Assembly: GCA_037481835.1 (NCBI GenBank)
Contig: JBBFKW010000003.1
Coordinates: 96,001 to 160,000 of the forward strand
Direction: 5' to 3'
DNA: 64,000 nt
Source: Desulfosoma sp.
GTDB lineage: Bacteria > Desulfobacterota > Syntrophobacteria > Syntrophobacterales > DSM-9756
Positions 1 to 64,000 of the stretch are shown here, piece by piece. The notes under the pieces are model-generated. The model did no database searches, had not been told where the DNA came from, and worked only from the letters and a program-made list of their open reading frames with translations. Position 1 is the first letter of the stretch. The number at the start of each line of letters is the position of its first letter. The position numbers and the translations under genes were made by a program.

Positions 1-66
1 GTGGACCGCCCCGTCTGGAAGGAGCTCAAGGAGCGATCCGCCGTTGCCAAAAAGGAGAGATCATGA
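1..66 (+). CDS. 3' end of a gene entering the window (VDRPVWKELKERSAVAKKERS*)
   Basis: Frame 1 is open from base 1 to TGA at 64-66 with protein-like composition. Product cannot be identified. Confidence 0.4.
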   Translation: MDRPVWKELKERSAVAKKERS

Positions 67-139
67 TAGCCAAGGGCTTCCTCGCTCCCAGTTCCCGGTG
101 TGTCGCGAGGTATTCTTACGGCGTGCAGAGGAAGCTCCC

Positions 140-466
140 ATGGAATGTCCTGCGCTCAGTCGGGTTTACGTCATCTTCAAACGGACCAGGTGCTGCATCC
201 GCATCTACACCGATCTGGACCGGGACGCCTTTCAAGCAGCTCTGGAAGAGTCCCTGGACAAAAAGAAAAGCCTTTTCCTTCACGTCTATCAGCCCAACGG
301 CAACGGGTTTGTTCGAAGCCACACGACGGTGACACCTTACGAAGTCCTGGTGGACTGCGTTTTCCATGTCCAGGAGGTATCGAAAAACGGCGACGATCCC
401 TGCACGGAAAAGGGGAAAGAAGCTCGTTTTCTGGAGCGGCTCTTTCGCGAGCACGGCCTCGCTTAG
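140..466 (+). CDS. hypothetical protein (~108 aa)
   Basis: Part of ORF 44..466. ATG at 140 is preceded by GAGG; globular-looking sequence. Start uncertain. Confidence 0.55.
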   Translation: MECPALSRVYVIFKRTRCCIRIYTDLDRDAFQAALEESLDKKKSLFLHVYQPNGNGFVRSHTTVTPYEVLVDCVFHVQEVSKNGDDPCTEKGKEARFLERLFREHGLA

Positions 467-717
467 GAACGGACCGAAGGACGGTTTGGCATAGCGGGCG
501 CGCTCACGATCTTTTGCGAGCGTTTTGCAGGGGTTTCGGCCTGGATGTCGGGGAAAACCGCTCCCACGGGTAGCAGATCTCGGGCAAGCTTTTTGCGGCG
601 GATGCATATCTCGGCCCGACTGCGCCGGCGGGGCGGCTTTTCACGTTCCGAAGGAAATATTGTTCCAGCCCCAGCGCCTTCGGAACCTTCCACGTTCCTT
701 TCGGCACAGGATGGCTC

Positions 718-1005
718 ATGAGCGCTCAAGAAGACGAAGGCGGCTTGAGGGAACGGATTGCGGCCCTGGAAAGGGAACGCGACCTCCTGCAGGAGCGCGT
801 CAAGGAATTGGAAGAGGCTCTCCAGGGGTGCTTGAGCCGGTCCCGGCACTGACTGGGGTGCGGCTTTGCCGACTGGTGGCTGGACGCCACACGGGTGCTC
901 ACCGAAAAGACCGGCGCGTTTCCCTTCAAGAAACCATCCTGCCCCGCGGTCGCTGAGATAGAAGAAGAAGGAAGTGAGCCCCGCCCGCCGGAGGAGCCTT
1001 CATGA
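718..1005 (+). CDS. candidate selenoprotein, 95 aa, N-terminal coiled coil plus UxxC motif (Sec at TGA 850-852)
   Basis: AGGA RBS 6 nt before ATG 718. The frame stays open for 50 codons after TGA 850-852 (H-U-L-G-C-G-F-A-D-W-W) and ends at TGA 1003-1005, overlapping ATG 1002 of the next gene. SECIS-like hairpin at 876-890. Confidence 0.65.
853..900 (+). promoter_or_regulatory. putative bacterial SECIS element
   Basis: Stem GTGGC/GCCAC (876-890) with loop TGGAC starting 28 nt after the UGA and G at loop position 2. Extendable by CTG/CGG and GGGTGC/GTGCTC pairing. Folded by eye. Confidence 0.45.
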
Positions 1006-2189
1006 AGGATCCGGAGCCGGCGTTCGGCTTTTTCATCGACGGAAAGCCCGTTGACGACGGCGCCCTGTCCCGTGCGCTCCCCATTGGGCTATCGGACGAT
1101 GCCCCGAAGATCGCCTACGCCCACTACTTCCAGGCATTGGCCGAAGCCCTGAGGGCAAGGAATTTCGAGCCCATTCGCCGAAGTCTCCAGGTGCTGACCG
1201 GAGAATCTTTCTTGCCCGATCGGATTCGCGACGTAAGAATCGACAGCGTGAAACACGGCGCGCTCTACCACGTGGCCAAGGTGACGGTCGACGTCAGCGG
1301 GCGCTCCTTTTCCATGGCCATGAATTCGGCCGTGCATCCCAAGCGCCAAGCGGCTCTCGAGCGCGAATGGACGACGCTGGAAAGCCTTTCAAAAACGGCA
1401 ACGGCGCCGTACGTGCCCAGAGGACTGTATCTGGGCGAAGGCTTGTGGCACGGCGCCTCCCGGGAAGCCAGTCCCTTTCGGTTTTTTCTCGCCCGGTGGT
1501 TCGACGGCTTTCATGAATGGCACCTGGAAAAAGGGCAGGGCGATCGTGTCGAAACCGTGAGGGTCTGGGACGGCTCAGCCGCGGGCCGCGAGCTCACCGA
1601 CGCGGAATCGTCGCAGCTCATGGAACAGGCGGCCTACATCCTCACTCTGGCGCTGGACAGGCAGGATTTCCGCCACATTCACCCATGGCACCACGCGGCG
1701 GGAGATTTTGTCGTCACGGTAGAAGGGCCCGCGGTCGCCGTGCGACTCATCGCCGCCAGAAACCTCAGGGTCCTGGTGCCTCCGGGGTCGGAACCCCATG
1801 AGCGCCTTTCCGCCGTGGCCGCCTTCTTTTTTGCCCTGACCTTTCGCCTCCGCCTGGATCGGGACCGCGGGACGGGCGATCTGGTCTGGGCCCCCGATCG
1901 CTGGCTTCCCGCCGTGGCAAGGGGCTTTCTCCGAGGCTGGACCGACGGGGCGCCGCCCCATGAGGCTTTTTCGACCGAGGACGTTCGGGCGGCCCTTGGG
2001 GCCTTCGGTGCCTCGGATTGGGAAACCGTAGGGGACCTTCTCGCGGACGATCTCATCGTGGACCCTGACGAAGAGCTCCTGGTGACCAGGCTTATCCCGG
2101 ATCATGCCCGCGATCTGCACCGCAGCCTTCGCTGGGATGACCTTTCGAGGTCGGTTGCGAAACAAAGCGTCGACGTCTTGAACTCTTAA
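1002..2189 (+). CDS. conserved-looking hypothetical protein, possible atypical kinase-like fold
   Basis: 395-aa ORF with GGAGGAG RBS. Motifs KHGALYH, EREW..L..L, VPR.Y and WHHAAGDFVV resemble a kinase-like arrangement (inference). Confidence 0.7.
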   Translation: MKDPEPAFGFFIDGKPVDDGALSRALPIGLSDDAPKIAYAHYFQALAEALRARNFEPIRRSLQVLTGESFLPDRIRDVRIDSVKHGALYHVAKVTVDVSGRSFSMAMNSAVHPKRQAALEREWTTLESLSKTATAPYVPRGLYLGEGLWHGASREASPFRFFLARWFDGFHEWHLEKGQGDRVETVRVWDGSAAGRELTDAESSQLMEQAAYILTLALDRQDFRHIHPWHHAAGDFVVTVEGPAVAVRLIAARNLRVLVPPGSEPHERLSAVAAFFFALTFRLRLDRDRGTGDLVWAPDRWLPAVARGFLRGWTDGAPPHEAFSTEDVRAALGAFGASDWETVGDLLADDLIVDPDEELLVTRLIPDHARDLHRSLRWDDLSRSVAKQSVDVLNS

Positions 2190-2225
2190 TGTGAAAGTCG
2201 CAGTTGTAATCCGGCAGGGCAGGAC

Positions 2226-2403
2226 TTTCATGGTTCGTTGTCTTGCCGGATATTGATCTGGGTTGGGGTTCGCTCCGCTCACCCCAACCTACGAGTTTAT
2301 TGAACATTTTGGGCCGCCGACTGTAGGTTGGGGTGAGCGCAGCGAACCCCAACAAAAACCGGGCATACGCTCGCACGTCTCGGTCTCACAACGAAGGATG
2401 AAA
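2226..2403. repeat. 16-bp inverted repeats enclosing a GTAG-type REP doublet
   Basis: TTTCATGGTTCGTTGT (2226-2241) versus ACAACGAAGGATGAAA (2388-2403), 14/16 inverted match. REP copies at 2262-2292 (reverse) and 2323-2353 (forward) with a 30-bp spacer. Confidence 0.8.
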
Positions 2404-2415
2404 CTCGAACCCCTG

Positions 2416-2431
2416 GAGCTTGTCCGAGAAT
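2416..2431 (+). mobile_element. orphan left end of the CTAG-targeting MITE family
   Basis: GAGCTTGTCCGAGAAT is identical to the left ends at 15317 and 59270. No matching right end found. Confidence 0.55.
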
Positions 2432-2541
2432 CCTTTACATGAAAGTCTCTGTAACATACCGTAACTACGGACTTTCATTCTTCGTTGTCACAGGCGGCCC
2501 GCCATGGGGGTCAATGTGAAAGAATGGCGCTCTCGGCGTCT

Positions 2542-2593
2542 TGTAGGAGCGGCCTTGGCAGCGAACCGCATCGCCGGGGAGCCGGCTCCTACA
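2542..2593. repeat. second GTAG-type REP doublet (TGTAGGAGCGGC...GCCGGCTCCTACA)
   Basis: Terminal inverted repeat TGTAGGAGC/GCTCCTACA; resembles GTAG-family REPINs. Confidence 0.65.
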
Positions 2594-2677
2594 GGGAAAA
2601 CCCTCGCTTGTCGACATCTTTCATCAATGCGGCGTGGCGAGCCTCGCCATGACCGTTAGGGGGCTGATGGTGGGGCA

Positions 2678-3283
2678 ATGGCGGAACTGATCGATTTTAC
2701 GGAAAGAAAGAAGGCCTCCACGTTGATTGCCGCCCGACCCGTGGAATTCCGCTGGGGGGAATGGGCCTCTGGAACGGCGTGGTTGTGTGCGCGAAAGGAA
2801 TCGGAAAAGTTCGAGGCGCACCGCATCGAAGCCCGCCGACTCCCCGGCCATTCCCACATCCAGTGGCTGCCCAACCATGTGAAACTGGACGGCGGCAGCC
2901 ACTATACGGTCAGGGCCCTCTTTCGGTACAGGAACGACGAAGGCGCCATGCGCCGCATCTACCGGCTGGCGGGCATGATGGAATGCGTAACGCGCGGCGT
3001 CTCCCCCGTGCTCCGCTCGGACCTGCTGCGCCGCATCTACGACGCCATCCTGGAAGAACGCAAAGCCCTCCACGTGGTCTGGCGGGGTTCCGTGGACCGG
3101 TTTCTTCTCCCCCTCTACCTCCACCACGGCGTCGTCGAACGCCTGCTCGCCCGCCTCGTGCCGGTGGAGAGCCTGAAGGAGCTTTTCGCCGTGATCGACC
3201 AGGAAACCGCCGTCCAATTCGATCTGCTCGCCTCGGACTACGTCATTTACGTCCCCATAGGGTTCGGCTTTCCGGAAGACTGA
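2678..3283 (+). CDS. hypothetical protein (201 aa)
   Basis: Long ORF with typical GC3-rich codons; no family recognised. Confidence 0.75.
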   Translation: MAELIDFTERKKASTLIAARPVEFRWGEWASGTAWLCARKESEKFEAHRIEARRLPGHSHIQWLPNHVKLDGGSHYTVRALFRYRNDEGAMRRIYRLAGMMECVTRGVSPVLRSDLLRRIYDAILEERKALHVVWRGSVDRFLLPLYLHHGVVERLLARLVPVESLKELFAVIDQETAVQFDLLASDYVIYVPIGFGFPED

Positions 3284-3347
3284 AAATTCGGCCCGCCGCG
3301 CCCTCCTTTTTTCCGGAACCCGGCGGGGAAGGGCCCAGGGGGACTAG

Positions 3348-3465
3348 GAGGCTGTCCGAGAATGGCATATTCCTGGGAGCGCGGGCGTCTCGCCCGCTTC
3401 TCGTGCGGGCCGGAGGCCCGCGCTCCCAGGAGAAGAGGCCTTCGGGTTCGTTCTCAGACAGCCTC
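3348..3465. mobile_element. 118-bp MITE (type A) carrying a GC-rich REP-like hairpin
   Basis: TIRs GAGGCTGTCCGAGAAT...GTTCTCAGACAGCCTC, flanked by CTAG (3344-3347) and CCAG. Near-identical copy at 13919-14036. Confidence 0.85.
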
Positions 3466-3634
3466 CCAGGATGGACTCCGGCGGCTTCAAAACCTCATGA
3501 AACCGCCGCAGGGGGGCTCCGGAGGGTTGAAGCATCGTTTATGCGGCCGAGGAGGGCTTCACCCTGCCTTGCGAAAGAGCTCGGGGCGGCGGATGCCGGG
3601 GCGGGCGCGGAGCCGACGCACAAGGGAGAAGGGG

Positions 3635-4612
3635 ATGGGAGATCGTTACTGCATCGGGATCGATATCGGCGGAACTTACATCAAGATGGGGCTTTTCGAC
3701 GCGGAAGGCGGACGGCATGCCTTTGACCGCACGCCCTCCAACGCCGCCGGGCCCCCCGAGGCCCTGCTCGAAGCCCTCATCCGGGCATGCCGGGGCCTCA
3801 TGGGAAAGGCCCGACTTCAATCCGGCCGCGTTGTCGCCGTGGGCTTGGGTGTGGCGGGCAAGCTGGATACCAGTGCAGGCCGCGTGGTTTTTTCTCCGAA
3901 CCTTCCCAACATGTCCGGGTTTCCCCTGACCCCAAGGCTCCAAGAGGCTCTCCAGATTCCCGTTTTCATGGAAAACGACGCCAACGTGTTCGGCCTTGGA
4001 GAAGCCTGGGTCGGCCAAGGCCGAAAGATGCCCAATTGGATCGGGGTCACTTTGGGCACGGGAGTCGGCGGCTGCCTCATCGCCGACGGGGCGCTCTGGG
4101 TGGGGGACCGTTTGGGTTTTGCCGGCGAAATCGGCCACATGATCGTGGATCCGTCGGGGCCGCCGTGCGCCTGCGGCCAAACCGGCTGCCTGGAAGCCCA
4201 TGCCTCGGGATCGGCCCTCATCCGGGGCATGGCCCATGCCTTGAACGCCGGGGAGCCGATCCCGGAGCGGATTGCGGACGCTCTGCGCACGGGATCCCTC
4301 ACACCCGAAGATGTCTACCGGGCCGCGGATTCCGGAGACCCCATCGCGCGACGCCTGTTCCGGCGCATGGGATGGGCTTTGGGGCTGGCCCTGGCGAACC
4401 TTTTCACGTTTCTCGGCATTGAGTCGGCCGTTATCGGAGGCGGGGTGAGCCAATCCTGGGATCAATTCCATCCCCACATGATGGAAACCCTTCGGACCGT
4501 TCCCAAGATGCTCGACCCCGACGGCATCCACATCTTTCGGACCGGACTCGGGCCCCTGGCGCCCTTGTACGGCGCGGCGCGCTTGGCTTGGACGGCCCTG
4601 GATCAGTCCTAA
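3635..4612 (+). CDS. ROK family sugar kinase (glucokinase-like)
   Basis: GIDIGGT, ENDAN, GTGVGG, GEIGH and CACGQTGCLE motifs. The upstream ORF extension runs through the MITE, so the start is placed at ATG 3635. Confidence 0.9.
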   Translation: MGDRYCIGIDIGGTYIKMGLFDAEGGRHAFDRTPSNAAGPPEALLEALIRACRGLMGKARLQSGRVVAVGLGVAGKLDTSAGRVVFSPNLPNMSGFPLTPRLQEALQIPVFMENDANVFGLGEAWVGQGRKMPNWIGVTLGTGVGGCLIADGALWVGDRLGFAGEIGHMIVDPSGPPCACGQTGCLEAHASGSALIRGMAHALNAGEPIPERIADALRTGSLTPEDVYRAADSGDPIARRLFRRMGWALGLALANLFTFLGIESAVIGGGVSQSWDQFHPHMMETLRTVPKMLDPDGIHIFRTGLGPLAPLYGAARLAWTALDQS

Positions 4613-5604
4613 CCGCCGATGGAGGTCATGGGGCGGGAGACGCACTTGCGGCGCGGAAGAGATCCCTCGTTCAGGCGGTGTTTTTCCGGTTTCGATTGGA
4701 TGGCTTGAAGGATGAGGCGGGCGATGTCCGCATCGGACGCCCCGTTTCGCAAAAGGCGCCGCAAATCCACATCGCGCTCGGCGAAAAGGCAGGTCCTCAA
4801 GGATCCCTCCGCCGTGATCCGCAGCCGATTGCACGTCGGGCAGAAATGATGGCTCATGGGACTTATGAGGCCGATCTTTCCCGGCGCTCCAGGAAACTGA
4901 TAATAGCGCGCGGGGCCGTTGCCGTTGTGCGAACTGCAGGGGATGATCGGTCCGACGGAGGCGATTTTCTCCATGACGAGATCCGAGGGCAGATAGCGTT
5001 CTTTGTAAGAATCCGGCCGGAAGGGCATGAGTTCGATAAAGCGCACATGAAAGGGATAGGCCAGGGTCAGTCGAGCCAGGGCTTCGATTTCGTCCTCGTT
5101 GACTCCCTTCATGGCGACGACGTTGATCTTTACGGGAGAAAATCCCCGATCCAGCGCCGCGCAGAGGCCCCGCCACACCGCATCGAAAGCGTCGACTCCG
5201 GTGATGGCGGCATATTTTCGGGGCTGCAGGGTATCCAGGCTCACATTGATGCGCCGAATCCCCGCATCCCAAAGGTCCTTGGCCATGCATTCCAAGAGCA
5301 GCCCGTTGGTGGTCACACTGACGTCGTCCACCCCTGAAACGGCGCACAGGCGCTTCAAAAAGGACACGATGCCCTTGCGCACGAAGGGCTCCCCGCCGGT
5401 CACCCGCACTTTACGGATGCCGAGCCCCGTCGTGATGCGCACGAGACGCAGGAGTTCCTCGTAACGCAGGATGGCTTCATGGGGCAGAAACTGGAAGCCC
5501 CCGGCCGGCATGCAGTAGGTGCAGCGCAGATTGCACCGGTCGGTGACGGAAAGCCTCAGGTAATCCACTTGCCGCTGATAGCCGTCTACGAGCCCTTGGG
5601 CCAT
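4609..5604 (-). CDS. moaA: GTP 3',8-cyclase (molybdenum cofactor biosynthesis)
   Basis: [17 protein letters not shown] radical SAM motif, [10 protein letters not shown]-terminal MTSIGG. Confidence 0.95.
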
Positions 5605-5885
5605 GGCACGCCGTCCTTGCGCCTTGGGATTTTCCCGCACGGACACTTTGTGCCTTTTTAAGATCCGCCCCATCGTTATGTCAAGATGAGAATAGCGCAA
5701 ACATCCCTTGGTCGCTTTGGGCCTTCGGTGCTATGATGCGCCGGTCCTTCGGCCTGGAACTCCCATGGCAGTGCTGTTCATCAAAGACGTGGGGGTCCTC
5801 GGCGTGGGGACCGTCGGGTGGGCGCAAAAACCGGGAACAGGAACGGAATCTCTTGGGGGAATGTCCGGAAAGGGAGGCAGCGGCC

Positions 5886-6908
5886 ATGCAAGGGAAAAAA
5901 GTGGGCGTGACGGTGACCGAGCATCTTCTTCGTCAGCAGCGGTTGACGCCGCAGGCGACAGGCGCTTTTACGCTTCTTTTCAATGAACTGGTGGTTGCCG
6001 CAAAACTCATCAACCGGGAACTGAACAAGGCGGGGCTGAACGACATTTACGGGTTTACGGGCGAAACCAACGTCTACGGAGAGCAGGTCCAGAAGCTGGA
6101 CGATTTCGCCCACCGGGTTTTGGTGCGGCGTTTGAGCCAATCGGAGCAGCTGTGCGCCATCGCCTCGGAAGAAGATGCGGACATCATCGAGATTCCGTCC
6201 AACGTTCCCCGAGGCCCCTATATCTTGCTCATGGACCCCTTGGACGGCTCGTCCAACATTGACGTCAATGTGAGCGTCGGGACCATTTTTTCCATCCGGC
6301 GCCGGATTCGGGAGACGGGCCCCGTGACGCTGGATGAGGTGTTGCGCAAAGGTTCCGAGCAGGTGGCCGCCGGCTATTTCATCTATGGGTCGAGCACCAT
6401 GCTCGTCTACACCACCGGGCAGGGCGTCCATGGTTTCACCCTGCATCCGGCTTTGGGCGAGTTTTTCCTCAGCCACGAAAACATTCGTATCCCCAGCCGG
6501 GGGAAAATCCTGAGCGTCAATGAAGGCAACTACAATTATTGGGACGAGGGGGTTCGGCGTTACGTGGATTACCTCAAGACGCCCGACGTGGAAAAAGGCA
6601 GACCCTACACCGCGCGCTACATCGGTTCATTGGTGAGCGACTTCCACCGCAACCTTCTCAAGGGCGGCATCTTCATGTACCCGGCCGATCGCAAAGATCC
6701 CAAAAAACCTTCCGGCAAACTCCGTCTCATGTTCGAAGCGGCTCCCATGGCCATGGTGGTGGAACAGGCCGGCGGCGCGGCAACGGACGGTCAGCGCCGC
6801 ATTTTGGACATCGAACCCGAAAGCCTCCACGACCGGGTGCCTCTCTTCGTGGGCAGCCGGGAAGATGTGGACGAGGCGGGTCGATTCCTCCGGGGGGAAA
6901 CGGCATAG
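5886..6908 (+). CDS. fbp: class 1 fructose-1,6-bisphosphatase
   Basis: [22 protein letters not shown] and GKLRLMFE motifs. Confidence 0.95.
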
Positions 6909-6932
6909 GCCGTACTGTCAGAGCGACGACGC

Positions 6933-7967
6933 ATGCTCATTCTCGGCATCGAAACCTCGTGTGACGAAACGGCGGCGGCCGTGGTCCGAAACGGCCGGGA
7001 AATCCTTTCCGACGTGGTCGCAAGCCAGATCGCCGTGCACAGCCCCTACGGGGGCGTGGTGCCGGAGCTCGCTTCGCGAAAGCATGTGGAAAACATCCTG
7101 GCGGTGATGGCCGAGGCCCTGCGCGCCGCGGGGATCGGGCTCCGGGACGTGGACGCCCTGGCCGTGACCCAGGGCCCGGGCCTCATCGGAGCCCTCCTCG
7201 TGGGGCTCAGTGCGGCCAAAGGGCTGGCCTACGCTCTGAAAAAACCCGTCTGCGCGGTCAACCACCTGGAAGGGCACATGGAAGCCGCCTTTGTGGAGGC
7301 GGAGCGGCCGGACGAGCCCTTCGTCTGTCTGGTGGTGTCCGGAGGCCATACGGCGTTGTATTACGTGGCTCCCGACGGAACGTCCCGATGCGTGGGATCG
7401 ACTCGAGACGACGCGGCCGGCGAAGCCTACGACAAGGTGGCCAAGCTGCTGGGACTGGGATACCCCGGCGGGGTCGTCATCGATCGGCTTGCGCAAAACG
7501 GAAATCCCGAGGCTTTTTCCTTTCCGAAGGCTTACTTGGAAAAGGGGTCCTTGGATTTCAGTTTCAGCGGAATCAAGACGGCGGTGGCCTACTTTGTGAA
7601 AAGGTACGGATCGCCGTCAGACACTTCCACGGTTGCGACGTATCGGCTGGAAGATCTGGCGGCCAGCTTCCAGGAAGCCGTGGTGGACGTGCTGGTGGAA
7701 AAGACCATGCAGGCCGTGGAACGCTTCGGCGTGCGCCACGTGGCCGTGGCGGGAGGGGTTGCGGCCAACAGCCGTTTGCGCGCGCGGCTCAACGAGGAGG
7801 CGGCCTATCGCCGCCTCCGCCTCTACATTCCCGGCATCCGCTATTGTACGGACAATGCCGTCATGATCGCCATGGCCGGGTACCGGATCTGGAAGCGGTG
7901 CGGCTTTCATCCCGACCCCTTGCAGTTGGACGCCCGCTCCCGCTGGGTGAACGCGGCCGGTCCATGA
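6933..7967 (+). CDS. tsaD: tRNA N6-threonylcarbamoyltransferase
   Basis: LGIETSCDET, GGVVPELASRKH, HLEGH, SGGHT and CTDNAVMIA motifs. Confidence 0.96.
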   Translation: MLILGIETSCDETAAAVVRNGREILSDVVASQIAVHSPYGGVVPELASRKHVENILAVMAEALRAAGIGLRDVDALAVTQGPGLIGALLVGLSAAKGLAYALKKPVCAVNHLEGHMEAAFVEAERPDEPFVCLVVSGGHTALYYVAPDGTSRCVGSTRDDAAGEAYDKVAKLLGLGYPGGVVIDRLAQNGNPEAFSFPKAYLEKGSLDFSFSGIKTAVAYFVKRYGSPSDTSTVATYRLEDLAASFQEAVVDVLVEKTMQAVERFGVRHVAVAGGVAANSRLRARLNEEAAYRRLRLYIPGIRYCTDNAVMIAMAGYRIWKRCGFHPDPLQLDARSRWVNAAGP

Positions 7968-8836
7968 TAGGCTTTATCTCTCCGCAGGAATACTTTCGAC
8001 TCCACGGCGGGCGCCCTCGAAAACACCTGGGGCAACACTTTCTCACACAACCCAAGACGGCGGAAAAGATCGTCCAAGCGGCGACCCTCGCCCCGGACGA
8101 CGTCGTCGTGGAAGTGGGGCCGGGCCTGGGCATGCTCACGGCCTTTCTCCTGGAGGCGTGTGCTGCGGTGCACCTGGTGGAAATCGATCCCCAATTGGCC
8201 GATTTCCTTCAAGAGGCGGTGAGCGGCCGTGGCGGGACCGTGCGTGTGCACCGGCAGGACATCCTTGAGTTCGACTGGGACGGCGCGGCCCGCGAAGCCG
8301 GTCGCCGACTCGTCGTCGTGGGAAACCTCCCGTACCAGATCAGTTCGCCGCTCCTGTTCCGAATCCTTGAAAACCGACACGCAATCCACCACGGCGTTTT
8401 CATGGTCCAAAGGGAAGTGGGCCGCCGGTTCGCCGCCGAACCGGGGTCGGGCGACTACGGGGTCCTCTCGGTGCTCCTTCGCCTCTATGGGACGGTGCGA
8501 CCCGTTTTGTCCGTGGGCCCGGGCCAGTTCTATCCGCCGCCCAAGGTGGATTCCCTGGTTGTGCGAGTGGATTTCCCTGAAGAGCGCAGCGATGTGGAAG
8601 GCGTGGATTTCCAGTGGATCCGCCAAGTGGTGAATGCGGCGTTTCAAAAGAGGCGAAAGACCGTGGCCAATTCCCTGACCGGGTTCCACGGCCTCGGTGC
8701 CGCCGGGGTGAAGGCCGTTCTTCACGCGGCGGGCATCGATCCCACCCTGAGGCCGGAAGCCTTAGGCCCCGAAGCTTTTGCGTCTTTGGCCCGGACCCTT
8801 AAGACAACAATTTCTTCGTCCCATAAAGCGGTGTGA
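7964..8836 (+). CDS. rsmA: 16S rRNA adenine dimethyltransferase
   Basis: KHLGQHFL, EVGPGLG, GNLPYQISS and FYPPPKVDS motifs; ATGA overlap with tsaD. Confidence 0.93.
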   Translation: MIGFISPQEYFRLHGGRPRKHLGQHFLTQPKTAEKIVQAATLAPDDVVVEVGPGLGMLTAFLLEACAAVHLVEIDPQLADFLQEAVSGRGGTVRVHRQDILEFDWDGAAREAGRRLVVVGNLPYQISSPLLFRILENRHAIHHGVFMVQREVGRRFAAEPGSGDYGVLSVLLRLYGTVRPVLSVGPGQFYPPPKVDSLVVRVDFPEERSDVEGVDFQWIRQVVNAAFQKRRKTVANSLTGFHGLGAAGVKAVLHAAGIDPTLRPEALGPEAFASLARTLKTTISSSHKAV

Positions 8837-8846
8837 GGTTCGTCCA

Positions 8847-9230
8847 GTGGCCGAAAAGAAAAGTGTGGACAAAGTGGACGTGACTCTCCTCGATGACGAT
8901 TGTCCGGCTCCGCCGGTCCCGGACGGTGTCCTCATCAACGAGATTCAATTGCTGCTGGCGGAAAAACGCACCTACTTGGCCTTTCTGCGGACGGGCATCG
9001 CCATTCTCGCCTTGCCCTTGAGCCTTATCAGTTTTCTTATTGCCACGTCGCAGCATTATCGGGTGATCCAGGTCTGGCCTTTGTTGGCGCCCTTGCTGGG
9101 TGCGTGCGTGGCCTTGGCGGTCTTTGGGATCCTGATGATTCGGTCGGCGGTGCAGAAAATTCGACATGCGGAAAACCTCATCCGGAAACTCAAGCAAAAA
9201 AGCTCCGTCATCGCCGAATTCATCCAATAG
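8847..9230 (+). CDS. DUF202 (YidH-like) membrane protein
   Basis: LAEKRTYLAFLRTG motif followed by two hydrophobic helices; GTG start after GAGG. Confidence 0.75.
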   Translation: MAEKKSVDKVDVTLLDDDCPAPPVPDGVLINEIQLLLAEKRTYLAFLRTGIAILALPLSLISFLIATSQHYRVIQVWPLLAPLLGACVALAVFGILMIRSAVQKIRHAENLIRKLKQKSSVIAEFIQ

Positions 9231-9323
9231 GAACGGAAAACCTCCGCGCGCCACGCTCCCCATTGACATTGACCTCCGAGCTTGATAGGGAAGCTGCGCA
9301 TCCTTGGGGGATGCGGGCACACG

Positions 9324-9352
9324 CCGCTTGGATCCGAGAAGGACCGAGACGG
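9324..9352 (+). promoter_or_regulatory. pan RNA motif-like hairpin upstream of panC
   Basis: CCG-CTTGG-A-TCC[GAGAA]GGA-CCGAG-A-CGG forms a stem-loop with one bulged A on each strand, in the 5' leader of pantothenate genes. Confidence 0.7.
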
Positions 9353-9399
9353 ACAGGGCTGCCGAAGGGCTGAGTTGTGCGGGAGATGGGTTGTTCGGG

Positions 9400-9433
9400 G
9401 GCCTTCTGGACAGCGGTCTTGGAGGCTTTTTTT
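9400..9433 (+). terminator. intrinsic terminator (attenuator) in the panC leader
   Basis: GCCTTCTGGAC-AGCG-GTCTTGGAGGC followed by T7, ending 34 nt before the panC ATG. Confidence 0.7.
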
Positions 9434-9467
9434 ATGAACACCCGGCAGGCGCAGGAAAGGAGAAGCC

Positions 9468-10313
9468 ATGCGCGTCATCGACACCGTCGCCGAGATGCAG
9501 CAGCAGGCCAATCAGTGGCGTCGGGAAGGGCTCGTCATTGGGTTCGTCCCGACCATGGGCTACCTCCACGAAGGCCACCTGGAACTCATGCGGTGCGCCA
9601 AAGGCAAGAGCGATCGCGTGGTGGTGAGCATCTTCGTCAACCCCACCCAGTTCGCTCCGGGCGAAGATTTCGAACGATACCCCCGGGACCTGGACCGGGA
9701 CATGGGGCTCATGGGCTCCGTGGGCGTGGATGCCGTCTTCGCCCCGGCGGTGGCGGACATGTACCCCGAAGGGTATCAGACTTACGTGGAGGTCTGTGAG
9801 GTCACGCGACCGCTGTGCGGCGCGAAGAGGCCCGGGCATTTTCGAGGGGTGACCACGGTGGTCGCCAAGCTCTTTCACATCGTCAAACCCCATGTGGCGG
9901 TTTTCGGGGAAAAGGACTATCAGCAGCTTTTGACCATTCGACGCATGGTCCGGGATTTGGCCATGGACGTGGACATCGTCGGGCATCCCATTGTGCGGGA
10001 ACCCGACGGGTTGGCCATGAGCAGTCGCAATGTGTACCTCTCCGAGGAAGAACGTCGCGAGGCGCTTCTTTTGTCCCAGGCCCTGTCGGAGGCGTCCCGG
10101 CTCGTCGATGCCGGCGAGCGCACCGCCGCCGCCCTGGTCTCGGCGGCTCAAAGGGTCTTGGAACGGGGATCTCGAGTGCGCATCGAATATGCGGAACTGA
10201 GAGACGCCGAAACACTTCAGGAAATGGACACATTGGATCGGCCGGGCGTTTTGGCCCTCGCCGCCTATGTGGGCAAAGCGCGACTGATCGACAACGCCGT
10301 GCTTCGGCCTTAG
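9468..10313 (+). CDS. panC: pantoate--beta-alanine ligase
   Basis: FVPTMGYLHEGH, SIFVNPTQF, FGEKDYQQ and GLAMSSRN motifs. Confidence 0.96.
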   Translation: MRVIDTVAEMQQQANQWRREGLVIGFVPTMGYLHEGHLELMRCAKGKSDRVVVSIFVNPTQFAPGEDFERYPRDLDRDMGLMGSVGVDAVFAPAVADMYPEGYQTYVEVCEVTRPLCGAKRPGHFRGVTTVVAKLFHIVKPHVAVFGEKDYQQLLTIRRMVRDLAMDVDIVGHPIVREPDGLAMSSRNVYLSEEERREALLLSQALSEASRLVDAGERTAAALVSAAQRVLERGSRVRIEYAELRDAETLQEMDTLDRPGVLALAAYVGKARLIDNAVLRP

Positions 10314-10346
10314 GGCGCCGAAGCCGTGTTCCGGGGAGGACGAACC

Positions 10347-10724
10347 ATGCGACGGACCATGATGAAATCCAAACTGCATCGAGCCCGCGTCACCGACGCT
10401 CATTTGGACTACGAAGGGAGCCTCACCATCGACGCCCAGCTCATGGAGCTGGCCGATATTTTGCCCTACGAACAGGTGAGGGTGTATAACGTGAGCACCG
10501 GCGCGCGCTTCGAAACCTACGCCATTGAAGGGCCTGCGGGCCGCGGCGATATCTGCCTCAACGGGGCGGCGGCCCGCATGGGGGCGCCCGGAGATCTGAT
10601 CATTATCGTCACGTATGCCGATTATGAAGAAGAAGAGGCGAGGCGGCACAGCCCTCGGGTGGTGCTCCTGGATGCAGCGAACAAGCCCAAGAAACCGGAG
10701 CTGGTGCAGAATTGTCAGTCCTGA
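10347..10724 (+). CDS. panD: aspartate 1-decarboxylase
   Basis: KSKLHRA, YEGS self-cleavage site and CLNGAAAR motif. Confidence 0.96.
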
Positions 10725-11419
10725 AAAATTTGAGACATCGAATTCGGGGCTATTTCATAACGGGACTGCTCACCGTGGTCCCGCTTTCTTTTACGGTCTA
10801 CGTGATCAGCATCATCCTGAAGAACTCCGACAGGATCTTCAATCTCCTGCCGGAACCGTACAACCCCAAGCGATTGATTCCCTTTCCCATCCCGGGGTTG
10901 GGAATCGTGGTGGTCGTCCTTCTGGTTTTCGTCATCGGGGTGCTCGTCAAAAACTACGTGGGAAGCCGCATTGTCGAGTTTGGAGAGCGGATCGTTTACC
11001 AAATTCCTCTGGTGCGCCCCATCTATTCGGCGGTCAAGCAGCTCCTGGTGGCCATCTTCAGCCAGACGGGCGAAGGGTTCGAACGGGTGGTCTTGATAGA
11101 GTATCCTCGAAAGGGGATCTATGCGTTGGGATTCGTGACGGGGGTTTCTCGAGGTGAGGTCCAGGAGATGACGGAACAAAGGGTGCTGAACGTGTTCCTG
11201 CCCACCACGCCCAACCCCACGTCGGGCTTTTATCTCCTGGTCCCTGACACGGACATCATTCCCTTAAAAATTTCGGTGGAAGACGCTTTCAAACTCATCA
11301 TCTCTGGAGGGCTCGTGAGTTCCCAGGAGGGGCTCGCGTGGAACGGAAACGCGCGGCGCTCGACCCCACCAGGCGAGACGCCCGCACTCATCACCGTCGA
11401 CGAACGGAAGGGAGACTGA
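10712..11419 (+). CDS. DUF502 domain membrane protein
   Basis: [16 protein letters not shown] and [11 protein letters not shown] motifs; TTG start overlapping panD. Confidence 0.85.
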
Positions 11420-11421
11420 CC

Positions 11422-13918
<2,497 letters not shown>

Positions 13919-14036
13919 GAGCCTGTCCGAGAATGGCATCTTCCTGGGAGCGCGGGCGTCTCGCCCGCTTCTCGTGCGGGCCGGAGGCCCGCGCTCCCAG
14001 GAGAAGAGGCCTTCGGGTTCGTTCTCAGATAGCCTC
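13919..14036. mobile_element. 118-bp MITE (type A)
   Basis: Perfect CTAG duplication (13915-13918 and 14037-14040); the left CTAG contains the ahcY stop. Only a few substitutions versus 3348-3465. Confidence 0.88.
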
Positions 14037-14062
14037 CTAGCCGGAAGAAGGTATTCAAAGCC

Positions 14063-15316
14063 TTGAGCGCGGCACCCGCACAAAACGCGACCCGTCGGTT
14101 GGAAAACGCCTTCGGCAAGGGCCTCATCGGGGTTTTGGCCGCCGTCCTCCTTTTTGGAGGATGCGGCCTTCTAAAGCCTCGGCCCAAGCCGCCGGAGCGG
14201 TTCGTGAAGGTTTCCCCGGGCCAGATCCCTCGGGGGGCGGACGATTTGGGGGGCGAGGGGTTGGAAAAGGCTTTGGAGCAGTCCCTGGTGTACCTGGATC
14301 GCGTGCGCGATTTTCGTCCCGTGGAATTAAACGAGCGCTCGGTCGATAAGGAACTCGTCCGAGCGACCCTGCTCCATTTTCTCCATCGGCTGCGGGCGAA
14401 CCGGCTGGATGCGCGCACCTTGGCCGAAGAATTCGACTGGTACACACCGAAGGTTCAGGCGGGGGAGGGGTCGCCCATGCTGGTGACGGGCTACTATGAG
14501 CCCATCCTTTCGGCGCGCCGCAACCCGGACGATCAGTACCGGTACCCCCTCTACGAGCCGCCCCCGGATCTGGTCCGGGTGGCCTTGGAACGCTTTCCCG
14601 CCGTCAAACTGGATCCCGGCGGGGTGCGCACGATCGTGGGGCGCGTGGAAGGCCGGCTGCTCGTTCCTTACTATTCCCGGCAAGAAATCGACGGCGGCGG
14701 TGCCCTTGCCGGAAAAGCTTCGGCGCTGGCCTGGCTGGACAATGCCTTCGATGCTTTCGTGCTGCACGTTCAAGGTTCCGGGATCTTGGAGTTTGAAGAC
14801 GGGACCCGGCGGCGCGTCGGCTATGCAGCTTCCAACGGCCATCCTTATGTCAGTGTGGGGAAAATCCTCATCGAAGAGGGTGTGATTCCCAGGGAAGAGA
14901 TGTCCTTGCAGAGCCTTCGGCGCTACTTTGCGGACCACCCGGAGAGGACACCCGACCTTTTGGGGCGAAACCCGAGCTACATCTTTTTCCGATGGGTGGA
15001 AGAAGGCCCGGTGGGGAGCTTGAATGTCCCTCTGACGCCGGGTCGTTCCGTGGCCTTGGACGCCGAAGTCTACCCGAAAGGGATCGTGGGGTTTCTCGAA
15101 GCGGCACTTCCGGACCCGGGATCCGCGGCACCCGGGGCGACGAAGCCCATGTCCCGGTGGGTGGTCCATCAGGACAGTGGGGGGGCCATCCGCGGCCCGC
15201 ACCGGTTGGATCTGTTCTGCGGCACGGGGCTGGAGGCCGAGCAGGTGGCGGGACGACTGAAGTCGCCCGGCCGTTTTTACATCGTGCTGAAAAAGGACAC
15301 CCGGCCTTCAAACTAG
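14063..15316 (+). CDS. mltA: MltA-family lytic murein transglycosylase (lipoprotein)
   Basis: Lipobox-like LFGGC, TGYYEP, HVQGSG, NPSYIFF and QDSGGAIRG...DLF motifs. Start uncertain. Confidence 0.88.
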   Translation: MSAAPAQNATRRLENAFGKGLIGVLAAVLLFGGCGLLKPRPKPPERFVKVSPGQIPRGADDLGGEGLEKALEQSLVYLDRVRDFRPVELNERSVDKELVRATLLHFLHRLRANRLDARTLAEEFDWYTPKVQAGEGSPMLVTGYYEPILSARRNPDDQYRYPLYEPPPDLVRVALERFPAVKLDPGGVRTIVGRVEGRLLVPYYSRQEIDGGGALAGKASALAWLDNAFDAFVLHVQGSGILEFEDGTRRRVGYAASNGHPYVSVGKILIEEGVIPREEMSLQSLRRYFADHPERTPDLLGRNPSYIFFRWVEEGPVGSLNVPLTPGRSVALDAEVYPKGIVGFLEAALPDPGSAAPGATKPMSRWVVHQDSGGAIRGPHRLDLFCGTGLEAEQVAGRLKSPGRFYIVLKKDTRPSN

Positions 15317-15415
15317 GAGCTTGTCCGAGAATGCCGATTTTGGTGCTTTATGGCATCCTAACTATCTGAATTTACGTTGCTCAGATCGGCAAGAATCGAG
15401 TTCTCGGACAGCCTC
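15317..15415. mobile_element. 99-bp MITE (type B)
   Basis: TIRs GAGCTTGTCCGAGAAT...GTTCTCGGACAGCCTC with perfect CTAG duplication (15313-15316 and 15416-15419). Interior homologous to 59270-59361. Confidence 0.85.
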
Positions 15416-15727
15416 CTAGGGCGACGGGGCGTTATGGTCCACGAGCTTATGAAACAGGAGCACCATTTCATCGAAGCTCCGGCACATGGCCCTGGCCGCC
15501 TCCACGGCGTCGGTTTCGGGAGGAGCCTGCGCGAAAAGACTTTGGAACAAAACGTGCTGGGCGGCGCGGAATCGGTCCGTCGCCCTTTCGCACAGGGCCA
15601 GAAGATGGCGCAGCAGATCATCGGAGCTCACGTCCCGGGCCAGTGCGTCCAGTTCGCGGCGCTTGGCGTCGTAGTCTTTGGCCAGGGAGACGAGCTCTTC
15701 CAAGGCGGTCGTTTGATTCTCGCTCAT
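15416..15727 (-). CDS. hypothetical helical protein (103 aa)
   Basis: ATG 15727 preceded by GGAG; helical amphipathic sequence. Confidence 0.7.
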   Translation of the reverse strand: MSENQTTALEELVSLAKDYDAKRRELDALARDVSSDDLLRHLLALCERATDRFRAAQHVLFQSLFAQAPPETDAVEAARAMCRSFDEMVLLFHKLVDHNAPSP

Positions 15728-16013
15728 GGGATGAACTCCGCAGGGCCGATCGCCCGAAAAAGAATGGGCGGGTGACAAAAGCGTCGGCCGTGACTAAAGT
15801 GAAGGAAATCCGGGAGAGGGCTCGGGCCCTGCCCAGAGCCCCCCGCTCAGATGGATGCGCCTTGCAAATTCACAGTTTTTTGGTATGTAATTTTTTCAAA
15901 TTCGACGACATCAGGGAGCCTTGGACTGCACAATGAGAAAGAACGATCCTTTGCGCTTTTCCGACCATGGCTATCGTGGTCTCCCGTACCTCTTTGAAAG
16001 CGGTGAACCTCAA

Positions 16014-17483
16014 ATGGCGGCGAAACTCCTAAAGATCCATGTGGCCGAGCACATCCGCATCCCGGCAAGTGATGTGTCGCCTCAGGTCATGCGGAAGATA
16101 CAGGATCGGCTGGTTTTTACCAATCCTGAATATGAACAGCGCCATTTGCGAGGGGAATGGATCGGGGGCATTCCGGCTCAAATCAATTGTATCCGCAAGA
16201 TGGGGTCCACCTACGTGCTGCCCCGGGGGTTCCTGGACCAGCTTTTGGATCTGTGCCGGAAGTTCCAGCAGCCTTACAAGATCATCGACAACCGGCGCGT
16301 GCTGGACCCGGTTCCCATGGAATTTCACGGGCAGCTCAAGGAATATCAGCTCCAGGCGGCGGAAGAAATCCTGGAACGGGATGCCGCGACCCTGCTGGGG
16401 GGCTACAAGAGCGGCAAGACGGTCATCGCCCTCTACGTCATCGCCCAGCGCAAACAGCCGACGCTCGTCCTCATTCCCCGCATGGACCTCCTGGAAGGAT
16501 GGCTCACCAAGATCGTCAATTTCCTCCAAATTCCTCTGGAGGAAATCGGCTTGTTCGTCCAGGGGCTCCACAAGCTGGGTGAAAGGATCACGGTGGCCCA
16601 CACCGCCGAAATGATGAAGGTGTGGAAGAAGGTCAAGGAAAGGGTGGGCTTCGTCGTTCTTGACGAATGCCAGAGAAGCCCCGCCAAGGTTCTCAATCAG
16701 CTCATCCCCAATTTCGACAGCCGGTACCTGCTGGGGCTGTGCAACGCCACGCAGCGCTACGATCAGCTTTCGCGGTTCATCTACCTCAACATGGGGGATG
16801 TGGTCTACAGCATCAACGAACAAGACGCCCGCGAAGGGCGGGGCATTATCCGAGCCCACGTGGTGGCGCGGCACACCGAGTTCGATTATCCCTATCGGGG
16901 CCGAGACGACTACGCCGCCATGCTCCAGGCCTTGATGACCGACGAAAAGCGCACGCGCATGATCGCCGATGACATCGCCGCGGAGCTTCAGGACTCCGAT
17001 CGGCCTTTGCTGGTGGTTTCCGGGGGCGAAATTCAAAACGCCGTGCTAGAGGCCGAATTGAGCCGAAGGGGTGTTCGGGTGCATATTCCGGATTGCCGGT
17101 GGGAGGAAGCCCCCGAGGACAATTCGGAAGATGCCGATGAGCCCATGGAAGGGGCGTGCCGGTGTCTGGACGACTTCCCGGAGGGGCCCGCGGCGGTGCT
17201 GATGAGCGCGGAGGATCTCCTGCGCTGCTACCGGCACGTGAGGACGGAGGTGCTTTTCCTGGCGGTGCCGCTTTTCTTCAAGAAAGCCGTCACCCATGCC
17301 ATCCGCGGGGTTTTGATGTCGGTTCCATCCAACGGCGGAAACGGCTCGGCGGCCTCGCTCAACGGTCGGCGTGTGAAGATCTACGACTACGTGGACCAAA
17401 AGATCGGCCTTTTCGAGAATTATTTCCGCATGCGCAGCTACAATTACGGAGTCCACCCGGACGTCCTTCTCAACAACAACTGA
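16014..17483 (+). CDS. SF2 (ResIII/DEAD-like) helicase-family protein with degenerate motifs
   Basis: LKEYQ Q-motif, YKSGKT, LDECQ and IYDYVD motifs; motifs III and VI are not canonical. Confidence 0.8.
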   Translation: MAAKLLKIHVAEHIRIPASDVSPQVMRKIQDRLVFTNPEYEQRHLRGEWIGGIPAQINCIRKMGSTYVLPRGFLDQLLDLCRKFQQPYKIIDNRRVLDPVPMEFHGQLKEYQLQAAEEILERDAATLLGGYKSGKTVIALYVIAQRKQPTLVLIPRMDLLEGWLTKIVNFLQIPLEEIGLFVQGLHKLGERITVAHTAEMMKVWKKVKERVGFVVLDECQRSPAKVLNQLIPNFDSRYLLGLCNATQRYDQLSRFIYLNMGDVVYSINEQDAREGRGIIRAHVVARHTEFDYPYRGRDDYAAMLQALMTDEKRTRMIADDIAAELQDSDRPLLVVSGGEIQNAVLEAELSRRGVRVHIPDCRWEEAPEDNSEDADEPMEGACRCLDDFPEGPAAVLMSAEDLLRCYRHVRTEVLFLAVPLFFKKAVTHAIRGVLMSVPSNGGNGSAASLNGRRVKIYDYVDQKIGLFENYFRMRSYNYGVHPDVLLNNN

Positions 17484-17600
17484 GACACGCCGGAAAAGAA
17501 CGCGATGTGCGTTTCCGCGCGGCGAAAGGGGTGTTCGGCCCTTCGGGCGGCGCCCCCAGCGCGGCGGGGGGCGGCGTGCGAGCGCAATCCGAAGGAACCG

Positions 17601-18431
17601 GTGGCGGAGCGTTTATTGAAAGAGCGCCCTTTTGTGGCCTTGGCCCCTTTTCTGAGGGAAGACCCTCGGGTGGTGACTTTGGGGGTGCGGCCCACTGTGG
17701 GGGATTACACAGCGGAAGAGCGAAGGCTCCTGCGGGAGGCGCCTTGGGTTCTTTTTCCGACGATGCGGTTCGTCGACGTCTTGGAAGGGGGCGGCTGCCG
17801 GTGTTTTCCTTCGGCGGCCACCTACCGCTATCAGCGATGGCGCCCGTTGCAGTGGTCCTTGGGGGCTTTCTTGGACCTTCCCATGGCTCGATCCCGAGTG
17901 TGCTACGGAGAAAAGGCCAAACGTGAAATCCCCCGGATGTTTCGGCCGCCTTTCCGAGTCCTGGGACCGCGGGTCGGCAGGGATCCGGTCGTTTGTGTAG
18001 ATTCCTGGGCAGATTGGGACGACGCGGCGCGACGGGCAAACCCCGTGATCGTCACCGAGTGGGTGGATTTTCGGTGGCGCCACGAGGTGTGGGTGGCGTG
18101 CGGCACGGTCATGGCTTGGAGGAGTGTGCCGTGGGACGGCGTGTGCGACGGCGGGGAAATCCCGTGGGTTCGGGGTCTTCCCCATGCCGAGATCCGGCAC
18201 GTGGCTGAGAGAAGCCTTTGGGTGTGCCGCCGCGCCGGCATCGACGACGGGGTGCTGTGTTGGGGAGCCCGGGACGGGTCGGCGGCGTTTTTCTTTGAGG
18301 GCATAAAACGCCCTCCGCCGATGCTGACAAATGGCGGGACTCGAAGCACGAGACCCGCTCTGATCTTTTCCGCCTTGGTGGAGAGGATGGATCTGATGCG
18401 CGATCATGAAGAGAGAGGAAAGCAGCCATGA
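17601..18431 (+). CDS. RimK-like / ATP-grasp-related protein, divergent
   Basis: VTLGVRP..DY...E..LL..A...FPT N-terminus resembles deltaproteobacterial RimK-like proteins. GTG start after AAGGA is inferred. Confidence 0.55.
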   Translation: MAERLLKERPFVALAPFLREDPRVVTLGVRPTVGDYTAEERRLLREAPWVLFPTMRFVDVLEGGGCRCFPSAATYRYQRWRPLQWSLGAFLDLPMARSRVCYGEKAKREIPRMFRPPFRVLGPRVGRDPVVCVDSWADWDDAARRANPVIVTEWVDFRWRHEVWVACGTVMAWRSVPWDGVCDGGEIPWVRGLPHAEIRHVAERSLWVCRRAGIDDGVLCWGARDGSAAFFFEGIKRPPPMLTNGGTRSTRPALIFSALVERMDLMRDHEERGKQP

Positions 18432-18631
18432 TGGATGAATGGGAAAAGGAATACGAAAAATCGGCGCAGATGGCCCAGCGCCATTTTCGAAAGGATGTTT
18501 CCGGGTTTCGAGAACGAAGGCGGTTGGAACTGGAAGACCTTCTCAAAACCGAACAGGAAAAGCCCGAGGACCTGAGGGACGAAGAAAAGATCCGATGGAT
18601 CCTCGAAGAATTGAGCACCGCCGGTGATTAG
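18428..18631 (+). CDS. small highly charged hypothetical protein (67 aa)
   Basis: GAGG RBS and ATGA overlap with the upstream gene. Confidence 0.7.
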   Translation: MMDEWEKEYEKSAQMAQRHFRKDVSGFRERRRLELEDLLKTEQEKPEDLRDEEKIRWILEELSTAGD

Positions 18632-18756
18632 CTTCCAAAGCCGGGTCGACGTCCTCGAGCGGATGTCGACCCGGCCGCTCTTCACGCCCACGGCCTTTAA
18701 GACTTTCCGGCTCCAACAACATACCGTGCTCCACGTTTCGCCAGAGGTCGAACACT

Positions 18757-21504
18757 ATGCCTGACGTCCAAAGACATTTTCGGCGCGCTCTCATTCTTTT
18801 CGGGGTGCTCTTTTCCATCGGCCTTCCCCTCTGCGGCTCTTTCGCCGAGGCCGCTGATCTTTCCGCGTCGGCCTCGTTCGTCGAACGACACCTCCAATCC
18901 CAAGGAGCGGACACCTTCGTGATTTTACGCAACGGCTTGACCGTCCTCATTCGCCCTCGAGAAGACACCGACGTGGTGGCCGCCAAGGTCTTTGTCCGGG
19001 CTGGATCCATTTACGAACAAGAAAAGATGGGTGCGGGCCTGTCCCATTACCTGGAGCATGTGGTGTCCGGGGGGACCACCAAATCCTTCACGGAGCGAGA
19101 AGCCCGGGACCGACTGGAAAAGCTCGGAGGCGCGACCAACGCCTACACGAGCCACGACCGCACGGTCTATTACATCACGACCAGTGCGCCCTACTGGCGC
19201 GATGCCCTGGATCTGCTCCTATCCTATGTGACGGAAAGCACCCTGGAGGACTCGGAGGTCGCCCGGGAAAAGGCGGTTATCCAGCAGGAATTCAAGCTCG
19301 GCGAAAACGATCCGCACAAAGAGCTTTGGAAACTGTTTATGAAAACGGCCTACCGCGTCCACCCTGCCCAGCACCCGGTGATCGGCTATGAGGAAGTGTT
19401 CGTCCAAACCAGCCGGGAGGACCTCCTTCGCTACTACACGGCCCGCTATCAGCCCCACAACATGGTGCTGGCCGTCGCCGGGCGCGTGAATCCCGAAGAA
19501 GTGATCGCCTTCGTGGGACAGAAGACGGCTTCCACCGCCCGAACGGGACAGGAGGAGCTTTCCCTGCCCCAGGAGCCTCCCCAGACGGGCCGCCGATGGG
19601 CGGAAAAAACGCTTCCCATGGCCCGCATGGTGCAAGCCATGGTGGGCTTCCGATCGGTCCCGCTGAGCCACGACGACCTTTACGCTTTGGACGTCCTGGC
19701 CATCGTGCTGGGCGAAGGGCGCACCAGCCGCCTCTACCAGCGGCTCAAGGACCGGGACCAAAAGGTCCTTCAGGTCAGCGCCTTCAATTGGACGCCTGCC
19801 TATGTGGACGGCCAATTCGTGGTATCCATGACGCTGGCCCCGCAGCACTGGCCCCATGTGCTGGACGCCTTAAAGGACGAAATCCGCCAGATTCAGGAAA
19901 AGGGCGTTTCCGATTCGGAACTGGAAAAGGCCAAGAAAAAAGTCATCGCCGCCCATGTGTTCGGAAAAGAAACCACGGAAGAAATGGCCTCTTCAGTGGC
20001 CTCGTCCTACTTCGACACCGGAGATCCGTATTTCGAGGATCTCTACGCGGAAAAGGTGCGGCGGGTGCGCAAGGCCGACGTGCAAAAGGCGGCCAAGCGT
20101 TACCTGGTGGAAGACGCCATGACCGTTGCAGTGATTCGACCGCAGGAGGTCGCCCGGGACGAAAAAGAGGCTGCGACGAGGCGCGGCGCAACCGGGACGA
20201 AGAGCCCGCAAGGGGCCGTGAAACGGGCGACGCTGCCCAATGGCCTCCGCGTGCTCCTCAAGGAAGATCACCGATTTCCCTTCGTCACCGTGCAGCTCTA
20301 CGGCATCGGTGGCGTGCTCCTCGAGGGTCCCGCCGAGGAAGGCTATGCGGCCATGACCGCCTCGCTGCTCACGGCCGGGACGAAAAAGCGGAGCAAGCTG
20401 GAAATCGCCCAGGCCTTGGAATCCGTCGGCGGGAGTCTTGCCAGCGGATCGCAGCATAACACCTATTACGTTGCGGCGAAGGTCCTGAGCGAAGATCTGC
20501 CGCTGGCTATGGACGTCTTGGCGGATGTGGTGCTGCACCCCGTTTTCCCGCTGCCCGAGGTGGAAAAGAAAAGGCAGGAGACCCTTCTTGCCATTCAAAA
20601 GCAGGATGAAAACTGGCAGACGGAACTCGCGCGTCTGTTCAAGAAGAACTTTTTCCGCGCGCATCCTTACGGCCACGATATTCTCGGGAGCGAAGCCTCC
20701 ATCCGAGCCGTCACCCGGGAAATGCTGCAGCGGTTTTATTCCAAGATGGTCGTGCCGCAGCGGGCTGTTTTGGCCGTCTACGGGGATTTCGATTCAGCCG
20801 CGCTCATGCCGCTCCTTAACAAGGCTTTCCAGACGTGGCGGCCTTCGGGACCTTCGGGCATGCCCGCCGTGCCGCAGGACGACGGCCGAATCCAAGGCCT
20901 TCACGTCGTTGAGAAAAAAAACGACAAGACGTCCCTCGGCCTCTTTGTGGGCACCCGCGGCTTGGATCTTCATGACGAGCGCATGGCCGCGCTGGATGTG
21001 CTGGATGCAGTGCTTTCCGGCATCGGTTATCCCGGAGGACGGCTTCACGCCGCTCTGCGAGGCGGAGACAACAATCTGGTGTACGTGGTGCACGCTTTTC
21101 CCTTCAGCGGCTATCGGGCGGGATACTTTGGCGTGATCACCCAGACGACCCAGAAAAACGGGCAGCGCGTGGAATCGATCATCCATGAACATCTGGACCG
21201 GATCATGAAGGAACCCGTTGGCGACGAGGAAATGCAGCGGGCCAAGGACATGGTGATCACCATGCACCTGCTGGAATTGGAAAGCCTGGAAGCCCAGGCG
21301 CGCAGCGCCGCCGTCAATGAGCTCCTCGGACTGGGCTACGATTACGCCGCCCGCTACCCGGACCTGGTGCGTGCGGTGACGGCCGAGGACGTCCGCAAAC
21401 TGGCGGAAGAACTCTTCGCCGGGCGCCTTGTGGTGCGCACCGTTCCCGAAAATCCGGTGGAAGCCCTTCCTGCGGACATGCCCGCCCCGGCCCATATCCG
21501 CTAG
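18757..21504 (+). CDS. M16 family (pitrilysin-like) zinc peptidase, secreted
   Basis: Signal peptide, inverted zinc motif HYLEH, NAYTS, and a second M16 half starting at TLPNGLRV. Confidence 0.92.
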   Translation: MPDVQRHFRRALILFGVLFSIGLPLCGSFAEAADLSASASFVERHLQSQGADTFVILRNGLTVLIRPREDTDVVAAKVFVRAGSIYEQEKMGAGLSHYLEHVVSGGTTKSFTEREARDRLEKLGGATNAYTSHDRTVYYITTSAPYWRDALDLLLSYVTESTLEDSEVAREKAVIQQEFKLGENDPHKELWKLFMKTAYRVHPAQHPVIGYEEVFVQTSREDLLRYYTARYQPHNMVLAVAGRVNPEEVIAFVGQKTASTARTGQEELSLPQEPPQTGRRWAEKTLPMARMVQAMVGFRSVPLSHDDLYALDVLAIVLGEGRTSRLYQRLKDRDQKVLQVSAFNWTPAYVDGQFVVSMTLAPQHWPHVLDALKDEIRQIQEKGVSDSELEKAKKKVIAAHVFGKETTEEMASSVASSYFDTGDPYFEDLYAEKVRRVRKADVQKAAKRYLVEDAMTVAVIRPQEVARDEKEAATRRGATGTKSPQGAVKRATLPNGLRVLLKEDHRFPFVTVQLYGIGGVLLEGPAEEGYAAMTASLLTAGTKKRSKLEIAQALESVGGSLASGSQHNTYYVAAKVLSEDLPLAMDVLADVVLHPVFPLPEVEKKRQETLLAIQKQDENWQTELARLFKKNFFRAHPYGHDILGSEASIRAVTREMLQRFYSKMVVPQRAVLAVYGDFDSAALMPLLNKAFQTWRPSGPSGMPAVPQDDGRIQGLHVVEKKNDKTSLGLFVGTRGLDLHDERMAALDVLDAVLSGIGYPGGRLHAALRGGDNNLVYVVHAFPFSGYRAGYFGVITQTTQKNGQRVESIIHEHLDRIMKEPVGDEEMQRAKDMVITMHLLELESLEAQARSAAVNELLGLGYDYAARYPDLVRAVTAEDVRKLAEELFAGRLVVRTVPENPVEALPADMPAPAHIR

Positions 21505-21532
21505 GGTGCGATCCGCGCGGGCCTCCGCCTTC

Positions 21533-23281
21533 TCAGGGGCGCGACACACTCAGGCGCTCTCGGAGCCTCTCCGCGTTGTCCCGCGCAAAATCCAGCGTGG
21601 GATCCAATTCCAAAGCCATTTCGTAGAGGCGCAGCGCTTCGCGCTCATGGCCCAGTTCTCGCAAGTTGGAGCCGATGTTGGCGTAATCGATGGCCGATCC
21701 GGGATCGATTTCAATGGCTTTTTCGAAGGCTTCGATGGCCTTCATGTGCTTTTTGAGTTTGTAGAGGCAAAAGCCCTTCAGGTTGTAGATTTCCTTCAAC
21801 CCCGGGTTGATTTTCTCCGCTTCTTCCAGGGCGTCCAGGGCGTCGTCGTAACGGCCCAAGTCTTTGCGGCATGAGGCGATATGGACGTAAATGCTTGCGA
21901 GTTCCTGGGGGTCTGGGTTTTGCCGAAGGGATTTTTCAAAGAGTGTGAGAGCCTCTTCGGAGCGTTCCATGCGTTCCAGGGCGTGGGCCGTAAAGAAGGT
22001 GAGATCGTAGCGCGGACCGAAGAGGCGTCCCAGACGCGTGAGCTGTTCCAGGGCTTCGGGAGGATCCAGGCTTCTAAGGACCGTGCGGGCCATGTGCTGA
22101 GCAAAGTCCGTGTGACGGGTGTGTTCGAGGAAGTGGGCTCCGGGAACGATGACGTAGACGCTGGGAATGGCGAGCTCCTCGTGGGTGACGTTGACGGCGA
22201 GGACATCCAAGTTGAGATGGGATAGGGCTTCGACGGCGCGCTGGATTTCCACGCGCAGATTGTCGTCACTCACATCGGGCAACGCCTCGATGGAAACGCT
22301 CCGTTCTCCGGCCATGAGATAAGCGGCTTCCTGAAGCGAGCCGTACTTGGGCAAGGTGGGCTTGTAGGTCGTTCGGTTCTCGAAATCCCCCGCCAGTTGG
22401 GCCACTTCGGTCAGGGCCCGACACAGGGATTTTGCCGGATGGGACGTGGTTCCCGCCGTGAAGACGATTTCGCTCTTCAGGGGGAACGTCTGCGGGTCGT
22501 AGGCCAAAACGCCCACGCTGGGAATGCCCGTGTCCAATGAAAAATCGCGGACGAACAGGCGGATTCCACACCGGTGGAACTTTCCGATGAGTTCCCTCGC
22601 CGCCTCGTCTCGGACACTTTCGAGATCGATGGCCGGCGTGAGGCGCCGTTCATAGGAAATGACCGAGCCCACATGCCTTTCGACGACTTCGCATAGGGCC
22701 TGCAACACGGCCTCTTCCAGCGTGTTCCCCGCGGCGGGACCGTTGTATTCGTTGATGAGATAAAACCAATCGATGGGGACCCATTGGTCCCAATCCTTGG
22801 TGAGGTTTCGGCCGGGAACCCAGTGCATGGGGCATTCCTTGAGGAAGTTCCGGACGCGGTCGACCGGCGTTTCGGTGTCGTGGACGGACTTCAAGAGCAC
22901 GTCCGGAGCCGTTGCCGCCCCGTCCAACGCGTCCATGGGGGCTTTGAGGAACCGCTGGGCGTTGATGAAGGAAAAGAAGCTGAACCGTTCCATGAGTTCC
23001 ATCAGAGCGCTGGCTTCCGCCTGGGAAGGAGTGGCGCCTTTGCCCATCTGCTTTTGCGTGCCCGTCAGGGCGGCGGCATCGGGGCCGCACAGGCTGATGT
23101 AGACGGGGATACCCAATCGGCCCGAATCGATGCGAAGCGTCTTGGCGAGAACGCGCATGCGAAGATTTTCAAGACGCCCGCGCACCCACTGTATGGTCTC
23201 TTCGGGGAATCGGGCCTTTTCCTGATCATATCGGAAGGTTTTAAAGCAATCACGCACTGTGATGCGGGAATCCAGGCGCAT
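21533..23281 (-). CDS. YcaO-like protein with C-terminal TPR repeats
   Basis: MGKG, ALMELMER, NGPAAGNTLEEAVLQALCEVVERH and RALTEVAQ motifs; C-terminal TPR-type helices. Confidence 0.9.
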   Translation of the reverse strand: MRLDSRITVRDCFKTFRYDQEKARFPEETIQWVRGRLENLRMRVLAKTLRIDSGRLGIPVYISLCGPDAAALTGTQKQMGKGATPSQAEASALMELMERFSFFSFINAQRFLKAPMDALDGAATAPDVLLKSVHDTETPVDRVRNFLKECPMHWVPGRNLTKDWDQWVPIDWFYLINEYNGPAAGNTLEEAVLQALCEVVERHVGSVISYERRLTPAIDLESVRDEAARELIGKFHRCGIRLFVRDFSLDTGIPSVGVLAYDPQTFPLKSEIVFTAGTTSHPAKSLCRALTEVAQLAGDFENRTTYKPTLPKYGSLQEAAYLMAGERSVSIEALPDVSDDNLRVEIQRAVEALSHLNLDVLAVNVTHEELAIPSVYVIVPGAHFLEHTRHTDFAQHMARTVLRSLDPPEALEQLTRLGRLFGPRYDLTFFTAHALERMERSEEALTLFEKSLRQNPDPQELASIYVHIASCRKDLGRYDDALDALEEAEKINPGLKEIYNLKGFCLYKLKKHMKAIEAFEKAIEIDPGSAIDYANIGSNLRELGHEREALRLYEMALELDPTLDFARDNAERLRERLSVSRP

Positions 23282-23361
23282 GGGGGGCTCTCCTCTGTGA
23301 CAGCCGGGGTCCAGGTTCAGGTTCGCAGGCATAGCGGCGGGGACCCTGCGATTCGGCGCGG

Positions 23362-24261
23362 TCATGATGAAAGGCTGTGGGCGGTTTTGGCGTTGTGGGC
23401 GTCCACGGAGGCACGGATGGTTTCCAAGAGCTGCCGGGCTTGAATCCCGGATTGAAAGGATCGGGGCAGGCCCTTGACGGATCGGAGCTCTTCCAAGGTT
23501 TCGGGCATTTTTTGCGCAAGCCGGATCAAGGCCTCGTTGGGGAGGACGCGGAACGGCGCCCGGTCCAGCCTTCGGGCCGTTGCATCGCGAAAGGTGTAGA
23601 GGTCTTTCAGCACGGAGCGGGCCTTGCGGGACAAGCCCCGCACTCCCTGGAGCCGCCGATAGCCGTCGGCAGGAAAGCGTTCTCGGGGCGGGGCTTGATC
23701 ACACACGCGGGCGAACGCCTCCCGCGCCTGGTCCCACAGGCCCCTGTGCACCAGTTCCCCGTAGAGCTGGTCGCGCAGGGAAATGAGGTAATGCGTGTCC
23801 AGGCGGGCGTAGTGGAGCTGGCAATCCTTCAAGGGGCGCACGCCCCAGTCACAGCGCTGCCATTTCTTGTCGAGCTGGACCTGAAACCGAGCCGCCAGCA
23901 CGTGGGACAAACCCAGGTGTTTTTCGCCCAAGATCTTGCAGGCAACGGCCGTATCGAACACGTTTCGGAACGAAAAGCCGAAATCCCTCTTGAGGGACCC
24001 GATGTCGTTGGCCGCGGCATGAAAGATTTTTTCCACGGCGGGGTCTTGAAAAAGGTTTGACAAACATTCCGGGTGGGCGATGCTTAGGGGGTCGATGATG
24101 TAATCATCCTGATCCGTGGAAATCTGGATCAGGCACACGCGTTCGAAGTAGGCATAATAGCCGTTGGATTCCGTGTCCACGGCGATGCGGGGGCAGGAAA
24201 GCAGCGTGTTCAGGCTCTTCTCCAAGGCATGATCCGACTCGATGAGGATATAGGGCCGCAT
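23362..24261 (-). CDS. rnd: ribonuclease D-like 3'-5' exonuclease with HRDC domain
   Basis: AVDTES, CLIQIST, FHAA..D, FDT, DW..RPL...QL.YA..D motifs and an HRDC region. Confidence 0.88.
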   Translation of the reverse strand: MRPYILIESDHALEKSLNTLLSCPRIAVDTESNGYYAYFERVCLIQISTDQDDYIIDPLSIAHPECLSNLFQDPAVEKIFHAAANDIGSLKRDFGFSFRNVFDTAVACKILGEKHLGLSHVLAARFQVQLDKKWQRCDWGVRPLKDCQLHYARLDTHYLISLRDQLYGELVHRGLWDQAREAFARVCDQAPPRERFPADGYRRLQGVRGLSRKARSVLKDLYTFRDATARRLDRAPFRVLPNEALIRLAQKMPETLEELRSVKGLPRSFQSGIQARQLLETIRASVDAHNAKTAHSLSS

Positions 24262-24321
24262 GAGAAGGGGTCTCGATTCCTGTCCTCGTTTTGCCCGCTG
24301 GAAGCCTACCGGAGTGGGGCC

Positions 24322-25092
24322 ATGAGTCGCAAAAGGAAAAAATCCACCCCCCCGCCTCCGTCGATCCGTACCAAGGCGTCGCCCGCCGATGAGCAGGGCT
24401 TCTATACCCCTTTCTCCTGCTTGGATCAATACGGGAAACGCAAGACTCGCCGGTCTTCAGCGCGAAACCTTGTGCCCGAAACCGGAACGGCTCCTGGGGC
24501 GGCGGGGGATGAGTCTTTCGGGGAAGAGCGGCTTTTTCTTGAAGCCATGGCCGATGTGGTCCCACTGCCGCAGGATGCCAGGCAACGCGTCCCTCCGGGC
24601 GGGCCTACGGGAGGGTTTCCGCGCTTTGCCGTGCGCGAAGACTGGGAAGTCCTGGCCCATCTTGCGGATCTTGTGAGCGGCGAAAGCCGGTTTTCCGTCC
24701 ACTATTCCGACGAATACATGGACGGGGCGGTGGTCGGTCTAGCGCCCACGGTGCTCAAGCGGCTCCGAAACGGCGACTTCAGCTACCAGGACCATGTGGA
24801 CCTGCACGGGTTGACCCGACAGGAAGCCCAGGACCGGGTGACGGACTTCCTCCTGCGCAGCCATGCCCGAGGGGTCCGCTGCGTGTTGGTGATCTGCGGC
24901 CGAGGACTCAATTCCCAGGGCAAAGAGCCGGTCCTGAAGCGTGAGCTCGTCAACTGGATGACCCGGGCTCCGCTCAAACGGCTCGTGCTGGCCTTCGCCA
25001 GTGCAAGGACGTGGGACGGAGGGGCGGGAGCCGTCTACGTGTTGCTGCGCCGCCGCAAAGGAAAAGCCCCCGTGCGCACGCCGGCTCTGTAG
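24322..25092 (+). CDS. Smr/MutS2 C-terminal domain protein
   Basis: VDLHG, VICGRG.NS, VLK and DGGAGAVYVLL motifs. Confidence 0.9.
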   Translation: MSRKRKKSTPPPPSIRTKASPADEQGFYTPFSCLDQYGKRKTRRSSARNLVPETGTAPGAAGDESFGEERLFLEAMADVVPLPQDARQRVPPGGPTGGFPRFAVREDWEVLAHLADLVSGESRFSVHYSDEYMDGAVVGLAPTVLKRLRNGDFSYQDHVDLHGLTRQEAQDRVTDFLLRSHARGVRCVLVICGRGLNSQGKEPVLKRELVNWMTRAPLKRLVLAFASARTWDGGAGAVYVLLRRRKGKAPVRTPAL

Positions 25093-25142
25093 CCGCCAGG
25101 CCGCCGCGGCCCGCCCAGGGCCCCGGATTCGCGCCGACCCGG

Positions 25143-25467
25143 GAGCTCGTCTGAAAAGGGCTCGCTTGCCTCATGCCACGTTGAGTTCCCGTCCCCGCCA
25201 AAGCGGCAGTCCAGATTTCATGGATTCCCGGTAACGCGTTGGGGTTCGCTTTGCTCACCCCAACCTACGGCTTTGTTGGGATGCCGGCTGGGGAATGGAG
25301 GTTGGGGTTCGCTTCGCTCACCCCAACCTACGGGTTTGTTTAAGGATGTTGGCCGGGGAATGTAGGTTGGGGTGAGCGAAGCGAACCCCAACACGAATTC
25401 CCACATTTCCAGCAACCGATGGACTCCCGCTTGGGCGGGAGCGCGGTTTGCAGAGTTCTCGGAGAAC
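25143..25467. mobile_element. degenerate MITE (type C) carrying three GTAG REPs and two CGTC-type hairpins
   Basis: Left end GAGCTCGTCTGAAAA, right end GAGTTCTCGGAGAAC followed by TTAG. REPs at 25238-25268, 25301-25331 and 25362-25392; hairpins at ~25190-25214 and 25419-25443. Confidence 0.6.
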
Positions 25468-25597
25468 TTAGTCCCATTCAACAAGATGCGACGCCCAAAG
25501 CCGGCATTGCCGCCTGCCGCAAGAAAACCGGCTGGGAGAGGATCTTCCCGCCCCACTTTTGGGGTTCCTGGAAGTTGCGTGCAATGGCCTTGAGGGT

Positions 25598-26533
25598 TCA
25601 GCGGACGAGGACCTGCACGCCCTTGAGCAGACGGCTCGGAAGCCGTATGTCCCCCATAAGGGTGCTCACCCGGACTCCCAAAAGGATGAACACGGCCCCG
25701 ACCAATTGGGCCCAGGACAGGGTCTCGTCCAAGACAATGCGGGCCGTCAGGACGGTGACCAGGGGAATGAGATTGATCCACACGGCCACCTGAGATGCGG
25801 GGAGAATTTGCAGCGAGGTGTTATAGAGCCAAAAGGCTGCAAGGGTTGCGAAAAAGGCGAGAAACAACAGGCTGATGACCGCCTGAGCCGTGGGAATCGC
25901 CCTCACGGCGCTTTCTCCGTCGGCGAAGGCGAACAGCGCGAAAAAAACCGTGGCGAAGGCGGCTTGGATCGTCGTCAAGGTCATGGGCCGATAGCGGGCG
26001 CTCAGGGATCGGCTGACGATGGTATAGACCGAGGCGCACAGGGCTGCGCCCATGATGAGCAGATTTCCCAGGAAGGGGGAGGTGGCCTGGGAAGAACCGT
26101 CCATGTCTTTATGGACGAGAAAGGCGATGCCGACCAGGGTCAAGGCCACGCCGAGCCCCGTTTTGAGGCGGACGGGTTCTTTGAGGAAAGCGGCGCCGAG
26201 GATCATGACGAAGACAGGGATGGACCCGATGATCAAGGACGCCACGGAGGCGCTCGTATACATCAGGCCCCGGGTTTCGCACAGAAAATACAAGCCCGGT
26301 TCCATCACCCCCAAGAGGCAAAAAAGCCCGAGATCCCGGCCGTGCAGCTTTTCCCTTTTGAAGAAGAAAAAGGCCGGCAGGAGAAAGCCGGAAGCGACGG
26401 CGAATCGCAAAGCAAGAAGCCCATAGGGCGTAAAGATCTGCAGCGCCACCTTGGTGGCCACAAAAGAAGCACCCCAGATGAGGCACGCCGCGGCGGCCGC
26501 CGCGTATCCTTTCACATTGCCGTTCAGCATCAC
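25598..26533 (-). CDS. DMT/EamA family transporter
   Basis: IWGASF..TK motif, about ten hydrophobic helices, two EamA repeats. Confidence 0.9.
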   Translation of the reverse strand: MMLNGNVKGYAAAAAACLIWGASFVATKVALQIFTPYGLLALRFAVASGFLLPAFFFFKREKLHGRDLGLFCLLGVMEPGLYFLCETRGLMYTSASVASLIIGSIPVFVMILGAAFLKEPVRLKTGLGVALTLVGIAFLVHKDMDGSSQATSPFLGNLLIMGAALCASVYTIVSRSLSARYRPMTLTTIQAAFATVFFALFAFADGESAVRAIPTAQAVISLLFLAFFATLAAFWLYNTSLQILPASQVAVWINLIPLVTVLTARIVLDETLSWAQLVGAVFILLGVRVSTLMGDIRLPSRLLKGVQVLVR

Positions 26534-26550
26534 TCGGGCCCCGAGACGAC

Positions 26551-26597
26551 AAAAAAAGAGAGAACCCGCATGGAAGCACCCTGCGGGCTCTCTTTTT
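26551..26597 (-). terminator. intrinsic terminator after the ferritin-like gene (possibly bidirectional)
   Basis: AAAAAAAGAGAG..CCCGCA...TGCGGG-CTCTCTTTTT hairpin with A/T tracts on both sides. Confidence 0.7.
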
Positions 26598-26618
26598 CGG
26601 CGACGGTCACAAAAAGGT

Positions 26619-27080
26619 TTAATCCCAGCTCAGGATCTGATCGTCGTAGAGTTCCTCGATTTTGCGCTTATGCTTAATTTCTTCCTGGGCGAGCATTTCG
26701 AAAACCTTGGCCGTTTTCTCGTGCATGCACTTTTCTTTCCATGCGCTGTAGAAGGCATGGGCCTTTTCTTCTTTCTTCATGGCCAAAGTCAGGGCTTCCT
26801 GATACGTCATGTCGTCTCGGAAGGGCACATCCATCAGATAGTCGCTGATCTTGAGATCTTCGACCTTATCCAGTTTGAAATCTTCCAGTCCCGCGGGGTC
26901 CAGACCTTTCAGGAGTTCGCGATGCTTCTTTTCTTCCTCGACCATTTCGAGGAAAAATTCCTTGATGCCGGGGTTCTTGGCCTTGTCGGCGCATTTTTGG
27001 TAGAAGTCCATGGCCAGTTCTTCTTTCTTGATGGCGAAGTTCACCACGTCATCAAAGGATCGACAGGTCAAGACGGACAT
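26619..27080 (-). CDS. ferritin-like / rubrerythrin-domain protein
   Basis: Duplicated AxKKE....FY and EExxH di-iron motifs. Confidence 0.88.
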   Translation of the reverse strand: MSVLTCRSFDDVVNFAIKKEELAMDFYQKCADKAKNPGIKEFFLEMVEEEKKHRELLKGLDPAGLEDFKLDKVEDLKISDYLMDVPFRDDMTYQEALTLAMKKEEKAHAFYSAWKEKCMHEKTAKVFEMLAQEEIKHKRKIEELYDDQILSWD

Positions 27081-27212
27081 GACGGCCTCCTCTTTGGGTC
27101 CAATGGCGAAAAGTTGCCCTTGCGCGTTTTTCCGCGAACTTGGATTCTCATAGCAGAATCCTAAGGCTGGAAGCAACCGGTTTCAAGATTCCCGGAAGGT
27201 CCTCCCCTGCGC

Positions 27213-28958
27213 TCACGCAAAAAGGGGCACGGCTTCGAACCGCTCCACGTCCACCAGGCCGCGGGAGGTCATCTTGAGGGCGGGGATGACCGGCAAAGCC
27301 AAAAAGGAAAGCGCCATGAAGGGATGCTTCAAGGAAGAGCCGAGGGCGCGGGCGGCTTCGTTCACGTCTTCCAGGGCGCGACACACCTCTTTTAGCGGCT
27401 TCAGGCTCATGAGGCCGGCGACGGGCAGGGGCATGTGGGCCATCAGCCCCTGCGAGGAAGCGACGCTCATCCCGCCGCGGCTTTCTATGACCGCCCGGAC
27501 GGCGGATGTTATGGCGTCATCGTCCGCCCCGACGGCGATCAGATGGTGGGAGTCGTGAGCCACCGTGCTTGCCAAAGCCCCTTCCCGAAGGCCGAATCCC
27601 CGGACGAAGCCCACCGCCGGCCGACCGGCGTCCTTCCCTGAATCGTAGCGGTTGAAGACGACGATTTTCAAAAGATCCCGATCGACGTCGCAGACGGCGG
27701 CGTCATCGCGGATCGTCGCCGGAAGGACCAGATGGTCGGTTATGACGCTGCCTTCGCGCACCCCGATCACCCGCAGCAGACGTCCCCGGGCGGGAACCCG
27801 AAGGTCTTCGGGATCCACGCGGGAGACGGCCATGGGACTCGGCAGGCTTTCCATGATCGTGTCCCGCGGCCAGTCTTCGGGCCGGCACAGGGCCCCGTCC
27901 TGCACGACGCACCGGCCGTCTTTGAAAACGAGGCTCGGTTTCCACGGCGTCAAGGTAGGACTTACGGAAAAATCCGCCGCATATCCCGGGGCGACGGCGC
28001 CTCGACCCCGAAGGCCGAAAGCCTGGGCGGCGGTCCACGACGCCAGGGCGACGGCGCGCACGGGATCCATGCCCAGAGCGGTCGCCCGATTGACCACGCT
28101 GTCCATGTGGCCTTCGCGGAGCAGATCGGTGGGATGCCGATCATCGGAAACGAAAAGGCAGCGCGGCCAAGTGGCGTCCGTCACGGCGCCGAGGAGGGTG
28201 GCCATGTCCTTGGATTGGCTTCCTTCCCGGATCATGAGGGTCATGCCTTTGGCGAGTTTTTCCAGGGCTTCGTCCAGCGTGGTCGTTTCATGGTCGGAGG
28301 AGATCCCGCAGGCGAGGTAGGCGTTGAGATCTTCGCCCGTGACCTTCGGGCAGTGCCCGTCGCGAATCGTGTCCTGAAAGAGGACGATCTTTTCCAGCAC
28401 GGCGGGGTCTGCGTCGAGCACGCCGGGAAAATTCATCATTTCCGCCAGCCCGAGCACCCTGGGATGGCTGCGGAGCGTATGGAGATCGGCGCCCCGCAGG
28501 ACCGCTCCGGCGGGATCCATGGGGGAGGCCGGAACACAGCTGGGAAGCATGAAGAAAAAATCCAAGGGCAAGCCTTCCGACGCCTGGATCAGCGCGAGAA
28601 TCCCCGGAAGGCCCAAAACGTTGGCGATTTCATGAGGGTCCAGGACCACGGCCGTGGTGCCGTGCGGCAGGACCGCTTTGGCGAATTCCGTGGGGCTGAG
28701 CAGTGTGCTTTCCAGGTGAAGGTGCCCGTCGATGAAGCCCGGAGCCACAAAGGCGCCGTGAAGATCCATTTCGCATCGGCCCCTGTAGTCTCCCCAGCCC
28801 GCAATGCGACCCCCATGCACCGCAAGATGCCCCGGCTGGAGGGCCCCGGTACAGACATTGACGATCCGGACGTTTCGAAGGCACAGTTGTGCAACCTTGC
28901 GCCCGCGGGCGACCTCGATGAGCTCGCCCAGGGCGGCCATGTCCATCAGCGGCGACAT
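27213..28958 (-). CDS. ade: adenine deaminase
   Basis: PGFIDGHLHLES, DPHEIANV, LAEMMNFPG, SDDRHP, AHDSHH and LPVIP motifs. Confidence 0.93.
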   Translation of the reverse strand: MSPLMDMAALGELIEVARGRKVAQLCLRNVRIVNVCTGALQPGHLAVHGGRIAGWGDYRGRCEMDLHGAFVAPGFIDGHLHLESTLLSPTEFAKAVLPHGTTAVVLDPHEIANVLGLPGILALIQASEGLPLDFFFMLPSCVPASPMDPAGAVLRGADLHTLRSHPRVLGLAEMMNFPGVLDADPAVLEKIVLFQDTIRDGHCPKVTGEDLNAYLACGISSDHETTTLDEALEKLAKGMTLMIREGSQSKDMATLLGAVTDATWPRCLFVSDDRHPTDLLREGHMDSVVNRATALGMDPVRAVALASWTAAQAFGLRGRGAVAPGYAADFSVSPTLTPWKPSLVFKDGRCVVQDGALCRPEDWPRDTIMESLPSPMAVSRVDPEDLRVPARGRLLRVIGVREGSVITDHLVLPATIRDDAAVCDVDRDLLKIVVFNRYDSGKDAGRPAVGFVRGFGLREGALASTVAHDSHHLIAVGADDDAITSAVRAVIESRGGMSVASSQGLMAHMPLPVAGLMSLKPLKEVCRALEDVNEAARALGSSLKHPFMALSFLALPVIPALKMTSRGLVDVERFEAVPLFA

Positions 28959-28965
28959 AAGGCGC

Positions 28966-29466
28966 TCACATCTTGTACTTGCCGAAATCTTCGGGGTCGA
29001 GTTTTTCCAGCAGTTCTTCCAGGTTTTCCTTGTCTTCCTGGCGGAAGACGGGGTGTGTGTCCTTTTCGCCGACCTTTTGGGAGCGCTTGAGCACGTCTTC
29101 CTTCACGTAGATGGGCGCGTTGGTGCGAAGGGCAATGGCGATGGCGTCGCTCGGCCGGGAATCGATGGGGGTTACGCCGAGCTCCGTCCTGAGGTAGATC
29201 AAGGCGTAGTAAGTGTTTTCCTTGAGGTCGCAGACTTCGATCTTTTCCACCTGCACATGGAGGTGATCCAGCAGATTTTTCACCAGGTCGTGGGTCATAG
29301 GGCGCGGGAACTTGATCTTTTCCAATTCCGTGGCGATGGAGGTGGCTTCCAGCAATCCGATCCAAATGGGCAGGTGGTCGTCCCCATCGGGGTCGTTCAA
29401 AATGACGATGGGAGTGTTGGTCTGCGGGTCCATGACCAAACCGGCGACCTTCATCAATCGATACAT
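28966..29466 (-). CDS. bifunctional nuclease family protein (DUF151)
   Basis: LPIWIG..EA, RPMTHDL and DSRPSDAIAIA motifs. Confidence 0.92.
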   Translation of the reverse strand: MYRLMKVAGLVMDPQTNTPIVILNDPDGDDHLPIWIGLLEATSIATELEKIKFPRPMTHDLVKNLLDHLHVQVEKIEVCDLKENTYYALIYLRTELGVTPIDSRPSDAIAIALRTNAPIYVKEDVLKRSQKVGEKDTHPVFRQEDKENLEELLEKLDPEDFGKYKM

Positions 29467-29530
29467 GAGATCTCCTTGCGTGGGCGAAAGAGCGCGGGCC
29501 GGACCAGGGATCTTCGGCCCGTGCCGAGGT

Positions 29531-30964
29531 TCACGGCCCCTGAGCGTCTGGGTCGCCGTCCGTGGGACGCCGATTGGGCGACGGCCCAGCCTCTGCCTGC
29601 GAACATTCCCCGACCGCCAGCCGCCCTTTGAGCGAGTGCGCGTAGGCTTCCGTGATTTTCACCGATACGATGCGCCCTTTCAATGCCGCGGAGCCGGAAA
29701 AATTGACGATGCGATTTTGGGGGGTGCGCCCGCTCATCTGGCCTTCTCCGGCCTTGCTTTCCGATTCCACCAAAACGGGGCGGATGCGGCCGACTTCTTC
29801 CCGGTTCTTTTCCAAAGTGATGGACGCCTGCAGCCCCTGCAGCTCGGTCAGGCGCCGCGCCTTCACATCATCGCTCACTTTATCGGGAAAGAGGCGTGCG
29901 GCGGCAAAGGGGCGGTCCGAGTAACGGAAGGAAAAGAGCGTATCGAAGCGCACGGCTCGCATGAGGTCCAAGGTCGCCTGAAAATCCTCTCCGGTTTCTC
30001 CGGGAAAGCCCACCATGACGTCGGCGGAAAGGGCGATTTCCGGGCAGGCGGACCGCAGCAGGTCCACTTTGCGCCGATAGTCTTTCGCCGTGTATCGCCG
30101 ATTCATCCTTTCCAGAACCCGATCGGAACCCGCTTGGAACGGCAGATGGATGTGGGGGCAGAGCTGAGGAATGTCCGCAAAGCATTGGACCAGATCTTCG
30201 GTGAGATCCTTGGGGTGGGACGTGGTGAACCGGATACGGGCCACGTCGGTTTCCCGCGCGATGAGGCGCAGAAGATCCGAAAAGCGCGGTTCGCCTTCCA
30301 GCCCTCTGCCGTAGCTGTTGACGTTCTGTCCCAGAAGAAGGACTTCCTTCGCCCCCTTTTCCACAAGGAGCTGCACTTCCCGGAGAATATCCCATACAGG
30401 GCGGCTCCTTTCACGGCCCCGCACATAGGGCACGATGCAGTAGGTGCAAAAATTGTCACAGCCTTGCATAACCGTGACCGGTGCGACGACGTCCGTGTGC
30501 CACGCGTCGGTTTGGCCGAACAGTTCCCGCCATCCTTCTTCGTCGTGGTCCGGCAGGTGAGCGATCCTCGAGGTTCCATGGCGCGCGGAGTCCACAAGGC
30601 GGGGCAGGGATCCCAGGGCGCGCGTGCCCACCACGAGGTCCACGTAGGGGAACCGCTCCAGCAGGGCGGAACCCAGCTGCTGGGCCACGCAGCCGCCGAC
30701 GACGATGATGAGGGACGGTTTCCTCTGTTTGAGGCGGCGAAGGCGCCCCAGGAGGGAAAAGACCTTCTGTTCGGCCTTTTCCCGGACGGAACACGTGTTG
30801 ATGAAGATGACGTCTGCTTCGGACGGATCCGGGCAGAGGGTGTAGCCGTCCTGGGCGAGCAGGCGCTGCACGCGCAGGGAGTCGTATTCGTTCATCTGGC
30901 AGCCGAAGGTATGCACGAAGAGCCCCAAGGGGCGGGCTGCCTGGGCTAGACCAAGTCCTTCCAT
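29531..30964 (-). CDS. miaB: tRNA-2-methylthio-N6-dimethylallyladenosine synthase
   Basis: TFGCQMNEYDS, NTCSVREKAE, GCDNFCTYCIVP motifs and a C-terminal TRAM domain. Start approximate. Confidence 0.93.
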   Translation of the reverse strand: MEGLGLAQAARPLGLFVHTFGCQMNEYDSLRVQRLLAQDGYTLCPDPSEADVIFINTCSVREKAEQKVFSLLGRLRRLKQRKPSLIIVVGGCVAQQLGSALLERFPYVDLVVGTRALGSLPRLVDSARHGTSRIAHLPDHDEEGWRELFGQTDAWHTDVVAPVTVMQGCDNFCTYCIVPYVRGRERSRPVWDILREVQLLVEKGAKEVLLLGQNVNSYGRGLEGEPRFSDLLRLIARETDVARIRFTTSHPKDLTEDLVQCFADIPQLCPHIHLPFQAGSDRVLERMNRRYTAKDYRRKVDLLRSACPEIALSADVMVGFPGETGEDFQATLDLMRAVRFDTLFSFRYSDRPFAAARLFPDKVSDDVKARRLTELQGLQASITLEKNREEVGRIRPVLVESESKAGEGQMSGRTPQNRIVNFSGSAALKGRIVSVKITEAYAHSLKGRLAVGECSQAEAGPSPNRRPTDGDPDAQGP

Positions 30965-31749
30965 TCTTTCGACCTGATGTCCTTTTCGCTCAGTCGGATG
31001 TTGGCCAAGGAAAGACGCCGGGCGAGAGTGCCGATGAGTTTCATGGCCAGTTGGGGGTTTTCGGAAACGATGTGTTCGAGGCGCTGAGGGCGAAAGACCT
31101 GGACCAGGCTTTCGCCCAGGCTGGTCACCGTGGCTTGACGGGGCGCCTTGAGGAGGCATGCCATTTCGCCGAAAAAATCCCCCGGCCGGTCGATGCGCCC
31201 GATTTCCACGCCTCTGAGGGTCACGCGAAGGCCGGCATCGCTGGAGACGAGCCGATAGAATTCCTGGCTGTCTTCGCCTTCCCTGATGATGACTTCACCG
31301 TCCCGGTAATGGCGCACTTCCACGTCGCTGGACAGGACAAAGGCTTCTTCCCCGTTGGCGGCGAGGGCCGCATCGGTCAGTTGCCGGAGCAGGGACAGGA
31401 CCAATTCCCGAAAGGCTCTAGGCCGCGTGTACAGGAAGTCGTCAAAGGCTTCGGCATCGTAGACCATGACGCGGCACGGCGTGGACGCTCTGGCGGAAAA
31501 GGGCGATCTTTTCTTGAAAACCATGGCTTCCAGCCCAAAGACATCCTTTTCGCCGAGCACCCGGATCTTGCGGTCTCCCCGAAGGAGGCGCACCCGTCCC
31601 GAGAGAATGACGTAGAAGGCATTCACCGGATCGTTTTCGGCAAGGATGAGCTCCCCTTCCTGATAGGTTCGGGCTTGTCCAGGGTAGGGCTGCGGCCGGC
31701 CGGGGTCGTCCGAGCCGGCGCCCGCGGGTGGAAAGGATTCGTCGGTCAT
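30946..31749 (-). CDS. tandem cyclic-nucleotide-binding domain protein
   Basis: Two cNMP-type repeats (FYVILSG...VFGLE and FFGEMA...PRQATV); no HTH domain seen. Confidence 0.85.
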   Translation of the reverse strand: MTDESFPPAGAGSDDPGRPQPYPGQARTYQEGELILAENDPVNAFYVILSGRVRLLRGDRKIRVLGEKDVFGLEAMVFKKRSPFSARASTPCRVMVYDAEAFDDFLYTRPRAFRELVLSLLRQLTDAALAANGEEAFVLSSDVEVRHYRDGEVIIREGEDSQEFYRLVSSDAGLRVTLRGVEIGRIDRPGDFFGEMACLLKAPRQATVTSLGESLVQVFRPQRLEHIVSENPQLAMKLIGTLARRLSLANIRLSEKDIRSKEWKDLV

Positions 31750-31847
31750 GGGCTGTCGCCTCGCGTCGTTATGCCTTCTTTGAGCGTGGTTTGTCCGGGA
31801 ATCTTGGGGACGCTTCGGCCCCTTTTCCTCTTAGACGAACGGCCGCC

Positions 31848-32087
31848 TTATTGCAAGGGGCTGCCCTCTTTAAAGAATCGGATCCCCAAGCGCTCCCGTT
31901 CGCCGTGAAGGATATCCATCAGGTCCACTTCGCATCCCGGGGCGACGGCGATGCGCACCTGAGCCAGCTCAGGGTCTTCGGTACTCACAACGCCCAGTCC
32001 CTCGTAGGCTTCGATGATGGACGTGAGCAGGTGAATGCTTCGGGGATGGACCCACACTTGAACGACCGTGCACCGACTGGCATCCAT
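31848..32087 (-). CDS. DUF4911-like small protein
   Basis: IIEAYEGLGVVST.D motif. Confidence 0.7.
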   Translation of the reverse strand: MDASRCTVVQVWVHPRSIHLLTSIIEAYEGLGVVSTEDPELAQVRIAVAPGCEVDLMDILHGERERLGIRFFKEGSPLQ

Positions 32088-32285
32088 GGGACGGATATCC
32101 TTTAACTTTCGGCTTTGTTTTGCAAACGCCCTTATGATAGCAATGAAATCAAAGCGACGAAAAGGAATTGTGCGACGCGTGGAGGCCTCTTCGGCCGCCG
32201 CAGCGGCGTGAAGTCTCTACCGAAAAAAGTTTCGCTACAGGCGGCGCAAACGCACCTGCGGGTGCGCCCTCGGGGTGAAGGATCC

Positions 32286-33668
32286 ATGAGAGGAAGGTTC
32301 GGCGCACGATGCGCCTTCATTGTGGTCTGGACCGTTTTCAGCCTCCTGGCAACGGCCAAGCCAGGCGCGGCCCAAGGGGCGTCCCAGACTTTCGTGGCCC
32401 AAGGCACCGCCCCCCTTCAGCCGGCCAACCGGCCCCAGAGCCGATCCCAAGCCCTGGAGGATCTCCTTCGCCAGGCGGTTCTGCAGGCCTTGGGCACGTT
32501 TGTTCCCGGACAGGTGCTGGCTCAGAAAAACAAGGAAATCCGTAAAGACATTCTCGCCCAATCCGAGCGGTACGCGAAAAGCTTCAAGATCCTGGGGGAA
32601 TACGTGGACGGGGACTTGTACCGGATCCAGGGAGCGGTGGATGTGGCCATGGGGGCCCTGCGATCCGATGCGGAAAAGCTGGGCCTTACGCCGGCCGGCG
32701 CGGTGTCCCCGGGGGAAGCCCCTTCGGAGCCGAAGCCCCAGGAGTCGTCCTCCAAGGAAGAGCCCCAGCCGGAATCCTCCCCCAAGGCTCAGCCCCCCTC
32801 GGATCGCTCATCCCCTGAAGAAACTCCGGTAAAGCGGGTGCTGTGGGCTGTGGCCGAAAACTGGGACGGGTCCTGGCGTTTTCCCGCCGAAGAAAACGCA
32901 TGGGCTCAGGGGAGCTTAGGCGAATGGGCCGCGCAGGAAGCGGCGGACTACGGGTGGCGTTTGGACCTCCTTGCGGCGCCTGCGGCCCCGAAGGCGCCGC
33001 CGTGGGATGAGGAAAGTCAAAGACAGGTCATGGATCAGGCCCGCCGGCACGGGCAGTCCCACGTCGTTTTGGGAACCGCCCGGCGTTCCGGAAACGTTTT
33101 GGAACTTCGTCTGAAGCTGGTGGAAGCGGCTTCGGGCCGAGTCCTAAACGTTACGGAAGAACGCGTATCCACACCCGATGGGGATGTGAGCGACGGACTC
33201 ATCACCCTGGCCGCCGTGGCGGTTTCCAAGGTGGATGCGGCCCTTTCGGGCGCCGTGGTTTCATCGCCGACCCAACCCCAGCAGCGGCCCCAACCCCTGG
33301 AGCAGCCCCAGCCGTCCCAAGCGTCCGTGCCTTCCGGACCGCCATCGCCGCTTCCCAGCGGAGCATGGGAAATCGCCGTTAAGGGCGATGCGTCCTACGC
33401 GGCCTGGTTGTCCATGGAAAAGAAGCTTTTGCAAACGTCCAAGGAATTCACCGTGGATTCGGTGGTTTTGGAAACCGATGCCGTAGTGGTTCGGGCGAAA
33501 AATGTGGATCCCGACAAGGTCAAGGGGGTGGACGGGATGCGCGTCGGCCTCAATCTCGTGCTGCGGCTGGAAGGGATCGACCCGGCGGCTCGAAAGATCA
33601 CCATGACGGTCGCCCCGATGACGGCGGAGCCTGAAGTTCCCAAAGACCGTGAATCGAAAGCCCCATGA
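32286..33668 (+). CDS. exported hypothetical protein with Pro-rich linkers
   Basis: Signal peptide; A...AL...LRQAV N-terminal domain reminiscent of FlgT-N/DUF2066; two Pro/Ser/Gln-rich linkers. Confidence 0.7.
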   Translation: MRGRFGARCAFIVVWTVFSLLATAKPGAAQGASQTFVAQGTAPLQPANRPQSRSQALEDLLRQAVLQALGTFVPGQVLAQKNKEIRKDILAQSERYAKSFKILGEYVDGDLYRIQGAVDVAMGALRSDAEKLGLTPAGAVSPGEAPSEPKPQESSSKEEPQPESSPKAQPPSDRSSPEETPVKRVLWAVAENWDGSWRFPAEENAWAQGSLGEWAAQEAADYGWRLDLLAAPAAPKAPPWDEESQRQVMDQARRHGQSHVVLGTARRSGNVLELRLKLVEAASGRVLNVTEERVSTPDGDVSDGLITLAAVAVSKVDAALSGAVVSSPTQPQQRPQPLEQPQPSQASVPSGPPSPLPSGAWEIAVKGDASYAAWLSMEKKLLQTSKEFTVDSVVLETDAVVVRAKNVDPDKVKGVDGMRVGLNLVLRLEGIDPAARKITMTVAPMTAEPEVPKDRESKAP

Positions 33669-34222
33669 CCATCCCCAACATCCTCACACTCATCCGCATT
33701 CTGCTCACCCCGCTTCTGGTGTGGCTCCTGCTCAACGAAAAGCTCACGGCGGCCCTGGCGGTTTTTTTCCTTGCAGGGATCACCGACGGCTTGGACGGAT
33801 TCATCGCCCGCGTCTTTCATCAGAAGAGCCGCCTGGGCGCCTACCTGGATCCGCTGGCGGACAAGATCCTTCTCGTGAGCAGCTTCATCCTGTTGGGGCA
33901 CATGAATCTTTTGCCCAATGCCCTGGTGGTGGCCGCGGTCAGCCGGGACGTGCTGATCCTGACCGGGGTCATGACCCTGACCTTTTTCCAGGTGCCTCTG
34001 GAAATCCGCCCCAGCGTCCTGAGTAAGCTCACCACCTTGGCGCAGATCGTCACCGTCCTGGTGACCCTTTCGCACCCGCTGGCGTCGTGGGCGCCGTGGT
34101 TTCGCAAAAGCCTGTACGTCGTCACGGGGCTGCTTACCGTCGCCAGCGGTTTCCATTACACGATCCTGGGGTTTCGCATCTGGGAGCGGAACCGCCCCGT
34201 CGGCACCGACGGATCCTCGTGA
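33665..34222 (+). CDS. CDP-alcohol phosphatidyltransferase (PgsA-like)
   Basis: PNILTLIR and DGLDG.IAR...G..LDPLADK signature. Confidence 0.92.
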   Translation: MTIPNILTLIRILLTPLLVWLLLNEKLTAALAVFFLAGITDGLDGFIARVFHQKSRLGAYLDPLADKILLVSSFILLGHMNLLPNALVVAAVSRDVLILTGVMTLTFFQVPLEIRPSVLSKLTTLAQIVTVLVTLSHPLASWAPWFRKSLYVVTGLLTVASGFHYTILGFRIWERNRPVGTDGSS

Positions 34223-34249
34223 CGCCGAAGCGCCCGTGCAGCATTTCCC

Positions 34250-34279
34250 TTGACACGGCGGGGGCACATTGGCTATAGC
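34250..34279 (+). promoter_or_regulatory. sigma70-type promoter for the tRNA
   Basis: TTGACA (34250-34255), 18-nt spacer, TATAGC (34274-34279). Confidence 0.55.
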
Positions 34280-34293
34280 AGGTCCAACTTCGT

Positions 34294-34368
34294 AGGCACG
34301 TAGCTCAGTGGGAGAGCGCTACCTTGACGCGGTAGAAGTCGGCGGTTCAATCCCGCCCGTGCCTACCA
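34294..34368 (+). tRNA. tRNA-Val(GAC)
   Basis: Acceptor stem AGGCACG/CGTGCCT, anticodon arm CTACC-TTGACGC-GGTAG, GGTTCAATCC T-arm, encoded CCA. Confidence 0.96.
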
Positions 34369-34500
34369 TCCGACCCTCTAAGCAGGGTCCGCGGCATTGT
34401 CACAGAGCACAGGCACCGAAGGATGGTTTAAGGCTCGCGGGTGAAACATCACGCGGTACGGATTCTTCCTTCCAGCGCCCAGACAGGTTGAATCGAGTGC

Positions 34501-34539
34501 AAGCATCAGATCCGTCTCGAGGCGGCTGATGCTTTTTTT
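34501..34539 (+). terminator. intrinsic terminator between tRNA-Val and thrS
   Basis: AAGCATCAG...CTGATGCTT stem followed by a T tract. Confidence 0.75.
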
Positions 34540-34600
34540 ATGAAATGCGGCGGCTGTTGTGCCGTGACGGTGCCGCCGAGAAAAGGGGACGAAAGACATC

Positions 34601-36547
34601 ATGGCGGAACAATCGGAGCATGTTCGTGTGACGCTGTCGGACGGGTCGTCCGTGGAGGTGCCCAAGGGGGCGACCGTGGCGGACGCCTTGGAGGCGTGGA
34701 AAAAATCCAAGAACGGGTGGGTGGCCGCCCGCCTGAACGGCCGACTGCTGGATCTCACCTCGCCCATTGAGGACGGCGGCACGTTGGAGCCGCTTTCGCC
34801 GGAAAGCCCCGAGGGCCTGGAAATCCTTCGGCACAGCACGTCTCACATCATGGCCCAAGCCGTCCAAGAACTGTTTCCGGGAACCAAGATCGCCATCGGG
34901 CCCGCCATCGAGAACGGCTTTTACTACGACTTCGACATGGCCCAGCCCTTCAGCCCCGAGGACCTGGAAAAGATAGAAGCCAAAATGGCTGAAATCATCG
35001 AGGCCAAGCTTCCATTCCGGCGCGAGGAATGGGAGCGGGAAAAGGCCGTCGCCCTGTTCCGGGAGCGGGGGGAAAAATACAAGGTGGAGCTTCTGGAAGA
35101 AATCCAGGAGCCCACGGTGTCCGTGTACCGGCAGGGGAACTTCGTGGACCTGTGCCGGGGCCCGCACATCCCCCACACGGGCTACGTCAAGGCCTACAAG
35201 TTGCTCTCCCTCGCCGGGGCCTATTGGCGAGGGGACGAACGCAACCCCATGCTCCAGCGCATCTACGGCACCGTCTTTCCCGACAAGAAGGCCTTGAAGA
35301 AGTATCTGGACTTTCTGGCGGAAGCCCAGCGGCGCGATCACCGGAGGCTGGGGCGGGAATTGGATCTTTTCAGCTTTTCCGATGAAGTGGGCGCCGGCAT
35401 GGTGATTTACCACCCGAAGGGGGCCTTGCTGCGCCACATCTTGGAAACCTTCGAAAAGAAAGAGCACCTGCGTCGAGGCTACCAGATCGTCATGGGGCCC
35501 ACACTGTTGAAAACGGAGTTGTGGAAGCGCTCGGGCCACTTCGACAACTACCGCGAAAACATGTACTTTACCGAAATCGAAGGGCAGTCCTACGGGATCA
35601 AACCCATGAACTGCCTCTCCCATATGCTCATCTACAAGTCCAAGGTGCGCAGCTACCGCGACCTGCCCATCCGGTATTTCGAACTGGGCACGGTGCACCG
35701 CCACGAAAAATCCGGGGTGCTCCACGGCCTGCTGCGCGTGCGCCAGTTCACCCAGGACGACGCCCACATCCTGTGCACGCCCGATCAGCTCCATGGCGAA
35801 ATCCAGGGCATCGTGGACTTCGTCATCGAAATCATGGGGCTTTTCGGTTTTTCCTACGAGATGGAAATCAGCACCCGGCCGGAAAAATCCATCGGGACCG
35901 ACGAAGACTGGGAACGGGCGACCAAGGCCCTCATGGCCGCGCTGGAAGACAAGGGCATCCCGTACCACATTTGCGAAGGCGAGGGCGCCTTCTACGGGCC
36001 CAAGATCGATGTGAAGCTTCGGGACGCTTTGGACCGCAAATGGCAATGCGCGACGATCCAATGCGACTTCACCCTGCCTGAGCGCTTCGATCTCACCTAC
36101 GTGGGCCCGGACGGCAACCGGCACCGTCCCGTCATGCTGCACCGCGTGATCCTGGGAGCCATCGAGCGATTCTTGGGGGTGCTCATTGAACACTACGCCG
36201 GGGCGTTCCCCACGTGGCTTGCGCCCGTTCAGGCCGTGATCGTCACCGTGACGGACAAACAACTGCCTTTCGCGCGTGAGGTCTACCGGCGGTTGCAGGA
36301 TGCGGGGGTCCGTGTGGACATCGACGAACGGAACGAAAAGTTGGGCTTCAAGATTCGGGAAGCCCAGATGCAGAAGATTCCTTACATGCTGGTCATCGGG
36401 GACACCGAGGTGGAAGCCGGGGCGGTGCGGCCGAGGCAAAGGGACGGCCGACAGCTGGATCTCATGAGCCCCGAAGCGTTCATCGAGCTCATCCGGGCGG
36501 AATGCCTGGAGGGCTCCGGAGGCCGCATCGGGTTGGGCGCGGTGTGA
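34601..36547 (+). CDS. thrS: threonine--tRNA ligase
   Basis: TGS domain, [27 protein letters not shown] and HRVILG motifs. Confidence 0.97.
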
Positions 36548-36597
36548 TCGGGACGCCGTTTTTGTTCACGAACCTCGAACGAAGGGAGGACCGGACT

Positions 36598-37110
36598 CTG
36601 AAAAAGGAACAAGAAAACGTCAATGAAAAGATCCGCGCCCGACAGGTGCGCGTCATCGGCGCCGACGGGAGCCAGCTGGGGATCATGTCTTTGCAGGACG
36701 CCTTGGACGCGGCTCGGGAAGAGGGCCTCGACCTGGTGGAAGTGGCGCCCAACGCGGATCCGCCCGTCTGCAAGATCATGGATTACGGCAAGTTCCGATA
36801 CCAGCAGAGCAAGCGCTCCCAGGAAGCCAAGAAAAAACAAACCGTCATCCAAGTCAAAGAAGTCAAGCTGCGGCCCAAAACCGACGAACACGACATTCAG
36901 ACCAAGTTGCGCCACATCCGCCGGTTCCTCGCCCAGAAGGACAAGGCCAAGGTCACCGTTATCTTTCGCGGTCGCGAAATCGCTTTCAAAGACCGAGGAG
37001 AAATGGTCCTCCAAAAGGTCTTGGAGGAGCTGAAGGACGAGGTGGTGGTGGAAATGCCGCCCAAGATGGAAGGGCGCAACCTGGTGATGATCCTGGCGCC
37101 CAAGTCGTAA
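36598..37110 (+). CDS. infC: translation initiation factor IF-3 (probable CUG start)
   Basis: NEKI...VRVI, LDLVEV, PPVCKIMDYGK and VKEVKLRP motifs. GGGAGG RBS is 8 nt before the in-frame CTG at 36598. Confidence 0.93.
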   Translation: MKKEQENVNEKIRARQVRVIGADGSQLGIMSLQDALDAAREEGLDLVEVAPNADPPVCKIMDYGKFRYQQSKRSQEAKKKQTVIQVKEVKLRPKTDEHDIQTKLRHIRRFLAQKDKAKVTVIFRGREIAFKDRGEMVLQKVLEELKDEVVVEMPPKMEGRNLVMILAPKS

Positions 37111-37155
37111 AGCCGAAAGAGCCCTTACGGGGTAGGGCGTTTTCCGACAAAACGC

Positions 37156-37184
37156 TTGACACCTCTTGGGTCTGTCAATAGATT
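37156..37184 (+). promoter_or_regulatory. sigma70-type promoter for rpmI-rplT
   Basis: TTGACA, 17-nt spacer, TAGATT. Confidence 0.65.
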
Positions 37185-37280
37185 ACACGCTTCGATCGCC
37201 GGGACGCCCGGTGGAGGCTGCCGTGCGCCGACCGCCGGGGCGTCGATGAGCCAACGGATGCTGGAATTGCGGAGGAATTC

Positions 37281-37478
37281 ATGCCGAAATTGAAAACCAA
37301 ACGGGGAGCCGCCAAGCGTTTCCATCGCACGGGCGGCGGTCTTTTTGCGCGGGCCAAGGCGGGCAAGAGCCACATCCTGACCAAGAAGAGCGCCAAGAGA
37401 AAACGCGCCCTGCGCCAGCCCGCCCTTGTGGATGCGGCCAACTTCAGGGCCGTCTCGCGCATGCTTCCTTATGCGTAA
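37281..37478 (+). CDS. rpmI: 50S ribosomal protein L35
   Basis: [14 protein letters not shown]...HILTKK sequence. Confidence 0.97.
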
Positions 37479-37528
37479 GAAACGCCGGAACCCGGCGCGC
37501 ATGACAAGACAGTGAAGGAGCCGTAACC

Positions 37529-37882
37529 ATGCCTCGAGTGAAAAAAGCGGTGAAGTCGCGCCAGCGGCGCAAGAAGATCCTGAATATGGCCAAGGGGTAC
37601 CGGGGGGGGCGGAGCAAGCTGTTGCGCACGGCCAAGGAAACGGTCCAGAGGGCCTTGGTCTACGCCTACAGGGACCGGAAGGTGCGCAAGCGCGACTTCC
37701 GAAGTCTTTGGATTATGCGCATCAATGCCGCCGCCCGTCGGCACGGCATGAGCTACGGCCGTTTCATGGACGGCCTCAAAAAGGCCCAGGTGACACTCGA
37801 CCGCAAAGTTTTGGCTGGTCTTGCGGTCCATGATCCCGACGTTTTCGCCAAGCTCGTTGCCTTGGCCAAAGAAGCCGCATAG
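37529..37882 (+). CDS. rplT: 50S ribosomal protein L20
   Basis: MPRVK, AKGYRG and [13 protein letters not shown] motifs. Confidence 0.97.
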
Positions 37883-37887
37883 AAACC

Positions 37888-38901
37888 ATGATGGAAGAGG
37901 CAGCTCGCGCGTTACTCGCCCAGGCGGAACAGGCCGTGGCCGACGCCGGTTCGGACCTCAAGGCCCTGGAAACGCTCCGCGTCCGATTCTTGGGACGCAA
38001 AGGGGAACTCACGGCCCTCTTTAAGGCCCTGGGGCAGGTGGACGCCGAAAGGCGCCCCGCCGTGGGAAAAGTTCTCAACGACGTCAAGATCCGCCTGGAA
38101 GCCCTGTTGGACCACGCCGTTCAAAGGGCCAAGGAGCAGGCGAGTCGGGACGGCGACCGTCTGGATGTGACCGCGCCCGGGCGGCGCCCCATGCGCGGCC
38201 GTCTCCATCCCATCACCCAGACCGCCATGGAAATCGCCGCCATTTTCAATCGGCTGGGTTTCGAAACCGTGGAAGGCCCCGAGGTCGAGCTGGACTATTA
38301 CAATTTCGAAGCGCTGAACATTCCCAAGGACCATCCCGCTCGGGACATGCAAGACACGTTTTACGTGTCGGATGAGGTGGTCTTGCGCACCCACACGTCC
38401 CCGTTGCAGGTGCGCACCATGGAGCGCAAGAAGCCGCCCATCAAAGTCATCGCTCCCGGCAAGGCCTATCGGTGCGATTCGGACGTCACCCATTCGCCCA
38501 TGTTTCATCAAGTGGAAGGCCTCATGGTGGGCCGCGGCGTCTCCTTCGGCGACCTGAAGGGGGTCCTGACCGTCTTCGTCCATCAAATGTTCGGCCCCGA
38601 CGTGGGCCTGCGATTTCGGCCGAGCTTCTTTCCCTTTACGGAACCCAGCGCCGAAGTGGACATCCAATGCGTCATCTGCAAAGGGTCCGGCTGCCGGGTA
38701 TGTTCCCAGAGCGGCTGGTTGGAAATCCTAGGGTCGGGCATGGTGGACCCGGAAGTCTTTAAAATGGTGGGCTACGATCCCGAGGAGGTGACCGGGTTCG
38801 CCTTCGGCATGGGCATCGAACGCATCGCCATGCTCAAATACGGCATCAACGACCTCAGGCTTTTTTTCGAAAACGATCTTCGGTTTCTGCGTCAGTTTTG
38901 A
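37888..38901 (+). CDS. pheS: phenylalanine--tRNA ligase alpha subunit
   Basis: [23 protein letters not shown] and [10 protein letters not shown] motifs. Confidence 0.97.
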
Positions 38902-38939
38902 GTCGACGACCGACGAAGACAGGGCGGCGGGGGGCTGAG

Positions 38940-38972
38940 GGCAAAGGGCACGACATGGTCGTGCCCTTTGCC
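38940..38972. repeat. perfect 15-bp-stem hairpin between pheS and pheT
   Basis: GGCAAAGGGCACGAC-ATG-GTCGTGCCCTTTGCC; no U-tract follows. Confidence 0.7.
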
Positions 38973-39024
38973 GTAAGAAAGCCCGGGCGCATCGCCCGCG
39001 GAGGCTCGTGAGAGGGGAAAATCC

Positions 39025-41436
39025 ATGATTGTCAGCGGTGCGTGGCTTCGCGATTACGTGACCCTCACCATGGACATGGAACAGCTGGCCGAACGGCTCA
39101 CCATGGTCGGGCTGGAAGTGGAAGCCGTGGAAAAGCCGTACGCGTATCTGAATACGGTCGTCGTGGGCCGCATCACGGCCGTGGAGGCGCATCCCAAGGC
39201 CGATAAGCTCAAAATCTGCCGCGTGGACGACGGCCGAAAGGAACGGCGTATCGTCTGCGGGGCGCCCAATGCAGCGGTGGGACAACGGGTCCCGTTGGCT
39301 CTGCCGGGAACGGTCCTGCCGTCGGGCATGAGGCTCGAGGAAGTCGCCATTCGGGGCGAGCTGTCCCAGGGCATGCTGTGCTCCCAAAAGGAACTGAACC
39401 TGGGAGAGGACGCCTCCGGCCTGTGGGTGCTTCCCGAAGACGCCCCTGTGGGAACCCCCCTCGCCCAATACCTTGAATTGGATGACATCCGCCTGGACGT
39501 GTCCGTCACCCCCAACCGGGGCGACTGCCTGTCCATGGTGGGCATGGCTCGGGAAGCTGCGGCCATCTGCGGCACTTCCGTGCGCTATCCCGTCGTCACC
39601 GTGGAAGAAACCGGCCCGCCCATTGAATCCCTCGCCTCCGTGACCCTCGAAGACCCGGTGGGCTGCCCGCGCTACGCCGCACGACTCATCCAAGGGGTGC
39701 GCATCGGGCCGTCTCCCGATTGGATGAAACGGCGCCTGGAATCGGCCGGCATCCGCTCCATCAACAACGTCGTCGATGTGACCAATTACGTCCTCCTGGA
39801 ACTGGGACAGCCCCTGCACGCCTTCGACTACGATCGGCTGCGGGAAGGACGCATCGTGGTGCGCCGGGCCGTCTCGGGGGAACGTTTCACGACGCTGGAC
39901 GGTGTGGAACGCACCCTTTTCGACGATACCCTCCTCATCTGCGACGGCAAAGGGCCCGTGGCCATCGCCGGCATCATGGGCGGTTTGGAATCGGAAATCA
40001 CGCCGAGCACCACGCGGGTGCTCATCGAAAGCGCCTATTTCCAACCCGAGGGCATCCGAAGAAGCAGCCGAAAACTGGGGTTGAGGACGGAGTCCAGCTA
40101 CCGGTTCGAACGGGGCGTGGACCCCGAAGGGGTGTTGAGGGCGGCCGATCGAGCGGCCCAACTCATGCTGGAACTGGCCGGAGGATCCATCGCCCAAGGC
40201 CGGATCGACGCCTATCCCGTGCCCATAACCCGGCCGACCATCACGCTCCGGGTGCCCATCGTGAACCGGTTCCTGGGCATGGATCTCAGGTCCGACGCCA
40301 TGGCCCGCGTGCTCGCCTCCTTGGAAATGGACGTGGAGATCGTGGATGGCGACACCCTTCGGGTGACGCCGCCGTCTTTTCGACCCGACATCACCCGGGA
40401 AGTGGACTTGGCCGAAGAAGTGGCCCGCCTCACAGGCTATGACAAGGTCCCGGTCACCCACGCCCATGTTCCCCTTTACAGCGATCCCGTGGACCCGCAC
40501 GCGGCGGCACGGCAGGAACTGAAACGGGTGTTGGAAGCCGTGGGATTCTATGAAGTCCTGACCTATTCGTTCACCTCCGAAAAGGCCTTGAGATCCCTTC
40601 GGCTGCCCGAAGACGATCCCCGAGTGCAGCCGGTTCGGTTGCTCAACCCGTTGAGCGAAGAGCAGGCGGTGATGCGCACGTCCCTTCTGCCCGGCCTTTT
40701 GCAGACGGCGCGCCTCAACCTGGATCGGGGGAACGCCGATCTTCGCCTCTTTGAATTGAGCAAAGTCTTCCTCCCTCGAGCAGGGGAGCTGCTGCCTCGG
40801 GAAGACCATCACCTGGCGGGCATATTGGCGGGACGGCGGGACCCCCGTGCCGTCTACGGGTCCGAAGATCCCGTGGATTATTCGGACGTCAAGGGCGTGG
40901 TGGAAGAAATCCTTGCGGCCTGCCGGCTGGACGAATCCCAAGTGCGGTTTTCCCCGGACGCGCTGCCGGTCTATTGCGATCCGCGCTGCGGCGCAACCCT
41001 GTGGATCAAGGACACCCTCACGGGTTCCCTCGGGCGCATCCACCCCGATGTGCAGGAGGCGTTCGATCTGAAACGGGAAGTCCATTATTTCGAGCTGGAT
41101 TTCGAGAAGTTGTTTGCCTTGCGAAACCCCCATCCGGGTTTCGTGCCCCTGCCCAAGTTCCCCTCGGTGACGAGGGATATGGCTTTGATTGTGGACGCAA
41201 ACCTTCCGGTGGCGGACCCGCTGGCCTTCATTCGCTCCCTCAACGAACCCTTAATGGAATCGGTGGCCGTCTTCGATCTCTACCGCGGAAAACCTCTCGC
41301 CGATGACCAAAAAGGCGTGGGCTACCGCATCGTCTATCGTGCGGCGGACCGGAACCTGACCGATGAGGAAGTCAACGCCCTGCACAAGCGCATCACGGAG
41401 CGGGTGCTGGAGGCGTTCGGGGCGACCTTGCGTTAA
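39025..41436 (+). CDS. pheT: phenylalanine--tRNA ligase beta subunit
   Basis: HPKADKL, IVCGAPN, TPNRGDC, RFERGVD motifs and a C-terminal FDX-ACB domain. Confidence 0.97.
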   Translation: MIVSGAWLRDYVTLTMDMEQLAERLTMVGLEVEAVEKPYAYLNTVVVGRITAVEAHPKADKLKICRVDDGRKERRIVCGAPNAAVGQRVPLALPGTVLPSGMRLEEVAIRGELSQGMLCSQKELNLGEDASGLWVLPEDAPVGTPLAQYLELDDIRLDVSVTPNRGDCLSMVGMAREAAAICGTSVRYPVVTVEETGPPIESLASVTLEDPVGCPRYAARLIQGVRIGPSPDWMKRRLESAGIRSINNVVDVTNYVLLELGQPLHAFDYDRLREGRIVVRRAVSGERFTTLDGVERTLFDDTLLICDGKGPVAIAGIMGGLESEITPSTTRVLIESAYFQPEGIRRSSRKLGLRTESSYRFERGVDPEGVLRAADRAAQLMLELAGGSIAQGRIDAYPVPITRPTITLRVPIVNRFLGMDLRSDAMARVLASLEMDVEIVDGDTLRVTPPSFRPDITREVDLAEEVARLTGYDKVPVTHAHVPLYSDPVDPHAAARQELKRVLEAVGFYEVLTYSFTSEKALRSLRLPEDDPRVQPVRLLNPLSEEQAVMRTSLLPGLLQTARLNLDRGNADLRLFELSKVFLPRAGELLPREDHHLAGILAGRRDPRAVYGSEDPVDYSDVKGVVEEILAACRLDESQVRFSPDALPVYCDPRCGATLWIKDTLTGSLGRIHPDVQEAFDLKREVHYFELDFEKLFALRNPHPGFVPLPKFPSVTRDMALIVDANLPVADPLAFIRSLNEPLMESVAVFDLYRGKPLADDQKGVGYRIVYRAADRNLTDEEVNALHKRITERVLEAFGATLR

Positions 41437-41471
41437 GGGCGAAGAGGACTTCGGTGGAGGGCGCTTCGGTG

Positions 41472-41852
41472 ATGTTTGGCAACGGCGTCGTGAACGACAA
41501 AGGGGAAGAGGATCGGCCCAAGCCGTGCCAAGTGACCTTCGTCCATGAATCCCGCAAGGGCATGGGGCGGTCGGTCCATTTCAATGAAATAGGGATGCTG
41601 GTGCTCTGCCGGGACCCGGCGCCGCTCCAGGCGCGGCTTCAGATGAGCCTCCATTTTCCCGGGTTGAAAAACCCCATTGACGTGGAGGGGGAGGTGGTGT
41701 GGTCCAACCAGTACGGCCCGGACGACCCCATGACGCCGCGAGGCATGGGCGTGAAGTTCACCGATCTGGATCCCTCCACGGCCCGGCTCCTTGCCGATTT
41801 TTCCCTTCGCTACAGAGTCTACGGCACCCAGTACGAACTTTTCTATTCCTGA
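41472..41852 (+). CDS. PilZ-like domain protein
   Basis: GEVVW...GMGVKF C-terminal PilZ strands; RxxxR motif absent. Confidence 0.7.
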   Translation: MFGNGVVNDKGEEDRPKPCQVTFVHESRKGMGRSVHFNEIGMLVLCRDPAPLQARLQMSLHFPGLKNPIDVEGEVVWSNQYGPDDPMTPRGMGVKFTDLDPSTARLLADFSLRYRVYGTQYELFYS

Positions 41853-41903
41853 GGTTCCGCCGACCGACCACCGGCGCGCGCGGCCCCTGACCGACGATTT
41901 CCC

Positions 41904-42449
41904 ATGAATCCCTTGGAAACCTTTTTGCTTGCCGTCGCCCTGGGCTGTGATGCTTTCGCCGTCGGCCTGGGGGTGGGCACCCGGTTCTGTGCCCCGCGCC
42001 AGATCTTCCGCCTCGCCTTTCATTTCGGCCTCTTCCAGTTCGCCATGCCTCTTCTGGGCTGGGCCATGGGGTTGTACCTCGTGGGTTTGATCCGCACGTG
42101 GGGCCCGTGGCTCGCTTTTTTTCTTCTTGTTTTCATCGGGGTCAAAATGGCTTATGAAAGCCTGCGGGGCGAAGAGACGTCGGAGGTGTGCGCGGATCCC
42201 ACGCGGGGCATGAGCCTCGTGGTGCTGTCCCTGGCCACCAGCATGGACGCCTTGGGGGTCGGCTTCAGCTTGGGGATCCTGGGGCGGCAGCTCCTGGGTG
42301 CGGCGGTGGTCATCGGGCTGACCGCCGCGGCCATGACGTGGGCGGCCATGCGCATCGGAAACCGCCTTTCCGTTCTGTGGGGCCGGCGCATGGGCGTCTT
42401 CGGCGGCGCGGTGCTCATCGCCATCGCCTTTAAGCTCCTTTTGGGATGA
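41904..42449 (+). CDS. mntP: manganese efflux pump MntP family
   Basis: ALGCDAFAV, FGLFQ..MP..GW and ATSMDAL.VG motifs. Confidence 0.88.
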   Translation: MNPLETFLLAVALGCDAFAVGLGVGTRFCAPRQIFRLAFHFGLFQFAMPLLGWAMGLYLVGLIRTWGPWLAFFLLVFIGVKMAYESLRGEETSEVCADPTRGMSLVVLSLATSMDALGVGFSLGILGRQLLGAAVVIGLTAAAMTWAAMRIGNRLSVLWGRRMGVFGGAVLIAIAFKLLLG

Positions 42450-42475
42450 ACCTTTGCGAAACCGATGGGGATCCT

Positions 42476-45472
42476 ATGGCGGTCAGACTGGAAATCGCAC
42501 TGAAGCCGCATCTTTTCGATGCCGAAGGCTCGGAACTGTGTCGAAAGATTCGGGATTATTTCGGATGGCACGTGGGAAGCGCCCGCGTGATCCGCGTGCT
42601 CATGCTGGAGACGACCCTGGAGCCCGAGGTGTTGGAAGCGATTAGAAGGGAAATCTTCACCAATCCCGTATCCCAGGTGTCTTCCTTCCGACCGCTGGCT
42701 TCGGCCGACGACTTTCAGTGGGCCGTCTGGGTGGGGTATCGCCCCGGGGTGCGGGATACGGCGGGCAGCGTGGCCTTGGAAGCCATCGCCGACTTCACGG
42801 GGCGGCCTTTGGGAAAAGAAGAGGCGGCCTACACTTCCAAGATCTACCTGCTCCGGGACGCACCCCTGCAGAGGGCCCAGGTGGAGACCATCGCCCGGGA
42901 GCTCTTGGCCAACGACATCATCCAGCAGTGGCGCATCTACGCCCGTGAGGAATGGAACGCCGAGGAGGGTATCGGGCTGATCTGCCCCAAGGTGGCCCTG
43001 CGTCACAGCCCCACGGTGGAAAGGATCGCCATCGACAGTGACGAGCACCTGCAGGCTCTGAGCGATGCGCGCAATCTGGCGCTGAACCCTCGAGACATCC
43101 CCGTCATCCGCCGCTACTTTCTCCGCCCGGATGTGCTCCAGGAAAGGGCCCAGGTGGGCTTGGATCTTCCCACCGACGTGGAGTTGGAAGCCATCAGCCA
43201 GGCCCGAAGCGACCATTGCAACCACAACACGTTCCGCGGCCGTTTTTTTTACAAGGACCTGGACACGGGCCGGGAAACCCTTGTGGACAATCTTTTCAAG
43301 ACCTGTATCGAAGCCCCCACGTTGGCCGTCAAGGCCCAAAAGGACTGGGTCGTCTCGGTGTTGTGGGACAACGCCGGTGCGGCCCGGTTCGACGACGACC
43401 ACCTCTATGTGATCACGGGGGAAACCCATAACAGCCCGTCCACCATGGAAGCCTACGGCGGGGCCCTCACGGGGATCGTGGGCGTGTATCGAGACCCCAT
43501 GGGCACCGGCAAGGGATCCCGGCTCATCGCCGGCCTTTACGGCTACTGCGTGGGGCCTCGCGATTACGCCGGACCCCTTCGCCCGCACCTCCATCCCAAA
43601 AGGCTCCTGGACGGGGTGGTGGAAGGGGTGCGGGACGGCGGCAACAAACACGGGGTGCCGACGGTCTTCGGAAACCTTTTCTACCACCCGTCGTATTTGG
43701 GCAAATGCTTGGTCTTCGTCGCCGCCCTCGGGATCATGCCCCGGGAAATCCACGGGGAACCCGCGGAACAGAAAAGGCCCGAGCCCGGGGATATCATCAT
43801 CATGGCCGGGGGCCGCGTGGGCAAGGACGGCATCCACGGGGTGACGGCGTCCAGCGAAAGCTACAGCGAACACACTCCGGCGGGGCACGTGCAGATCGGC
43901 GACCCGTACACCCAGAAAAAAATGCACGATTTTCTGCTGGAAGCCCGGGACGAAGGCTTGATCACCTTCATTACGGACAACGGAGGCGGAGGCCTGTCTT
44001 CCTCCGTCGGGGAATCGGCCCACATGGCCGGGGGCGCTTACGTGGAACTGGATCGCGTGCCGCTCAAGTACGAAGGCCTGGATGTGTGGGAAATTTGGGT
44101 GTCCGAATCCCAGGAACGGATGACGGTGGCGGTGCGCCCGGAAAACCTGGACCGGTTCATGGCCTTGGCGGCGCTCCATGAAGTGGAATGCACCGCCATC
44201 GGCCGCTACGAAGCGAGCGGGAAGCTCCACCTGACCTATCGCGGGAAAACGTGCGCGTATTTGGATCTGAGCTTCTTCCGGGAGGATTTTCCCCAGTGGG
44301 AATTCCACGCCCACTGGCGCTCCCCGGAATCCCGAGGGCTCACGGAACCCGTGATGAGCGAGCCCAGGGACTACGGGCGGCTCCTGGCCGATCTCTTGGC
44401 CTCGCCCAACCTGTGCAGCCGCGAATGGATCCAACGCCAGTACGACCACGAGGTGCAGGGCACCAGCGTGGTGAAGTTTCTCGTCGGCCGCAGCCGCGAC
44501 GTTCCAAACGATGCGGCGGTCCTTCGCCCCGTGCTGAACTCCCGGCGGGGTCTTGCCGTCACCCAGGCCCTCCATCCCACCTACGGCCGGATCGACACCT
44601 ACCACATGGTGGAGGCCTCCATCGACGAGTGCGTGCGCCGACTCGTGGCTGTGGGCGGCGTTCTGGACGAAATCGGCGGTGTGGACAACTTCTGTTGGCC
44701 GTCCATCCAGCACGACGACCGCAAGAATCCTGACGGGCGCTACAAGGCGGCCCAGCTCGTACGCGCCAACTGGGCCTTGAAGGATATGTGTCTCGCCTAC
44801 GGCATCCCCCTTCTTTCGGGAAAAGACAGCATGTACGTGGACGGGCATCTGCCCGGGACCTTCGGGGAACGCCACAAGGTCTCGGGGCTGCCGACCATGC
44901 TGTTTACGGCTGTGACGACCGTGGAAGACATCCTGCACTGCCTGACCATGGACGCCAAGATGCCCGGCGACTGGGTCTACGTGCTGGGGACCACCCACCA
45001 CGAGTTGGGAGGTTCGGAATATTATGAAAAATTCGGCTACGTGGGCCTGACGGTCCCCAAGGCCGACCCGGCGGGCTTCTTGAATCTCTATCGAGCGGTG
45101 GAAGCCGCCGTTCGGGAGGGGCTTCTGGCGTCGTGCCGTGCCGTCGGCCGTGGCGGCCTCGCGGTCCATGGAGCCCTGAAAGCTCTGGCCGGCAACCTCG
45201 GCATGGAATGGGATCTCGGCGCCGTGCCCGTCTCAGGCGACCTTTCGCCGGCGGCGGTGCTCTTCAGCGAATCCTTGGGGCGCTTTTTGGTGACAGTGCC
45301 GCCGGATCGGCGCGCCGCCTTCGAAGCCCATTTCAAGGGCTATCCCGTGGGCTGTGTGGGGCGGGTCATGGAAGAGCCCGTGTTCGTGGTTCGGGATATG
45401 TCCGGCCGGGAAATTCTCCGGGAGGACCTGGAGGCTTTGGGCAGCGCATGGAGATCTGGGGCGCTGGGATGA
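42476..45472 (+). CDS. purL: phosphoribosylformylglycinamidine synthase, synthetase subunit with N-terminal PurS-like region
   Basis: SDHCNH, ETHNSPS, VQIGDP, D.GGGG, QYDHEVQ, SGKDS and FSES motifs. Confidence 0.93.
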   Translation: MAVRLEIALKPHLFDAEGSELCRKIRDYFGWHVGSARVIRVLMLETTLEPEVLEAIRREIFTNPVSQVSSFRPLASADDFQWAVWVGYRPGVRDTAGSVALEAIADFTGRPLGKEEAAYTSKIYLLRDAPLQRAQVETIARELLANDIIQQWRIYAREEWNAEEGIGLICPKVALRHSPTVERIAIDSDEHLQALSDARNLALNPRDIPVIRRYFLRPDVLQERAQVGLDLPTDVELEAISQARSDHCNHNTFRGRFFYKDLDTGRETLVDNLFKTCIEAPTLAVKAQKDWVVSVLWDNAGAARFDDDHLYVITGETHNSPSTMEAYGGALTGIVGVYRDPMGTGKGSRLIAGLYGYCVGPRDYAGPLRPHLHPKRLLDGVVEGVRDGGNKHGVPTVFGNLFYHPSYLGKCLVFVAALGIMPREIHGEPAEQKRPEPGDIIIMAGGRVGKDGIHGVTASSESYSEHTPAGHVQIGDPYTQKKMHDFLLEARDEGLITFITDNGGGGLSSSVGESAHMAGGAYVELDRVPLKYEGLDVWEIWVSESQERMTVAVRPENLDRFMALAALHEVECTAIGRYEASGKLHLTYRGKTCAYLDLSFFREDFPQWEFHAHWRSPESRGLTEPVMSEPRDYGRLLADLLASPNLCSREWIQRQYDHEVQGTSVVKFLVGRSRDVPNDAAVLRPVLNSRRGLAVTQALHPTYGRIDTYHMVEASIDECVRRLVAVGGVLDEIGGVDNFCWPSIQHDDRKNPDGRYKAAQLVRANWALKDMCLAYGIPLLSGKDSMYVDGHLPGTFGERHKVSGLPTMLFTAVTTVEDILHCLTMDAKMPGDWVYVLGTTHHELGGSEYYEKFGYVGLTVPKADPAGFLNLYRAVEAAVREGLLASCRAVGRGGLAVHGALKALAGNLGMEWDLGAVPVSGDLSPAAVLFSESLGRFLVTVPPDRRAAFEAHFKGYPVGCVGRVMEEPVFVVRDMSGREILREDLEALGSAWRSGALG

Positions 45473-45602
45473 AAGAGATGCGGCCGCACCAGGCCACAGC
45501 GCGCCGCGGAGAGACGATGAAAACCTCCGGTTGGGGGAAGCGGGGCGGACGGCTGGGGAGGTCGTGGAGGATTGGATCCGCGGCAAAAGGGCGGGGGACG
45601 GA

Positions 45603-46427
45603 ATGAAAGATGTTCGGGCGTTGGTCCTTACCGGCTTTGGGCTCAACTGCGACTGGGAAACGGCGCACATCCTGGAAGCGGCCGGCGCCCGAGCCGACCG
45701 GGTGCATCTCAATCGGCTGATTTCCGGCGCGACGAGCCTGCGCACCTACCATATTTTCGTCATCGGGGGCGGTTTTTCCTGGGCGGACGACCATGGGGCC
45801 GGGGTCATTCTCGCCATGCGGTTGAAACACCGCCTGCGCGACGAGATCCTCGCCTTTGTGGAACGGGGCGGCTTGGTCATGGGGATCTGCAACGGTTTCC
45901 AGGTGCTGGTGAACACGGGGCTCCTTCCGGGCTTTGAGCCCGGCCGGTTGTCCCGCCAGGTGGCCCTGATCGACAACGACTGCGGCCGGTTCCGGGACCA
46001 ATGGGTCCACTGCGTCTTTGAAGCGTCCTCACCGTGCGTCTTCACCCGAGGCCTCGAGGCCATGGACCTTCCCGTGCGCCACGGCGAAGGCAAATTCTTT
46101 GCCGAACCCGAAGTCCTCCGTCGGCTGGAAGAAAACCATCAGGTGGTCGTGCGCTACGCCTTTCCCGACGGTCGGCCCGCCCACGGGGCCTTTCCGGAAA
46201 ACCCCAACGGATCCCTGCACGACATTGCGGGCATCTGCGATGCCACCGGGCGCATCTTCGGGCTCATGCCGCACCCGGAAGCGTTCCACCATTGGACGAA
46301 TCACCCGGATTGGACGTGGGAAAAGGAACGATACCGGCGGGCCGGCCTGCCTTTCCCGGAACAGGGGGCCGGAGTGGACCTTTTCCGCAATGCCGTGGAC
46401 TACGTGCGAAAGCAAGGAGTGTCGTGA
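45603..46427 (+). CDS. purQ: phosphoribosylformylglycinamidine synthase, glutaminase subunit
   Basis: GGFSWAD, GICNGFQ, HGEG, NPNGS and MPHPE motifs. Confidence 0.93.
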   Translation: MKDVRALVLTGFGLNCDWETAHILEAAGARADRVHLNRLISGATSLRTYHIFVIGGGFSWADDHGAGVILAMRLKHRLRDEILAFVERGGLVMGICNGFQVLVNTGLLPGFEPGRLSRQVALIDNDCGRFRDQWVHCVFEASSPCVFTRGLEAMDLPVRHGEGKFFAEPEVLRRLEENHQVVVRYAFPDGRPAHGAFPENPNGSLHDIAGICDATGRIFGLMPHPEAFHHWTNHPDWTWEKERYRRAGLPFPEQGAGVDLFRNAVDYVRKQGVS

Positions 46428-47317
46428 TGTCCTCCCATACCCAGGGTCATGAGGAAAGCGGCGCCCCGCCCCGCCCCGTCCCTTCGGGGCCATCAGGGCG
46501 GTTGCGCGTCGCCGTCCTGGTTTCCGGCGGCGGGACCAACCTCCAAGCCCTCATCGACTGGGCCAAGCAGGGCAGGCTGGAAGCCGACATCGCCTGCGTG
46601 GGAAGCGATCGGGCTTCGGCGTACGGTTTGGTTCGAGCGCACCAAGCGGGGATTCCCACTTTCGTCGTCTCCTACGAAAAATACCTGAAGGGGCCTCTTG
46701 ACGAACCCGCCGACGAGGCCCTCATCGCCTCCGTGGATGCCCGCCAAAGGATCCTTCACGATCCGGACGGGGAATCCCGCCGCGATCGGCTCCGGCGCCT
46801 CATCGCCGCCGAAAAGGAAATCATCGCCCACCTGGAGACCCACGGGGCGGATCTGGTGTGCCTTGCCGGCTTCATGCGCCTGCTCACCCCGTTTTTCCTC
46901 GGCCGCTTCCGGCGAAACGACCGTCCCGGGGTCGTGAACATCCATCCGGCCCTTTTGCCCGCCTTTCCCGGCCAACACGGCTACCGCGACACCTACCGTT
47001 ACGGGTGCAAATGGGGCGGCATCACCATTCACTTCGTGGACGAAGGGGAAGATACGGGGCCGGTCATCGCCCAGGCCGTCTACCCCATCTGGGACGAGGA
47101 CGCCTGCGAGGATGTGCAGCAGCGCGGTCTGCACCTGGAACACATCATGTACGCCCAGGTGATCAACTGGATCGCCCGGGACAGGGTGCGGCTCGTGCCC
47201 CGCCCGGGGGGCCGGCCCCGCGTGTGCATCGAAGACCCGCTCTACCGCGAAGTGGTGGGATCCTGGGTGGAAGCGGCCTTTCGCACCAACCTCGACGTGG
47301 AACTGCGCCGCACCTGA
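46427..47317 (+). CDS. purN: phosphoribosylglycinamide formyltransferase with internal insertion
   Basis: VLVSGGGTNLQA, LAGFMR, NIHPALLP and HFVD...DTGP motifs; TGATG overlap with purQ. Confidence 0.9.
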   Translation: MSSHTQGHEESGAPPRPVPSGPSGRLRVAVLVSGGGTNLQALIDWAKQGRLEADIACVGSDRASAYGLVRAHQAGIPTFVVSYEKYLKGPLDEPADEALIASVDARQRILHDPDGESRRDRLRRLIAAEKEIIAHLETHGADLVCLAGFMRLLTPFFLGRFRRNDRPGVVNIHPALLPAFPGQHGYRDTYRYGCKWGGITIHFVDEGEDTGPVIAQAVYPIWDEDACEDVQQRGLHLEHIMYAQVINWIARDRVRLVPRPGGRPRVCIEDPLYREVVGSWVEAAFRTNLDVELRRT

Positions 47318-47340
47318 AGGGCAAGCTCCTTTGTCCCCAG

Positions 47341-47709
47341 GAGCGTGTCCGACAATGGCCATGGGCAATGTTGCTATGGAAATGGAGGTTAGAGCCTCGA
47401 AAGGGCGGGGTCTCAGTGTTCGTTGTCTCGTCGGAGCCGGATGAACGTTGGGGTTCGCTGCCCCGTATAACCGGGCGCGCGGTGCGCATTGACCATGTCT
47501 TGTCGGGGCCGGATGAACGTTGGGGTTCGCTGCGCTCACCCCGACCTACGGGTTGGTTGAAGCGTGTGGGCGGATATGAGTTGGGGTGAGCGAAACCAAC
47601 CTCAACACCATAGCGACGGCGCCCCCACTCGTCCCGCGCTCACTGCGGCACGGTATGGACTCCCGGTTGCGCGGGAATGGCGGCTTGACGAGTTCTCGCA
47701 CACGGCTCC
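47341..47709. mobile_element. degenerate MITE (type C) with REP cargo
   Basis: Left end GAGCGTGTCCGACAAT after CCAG; right end GTTCTCGCACACGGCTCC before CTAA. Direct repeat at 47424-47461 and 47496-47533; REPs at 47519-47549 and 47576-47606; CGTC-type hairpin at 47655-47682. Confidence 0.62.
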
Positions 47710-48864
47710 CTAAACGAGGGCTTTCACGATGCGCTCCTGCACGTCGGGTTGCAGGTAGGGATGCATGGGCAGGCTCACGATGCGCCCGGCGAGGTCTTCA
47801 CTTACGGGAAAATCGCCCACCCCGTAGCCCAACTCGGCGAAGGCGGGCTGCAGGTGAAGGGGAACGGGGTAATAGACGGCTGTGGGAATGCCCGCCTCCT
47901 GGAGCCGCTGCCGGATGGCGTCCCGCTCGTTGGAGCTCGGCGCCAGAACGGAATACTGAGCCCACACGGACTCCGCCCCCTCGGGAACCTTCTGGACCAC
48001 GAGGTCGGGGCGGAGCTCTTCCAAGAGCGCCGTGTAGCGGTCCGCCACGTTTCGGCGAAGGCGGCATTCTTCTTCGAACAAGGTCCATTTGGCGAGCAAG
48101 ACGGCGGCCTGGAGCGTATCCAGGCGGCCGTTGAGGCCGAGCCGCACGTGCTCGTACCGATGGCTTCCCTGGCCGTGGACCCGAAGCGAAAGGAGCCGCT
48201 CAGCGACGGCCTCATCGTCCGTAAAACACATGCCGCCGTCCCCATAGCCTCCCAAGGGCTTGGCGGGGAAAAACGACGTGGCGGCTCCATGACCGAATCG
48301 GCAGGCGGGCACGCCGTGCAGGCGCGCTCCGAAAGATTGGGCGGCATCTTCCAGGACGAACAGCCCTTCTTCTTCGGCGATGGTTTCCAGCTGGGGGTAG
48401 TCGGCGGGGACGCCGAAGAGATCCACCGCGATGATCCCTTTCGGCCGGGCTTCCAAGGCCGCCTCCGGAAGGGGATGGAGGGACCGATCGCCGCGCCGGA
48501 GCGCCTCCACGGCCAAGCGCAGCTTGTCCGGGTCCATGGTGAAGGTTTCCGGATCCACATCGACGAAGACGGGCACCGCGCCGACAAGGGCGATGACCTC
48601 GGCCGTGGCGATGAAGGTGAAGGGGGTGGTGAAGACCACGTGCCCACGTCCCACGCCGTAGGCCATGAGGAACATCAAGAGGGCGTCCGTGCCGGAAGCG
48701 CACCCGACGGCATGGCGGGTGCCTACGAATCGGGCCAGGGTCTGTTCCAGCTCTTCCACTTCGGGCCCGAGGATGTAGCGGCCGTGGTCCAAAACGGCGC
48801 GGATGCGCTCTTCCAGAAGAGGCCGGATGCGGCGCTGCTGGCTTTTGAGGTCGATAAAGTCCAT
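47710..48864 (-). CDS. DegT/DnrJ/EryC1/StrS family aminotransferase
   Basis: SGTDAL, FTFIAT, EDAAQSFG, SFFPAKPLGGYGDGG and SLPMHP motifs. Confidence 0.93.
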   Translation of the reverse strand: MDFIDLKSQQRRIRPLLEERIRAVLDHGRYILGPEVEELEQTLARFVGTRHAVGCASGTDALLMFLMAYGVGRGHVVFTTPFTFIATAEVIALVGAVPVFVDVDPETFTMDPDKLRLAVEALRRGDRSLHPLPEAALEARPKGIIAVDLFGVPADYPQLETIAEEEGLFVLEDAAQSFGARLHGVPACRFGHGAATSFFPAKPLGGYGDGGMCFTDDEAVAERLLSLRVHGQGSHRYEHVRLGLNGRLDTLQAAVLLAKWTLFEEECRLRRNVADRYTALLEELRPDLVVQKVPEGAESVWAQYSVLAPSSNERDAIRQRLQEAGIPTAVYYPVPLHLQPAFAELGYGVGDFPVSEDLAGRIVSLPMHPYLQPDVQERIVKALV

Positions 48865-49033
48865 GGCTGTCGTTCTCTTTCGTTGGCCGTGGCCTGAAAG
48901 GGGAATGCCCGATGTCGGCGTTCGCTCAAGAACATCGCCGTCAAAAACGCTCTTCCTTATGAGGCAACCCGGGGGTGGTGTCAATCCTTTCCCCCGCATC
49001 CCGTCACAACCCGAAATTGAGGAGGAATCGCTC

Positions 49034-49810
49034 ATGCCGGCCGTTTACGTGGAAAAAGACGGTCCCATCGCTCAGTTGGTGCTCAACAGCCCGGAAACCC
49101 GAAACGCCCTGTCTTTGGAAGTCATTCGCAGTGTGATGGATCATTTGGACGCCATCGGCCGGGATCCGGACCTGAGGGTCGTCATCCTGAGAGGGGAAGG
49201 CCCCGCCTTTTGCGCCGGCCACAACCTCAAGGACATGGTCGCCGAAGGGGCCGATATTCATCTGTACCGGGAATTGTTTTCCACCTGTTCCCAGATGATG
49301 CTTGAAATCCACAGGCTGCCCCAGCCCGTGATCGCCCAGGTGCACGGGATCGCCACAGCCGCGGGCTGCCAGCTCGTGGCGGCCTGCGATCTGGCCGTAG
49401 CGGAAACCGGCGCCCAATTCGCCACGCCGGGCGTCAAGATCGGCCTCTTTTGCACCACACCCATGGTGCCGCTGGTTCGCCTCATCGGGCGGCGCCGCGC
49501 CTTGGAAATGCTCACCACGGGGCGGTTCGTCTCCGCCCGGGAAGCCTTGGACTGGGGATTGGTGAACAAGGTGGTTCCCAAGGAAGAGCTGGCGACGGCG
49601 ACCCTGGAGCTGGCCCGAAACATCGCCCAGTACAGCCGCTATACCCTCGCCTTCGGCAAGGACGCTTTCTACCGTCAAGTCGATCTGGATGAAGGGGCCG
49701 CTTACAGCTTCGCCAAGGAAGCCATCGCCATCAACTGCCTTGCCGACGACGCTCAGGAAGGCATGCGGGCCTTCGTGGAAAAGCGTTCACCCGTCTGGCG
49801 GCATCGATAG
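49034..49810 (+). CDS. enoyl-CoA hydratase/isomerase family protein
   Basis: FCAGHNL, ATAAGCQL, TPGVKIGLFC and EGMRAF.EKR motifs. Confidence 0.92.
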   Translation: MPAVYVEKDGPIAQLVLNSPETRNALSLEVIRSVMDHLDAIGRDPDLRVVILRGEGPAFCAGHNLKDMVAEGADIHLYRELFSTCSQMMLEIHRLPQPVIAQVHGIATAAGCQLVAACDLAVAETGAQFATPGVKIGLFCTTPMVPLVRLIGRRRALEMLTTGRFVSAREALDWGLVNKVVPKEELATATLELARNIAQYSRYTLAFGKDAFYRQVDLDEGAAYSFAKEAIAINCLADDAQEGMRAFVEKRSPVWRHR

Positions 49811-49990
49811 GAAGGTGTCCGAAAATTCATGAGCCCGTTGCTCCCGCCCATGCGGGAGCCGGTATCATCTCGAACATCGCGGAGTCCCCCGGGAGAAAGC
49901 CATGCATCGGGGCGCGTGCCGGGTTTCAGAGCGCCTTGGCGCGAGGTCGAAAAGGCTCGCGCAAAGGCGCAAAGGCGCAAGAGAGAGCAT
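49811..49990. repeat. MITE left-end remnant plus REP-like palindromes
   Basis: GAAGGTGTCCGAAAAT directly after the TAG stop; CTCCCGC..GCGGGAG hairpin; GCGCCTTGGCGCGAG / CTCGCGCAAAGGCGCAAAGGCGCAA pair. Confidence 0.5.
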
Positions 49991-50030
49991 GGTGAGCGGA
50001 AACTGGACGGCGCAAGAGCGGCCATGACCG

Positions 50031-52328
50031 TCAGGGGCTTTTGACGTCCAGGGCCGAGCGCACCGTGGTGGCCAGATCCAAGGCGCCGTAGGGTTTTTTC
50101 AAAAAGGCCGCAAACCCGAGGGACCGCGCCTTGCTTTCCATTACCCCTTCCCCGTATCCGGACATGAGCACCATGGGAAGATCCGGCCGGATTTCTCGGA
50201 TGGCCTGAGCCAGCTTGGGGCCCGTGAGCTTGGGCATGGTCAAGTCCGTGATCACGAGATCCGTGGCGTCGGCATGGGCCTTGACATAGGCGAGGGCCTG
50301 TTCCGGATCGGAAAACCCGGTCACCGTGTAGCCCAAGAGCCCCAACATGTGTCGGGTCATTTCCACGAGCATGGGCTCATCATCCACCACCACGATCCGT
50401 TCCGTCCCGCGGGGCGGCGAGGACGGCTGCGCTTCGGCCCCATGGCGCTCTTTTCCCTGATGGGCTGCCGGCAAGAAGACCCGAAAGAGGCTTCCCTGCC
50501 CCGGGCGGCTTTCCACGCCCACCGCACCGCCCAAATCGCGGACGATGCCGTACACCACCGAAAGCCCCAGACCCGTGCCTTCGCCGATTTCCTTGGTGGT
50601 GAAATAGGGTTCGAAGATCCGCTCCAAAACCTCCGGGCTCATGCCGTGTCCCGTGTCCTTGACCGACAAGACGACGTATTCACCGGGGTCGAGTCCCTGG
50701 TTCTGAAGCGCCTGGCCCTCGGCCAAACGTTCCAGACTGAGACTCAGTTCCAGAACGCCACCGTCGTCACGCATGGCGTGGAACGCATTGGTGCACAGGT
50801 TGATGAGTACCTGATGCATCTGGGTAGGATCGGCCATGACCACGGGAATGTCGGCGGGGAAATTTTCGCGGATTTCGATGGTGCTCGGCAGCGTCGCTCG
50901 GAGCATTTTGACCACTTCCCGGGCCACATAACGCAGTTGCACGGGCTTGCGTTCCACTCCGGGAGACGGGCGTGAGAAGGTGAGGATCTGCTGCACGAGA
51001 TCGCGGGCCCTTTTGCTGGAGTCCACGATGTGCTGGAGGGCGTTGAGCACCTTGTCCCGATCGTGGATGTGAAGTCGGGCCAGTTCCGCGTAGCCCACGA
51101 CGGCGCCGAGGATGTTGTTGAAATCGTGGGCGATGCCGCCCGCCAGGGTCCCCAAGGCTTGCATCTTTTGGGATTGCACGACTTGGGATTCCAAAGCCCT
51201 CTGTTCCGTGACGTCCCGGTTGACGGACACCACATGGACGATAATGCCCGAGGCGCTGCGAACGGGGGTGAGCAAGACTTCAAAGAGCCGATCGCGACCG
51301 TCCTTGATGCGGGTCTTCACGTCGCCGCGCCAGACCTGCCCCGAACGGACGGTCGCCCACATGTTTTGATAAAAGGACGGCTCGTGCCTCGAGCTTTGGA
51401 GCATCCGCAGAGATCGGCCTTCCAACTCCGAAGGGTCGTAACCCGTAAGGCGCGTGAAGGCGGTGTTGGCATAGATGATTTTCCCGTCCGCCGTGGCCAC
51501 GGCGATCCCTTCGGCGGCTTGTTCCAAGGCCGTGGAAAGAAGCCGGTTTTTCTCTTCCGCCTGGACCCGGTCCGTGATGTCGGCGCTGATGCCGCCGACG
51601 GCCTCCACATTTCCGCGGGCGTCCAGGATGGGATAGAGCGTATCGCGATGCCAATACGTCATGCCGCGATGGGCGAAGGGATACTCAAAGGTGACGGCCT
51701 GTTTGGTTTCAAAGACGCGAGAGAGAAGATCCGAATAATAGGGGGCGCCCCGCGCCTCGTGAACTTCGGAGACGGTTTTTCCGAGAAAGTCTTCAGGGCT
51801 CAGACCGTAACGGTCCAACGATCTTTGATTGATGGAGGTGTAGCGCCCCTGGAGATCCAGGGTGAAGATCGTGTCTTGGGCCCATTCCACCAGCATGCGG
51901 TAGCGGTGCTCCGAGGCCTTGAGTTGCTCCAGTGTCCGGTCCAGCCTCTTCTTGAGCTCGGCCTTTTCCAGGGCTTCCTTCAAGGCCGCGGGAAGGCGCC
52001 GCATGTGTTGCTTGATGATGTAGTCGCTCAACCCCTCCTTGAGGGCCTGGACGGCCACTTCTTCCGTGCCCGTCCCCGTGACCATGACCACGGGGACGTA
52101 GGGGTCCCGTTCCTTGACCCGTCGCAGCACTTCCAAGCCGCTGGCCCACCGCACGTCGTAGTCGGTCACCACCGCCTGGAAGTCGAATTCTTTCAAGGCG
52201 CTTTCGAACGCGGCCGCGGTGGGGACCTCCACACACGCGGCTTCCGGAAATTCCTTGGCAAGGAGCCGCATCATGAGAAACCGATCGTTGGGGTTGTCGT
52301 CAACCAGCAGGATTTTCCACATGGTCAT
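50031..52328 (-). CDS. hybrid sensor kinase (REC-PAS-PAS-HisKA-HATPase-REC)
   Basis: LLVDD...TDY receiver, two PAS/PAC regions, AGGIAHDFNN, EPYFTTK..G.GTGLGL motifs and a C-terminal receiver. Confidence 0.93.
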   Translation of the reverse strand: MTMWKILLVDDNPNDRFLMMRLLAKEFPEAACVEVPTAAAFESALKEFDFQAVVTDYDVRWASGLEVLRRVKERDPYVPVVMVTGTGTEEVAVQALKEGLSDYIIKQHMRRLPAALKEALEKAELKKRLDRTLEQLKASEHRYRMLVEWAQDTIFTLDLQGRYTSINQRSLDRYGLSPEDFLGKTVSEVHEARGAPYYSDLLSRVFETKQAVTFEYPFAHRGMTYWHRDTLYPILDARGNVEAVGGISADITDRVQAEEKNRLLSTALEQAAEGIAVATADGKIIYANTAFTRLTGYDPSELEGRSLRMLQSSRHEPSFYQNMWATVRSGQVWRGDVKTRIKDGRDRLFEVLLTPVRSASGIIVHVVSVNRDVTEQRALESQVVQSQKMQALGTLAGGIAHDFNNILGAVVGYAELARLHIHDRDKVLNALQHIVDSSKRARDLVQQILTFSRPSPGVERKPVQLRYVAREVVKMLRATLPSTIEIRENFPADIPVVMADPTQMHQVLINLCTNAFHAMRDDGGVLELSLSLERLAEGQALQNQGLDPGEYVVLSVKDTGHGMSPEVLERIFEPYFTTKEIGEGTGLGLSVVYGIVRDLGGAVGVESRPGQGSLFRVFLPAAHQGKERHGAEAQPSSPPRGTERIVVVDDEPMLVEMTRHMLGLLGYTVTGFSDPEQALAYVKAHADATDLVITDLTMPKLTGPKLAQAIREIRPDLPMVLMSGYGEGVMESKARSLGFAAFLKKPYGALDLATTVRSALDVKSP

Positions 52329-53436
52329 ACCTCATGAGGTCCACAAGGAAGGTGGTGCCGGCGCCCACTCGGGATCGCACCAGAATCCGGCCGTGGAGCA
52401 TGTCCACCACTCTTTTGACGGCGGTGAGGCCCAAACCGATTCCCGGGTATTCCTCGCTGCCGTGTAGTCTCCTGAAGGGTTTGAAAATCTCGGGGATCTT
52501 TTCTTCCGGGATGCCGATCCCATTGTCGGTCACCGAGAAACGATACCCCCACGGAAACGCCTGCCAGCTTAGGGTGATTCGCGGAGGGGTTCCTGGCGCC
52601 GTGTATTTGAGGGCGTTGGAAAGGATATTTTGGAACAGGGAGACGAGAAGAGGCTTGGCCCCCAAAACGGTCGGCCAATCGTCCGGACCGGTGACGTGGG
52701 CGCGGCGGCGAACCCTTTCATCCCGGAGGCGATCCAGCACTTCGGCCATGACCTCCGCCATGTCCACCGGCCCAAGAAAAGGGGAAATCTTTTCCAGGCG
52801 GACGATCCGCAGCACCGCTTCCATCAGTTCCACCATATCGGTCGAAGATCGTCGGATTTTCGCGAGAAGATCGATGACATCGCGGGGAAGCTCCTTTTCC
52901 CGCTCTTCCTGCAAAAGCTCGGAAAAGCCCGTAATGGCCCGCAAGGGCGCTCTCAGGTCATGGGCCATGAGGTACAAGAAGGTTTTCAGCTCATGGTTCT
53001 TTCTGTCCAGGACCTTGGAAAGCAGCCGGGCTCGCACCAGCACCGCCACCCTGGCGTTCAGTTCCACTTTGCGGATGGGCGTGCACACGACCTCGTCCAC
53101 CGCCTGCCACAGGTTTTTAGTGGCCAGCCCCAGGTCCTTGTCCTGGGCGATGAAAAGAATGGGAAGGAACCGGGGCCTTTCGGCCTCCTTGGTTGCGAGA
53201 ATTTCCCGTTCCCAGCGGCGAAGCCCCAAACCGTCCACGATAACCAAATCCAGCGGCGCGTCCCAAGACGTGCCGTCATTGAGAACGCGCAGCAAGGGCC
53301 CCTCCTCTTCCTGCGGCCCCACACAGGCCTTTGCATCGAACGCTTGGAATTGGGCTGCGAGGTGTTCGCTCACGAGCTTTCGGTTTTCCTTGTGTTCGAT
53401 GGCGTTTAAAACGGTGATCAAATCGCACCCGTTCAT
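52300..53436 (-). CDS. sensor histidine kinase with degenerate N-terminal receiver
   Basis: AHDLRAPL, NILSNALKY, DNGIG and GIGLGL motifs; ATGA overlap with the upstream gene. Confidence 0.9.
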   Translation of the reverse strand: MNGCDLITVLNAIEHKENRKLVSEHLAAQFQAFDAKACVGPQEEEGPLLRVLNDGTSWDAPLDLVIVDGLGLRRWEREILATKEAERPRFLPILFIAQDKDLGLATKNLWQAVDEVVCTPIRKVELNARVAVLVRARLLSKVLDRKNHELKTFLYLMAHDLRAPLRAITGFSELLQEEREKELPRDVIDLLAKIRRSSTDMVELMEAVLRIVRLEKISPFLGPVDMAEVMAEVLDRLRDERVRRRAHVTGPDDWPTVLGAKPLLVSLFQNILSNALKYTAPGTPPRITLSWQAFPWGYRFSVTDNGIGIPEEKIPEIFKPFRRLHGSEEYPGIGLGLTAVKRVVDMLHGRILVRSRVGAGTTFLVDLMRYDHVENPAG

Positions 53437-53786
53437 GACTGTCCCACCAGCGTTTTGACAAGGGAAACGAATTCTCTTGCGACCAGCGGTTTCACCAGGA
53501 CCGCCTGCGCCCCGTGCCCCAAGGCCGCGGCACGGGCTTGTTGGTTTTCCCGAGGAAGAATGACGATGCTGGGAATCTTGCGGGAGGCCAGGAGCCGGCA
53601 CAGGCTCCAGACCCTCGGGCTCAGCCCGGCCACGTCGATGACCGCCGTGCGGATTGCCGCATTTTCCAAAACGATGGCCTCGGCCTGAGCTTCATCCGCG
53701 GCCGTCGTCACGGATTGACGGGCGTCTTCCAGGACCTGGCGCAGCAGGGCCCGGTTTCTCTCGCCGGCTTGCACAAGAAGAATCAT
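53433..53786 (-). CDS. atypical single-domain response regulator
   Basis: Receiver pattern (AVIDV, GAQAVLVKP) lacking the N-terminal acidic pair. Confidence 0.75.
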   Translation of the reverse strand: MILLVQAGERNRALLRQVLEDARQSVTTAADEAQAEAIVLENAAIRTAVIDVAGLSPRVWSLCRLLASRKIPSIVILPRENQQARAAALGHGAQAVLVKPLVAREFVSLVKTLVGQS

Positions 53787-55246
53787 GAAACCTCACCCGA
53801 AGACCCCACCGGAACAATTTCCGGCACACCCCGAAGAACGCCGCGGCACTCGGTCAAAGGCCGGCCCACTTTGAGTCCGTATCTGGTGATGGCGATCTCT
53901 CGAAGGGTATCTTCGAAACTTCCCGTGCGCTTCTTCAGCACGCCGATGGCCCGTTTGAGTCGTCCCATCATTTCCAGGTACCGGATGAAGACGATGTTGT
54001 CTGCAAGAAAACTGAACCCGTGCTTCGTGGCGCGAAACTCCCCGGTGATTTCCGTGACTTCTTCGATGACCAGGACCGTAACCCCCCGGTGCGTTAAGGA
54101 TCGGGTCAGGGCGTGGAGCTGTTCCGTGAGGTTCGATCCGCGAAGACACAGACGGTAGCCGCTCACGCTATCGATGATGACGATGCGCGTCCCGGCCTTT
54201 TCCACATCCTCCAGGACCTTGTAGGCGAAAGCGTTGGCGCTGTAGCGCAGCGGTTCGACCTTTTCCACTGCCAGGGTGCCGCGGGACACCATGGCCCGTG
54301 CGGGGATGTTCACCGCATCGCAGCGCTGAAGGATCCGGTGAGGCTCCTCTTCGAAGCTGTACATGTACGTGCGCTCCCCTCGGCCGGCGGCTTCCTTGGC
54401 GAACGCCATGGACAGCGTGCTCTTGCCCACCCCGGTGGGCCCGACGATGAGAGTCACGCTGGATTTGTCCAGGCCCCCGTGCAGGAGTTCGTCCAACTCG
54501 GGAACGCCGAAGGACAACAATTCCGGCACCGGCGCCGCTCCTTCCAGAGAGGGCGTCAGTTTGGGATAGACGACCATGCCCGACGGGGTGATCTCGATTT
54601 CATGCAGGCCCTGATCGAAAGAGGAACCCCGAAACTTGGACACTCGCACGGTTCGCGTGTTCTTGGAAAAGTCCAAATGGATGATGCCGTCGCAGAGAAA
54701 CTGCAAATCCTCGTCGGGCGCCTCCGGGCTGGATTCCGAAGAAAACAGGACCGTCGCCCCTCGATCCACGAGAAAACGGATAAAGGACAAGGACTGCTTG
54801 CGGAACATGTAGGGATCGCTGGAAAGATACCGGAATTGGGTCATGGAATCGATGAACACCCGGCGAGGGTTCACTTCCAAGACGGTGTCGATGATCCGCC
54901 GGGTCGTGGGTTCGCGCTCCACTTCCGCCGGCGAAAAGATGTCGTAGCTTTCCATCTTGGCGAAAAAGTCCGGGCCCGGGCTGAGATCCAGCATGCGGAC
55001 CCGGGACAGATCAAAGCCCATGGCGGAAGCGACCCGTTCGATCTTTTCCGCCGGCTCGCTCAGCGTGATGAACAAGGACGTCTCCGAGCGGTCTTGAGGT
55101 GCGGTGAGGAAATGCAGCCCGAAGGTCGTCTTGCCGGTTCCCGGGCCGCCGCGCACCAGGTAGGCGAATCCGTTGAGAAAACCGCCGTGAAGGATGGCAT
55201 CCATCCCGGCGATGCCGGTGGAAACTCGCGTCTCTTCGCGCTTCAT
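53783..55246 (-). CDS. KaiC-like double-domain RecA-superfamily ATPase
   Basis: Two P-loops (GGPGTGKT, GPTGVGKS), two Walker B (VFIDS, VIIDS), and KFRGS / KKRTG arginine fingers. Confidence 0.9.
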   Translation of the reverse strand: MKREETRVSTGIAGMDAILHGGFLNGFAYLVRGGPGTGKTTFGLHFLTAPQDRSETSLFITLSEPAEKIERVASAMGFDLSRVRMLDLSPGPDFFAKMESYDIFSPAEVEREPTTRRIIDTVLEVNPRRVFIDSMTQFRYLSSDPYMFRKQSLSFIRFLVDRGATVLFSSESSPEAPDEDLQFLCDGIIHLDFSKNTRTVRVSKFRGSSFDQGLHEIEITPSGMVVYPKLTPSLEGAAPVPELLSFGVPELDELLHGGLDKSSVTLIVGPTGVGKSTLSMAFAKEAAGRGERTYMYSFEEEPHRILQRCDAVNIPARAMVSRGTLAVEKVEPLRYSANAFAYKVLEDVEKAGTRIVIIDSVSGYRLCLRGSNLTEQLHALTRSLTHRGVTVLVIEEVTEITGEFRATKHGFSFLADNIVFIRYLEMMGRLKRAIGVLKKRTGSFEDTLREIAITRYGLKVGRPLTECRGVLRGVPEIVPVGSSGEVS

Positions 55247-55635
55247 CGCATGCCCCTCCGTGCTTTGTCCCCATGCACATTTTTCTCCGTGGGTGTTTCC
55301 CTTGCCTCGAAGCGCCATGGCAGCGCGCAAGGGTTCGTCTGACGGAAAGAACCGTTTCCTCTGCAGCGGCCTTGACGGATGCCCCGACTTAGAACGTGGG
55401 CCCTCGGGGATCCATTCCGCTAAAGGAGTTCGCGGCCCATGACAACCGGGAAGGGGCTCTCTGCGCGCATAGAAAAAATCCAGTGTCGCCAGGCGTTTGA
55501 AATTCAAGAATAACCAAAGGGGCGGACTTTTGAACCATTGGAGTGTCGGAACAGGAGAAGGACGTTTGGGCGCGCGATCCAATGAGGCAGGCCGCCTCTT
55601 CTTTCGGCTCGAGTTCCGGAGCGAAGACCATTTTT

Positions 55636-56463
55636 CTAAAGAAAAAGCTCAGGTTTTTCAACAAAATTGTTTTCGATGTCGCCGTGAAGCTCAGCGTCGG
55701 TTTCAGGGACGGTTCCGTGGAGGTAGCCGTCGCGGAGGCGGGCGCGGCAGTCTTCGGCATCGAAGGCGCGGCAGGCGATGGGCTTGATCGGGTGAATGGA
55801 ACAGAAATGAAGGGCGGTTCCGGGAGATTGGAAAAGAAAAGGGCACAGCTGCTGATTGGCAAGGCGTGTCCCTTCGAGGAGCTCACGCCAGTGGGGAGGG
55901 TAGGTCACGCCTTCGGGGGCGACGGCCGGCACCCCGCCGATCTGGCAGCAGGTGCCGCACATGCGGCACCACTGGCCGGAAGGCGGCCCCTGGCCGTGGC
56001 CGTCCCAGGGCAGGGAGGGAAAAGGGAGGGTGCGGAAAATCGTGGTGAGATCGGCCCGGATGCCAAGAAAAGCCTCGGCGAACTGCACGAGATCCCTGAC
56101 GAGCAGAGGCTGCATCTCGGGCCGGTCTTTGTGGATATAGAAGCGCATGCCCGTGACGTGGGCGAAAAGGGTCCGTTCCAGCATGCCCAAAGGAAAGTAC
56201 GGGTCGCAAAGTGCCGCTTTGAGGATCGGGGTGTGGGCGGTGGCGTCCGGATGGGAAAGCAGGCGATGGAGGAGCTCGACCAGGGTGGGGGCACTTCCAC
56301 ATTCCGTTGGGTTTTCTTGCCCGTGACCTCCTGAAGAAGGGCCCGAAGGGCTCGAAAGGGGATCGTTCCTGCGGCAACGGGTCGGCGTGCCGGCTCTATG
56401 CCGCAAGTAGGCCTGCCGAGCCTTGGAAAAGTCCAGAAACAGCCGTCGAAAGGTCGGCTCCAC
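55636..56463 (-). CDS. YkgJ-like cysteine cluster (CxxCxxCC) protein
   Basis: CRMCGTCC, CPFL and CSIHPIKPIACRAF motifs; GTG 56463 after GGAGG. Confidence 0.75.
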   Translation of the reverse strand: MEPTFRRLFLDFSKARQAYLRHRAGTPTRCRRNDPLSSPSGPSSGGHGQENPTECGSAPTLVELLHRLLSHPDATAHTPILKAALCDPYFPLGMLERTLFAHVTGMRFYIHKDRPEMQPLLVRDLVQFAEAFLGIRADLTTIFRTLPFPSLPWDGHGQGPPSGQWCRMCGTCCQIGGVPAVAPEGVTYPPHWRELLEGTRLANQQLCPFLFQSPGTALHFCSIHPIKPIACRAFDAEDCRARLRDGYLHGTVPETDAELHGDIENNFVEKPELFL

Positions 56464-56665
56464 GTGAGTCCTCCGCCGTCGTGCCTGTGTTCGAATACCG
56501 TGGACAGGGCATTTCTTTATACCAAAGATGAGCGGAATGCGCCTTGACCTTTGCGAGTTCTGCGAGAAAAATGGTCGCGACGAAACAGTGCCGCACGAGG
56601 GTCCATGCCCGCGGAAGGGATGATGGAATTCGGCGATCGTAGAAACGCGAGAGAGGTCGAGGAAC

Positions 56666-57673
56666 ATGACGAGAAGAGCGTATCCCCGAAGGGCGGCGGC
56701 GGGATTCGGGGCAGGGGCCTTTGCCGGCCGCCTGCGCTTCTTAATCCTTGCGGTGCTTTCGGCCCTTTCCTTGGTTTTCGCCACGGCGGCGAACCGAACC
56801 TGGGCCGCCGACCGTTTGCTGCGCCTCGGGATCCTTCCCGTCTTGGACACACTCCCTCTGCAGGTTGCCGTCTCGGAAAAATTCTTCGAAAAACACGGCC
56901 TGAATGTGGAGCTCGTCTCCTTCGACAGCGCCCTGGAACGGGACGCCGCCATGCAGGCCGGACAGCTCGAGGCCTACTTCGGCGATATGGTCAACACGGT
57001 CCTGGTGGTGCAGGGCGGGGTGCCCATGCGCATCGTGACCGTCTCCTACGCGAGTCGCCCCGGGCAGAGGCAGTTCGCCGTGGTGGGCCGCCCCGGTCTC
57101 GAGGCCGCTTCCCTCCATGATCTTCCCTCGGGGAGCCTAGGGCTTTCCAACGCCACCATCATGGAGTATCTCGTCGACCTCATGGAAGAACGAGGTCTCG
57201 TGCCCCGGGGGCGGTTTGAACGGTTGGAAGTCAAAAAAATTCCCATCCGCATGCAGATGCTCCTGGGAGGCCGGCTGGATCTGGCCATCCTGCCGGAACC
57301 TCTGGTGAGCCTCGCCGAATCCCAAGGGGCGCGGGTCTACGCCGACGACCAAAGCCTGGAGGTGACGCTCACGGTCATCGGCATCGTGGATCGCCTTCTT
57401 CAGGATCCCGCGGGCGTCGGCGAAAGATTTCTCGCCGCCTACGGGGAAGCCGTGGACGCCTTGAGCCGGGACCCCGAAAAATATCGAAAACTCATGGCCG
57501 AATCGTGCCGCATCCCCGAATCCCTCAGGGCCACCTTTCGCATTCCCGCCTTTCCCCGACCGGGTCTGCCTCCCACGGCCGATGTGGAACGGTTGCTGTC
57601 GTGGATGGAAGCCCGGGGCCTCATGAACCGGCCTCTTAAGGCGGACGACCTGGTCTGGAGCGTTCGCCCGTGA
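56666..57673 (+). CDS. NitT/TauT-type ABC transporter substrate-binding protein
   Basis: Signal peptide, F.KHGLNVEL and LPEP motifs. Confidence 0.88.
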   Translation: MTRRAYPRRAAAGFGAGAFAGRLRFLILAVLSALSLVFATAANRTWAADRLLRLGILPVLDTLPLQVAVSEKFFEKHGLNVELVSFDSALERDAAMQAGQLEAYFGDMVNTVLVVQGGVPMRIVTVSYASRPGQRQFAVVGRPGLEAASLHDLPSGSLGLSNATIMEYLVDLMEERGLVPRGRFERLEVKKIPIRMQMLLGGRLDLAILPEPLVSLAESQGARVYADDQSLEVTLTVIGIVDRLLQDPAGVGERFLAAYGEAVDALSRDPEKYRKLMAESCRIPESLRATFRIPAFPRPGLPPTADVERLLSWMEARGLMNRPLKADDLVWSVRP

Positions 57674-58452
57674 GCGAGGCCGCGCTTTTGGAGGCACACA
57701 ACCTGCACAAGAGCTACCCGCAGCGCGGGCCGGTTTTGGCGGGCGTTTCGCTTCGCTTGGACCGGGAAGACACGTGCGCCGTGGTTGGCCCGTCGGGGTG
57801 CGGCAAGAGCACGCTGCTCTACCTTTTGTGCGGGCTGTCGCCGGCGGACCGCGGCACCGTGCTCTATCAAGGCCGCCCGGTGGAGCGGCCGCGGCGGGAA
57901 ATCGCCGTGGCTCTCCAGGACTACGGGCTCCTGCCGTGGAAGACGGTGTTCCAAAACGTGGCGTTGGGGATGAAGATCCGAGGGGTTTCGAGAGCCGACC
58001 GAACTCGGCGGGCGGCGGCGTGGATCCGCAGCCTGGGTCTGGAAGGGCGGGAACGGTTTTTCCCGGCGCAGCTGAGCGGCGGTGAACAGCAGCGCGTGGC
58101 GCTGGCAAGGGCCTTCGCCGGGGAACCGGGGGTGCTTCTCCTGGATGAACCCTTTTCGTCTTTGGACGCCATCACCCGGGAGCGGCTCCAGCACACCCTT
58201 CTCAGCATGTGGCTGCGCGTGCGGGTGCCGTACGTTCTCGTGACCCACAGCGTGGACGAAGCCGTGTTTCTGGCGAAAAAGATTTACATCATGGCGGGAA
58301 GTCCCGCCCGCTTCGTGCACACCGTCTTCAACCCGGGTTTCGGTCGCCCCGATGCCCGCAAAGACCCCGCTTTTTACACCGCGGTGCAGAGCGTGCGCAG
58401 CGCTTTGGATCGGGCGGTCAACGGAGACGGCTCCCTATGGGCAAACCCCTGA
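57670..58452 (+). CDS. ABC transporter ATP-binding protein (NitT/TauT)
   Basis: GPSGCGKST, LLPWKTV, LSGGEQQR and LLDEPF motifs. Confidence 0.93.
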   Translation: MSEAALLEAHNLHKSYPQRGPVLAGVSLRLDREDTCAVVGPSGCGKSTLLYLLCGLSPADRGTVLYQGRPVERPRREIAVALQDYGLLPWKTVFQNVALGMKIRGVSRADRTRRAAAWIRSLGLEGRERFFPAQLSGGEQQRVALARAFAGEPGVLLLDEPFSSLDAITRERLQHTLLSMWLRVRVPYVLVTHSVDEAVFLAKKIYIMAGSPARFVHTVFNPGFGRPDARKDPAFYTAVQSVRSALDRAVNGDGSLWANP

Positions 58453-59216
58453 AAACGGCCGGCTCGCGTGTGCTCCACACCGCAGCCGCTCTGGGTGTTC
58501 TGGGTGCGGCCTGGTGGGGCCTTGCGGAAGGTTTCGGAGGAGGCGGCGTCCTGCCGGGACCCGTGGAGGCTTTATCGGCCTTCCTTCAGGCGCTTTTGAC
58601 ACATGCCTTTTGGGATCATGTGCGAGCCAGCGCGTTTCGAGTTCTCACGGCCATGGCGTGGGCGTGGGTGATCGCCTTTCCCCTGGGGATCGTGATGGGC
58701 AGCCACAAAAAAACCGATGCGTGGTTGGCTCCTTTGGTTTTTCTCACCTATCCCGTCCCCAAGATCGTGCTCCTGCCGGTCGTGCTGCTCCTTTTCGGCC
58801 TGGGGGATTTTTCCAAGGTGATCCTCATCGCCCTGATCGTGGGCTATCAGGTGCTCGTGGCCGTTCGAGACGGTGTGGTGGGCCTGAATCCCAAGTACCT
58901 GGATTCGGTCCGGACATTGGGCGCGGGGCCGTGGCCTTTGTTTCTTCACGTCCTGCTTCCCGCCGCCTTGCCCCATGGCTTCACCGCGTTGCGCCTGGGC
59001 ACGGGAACGGGCATCGCGGTCCTGTTCTTTGTGGAATCCTTCGCCACATCCCGCGGTTTGGGCTACCTCATCATGGACGCCTGGGGGCGACTGGATTACC
59101 GCGGCATGTTCGTCGGCATCCTGGGGATGAGCCTCCTGGGGGCGGCCCTTTTCGAAACCATCGGAGCCCTGGAACGGCTCCTGTGCCGGTGGCAGGCCGC
59201 CCGAGGCCGGGCATAG
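58437..59216 (+). CDS. ABC transporter permease (NitT/TauT)
   Basis: Hydrophobic helices; YPVPKI, TLGA...LPAALP and GLGY motifs. Confidence 0.9.
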   Translation: MGKPLKTAGSRVLHTAAALGVLGAAWWGLAEGFGGGGVLPGPVEALSAFLQALLTHAFWDHVRASAFRVLTAMAWAWVIAFPLGIVMGSHKKTDAWLAPLVFLTYPVPKIVLLPVVLLLFGLGDFSKVILIALIVGYQVLVAVRDGVVGLNPKYLDSVRTLGAGPWPLFLHVLLPAALPHGFTALRLGTGTGIAVLFFVESFATSRGLGYLIMDAWGRLDYRGMFVGILGMSLLGAALFETIGALERLLCRWQAARGRA

Positions 59217-59269
59217 ACACGGATGCCGCTTGTCACCGGCCGTGGGGATGGCCGGGGGTGAGGGGCTGG

Positions 59270-59361
59270 GAGCTTGTCCGAGAATGCCGTGGTTTATGGC
59301 ATCGTAAGTATCTGATTTTACGTTGCCAACGTCGGCAAGAATGGAATTGCCGGACAGGCTC
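59270..59361. mobile_element. 92-bp MITE (type B)
   Basis: GAGCTTGTCCGAGAAT...CCGGACAGGCTC flanked by CTGG and CTAG; the right CTAG holds the stop of the Hsp70-like gene. Confidence 0.8.
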
Positions 59362-62247
59362 CTAGGTGAGGAGGGTGAGGCCCACGGGGAGGGAATCTCC
59401 GAAGAGCCAGCTTTCCTCATGGGGAAGCAGGGCGCTTTCCGGGTTGCGCAGCCGCTCCCCATACCCTTCGGCCTCGGGTCCCAAGCCGTCCAGCCACCGT
59501 GCGATCCGATCCATGAGTTCATCGGGGACGTCCCGAACGCGATCCCCCGTTTTCCGGGCGAGATGCACCACCATCTGGGCGATGGGCTCCGTGGCGGCGG
59601 GATGCGCATCCAAAATGGCGGCGACCCACACCGACACGGTCGCTGCGGGAACGACCCGATCCACGGGGCCGTAAAAGGGCCTTCGGGCTCCAAGGCGCGT
59701 CAGCACCCAAAGATCCTGCGGTTTCGGCCGGCGTTCCAGGACCCTTTCCAGCACCGCCCGCCCCAGGGTTTCTTTCACTTCTGCGGGAAGCCTTTCGAAG
59801 TTCGCCAGAGCCATCCACACTTCGGGGATTTCCTGGGGCACAAGTTTTACGGCGGGTTTTTTCTTTCCTTTTTTCTTGCCCTCATCGGCGAGCAAGACCG
59901 GGAGGATCTGCTGGGCGATGTGCCCCTGACGACCGGCGCTCAACCCCCCGGCCACGCGCCGCCAGAAGATCCACCATTCCACGCGGCATTGGACCTGGCG
60001 GGGAAAAAGGACGCCCTGGGGATAGAGCTTCCACACCTCTTGGATCCGCCATTCATCCACGGGATCCCCGTAGCCGGGGCGAAGGCAATACCCAAGAAGG
60101 TTCAGCCACCGCGCTTCATGGGCGGCGCTCAGGCCCCGACCGTCCCGATGGTCCAGGAGCACGTCGGCGAGAGTTCTGATGAGGCTCGTGGACCACTTGT
60201 GCCGAGGCATCTCCAGAATATCGCCCAGATCCTTCATGAGCTTTTCCGGGGACGCCTGGGACCCGCTCAGCGTGTCCGCCTTGCGGAAAGCCGCCCCGAC
60301 CCGTTCCTTGGCTCTTTCGAGAACGGCTTCATCCACGGTTTCCGCCGGTGCCTGGGCGGCGGGGGGCGAAGGGGACGCCTGGGGCTGGCGGCGCACGTCG
60401 AATCGCAACTGCCACCGGTGCGGGGTCTGAATGGACCGGCACCACAGTTCCAGGGTGCCCACTTCGGTAAGCTTCATGGCGATCTGCACGGGAAGTTTTT
60501 GGGCGGCGGCCCGTTTGCCGAAGCGCAATGCCGTTTGAATGGGCGGCAGCGGGGTCACCTCGTCCGGGCTCAGGGTGACCACATCACCCTGGCGATCGCC
60601 GAGGCGCGTATGAGAACTGTAGATTTGGAAAGTTGCGGGCTGGTTGGTCAGCACGGCGAACGTGGGGGATTCCAGGACGCTTTCGAAACCCTCTTCCGTG
60701 CCTCGAGGGATCAGGCAGACGGCCCGGAAGGCTTCGGCTTCGGTTTCGGCTTCCCGGGGCGGGACTTCTTCAGGAGCCACCTGGACGTAATAGGCTCGCG
60801 GGGTTCCCGCGCCCACGGGCACCCCGGCCCCGGAGCGCACCAGCCCATAGTAGGCGGCGCCGACGGCCACGGCGAGATCGGGCCTGGGGTTATCCAGCTC
60901 TTGGGGAAGCCACCCGGATCCCGCCCGCCCCTGAAACCACTCGCCCAAGACCTCCCGCAACCGTCGGCGGATTTTTGCCGGGCTCAGGGCCCCTCCGTTG
61001 AACAGGATGAAATCCGGGTAGGGGTCGGGTCGACCGGTCTGTTCCTTGAGGAGCGGTTCGTGACGGCGCCAGAAGGACGCCAGATGACGACTTACGGCCG
61101 GATCCTGTACGTAGGGAAGGCCGAATTCGGTGATTCCCGAACGGCGCCCTTCTTGCGGCTCCTCGTCGAAAGCCGTGTGAGGGAAAAAACCCTCCAGGAT
61201 CCATTGGAAGACGTCGCTTCGACTCAGGGTGCCCTTGAGAGTGCCGGCGATGAGCTTTCCGCCCGTGCCCATGACGGTGACGTCGAACCGGTCCCTTTGG
61301 GTCGAGTCCTCCAGGAGGGCTTCCTTGGCGCGGCGGCATCCGTGACACAGCTGATGCCAGCGCTGGGCGTCCAGTTTGCCGGGCCCGCCCAGAAGCGCCA
61401 TTTCCAGCCGACGGGCCAGCGTCAGGTCCATGTTGTCGCCGCCCAGCATGAGGTGATCGCCCACGGCCAGGCGGTCGAAGCGAAGACCGGTGCGCCCTTG
61501 ACGCACGGCGATGGCGGTGAAGTCCGTGGTGCCGCCTCCCACGTCGCACACGAGCACCAGGTTTTGGGGGCTCATTGTCCGGTCCCAATCGTCTTCGTGG
61601 GCGGCGAGCCACGCATAGAAGGCGGCCAGAGGTTCTTCCAAGAGGATGACTTTTTTCAGGCCCGCCCGGCCTGCAGCTTCCACGGTGAGTTCCCGGGCCA
61701 CTTCGTCGAAGGAGGCGGGAACGGTGAGAATCACGAGCTGTTCTTCCAGCACGTTTTCTTCATCGTCGGCGCCGCGCGCCATGACGTGGTTCCAGGCTTC
61801 CCGCATGTGTTGCAAGTATCGGGCGGAGGCATCCACGGGGGACACTTTGGGGACATCCTTGGGAGCCCCCCACGGCAGGATGGGCGCCTGCCGGTCCACG
61901 GCCCCGTGGCAGAGCCAGGACTTGGCCGAAGAGACCAGCCGCCCGGGAACGAGGGCTCCTTGTTCCCGGGCGAATTCTCCCACGACGTAGGGCCGCCGGG
62001 GATCCCACGGAAGGGCCGTCGCCCCCGGTGGAAGATCGTATGGACCGGGCAGATACAGGAAAGACGGGAGCAGGGGCCGGCGGGCCGTTTCGGCGGCGGC
62101 CACGAGCTGCGGCACGGAAAAGATGCGGATGGCCGCCGACGGTTTCCCTTCCGGCGCGGTTCGGCGGTCCACATAGGCCACGGCGGAATTGGTGGTTCCC
62201 AGGTCGATCCCCACCACGTAACGGGAGGGCGAAGGTTCGGGCATCAT
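59362..62247 (-). CDS. Hsp70-like protein with long C-terminal extension (DUF3731-like)
   Basis: GIDLGTTNS, LTVPASFD, DVGGGTTDF and LGGDNMD motifs; C-terminal W.NL.GYCLRPGYG and RLGAR.P.YG. Confidence 0.88.
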   Translation of the reverse strand: MMPEPSPSRYVVGIDLGTTNSAVAYVDRRTAPEGKPSAAIRIFSVPQLVAAAETARRPLLPSFLYLPGPYDLPPGATALPWDPRRPYVVGEFAREQGALVPGRLVSSAKSWLCHGAVDRQAPILPWGAPKDVPKVSPVDASARYLQHMREAWNHVMARGADDEENVLEEQLVILTVPASFDEVARELTVEAAGRAGLKKVILLEEPLAAFYAWLAAHEDDWDRTMSPQNLVLVCDVGGGTTDFTAIAVRQGRTGLRFDRLAVGDHLMLGGDNMDLTLARRLEMALLGGPGKLDAQRWHQLCHGCRRAKEALLEDSTQRDRFDVTVMGTGGKLIAGTLKGTLSRSDVFQWILEGFFPHTAFDEEPQEGRRSGITEFGLPYVQDPAVSRHLASFWRRHEPLLKEQTGRPDPYPDFILFNGGALSPAKIRRRLREVLGEWFQGRAGSGWLPQELDNPRPDLAVAVGAAYYGLVRSGAGVPVGAGTPRAYYVQVAPEEVPPREAETEAEAFRAVCLIPRGTEEGFESVLESPTFAVLTNQPATFQIYSSHTRLGDRQGDVVTLSPDEVTPLPPIQTALRFGKRAAAQKLPVQIAMKLTEVGTLELWCRSIQTPHRWQLRFDVRRQPQASPSPPAAQAPAETVDEAVLERAKERVGAAFRKADTLSGSQASPEKLMKDLGDILEMPRHKWSTSLIRTLADVLLDHRDGRGLSAAHEARWLNLLGYCLRPGYGDPVDEWRIQEVWKLYPQGVLFPRQVQCRVEWWIFWRRVAGGLSAGRQGHIAQQILPVLLADEGKKKGKKKPAVKLVPQEIPEVWMALANFERLPAEVKETLGRAVLERVLERRPKPQDLWVLTRLGARRPFYGPVDRVVPAATVSVWVAAILDAHPAATEPIAQMVVHLARKTGDRVRDVPDELMDRIARWLDGLGPEAEGYGERLRNPESALLPHEESWLFGDSLPVGLTLLT

Positions 62248-64000
62248 GGGGTGTCGTCGGTTTCTCGCAGGTTGAACAGGAGCTTCCAGCGGCGTTGCGG
62301 GTCGTCCCGATGGACGCACCACAGTTCCAAAACCCCGGTTTCCGTAAAAGCGGCTTCCAAACGCACGGGAACCAGGGTGCCTCCCCCTTCGTTTTCCGTG
62401 GGGGTGAGCGTCGTTTCCATGGTGACGACTTCGGTGATTTCGCCCGTCCAGTCTTCCACCACCTCGCCCGGGGCGTCGTCCTTACGGGTGGTGGAAGCCA
62501 AGAGCGGGAAGGCGGCGGGTTCCCCGACCACCAAGCCGAAGTCCCGTTCCCGGATCGTCAGGGTGCTTCCTTCTTCCAGCCCGAAGGGAATGACGCACAA
62601 GGCCTTGACCGGGGTGGGTACACCGGGCACGGCGGGCATGGCCGATTCGATCCCGATGTAATAGCTCCGGGCCGCTCCGGCCCGGATGCGCAGCCCAAAG
62701 CCGCGGCGCACCCGCCCGTAGGCCGCCGCTCCCTTGGCCACGGCCAGATCCAAATCTTCGGCGGCGAGCTCTCGGGGCGGTGCGTCGGGATACCATCGGG
62801 AGAGGATTTCGAGGACGCGGTCCCGCACGCTTTGCGGCTTCATGACGCCGCCGTTGAAGAGCACATGGGTCGGAGCGCGGGGTCCGTCCGTTTGTCGACC
62901 GTTCAGATGCCGCGCGAGGAAAGCGGCGAGATGGCGTGTCACCGCCGGGTCGGTCTCGAAGGGAAGACCCATCTCCCGGACCCCCACGCGGACGGTCCGC
63001 ACAGGCTGGGCATCGGGGGCACAAGCGGGGAAGAAGCCTTCCAGGAGTGTGGCTTCCAGTTCGCTTCGGGTGAGTTCCGTGCGGATCGTTGCGCCGATGA
63101 GCGATGTGCCTCGACCCAGAACGGTCAAAGGAACGCTTTCCAGCGCAGGGCGGCTCAGGAGCTTTTCCTTGGCCCGCCGGCACTGGTGCCATAAGCCTCG
63201 AAATTGCCAGGCGTCCAGAGAAGTGCCCGATGCGGCCAGCTTGGCCCGCACGGCGTGGGCCAGGGCCAGGTCCATGTTGTCCCCGCCCAGGAGCAAGTGG
63301 TTTCCCACGGCGATGCGCCGCAGGCTCAAGGCGCCGTCTTCGTCGATGACTTCGATGAGGCTGAAGTCCGTGGTGCCGCCCCCCACGTCGCACACGAGCA
63401 CCACATCGCCCACGTGGAGGATCTCACGCCATGCGTCCCCCTGCTGGGCCAGCCAGGCATACACGGCGGCCTGGGGTTCTTCCAGCAAGGTGAGCCGCTC
63501 CAGGCCGGCGTCCCGAGCCGCCTGGACCGTGAGTTCCCGAGCCACGGCGTCGAAGGATGCGGGCACGGTGAGGTACACGTCTTGATGTTCCAGCCGTTTC
63601 GCCTCATCGGTTCGGGCGATCATGTGGTTCCAGGCGTCCTTGAGATGACGCAGGTAGAGGGTGGAGGCTTCCACGGGGGACACCGTGCGCACGTCTTTGG
63701 GGGCATCCCAAGGGAGGATGGGGGCCGTGCGGTCCACCCCGGCATGGCACAGCCAGGATTTGGCCGACGCCACGAGCCGGTTGGGGATTTCCGCGCCCCG
63801 TTCCCGGGCGAATTCCCCGACGACCCAGCCGGGATCGTCCGTCCAGGGCAGGGCCAGGCTGCCCGGCGGCACATCGTGGGGTCCCGGCAGGAACAGGAAA
63901 GAGGGCAGAAGGGGCCGAGGCTTCACTTCTCCCGGAGCCACCACCTGAGGGACGGGGACAATGGCGATGTCCGCCTCCGATCCTTCGGCTCCGTCCATGG
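62244..64000 (-). CDS. Hsp70-like protein (5' end outside the window)
   Basis: SAKSWLCH, LTVPASFD, DVGGGTTDF and LFNGG motifs; stop overlaps the next ATG. Confidence 0.88.
   Translation of the reverse strand, partial: MDGAEGSEADIAIVPVPQVVAPGEVKPRPLLPSFLFLPGPHDVPPGSLALPWTDDPGWVVGEFARERGAEIPNRLVASAKSWLCHAGVDRTAPILPWDAPKDVRTVSPVEASTLYLRHLKDAWNHMIARTDEAKRLEHQDVYLTVPASFDAVARELTVQAARDAGLERLTLLEEPQAAVYAWLAQQGDAWREILHVGDVVLVCDVGGGTTDFSLIEVIDEDGALSLRRIAVGNHLLLGGDNMDLALAHAVRAKLAASGTSLDAWQFRGLWHQCRRAKEKLLSRPALESVPLTVLGRGTSLIGATIRTELTRSELEATLLEGFFPACAPDAQPVRTVRVGVREMGLPFETDPAVTRHLAAFLARHLNGRQTDGPRAPTHVLFNGGVMKPQSVRDRVLEILSRWYPDAPPRELAAEDLDLAVAKGAAAYGRVRRGFGLRIRAGAARSYYIGIESAMPAVPGVPTPVKALCVIPFGLEEGSTLTIRERDFGLVVGEPAAFPLLASTTRKDDAPGEVVEDWTGEITEVVTMETTLTPTENEGGGTLVPVRLEAAFTETGVLELWCVHRDDPQRRWKLLFNLRETDDTP

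Follow-up and report, generated by a model that had tools for sequence, protein, structure and literature searches.

Insertion of selenocysteine (Sec) directed by SelB and the SECIS element is an established mechanism in bacteria. In most bacterial selenoproteins known so far, Sec sits on an enzyme fold or one like thioredoxin, and abundant Cys homologues led to their discovery. Helical proteins also bear on the locus described here. AhpD/CMD proteins are helical bundles. Proteins of the MerR family (SoxR, CueR, NmlR) form antiparallel dimers through a long helix that leads into a Cys-rich loop. Heptad Leu residues together with attractive g-e' pairs are the pattern of a parallel two-stranded zipper, known from bZIP proteins.

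Here we describe a candidate selenoprotein gene of a Desulfosoma sp., found in a window (the whole stretch of DNA analysed) of 64,000 nucleotides. Its product is in all likelihood a selenoprotein with a leucine zipper, belonging to an uncatalogued family. With the bacterial UxxC selenoproteins (Trx, Grx, DsrE-like, TsoX, CYCXC and others; PMC13188914) the candidate has in common the in-frame UGA, a SECIS adjacent on its 3' side, the UxxC motif, a Sec-rich anaerobic host and a truncated annotation. In contrast to them, the model of the candidate is all-helical with no thioredoxin-type fold, no Trx-clan model of Pfam or NCBIfam matches it, and it has an extra invariant Cys seven residues ahead of Sec. 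The table of that catalogue of 119 families lists no family of zipper type (PMC13188914). AhpD/CMD-like selenoproteins (CxxU) resemble the candidate in being all-helical and in having the motif at a helix start, but the motif of the candidate is reversed (UxxC), no PF02627/TIGR01926-type match was obtained and there is a single long zipper helix. The likeness to the MerR family lies in the long dimerisation-type helix that ends in Cys/Sec residues; however, the candidate starts with this helix and has no winged HTH/DNA-binding domain, a coiled-coil hit to NmlR stayed below threshold, and the distribution of charges suggests that the zipper is parallel. With bZIP zippers the candidate shares attractive g-e' pairs, Leu at d, and a positions that are polar or beta-branched, and the bZIP and HALZ models of Pfam gave weak hits to the family (E 0.02-0.08), but no basic DNA-binding region precedes the zipper and its last two d positions are Cys and Sec.

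The candidate gene and its reading frame

The features of the locus are listed in Table 1. From its ATG, the frame has 44 sense codons, a TGA, 50 further sense codons and a second TGA at 1003-1005, and translation with TGA as U gives a product with C38, U45, C48 and C75. The AGGA at 708-711, the ATG at 718, the TGA at 850-852 and the frame open up to 1003-1005, all given in the original prediction, were reproduced from the sequence, and the gene had rightly been described there as overlooked by the ORF track, as the ORF list of the window holds a 44-aa ORF (718-852) alone. After residue 45, the predicted product of this allele includes the peptide VLTEKTGAFPFK. Homologues are 68-96 aa long and have purine-rich AGGA/GGAG-type sites ahead of their ATG.

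The last codons of the tail contain the Shine-Dalgarno sequence GGAGGAG (990-996) of the next gene, a 395-aa ORF, whose ATG at 1002 is overlapped by the final TGA. This ATGA overlap had been noticed before and is shared by 9 of 15 loci; in the others the frame ends 8-9 nt (four loci) or 30 nt (one locus) ahead of the next start, or has no such neighbour (one locus). Thus, the end of the read-through ORF lies -4 to +9 nt from the start of the next gene in 13 of the 15 loci, with tails differing in length as well as sequence. A scan for promoters and terminators gave results at chance level.

Table 1. Features of the candidate selenoprotein locus (positions in the window)
Feature	Position	Strand	Details	Basis
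Partner gene, 108 aa, unannotated	140..466	+	Invariant C19, C73, C88	Beta-beta-alpha-beta-beta-beta core and C-terminal helix (model)
Ribosome-binding site	708..714	+	AGGATGG	Read from sequence
Candidate selenoprotein CDS	718..1005	+	95 aa, U45	Homologue comparison
Predicted leucine zipper, residues 10-45	745..852	+	d = L10, L17, L24, L31, C38, U45; a = I14, R21, V28, L35, S42	22 N-terminal parts
In-frame TGA (putative Sec45) and U-L-G-C motif	850..861	+		TGA in 16/16 homologous blocks
Predicted second helix, residues 49-64	862..909	+	GFADWWLDATRVL	Conservation and structure model; partly co-constrained by the overlapping SECIS
SECIS-like hairpin within CDS	873..894	+	Upper stem 876-880/886-890; loop UGGAC 881-885	Folding and bacterial model
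Variable, predicted-disordered tail	910..1002	+		pLDDT <50 at residues 68-90; conservation lost across genera
Downstream gene, 395 aa, no known family	1002..2189	+	Invariant W-HH-x-x-GD	Alignment of 13 sequences

Conservation across the in-frame TGA

Each of the 16 distinct homologous blocks had TGA at codon 45; for C48, 15 of them used TGC and one TGT. According to the original prediction, TAA or TAG at this codon would speak against Sec and TGG or CGA would indicate a nonsense mutation; none of the four was seen in the 16 homologues with DNA. Neighbouring stops served as controls. The stop of the upstream gene was TAG in six, TGA in six and TAA in three of 15 loci, and the final stop of the candidate gene itself was TGA in 11 and TAG in four of 15.

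Conservation on either side of the TGA, which had also been proposed as support, was found in the homologues. As pairwise counts on close kin of one family, which are not independent and carry no phylogenetic test, pN/pS values were 0.22 over 28 codons 5' of the TGA, 0.26 over 18 codons 3' of it in the same frame, and 0.09 over the first eight of the latter, which lie ahead of the hairpin. By the same counts, pN/pS 3' of the TGA was 1.2-2.8 in four of the five other frames and 0.43 in the mirror antisense frame, and each of the five is interrupted by stops in some homologues. Contigs from public runs (four runs, eight records, six of them across the codon) showed no letter variation at 850-852. 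Sec recoding at codon 45 is computationally well supported and appears highly likely, the recoding mechanism itself being an ordinary, textbook one.

Homologues with Cys at this codon had been suggested as a further check, and one database protein, P0002, does read through with Cys at the Sec position (H-C-P-G-C). Its first 44 residues are those of the truncated P0031; it comes from a single contig and carries L46P. Aligned with a homologue (L023), its tail scores 52 in the +1 frame as against 16 in frame, so that the record carries a frameshift. Of the eight sense codons that differ from TGA by a single change, two encode Cys, and an error would therefore yield Cys about one quarter of the time. 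This leaves two readings of P0002, an error or an allele in decay that has exchanged Sec for Cys, and we give it little weight as evidence.

SECIS-like hairpin and Sec machinery of the host

The hairpin GTGGC-TGGAC-GCCAC of the original prediction is borne out in its position, in the G at loop position 2 and in its spacing, the loop beginning 28 nt after the TGA, but it loses to a competing fold when folding starts from the UGA. Folded alone, 872-896 gave -11.3 kcal/mol (z -2.4), and 4 of 200 shuffles were as stable. In folds begun at the UGA another structure was preferred, which was no better than shuffles (850-910, z -0.73; 853-900, z -0.46); a ribosome on the UGA would presumably cover the 5' arm of this competing structure. 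The bacterial SECIS model (PMC13188914) has a stem of 4-16 bp, a loop of 3-9 nt with a G as its first or second nucleotide, a spacing of 16-37 nt and an MFE of -7.5 kcal/mol or below. The candidate agrees with the four published constraints, having a loop of 5 nt, a stem of 5 bp, G at position 2, a spacing of 28 and an energy of -11.3 kcal/mol. The GCC codon of Ala57 is invariant at its fourfold-degenerate site in 16/16 blocks. A search of Rfam gave no fitting family (best E 0.51).

For a reference within the genome, peptides around 37379 TGAs were aligned to its own long ORFs. Cys stood opposite 102 of these TGAs, mostly in repeats and shadow frames. Among those listed, eleven recognisable selenoproteins were chosen by eye, which we take from their motifs to be four HdrA, two MvhD, two FdhA, a CCG-domain protein, a CoA-disulfide reductase and a DsrE-like protein, and SelD brought the set to 12. 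We then applied a rule of GG at loop position 1-2, a loop of 3-6 nt, a stem of at least 5 bp and a distance of 16-37 nt past the TGA. The candidate and 12/12 reference genes have such a hairpin, the latter figure being partly by construction because the rule was written once the candidate and the references had been seen. As 2328 of the 37379 background TGAs (6.2%) and 5.4% of TAA/TAG codons are likewise followed by one, the hairpin would be weak evidence if taken alone. Its loop TGGAC is identical in one MvhD-type gene of the same genome, and the spacing of 28 falls slightly outside the 18-27 of the reference genes. In homologues, hairpins passed in 14/14 with a stem of at least 4 bp and in 9/14 with at least 5 bp.

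The presence of selA, selB, selC and selD in the genome, another check that had been proposed, was confirmed. Two selB-like genes above cut-off were found in the host genome, which measures 3.63 Mb and is 99% complete, together with selA, selD, itself with one in-frame TGA, and a tRNA-SeC(tca), that is, tRNA-Sec(UCA). In the host family, selA was above cut-off in 9/9 genomes. At least 12 recognisable selenoprotein genes, all with GG-loop hairpins, lie on contigs C5, C9, C11, C12, C13 and C16. The second selB-like gene is located near a tRNA-Cys(GCA) that scores above the tRNA-Sec cut-off (L003, 1441-3405 and 4527-4618, both on the minus strand; G000:C21), with a Cys-type MvhD-like ORF between the two. 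This pair fits the selB*/selC* system described for Syntrophobacterales (PMC7609411). CRISPR-like arrays of short, regularly spaced repeats were also seen on contigs C20 and C14 of the host genome (G000).

Predicted leucine zipper and Cys/Sec positions

The original prediction had not placed C38 and U45 in a zipper register, nor had it linked the gene to a co-distributed upstream gene; both are new here. In 22 distinct N-terminal parts, the d positions were occupied by L10 in 12, by L17 in 20, and by L24, L31 and C38 in all 22; L35, an a position, was also found in 22/22, and U45 falls on a heptad d. The g-e' pairs were attractive at 27-32 in all 22 sequences, at 20-25 in 17 and at 13-18 in 11, and repulsive in none. 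Among the further Cys residues pointed out earlier, C38 proved invariant, as did C48 of the motif, whereas C75 is unconserved in homologues. H44 is replaced by Y in 2/22 sequences.

The heptad Leu at d, the hydrophobic or polar residues at a and the attractive g-e' pairs argue for a parallel zipper dimer, which we regard as probable, and the heptad and charge pattern of the N-terminal ~35 residues would make a homodimer most likely. C38 and U45 fall on the next two d positions of the zipper, which in a parallel dimer would place C38/C38' and U45/U45' close to its axis. The structure model (nine sequences, mean pLDDT 69) has a helix at 3-43, a turn at 44-48, a helix at 49-64, a disordered tail and no strand, with pLDDT of 86-96 over residues 11-40 and of 63 over 41-50. 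Since the model helix ends at 43 and confidence drops in this part, U45 may leave the zipper register.

Neighbouring genes

The 108-aa gene was present in exactly the same 8/96 genomes of the order as the candidate selenoprotein gene, and lay 31-251 nt upstream of it in 15/15 loci. The model of its product (pLDDT 88) matched Rv3208A (7rur_A) with Z 8.2 and rmsd 1.9 over 64 residues, a Z near 8 being also typical of common arrangements; the next match had Z 4.7. The two proteins share the core given in Table 1, but the 108-aa protein is only 8% identical, has an extra C-terminal helix and three invariant Cys, and a common fold shows no function. Structure 7RUR is titled a hexadecamer, and Rv3208A is a DUF3107 protein. 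The 108-aa family has no Pfam match, with 0/11 members matching DUF3107, and searches with the protein gave weak rows in Foldseek, some of them Sm proteins, and no usable match in the ESM Atlas. The term DUF3107 occurs in a preprint that proposes an actinobacterial Hfq (10.1101/026195). In one metagenome contig (L044, ~2077-2301) the copy of the 108-aa gene looks frameshifted, possibly by an assembly error.

The 395-aa gene is probably co-transcribed with the selenoprotein gene. It matched in 40/251 genomes of the phylum, mostly without the candidate ORF, and was not found beside one copy of the selenoprotein gene (L041), so it is no dedicated partner. A search of the sequence ahead of 26 distant copies of the 395-aa gene (1.5-kb flanks, some shorter) gave no homologue of the candidate. 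No match was obtained in Pfam, NCBIfam or PDB (Pfam and PDB with the 13-sequence alignment). The family has an invariant K-x-G motif besides W-HH-x-x-GD, and the two would fit a kinase-like fold. A long inverted repeat follows the gene at ~2265-2350 of the window, with similar copies on many contigs, and resembles a REP-like mobile repeat. A divergent cluster upstream of the window shows conserved synteny with the two-gene module in the majority of long loci; it comprises a poly-gamma-glutamate hydrolase, a GT28-type glycosyltransferase, an FtsX permease, an ABC ATPase and a 1594-aa M28-peptidase/FtsX ORF (L055, 864-10066). A DUF169 gene lies between this cluster and the module in some loci and is missing in L041 and L049.

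Proposed function and alternative readings

In the mechanism that we propose, SelB and Sec-tRNA(UCA) would bind the hairpin downstream of codon 45, at its spacing of 28 nt, and Sec would be inserted there. The N-terminal zipper would pair two chains in parallel, with C48 at the start of the second helix, capping it. U45 would be oxidised or attacked first and then resolved by C48, by C38 or by U45' of the partner chain, and may exchange with the three-Cys protein encoded directly upstream. From these predicted features we tentatively favour a selenol/thiol redox switch or relay in which the dimer acts together with the upstream protein, although this reading falls somewhat short of an even chance. 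It is preferred because UxxC motifs are mostly redox motifs (PMC13188914) and the putative His ligand varies. The main rival, which we hold to be less probable, is a soft-metal or Fe-S site (Zn, Cu, Hg or 2Fe-2S) formed by C38, U45 and C48, with or without H44, of two chains, the protein being a sensor or chaperone comparable to MerR without the DNA-binding domain. Three invariant Cys/Sec residues in a stretch of 11, where a helix of the dimerisation type ends, would suit such a site, and several selenoproteins of the catalogue bind metal or 2Fe-2S (PMC13188914). Against it stand the replacement of H44 by Y in some sequences, the failure of MerR/SoxR models to match beyond the coiled-coil NmlR hit (E 0.025; 14.6 bits, the cut-off being 175) and the lack of recognisable metal-handling or Fe-S genes among the scanned neighbours. 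The abutment of the ORF end on the next start, together with the variable tail, would fit a selenium-sensing leader, in which translation would run through to the ORF end, and start anew on the 395-aa gene, only upon Sec insertion, the peptide being secondary. This is improbable, as the strong conservation of the zipper, C38 and C48 implies a protein function, and the 395-aa gene has its own Shine-Dalgarno sequence, occurs mostly without the ORF and was not found at L041. Sec-dependent translational coupling to the 395-aa gene is possible.

That the TGA is a true stop after a 44-aa coiled-coil peptide, the conservation beyond it stemming from an overlapping gene or from an element of non-coding RNA, is very improbable. 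Gene callers do end the protein there in 18 of 19 true database hits, but most changes 3' of the TGA are silent when read in this frame, other frames contain stops, the codon type is constant while neighbouring stops vary, and no Rfam family fits. It is hardly credible that the UGA encodes a different amino acid, either Trp or Cys delivered by a tRNA-Cys(UCA) of the selC* type, or that it arose by nonsense mutation as the gene decayed. Some selC* tRNAs have a UCA anticodon (PMC7609411), and the second selB-like gene adjoins a tRNA-Sec-like tRNA-Cys; however, the anticodon of that tRNA-Cys is GCA and a canonical tRNA-SeC(tca) exists. The homologues showed neither TGG nor CGA, and decay is excluded by purifying selection on either side of the TGA across three genera. 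Returning to the favoured Sec-containing zipper, a more speculative and rather doubtful extension is a two-gene module of one sulfate-reducer family, in which two Sec residues would face each other on the zipper, either as a diselenide switch between the chains or as a metal site with two selenolates. The three-Cys protein, as a ring-forming relative in fold of Rv3208A, would read or reset it; selenium chemistry would thereby take place on a zipper in lieu of an enzyme fold, and translation of the 395-aa gene may also be linked to selenium supply.

Distribution and novelty of the family

Within the order, 10/96 genomes matched, and true homologues were confined to the host genome and 7/8 other genomes of its family, that is, 8/96; none was found in the 87 other genomes of the order, and two of the ten matches were coiled-coil-only and lay in long ORFs. 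A sample of 401 genomes of the phylum gave no true homologue outside the host family; seven genomes matched, three of them weakly and without homology on inspection. Named homologous loci belong to Desulfosoma, Desulfacinum and Syntrophobacteraceae CG2_30_61_12. The copy in another genome of the host genus (G003) is identical in sequence to that of the Desulfosoma sp. record. A GTDB-wide pattern scan returned six loci, five of them true, and a metagenome scan 12 loci, of which 10 were true, while viral contigs held no homologue. G052/L028 (E 0.005), L029 and L030 were dropped as chance matches, and so were L042, L053 and L054.

Among 27 protein database hits with E up to 1, 19 were true; 18 of these end exactly before the TGA and P0002 alone reads through. 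The candidates in this search had 29-147 residues, longer fused forms being covered by the 50%-representative search alone, where none was shown. Database records of the family end at 41-69 aa, and the 45-aa 'hypothetical protein' WP_178371961.1 of Desulfacinum infernum is likewise truncated. Among 1.84 billion representatives, searching with a profile picked out 21 hits: four truncated family members, five unrelated coiled coils or repeats, and 12 that were judged from the table. P0029 (301 aa), a 'member' of the cluster of the truncated protein, is unrelated.

The original prediction had not recognised the family, and no known family matched it in our searches either. No Pfam or NCBIfam model (June 2026) reaches its cut-off, bar one coiled-coil-only Pfam hit in one homologue, and none of those among the 119 catalogued prokaryotic selenoprotein families that have Pfam or NCBIfam models matched. 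PHROGs (E 0.015) and PDB sequence searches gave coiled coils only, Foldseek gave 0 matches to the candidate model, and VIA-align found generic long helices only (best Z 6.2), which does not imply a novel fold. For P0002, the ESM Atlas gave unnamed clusters at 0.89-0.91. Tables of 119 (PMC13188914) and 87 (PMC9312934) families name no such protein, nor do the nine new families of deep-Sep (PMC12013277) or passages of Haft and Gwadz (10.1101/2022.07.06.499078) and PMC1976440. No literature linking selenium with Desulfacinum, Desulfosoma or the leucine zipper was found, in a search whose scope ended short of supplements (e.g. the deep-Sep and Haft and Gwadz candidate lists) and subscription journals. 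The candidate very probably represents a selenoprotein family that has not been described before, is restricted to one clade and has an unusual scaffold, the zipper.

New bacterial selenoprotein families are regularly reported, and this one is narrow and its function inferred; its points of interest are the zipper scaffold and the near-absence of Cys homologues. As the family is essentially without Cys homologues, restricted to one clade and truncated in databases, searches based on Cys/TGA pairs would miss it, which suggests that more small, clade-restricted selenoproteins are hidden likewise. If true, the alignment of Cys and Sec with the register of a zipper would offer a simple natural scaffold for studying diselenide or metal-selenolate chemistry. 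Cultured type strains of the clade are Desulfacinum infernum DSM 9756 and D. hydrothermale DSM 13146.
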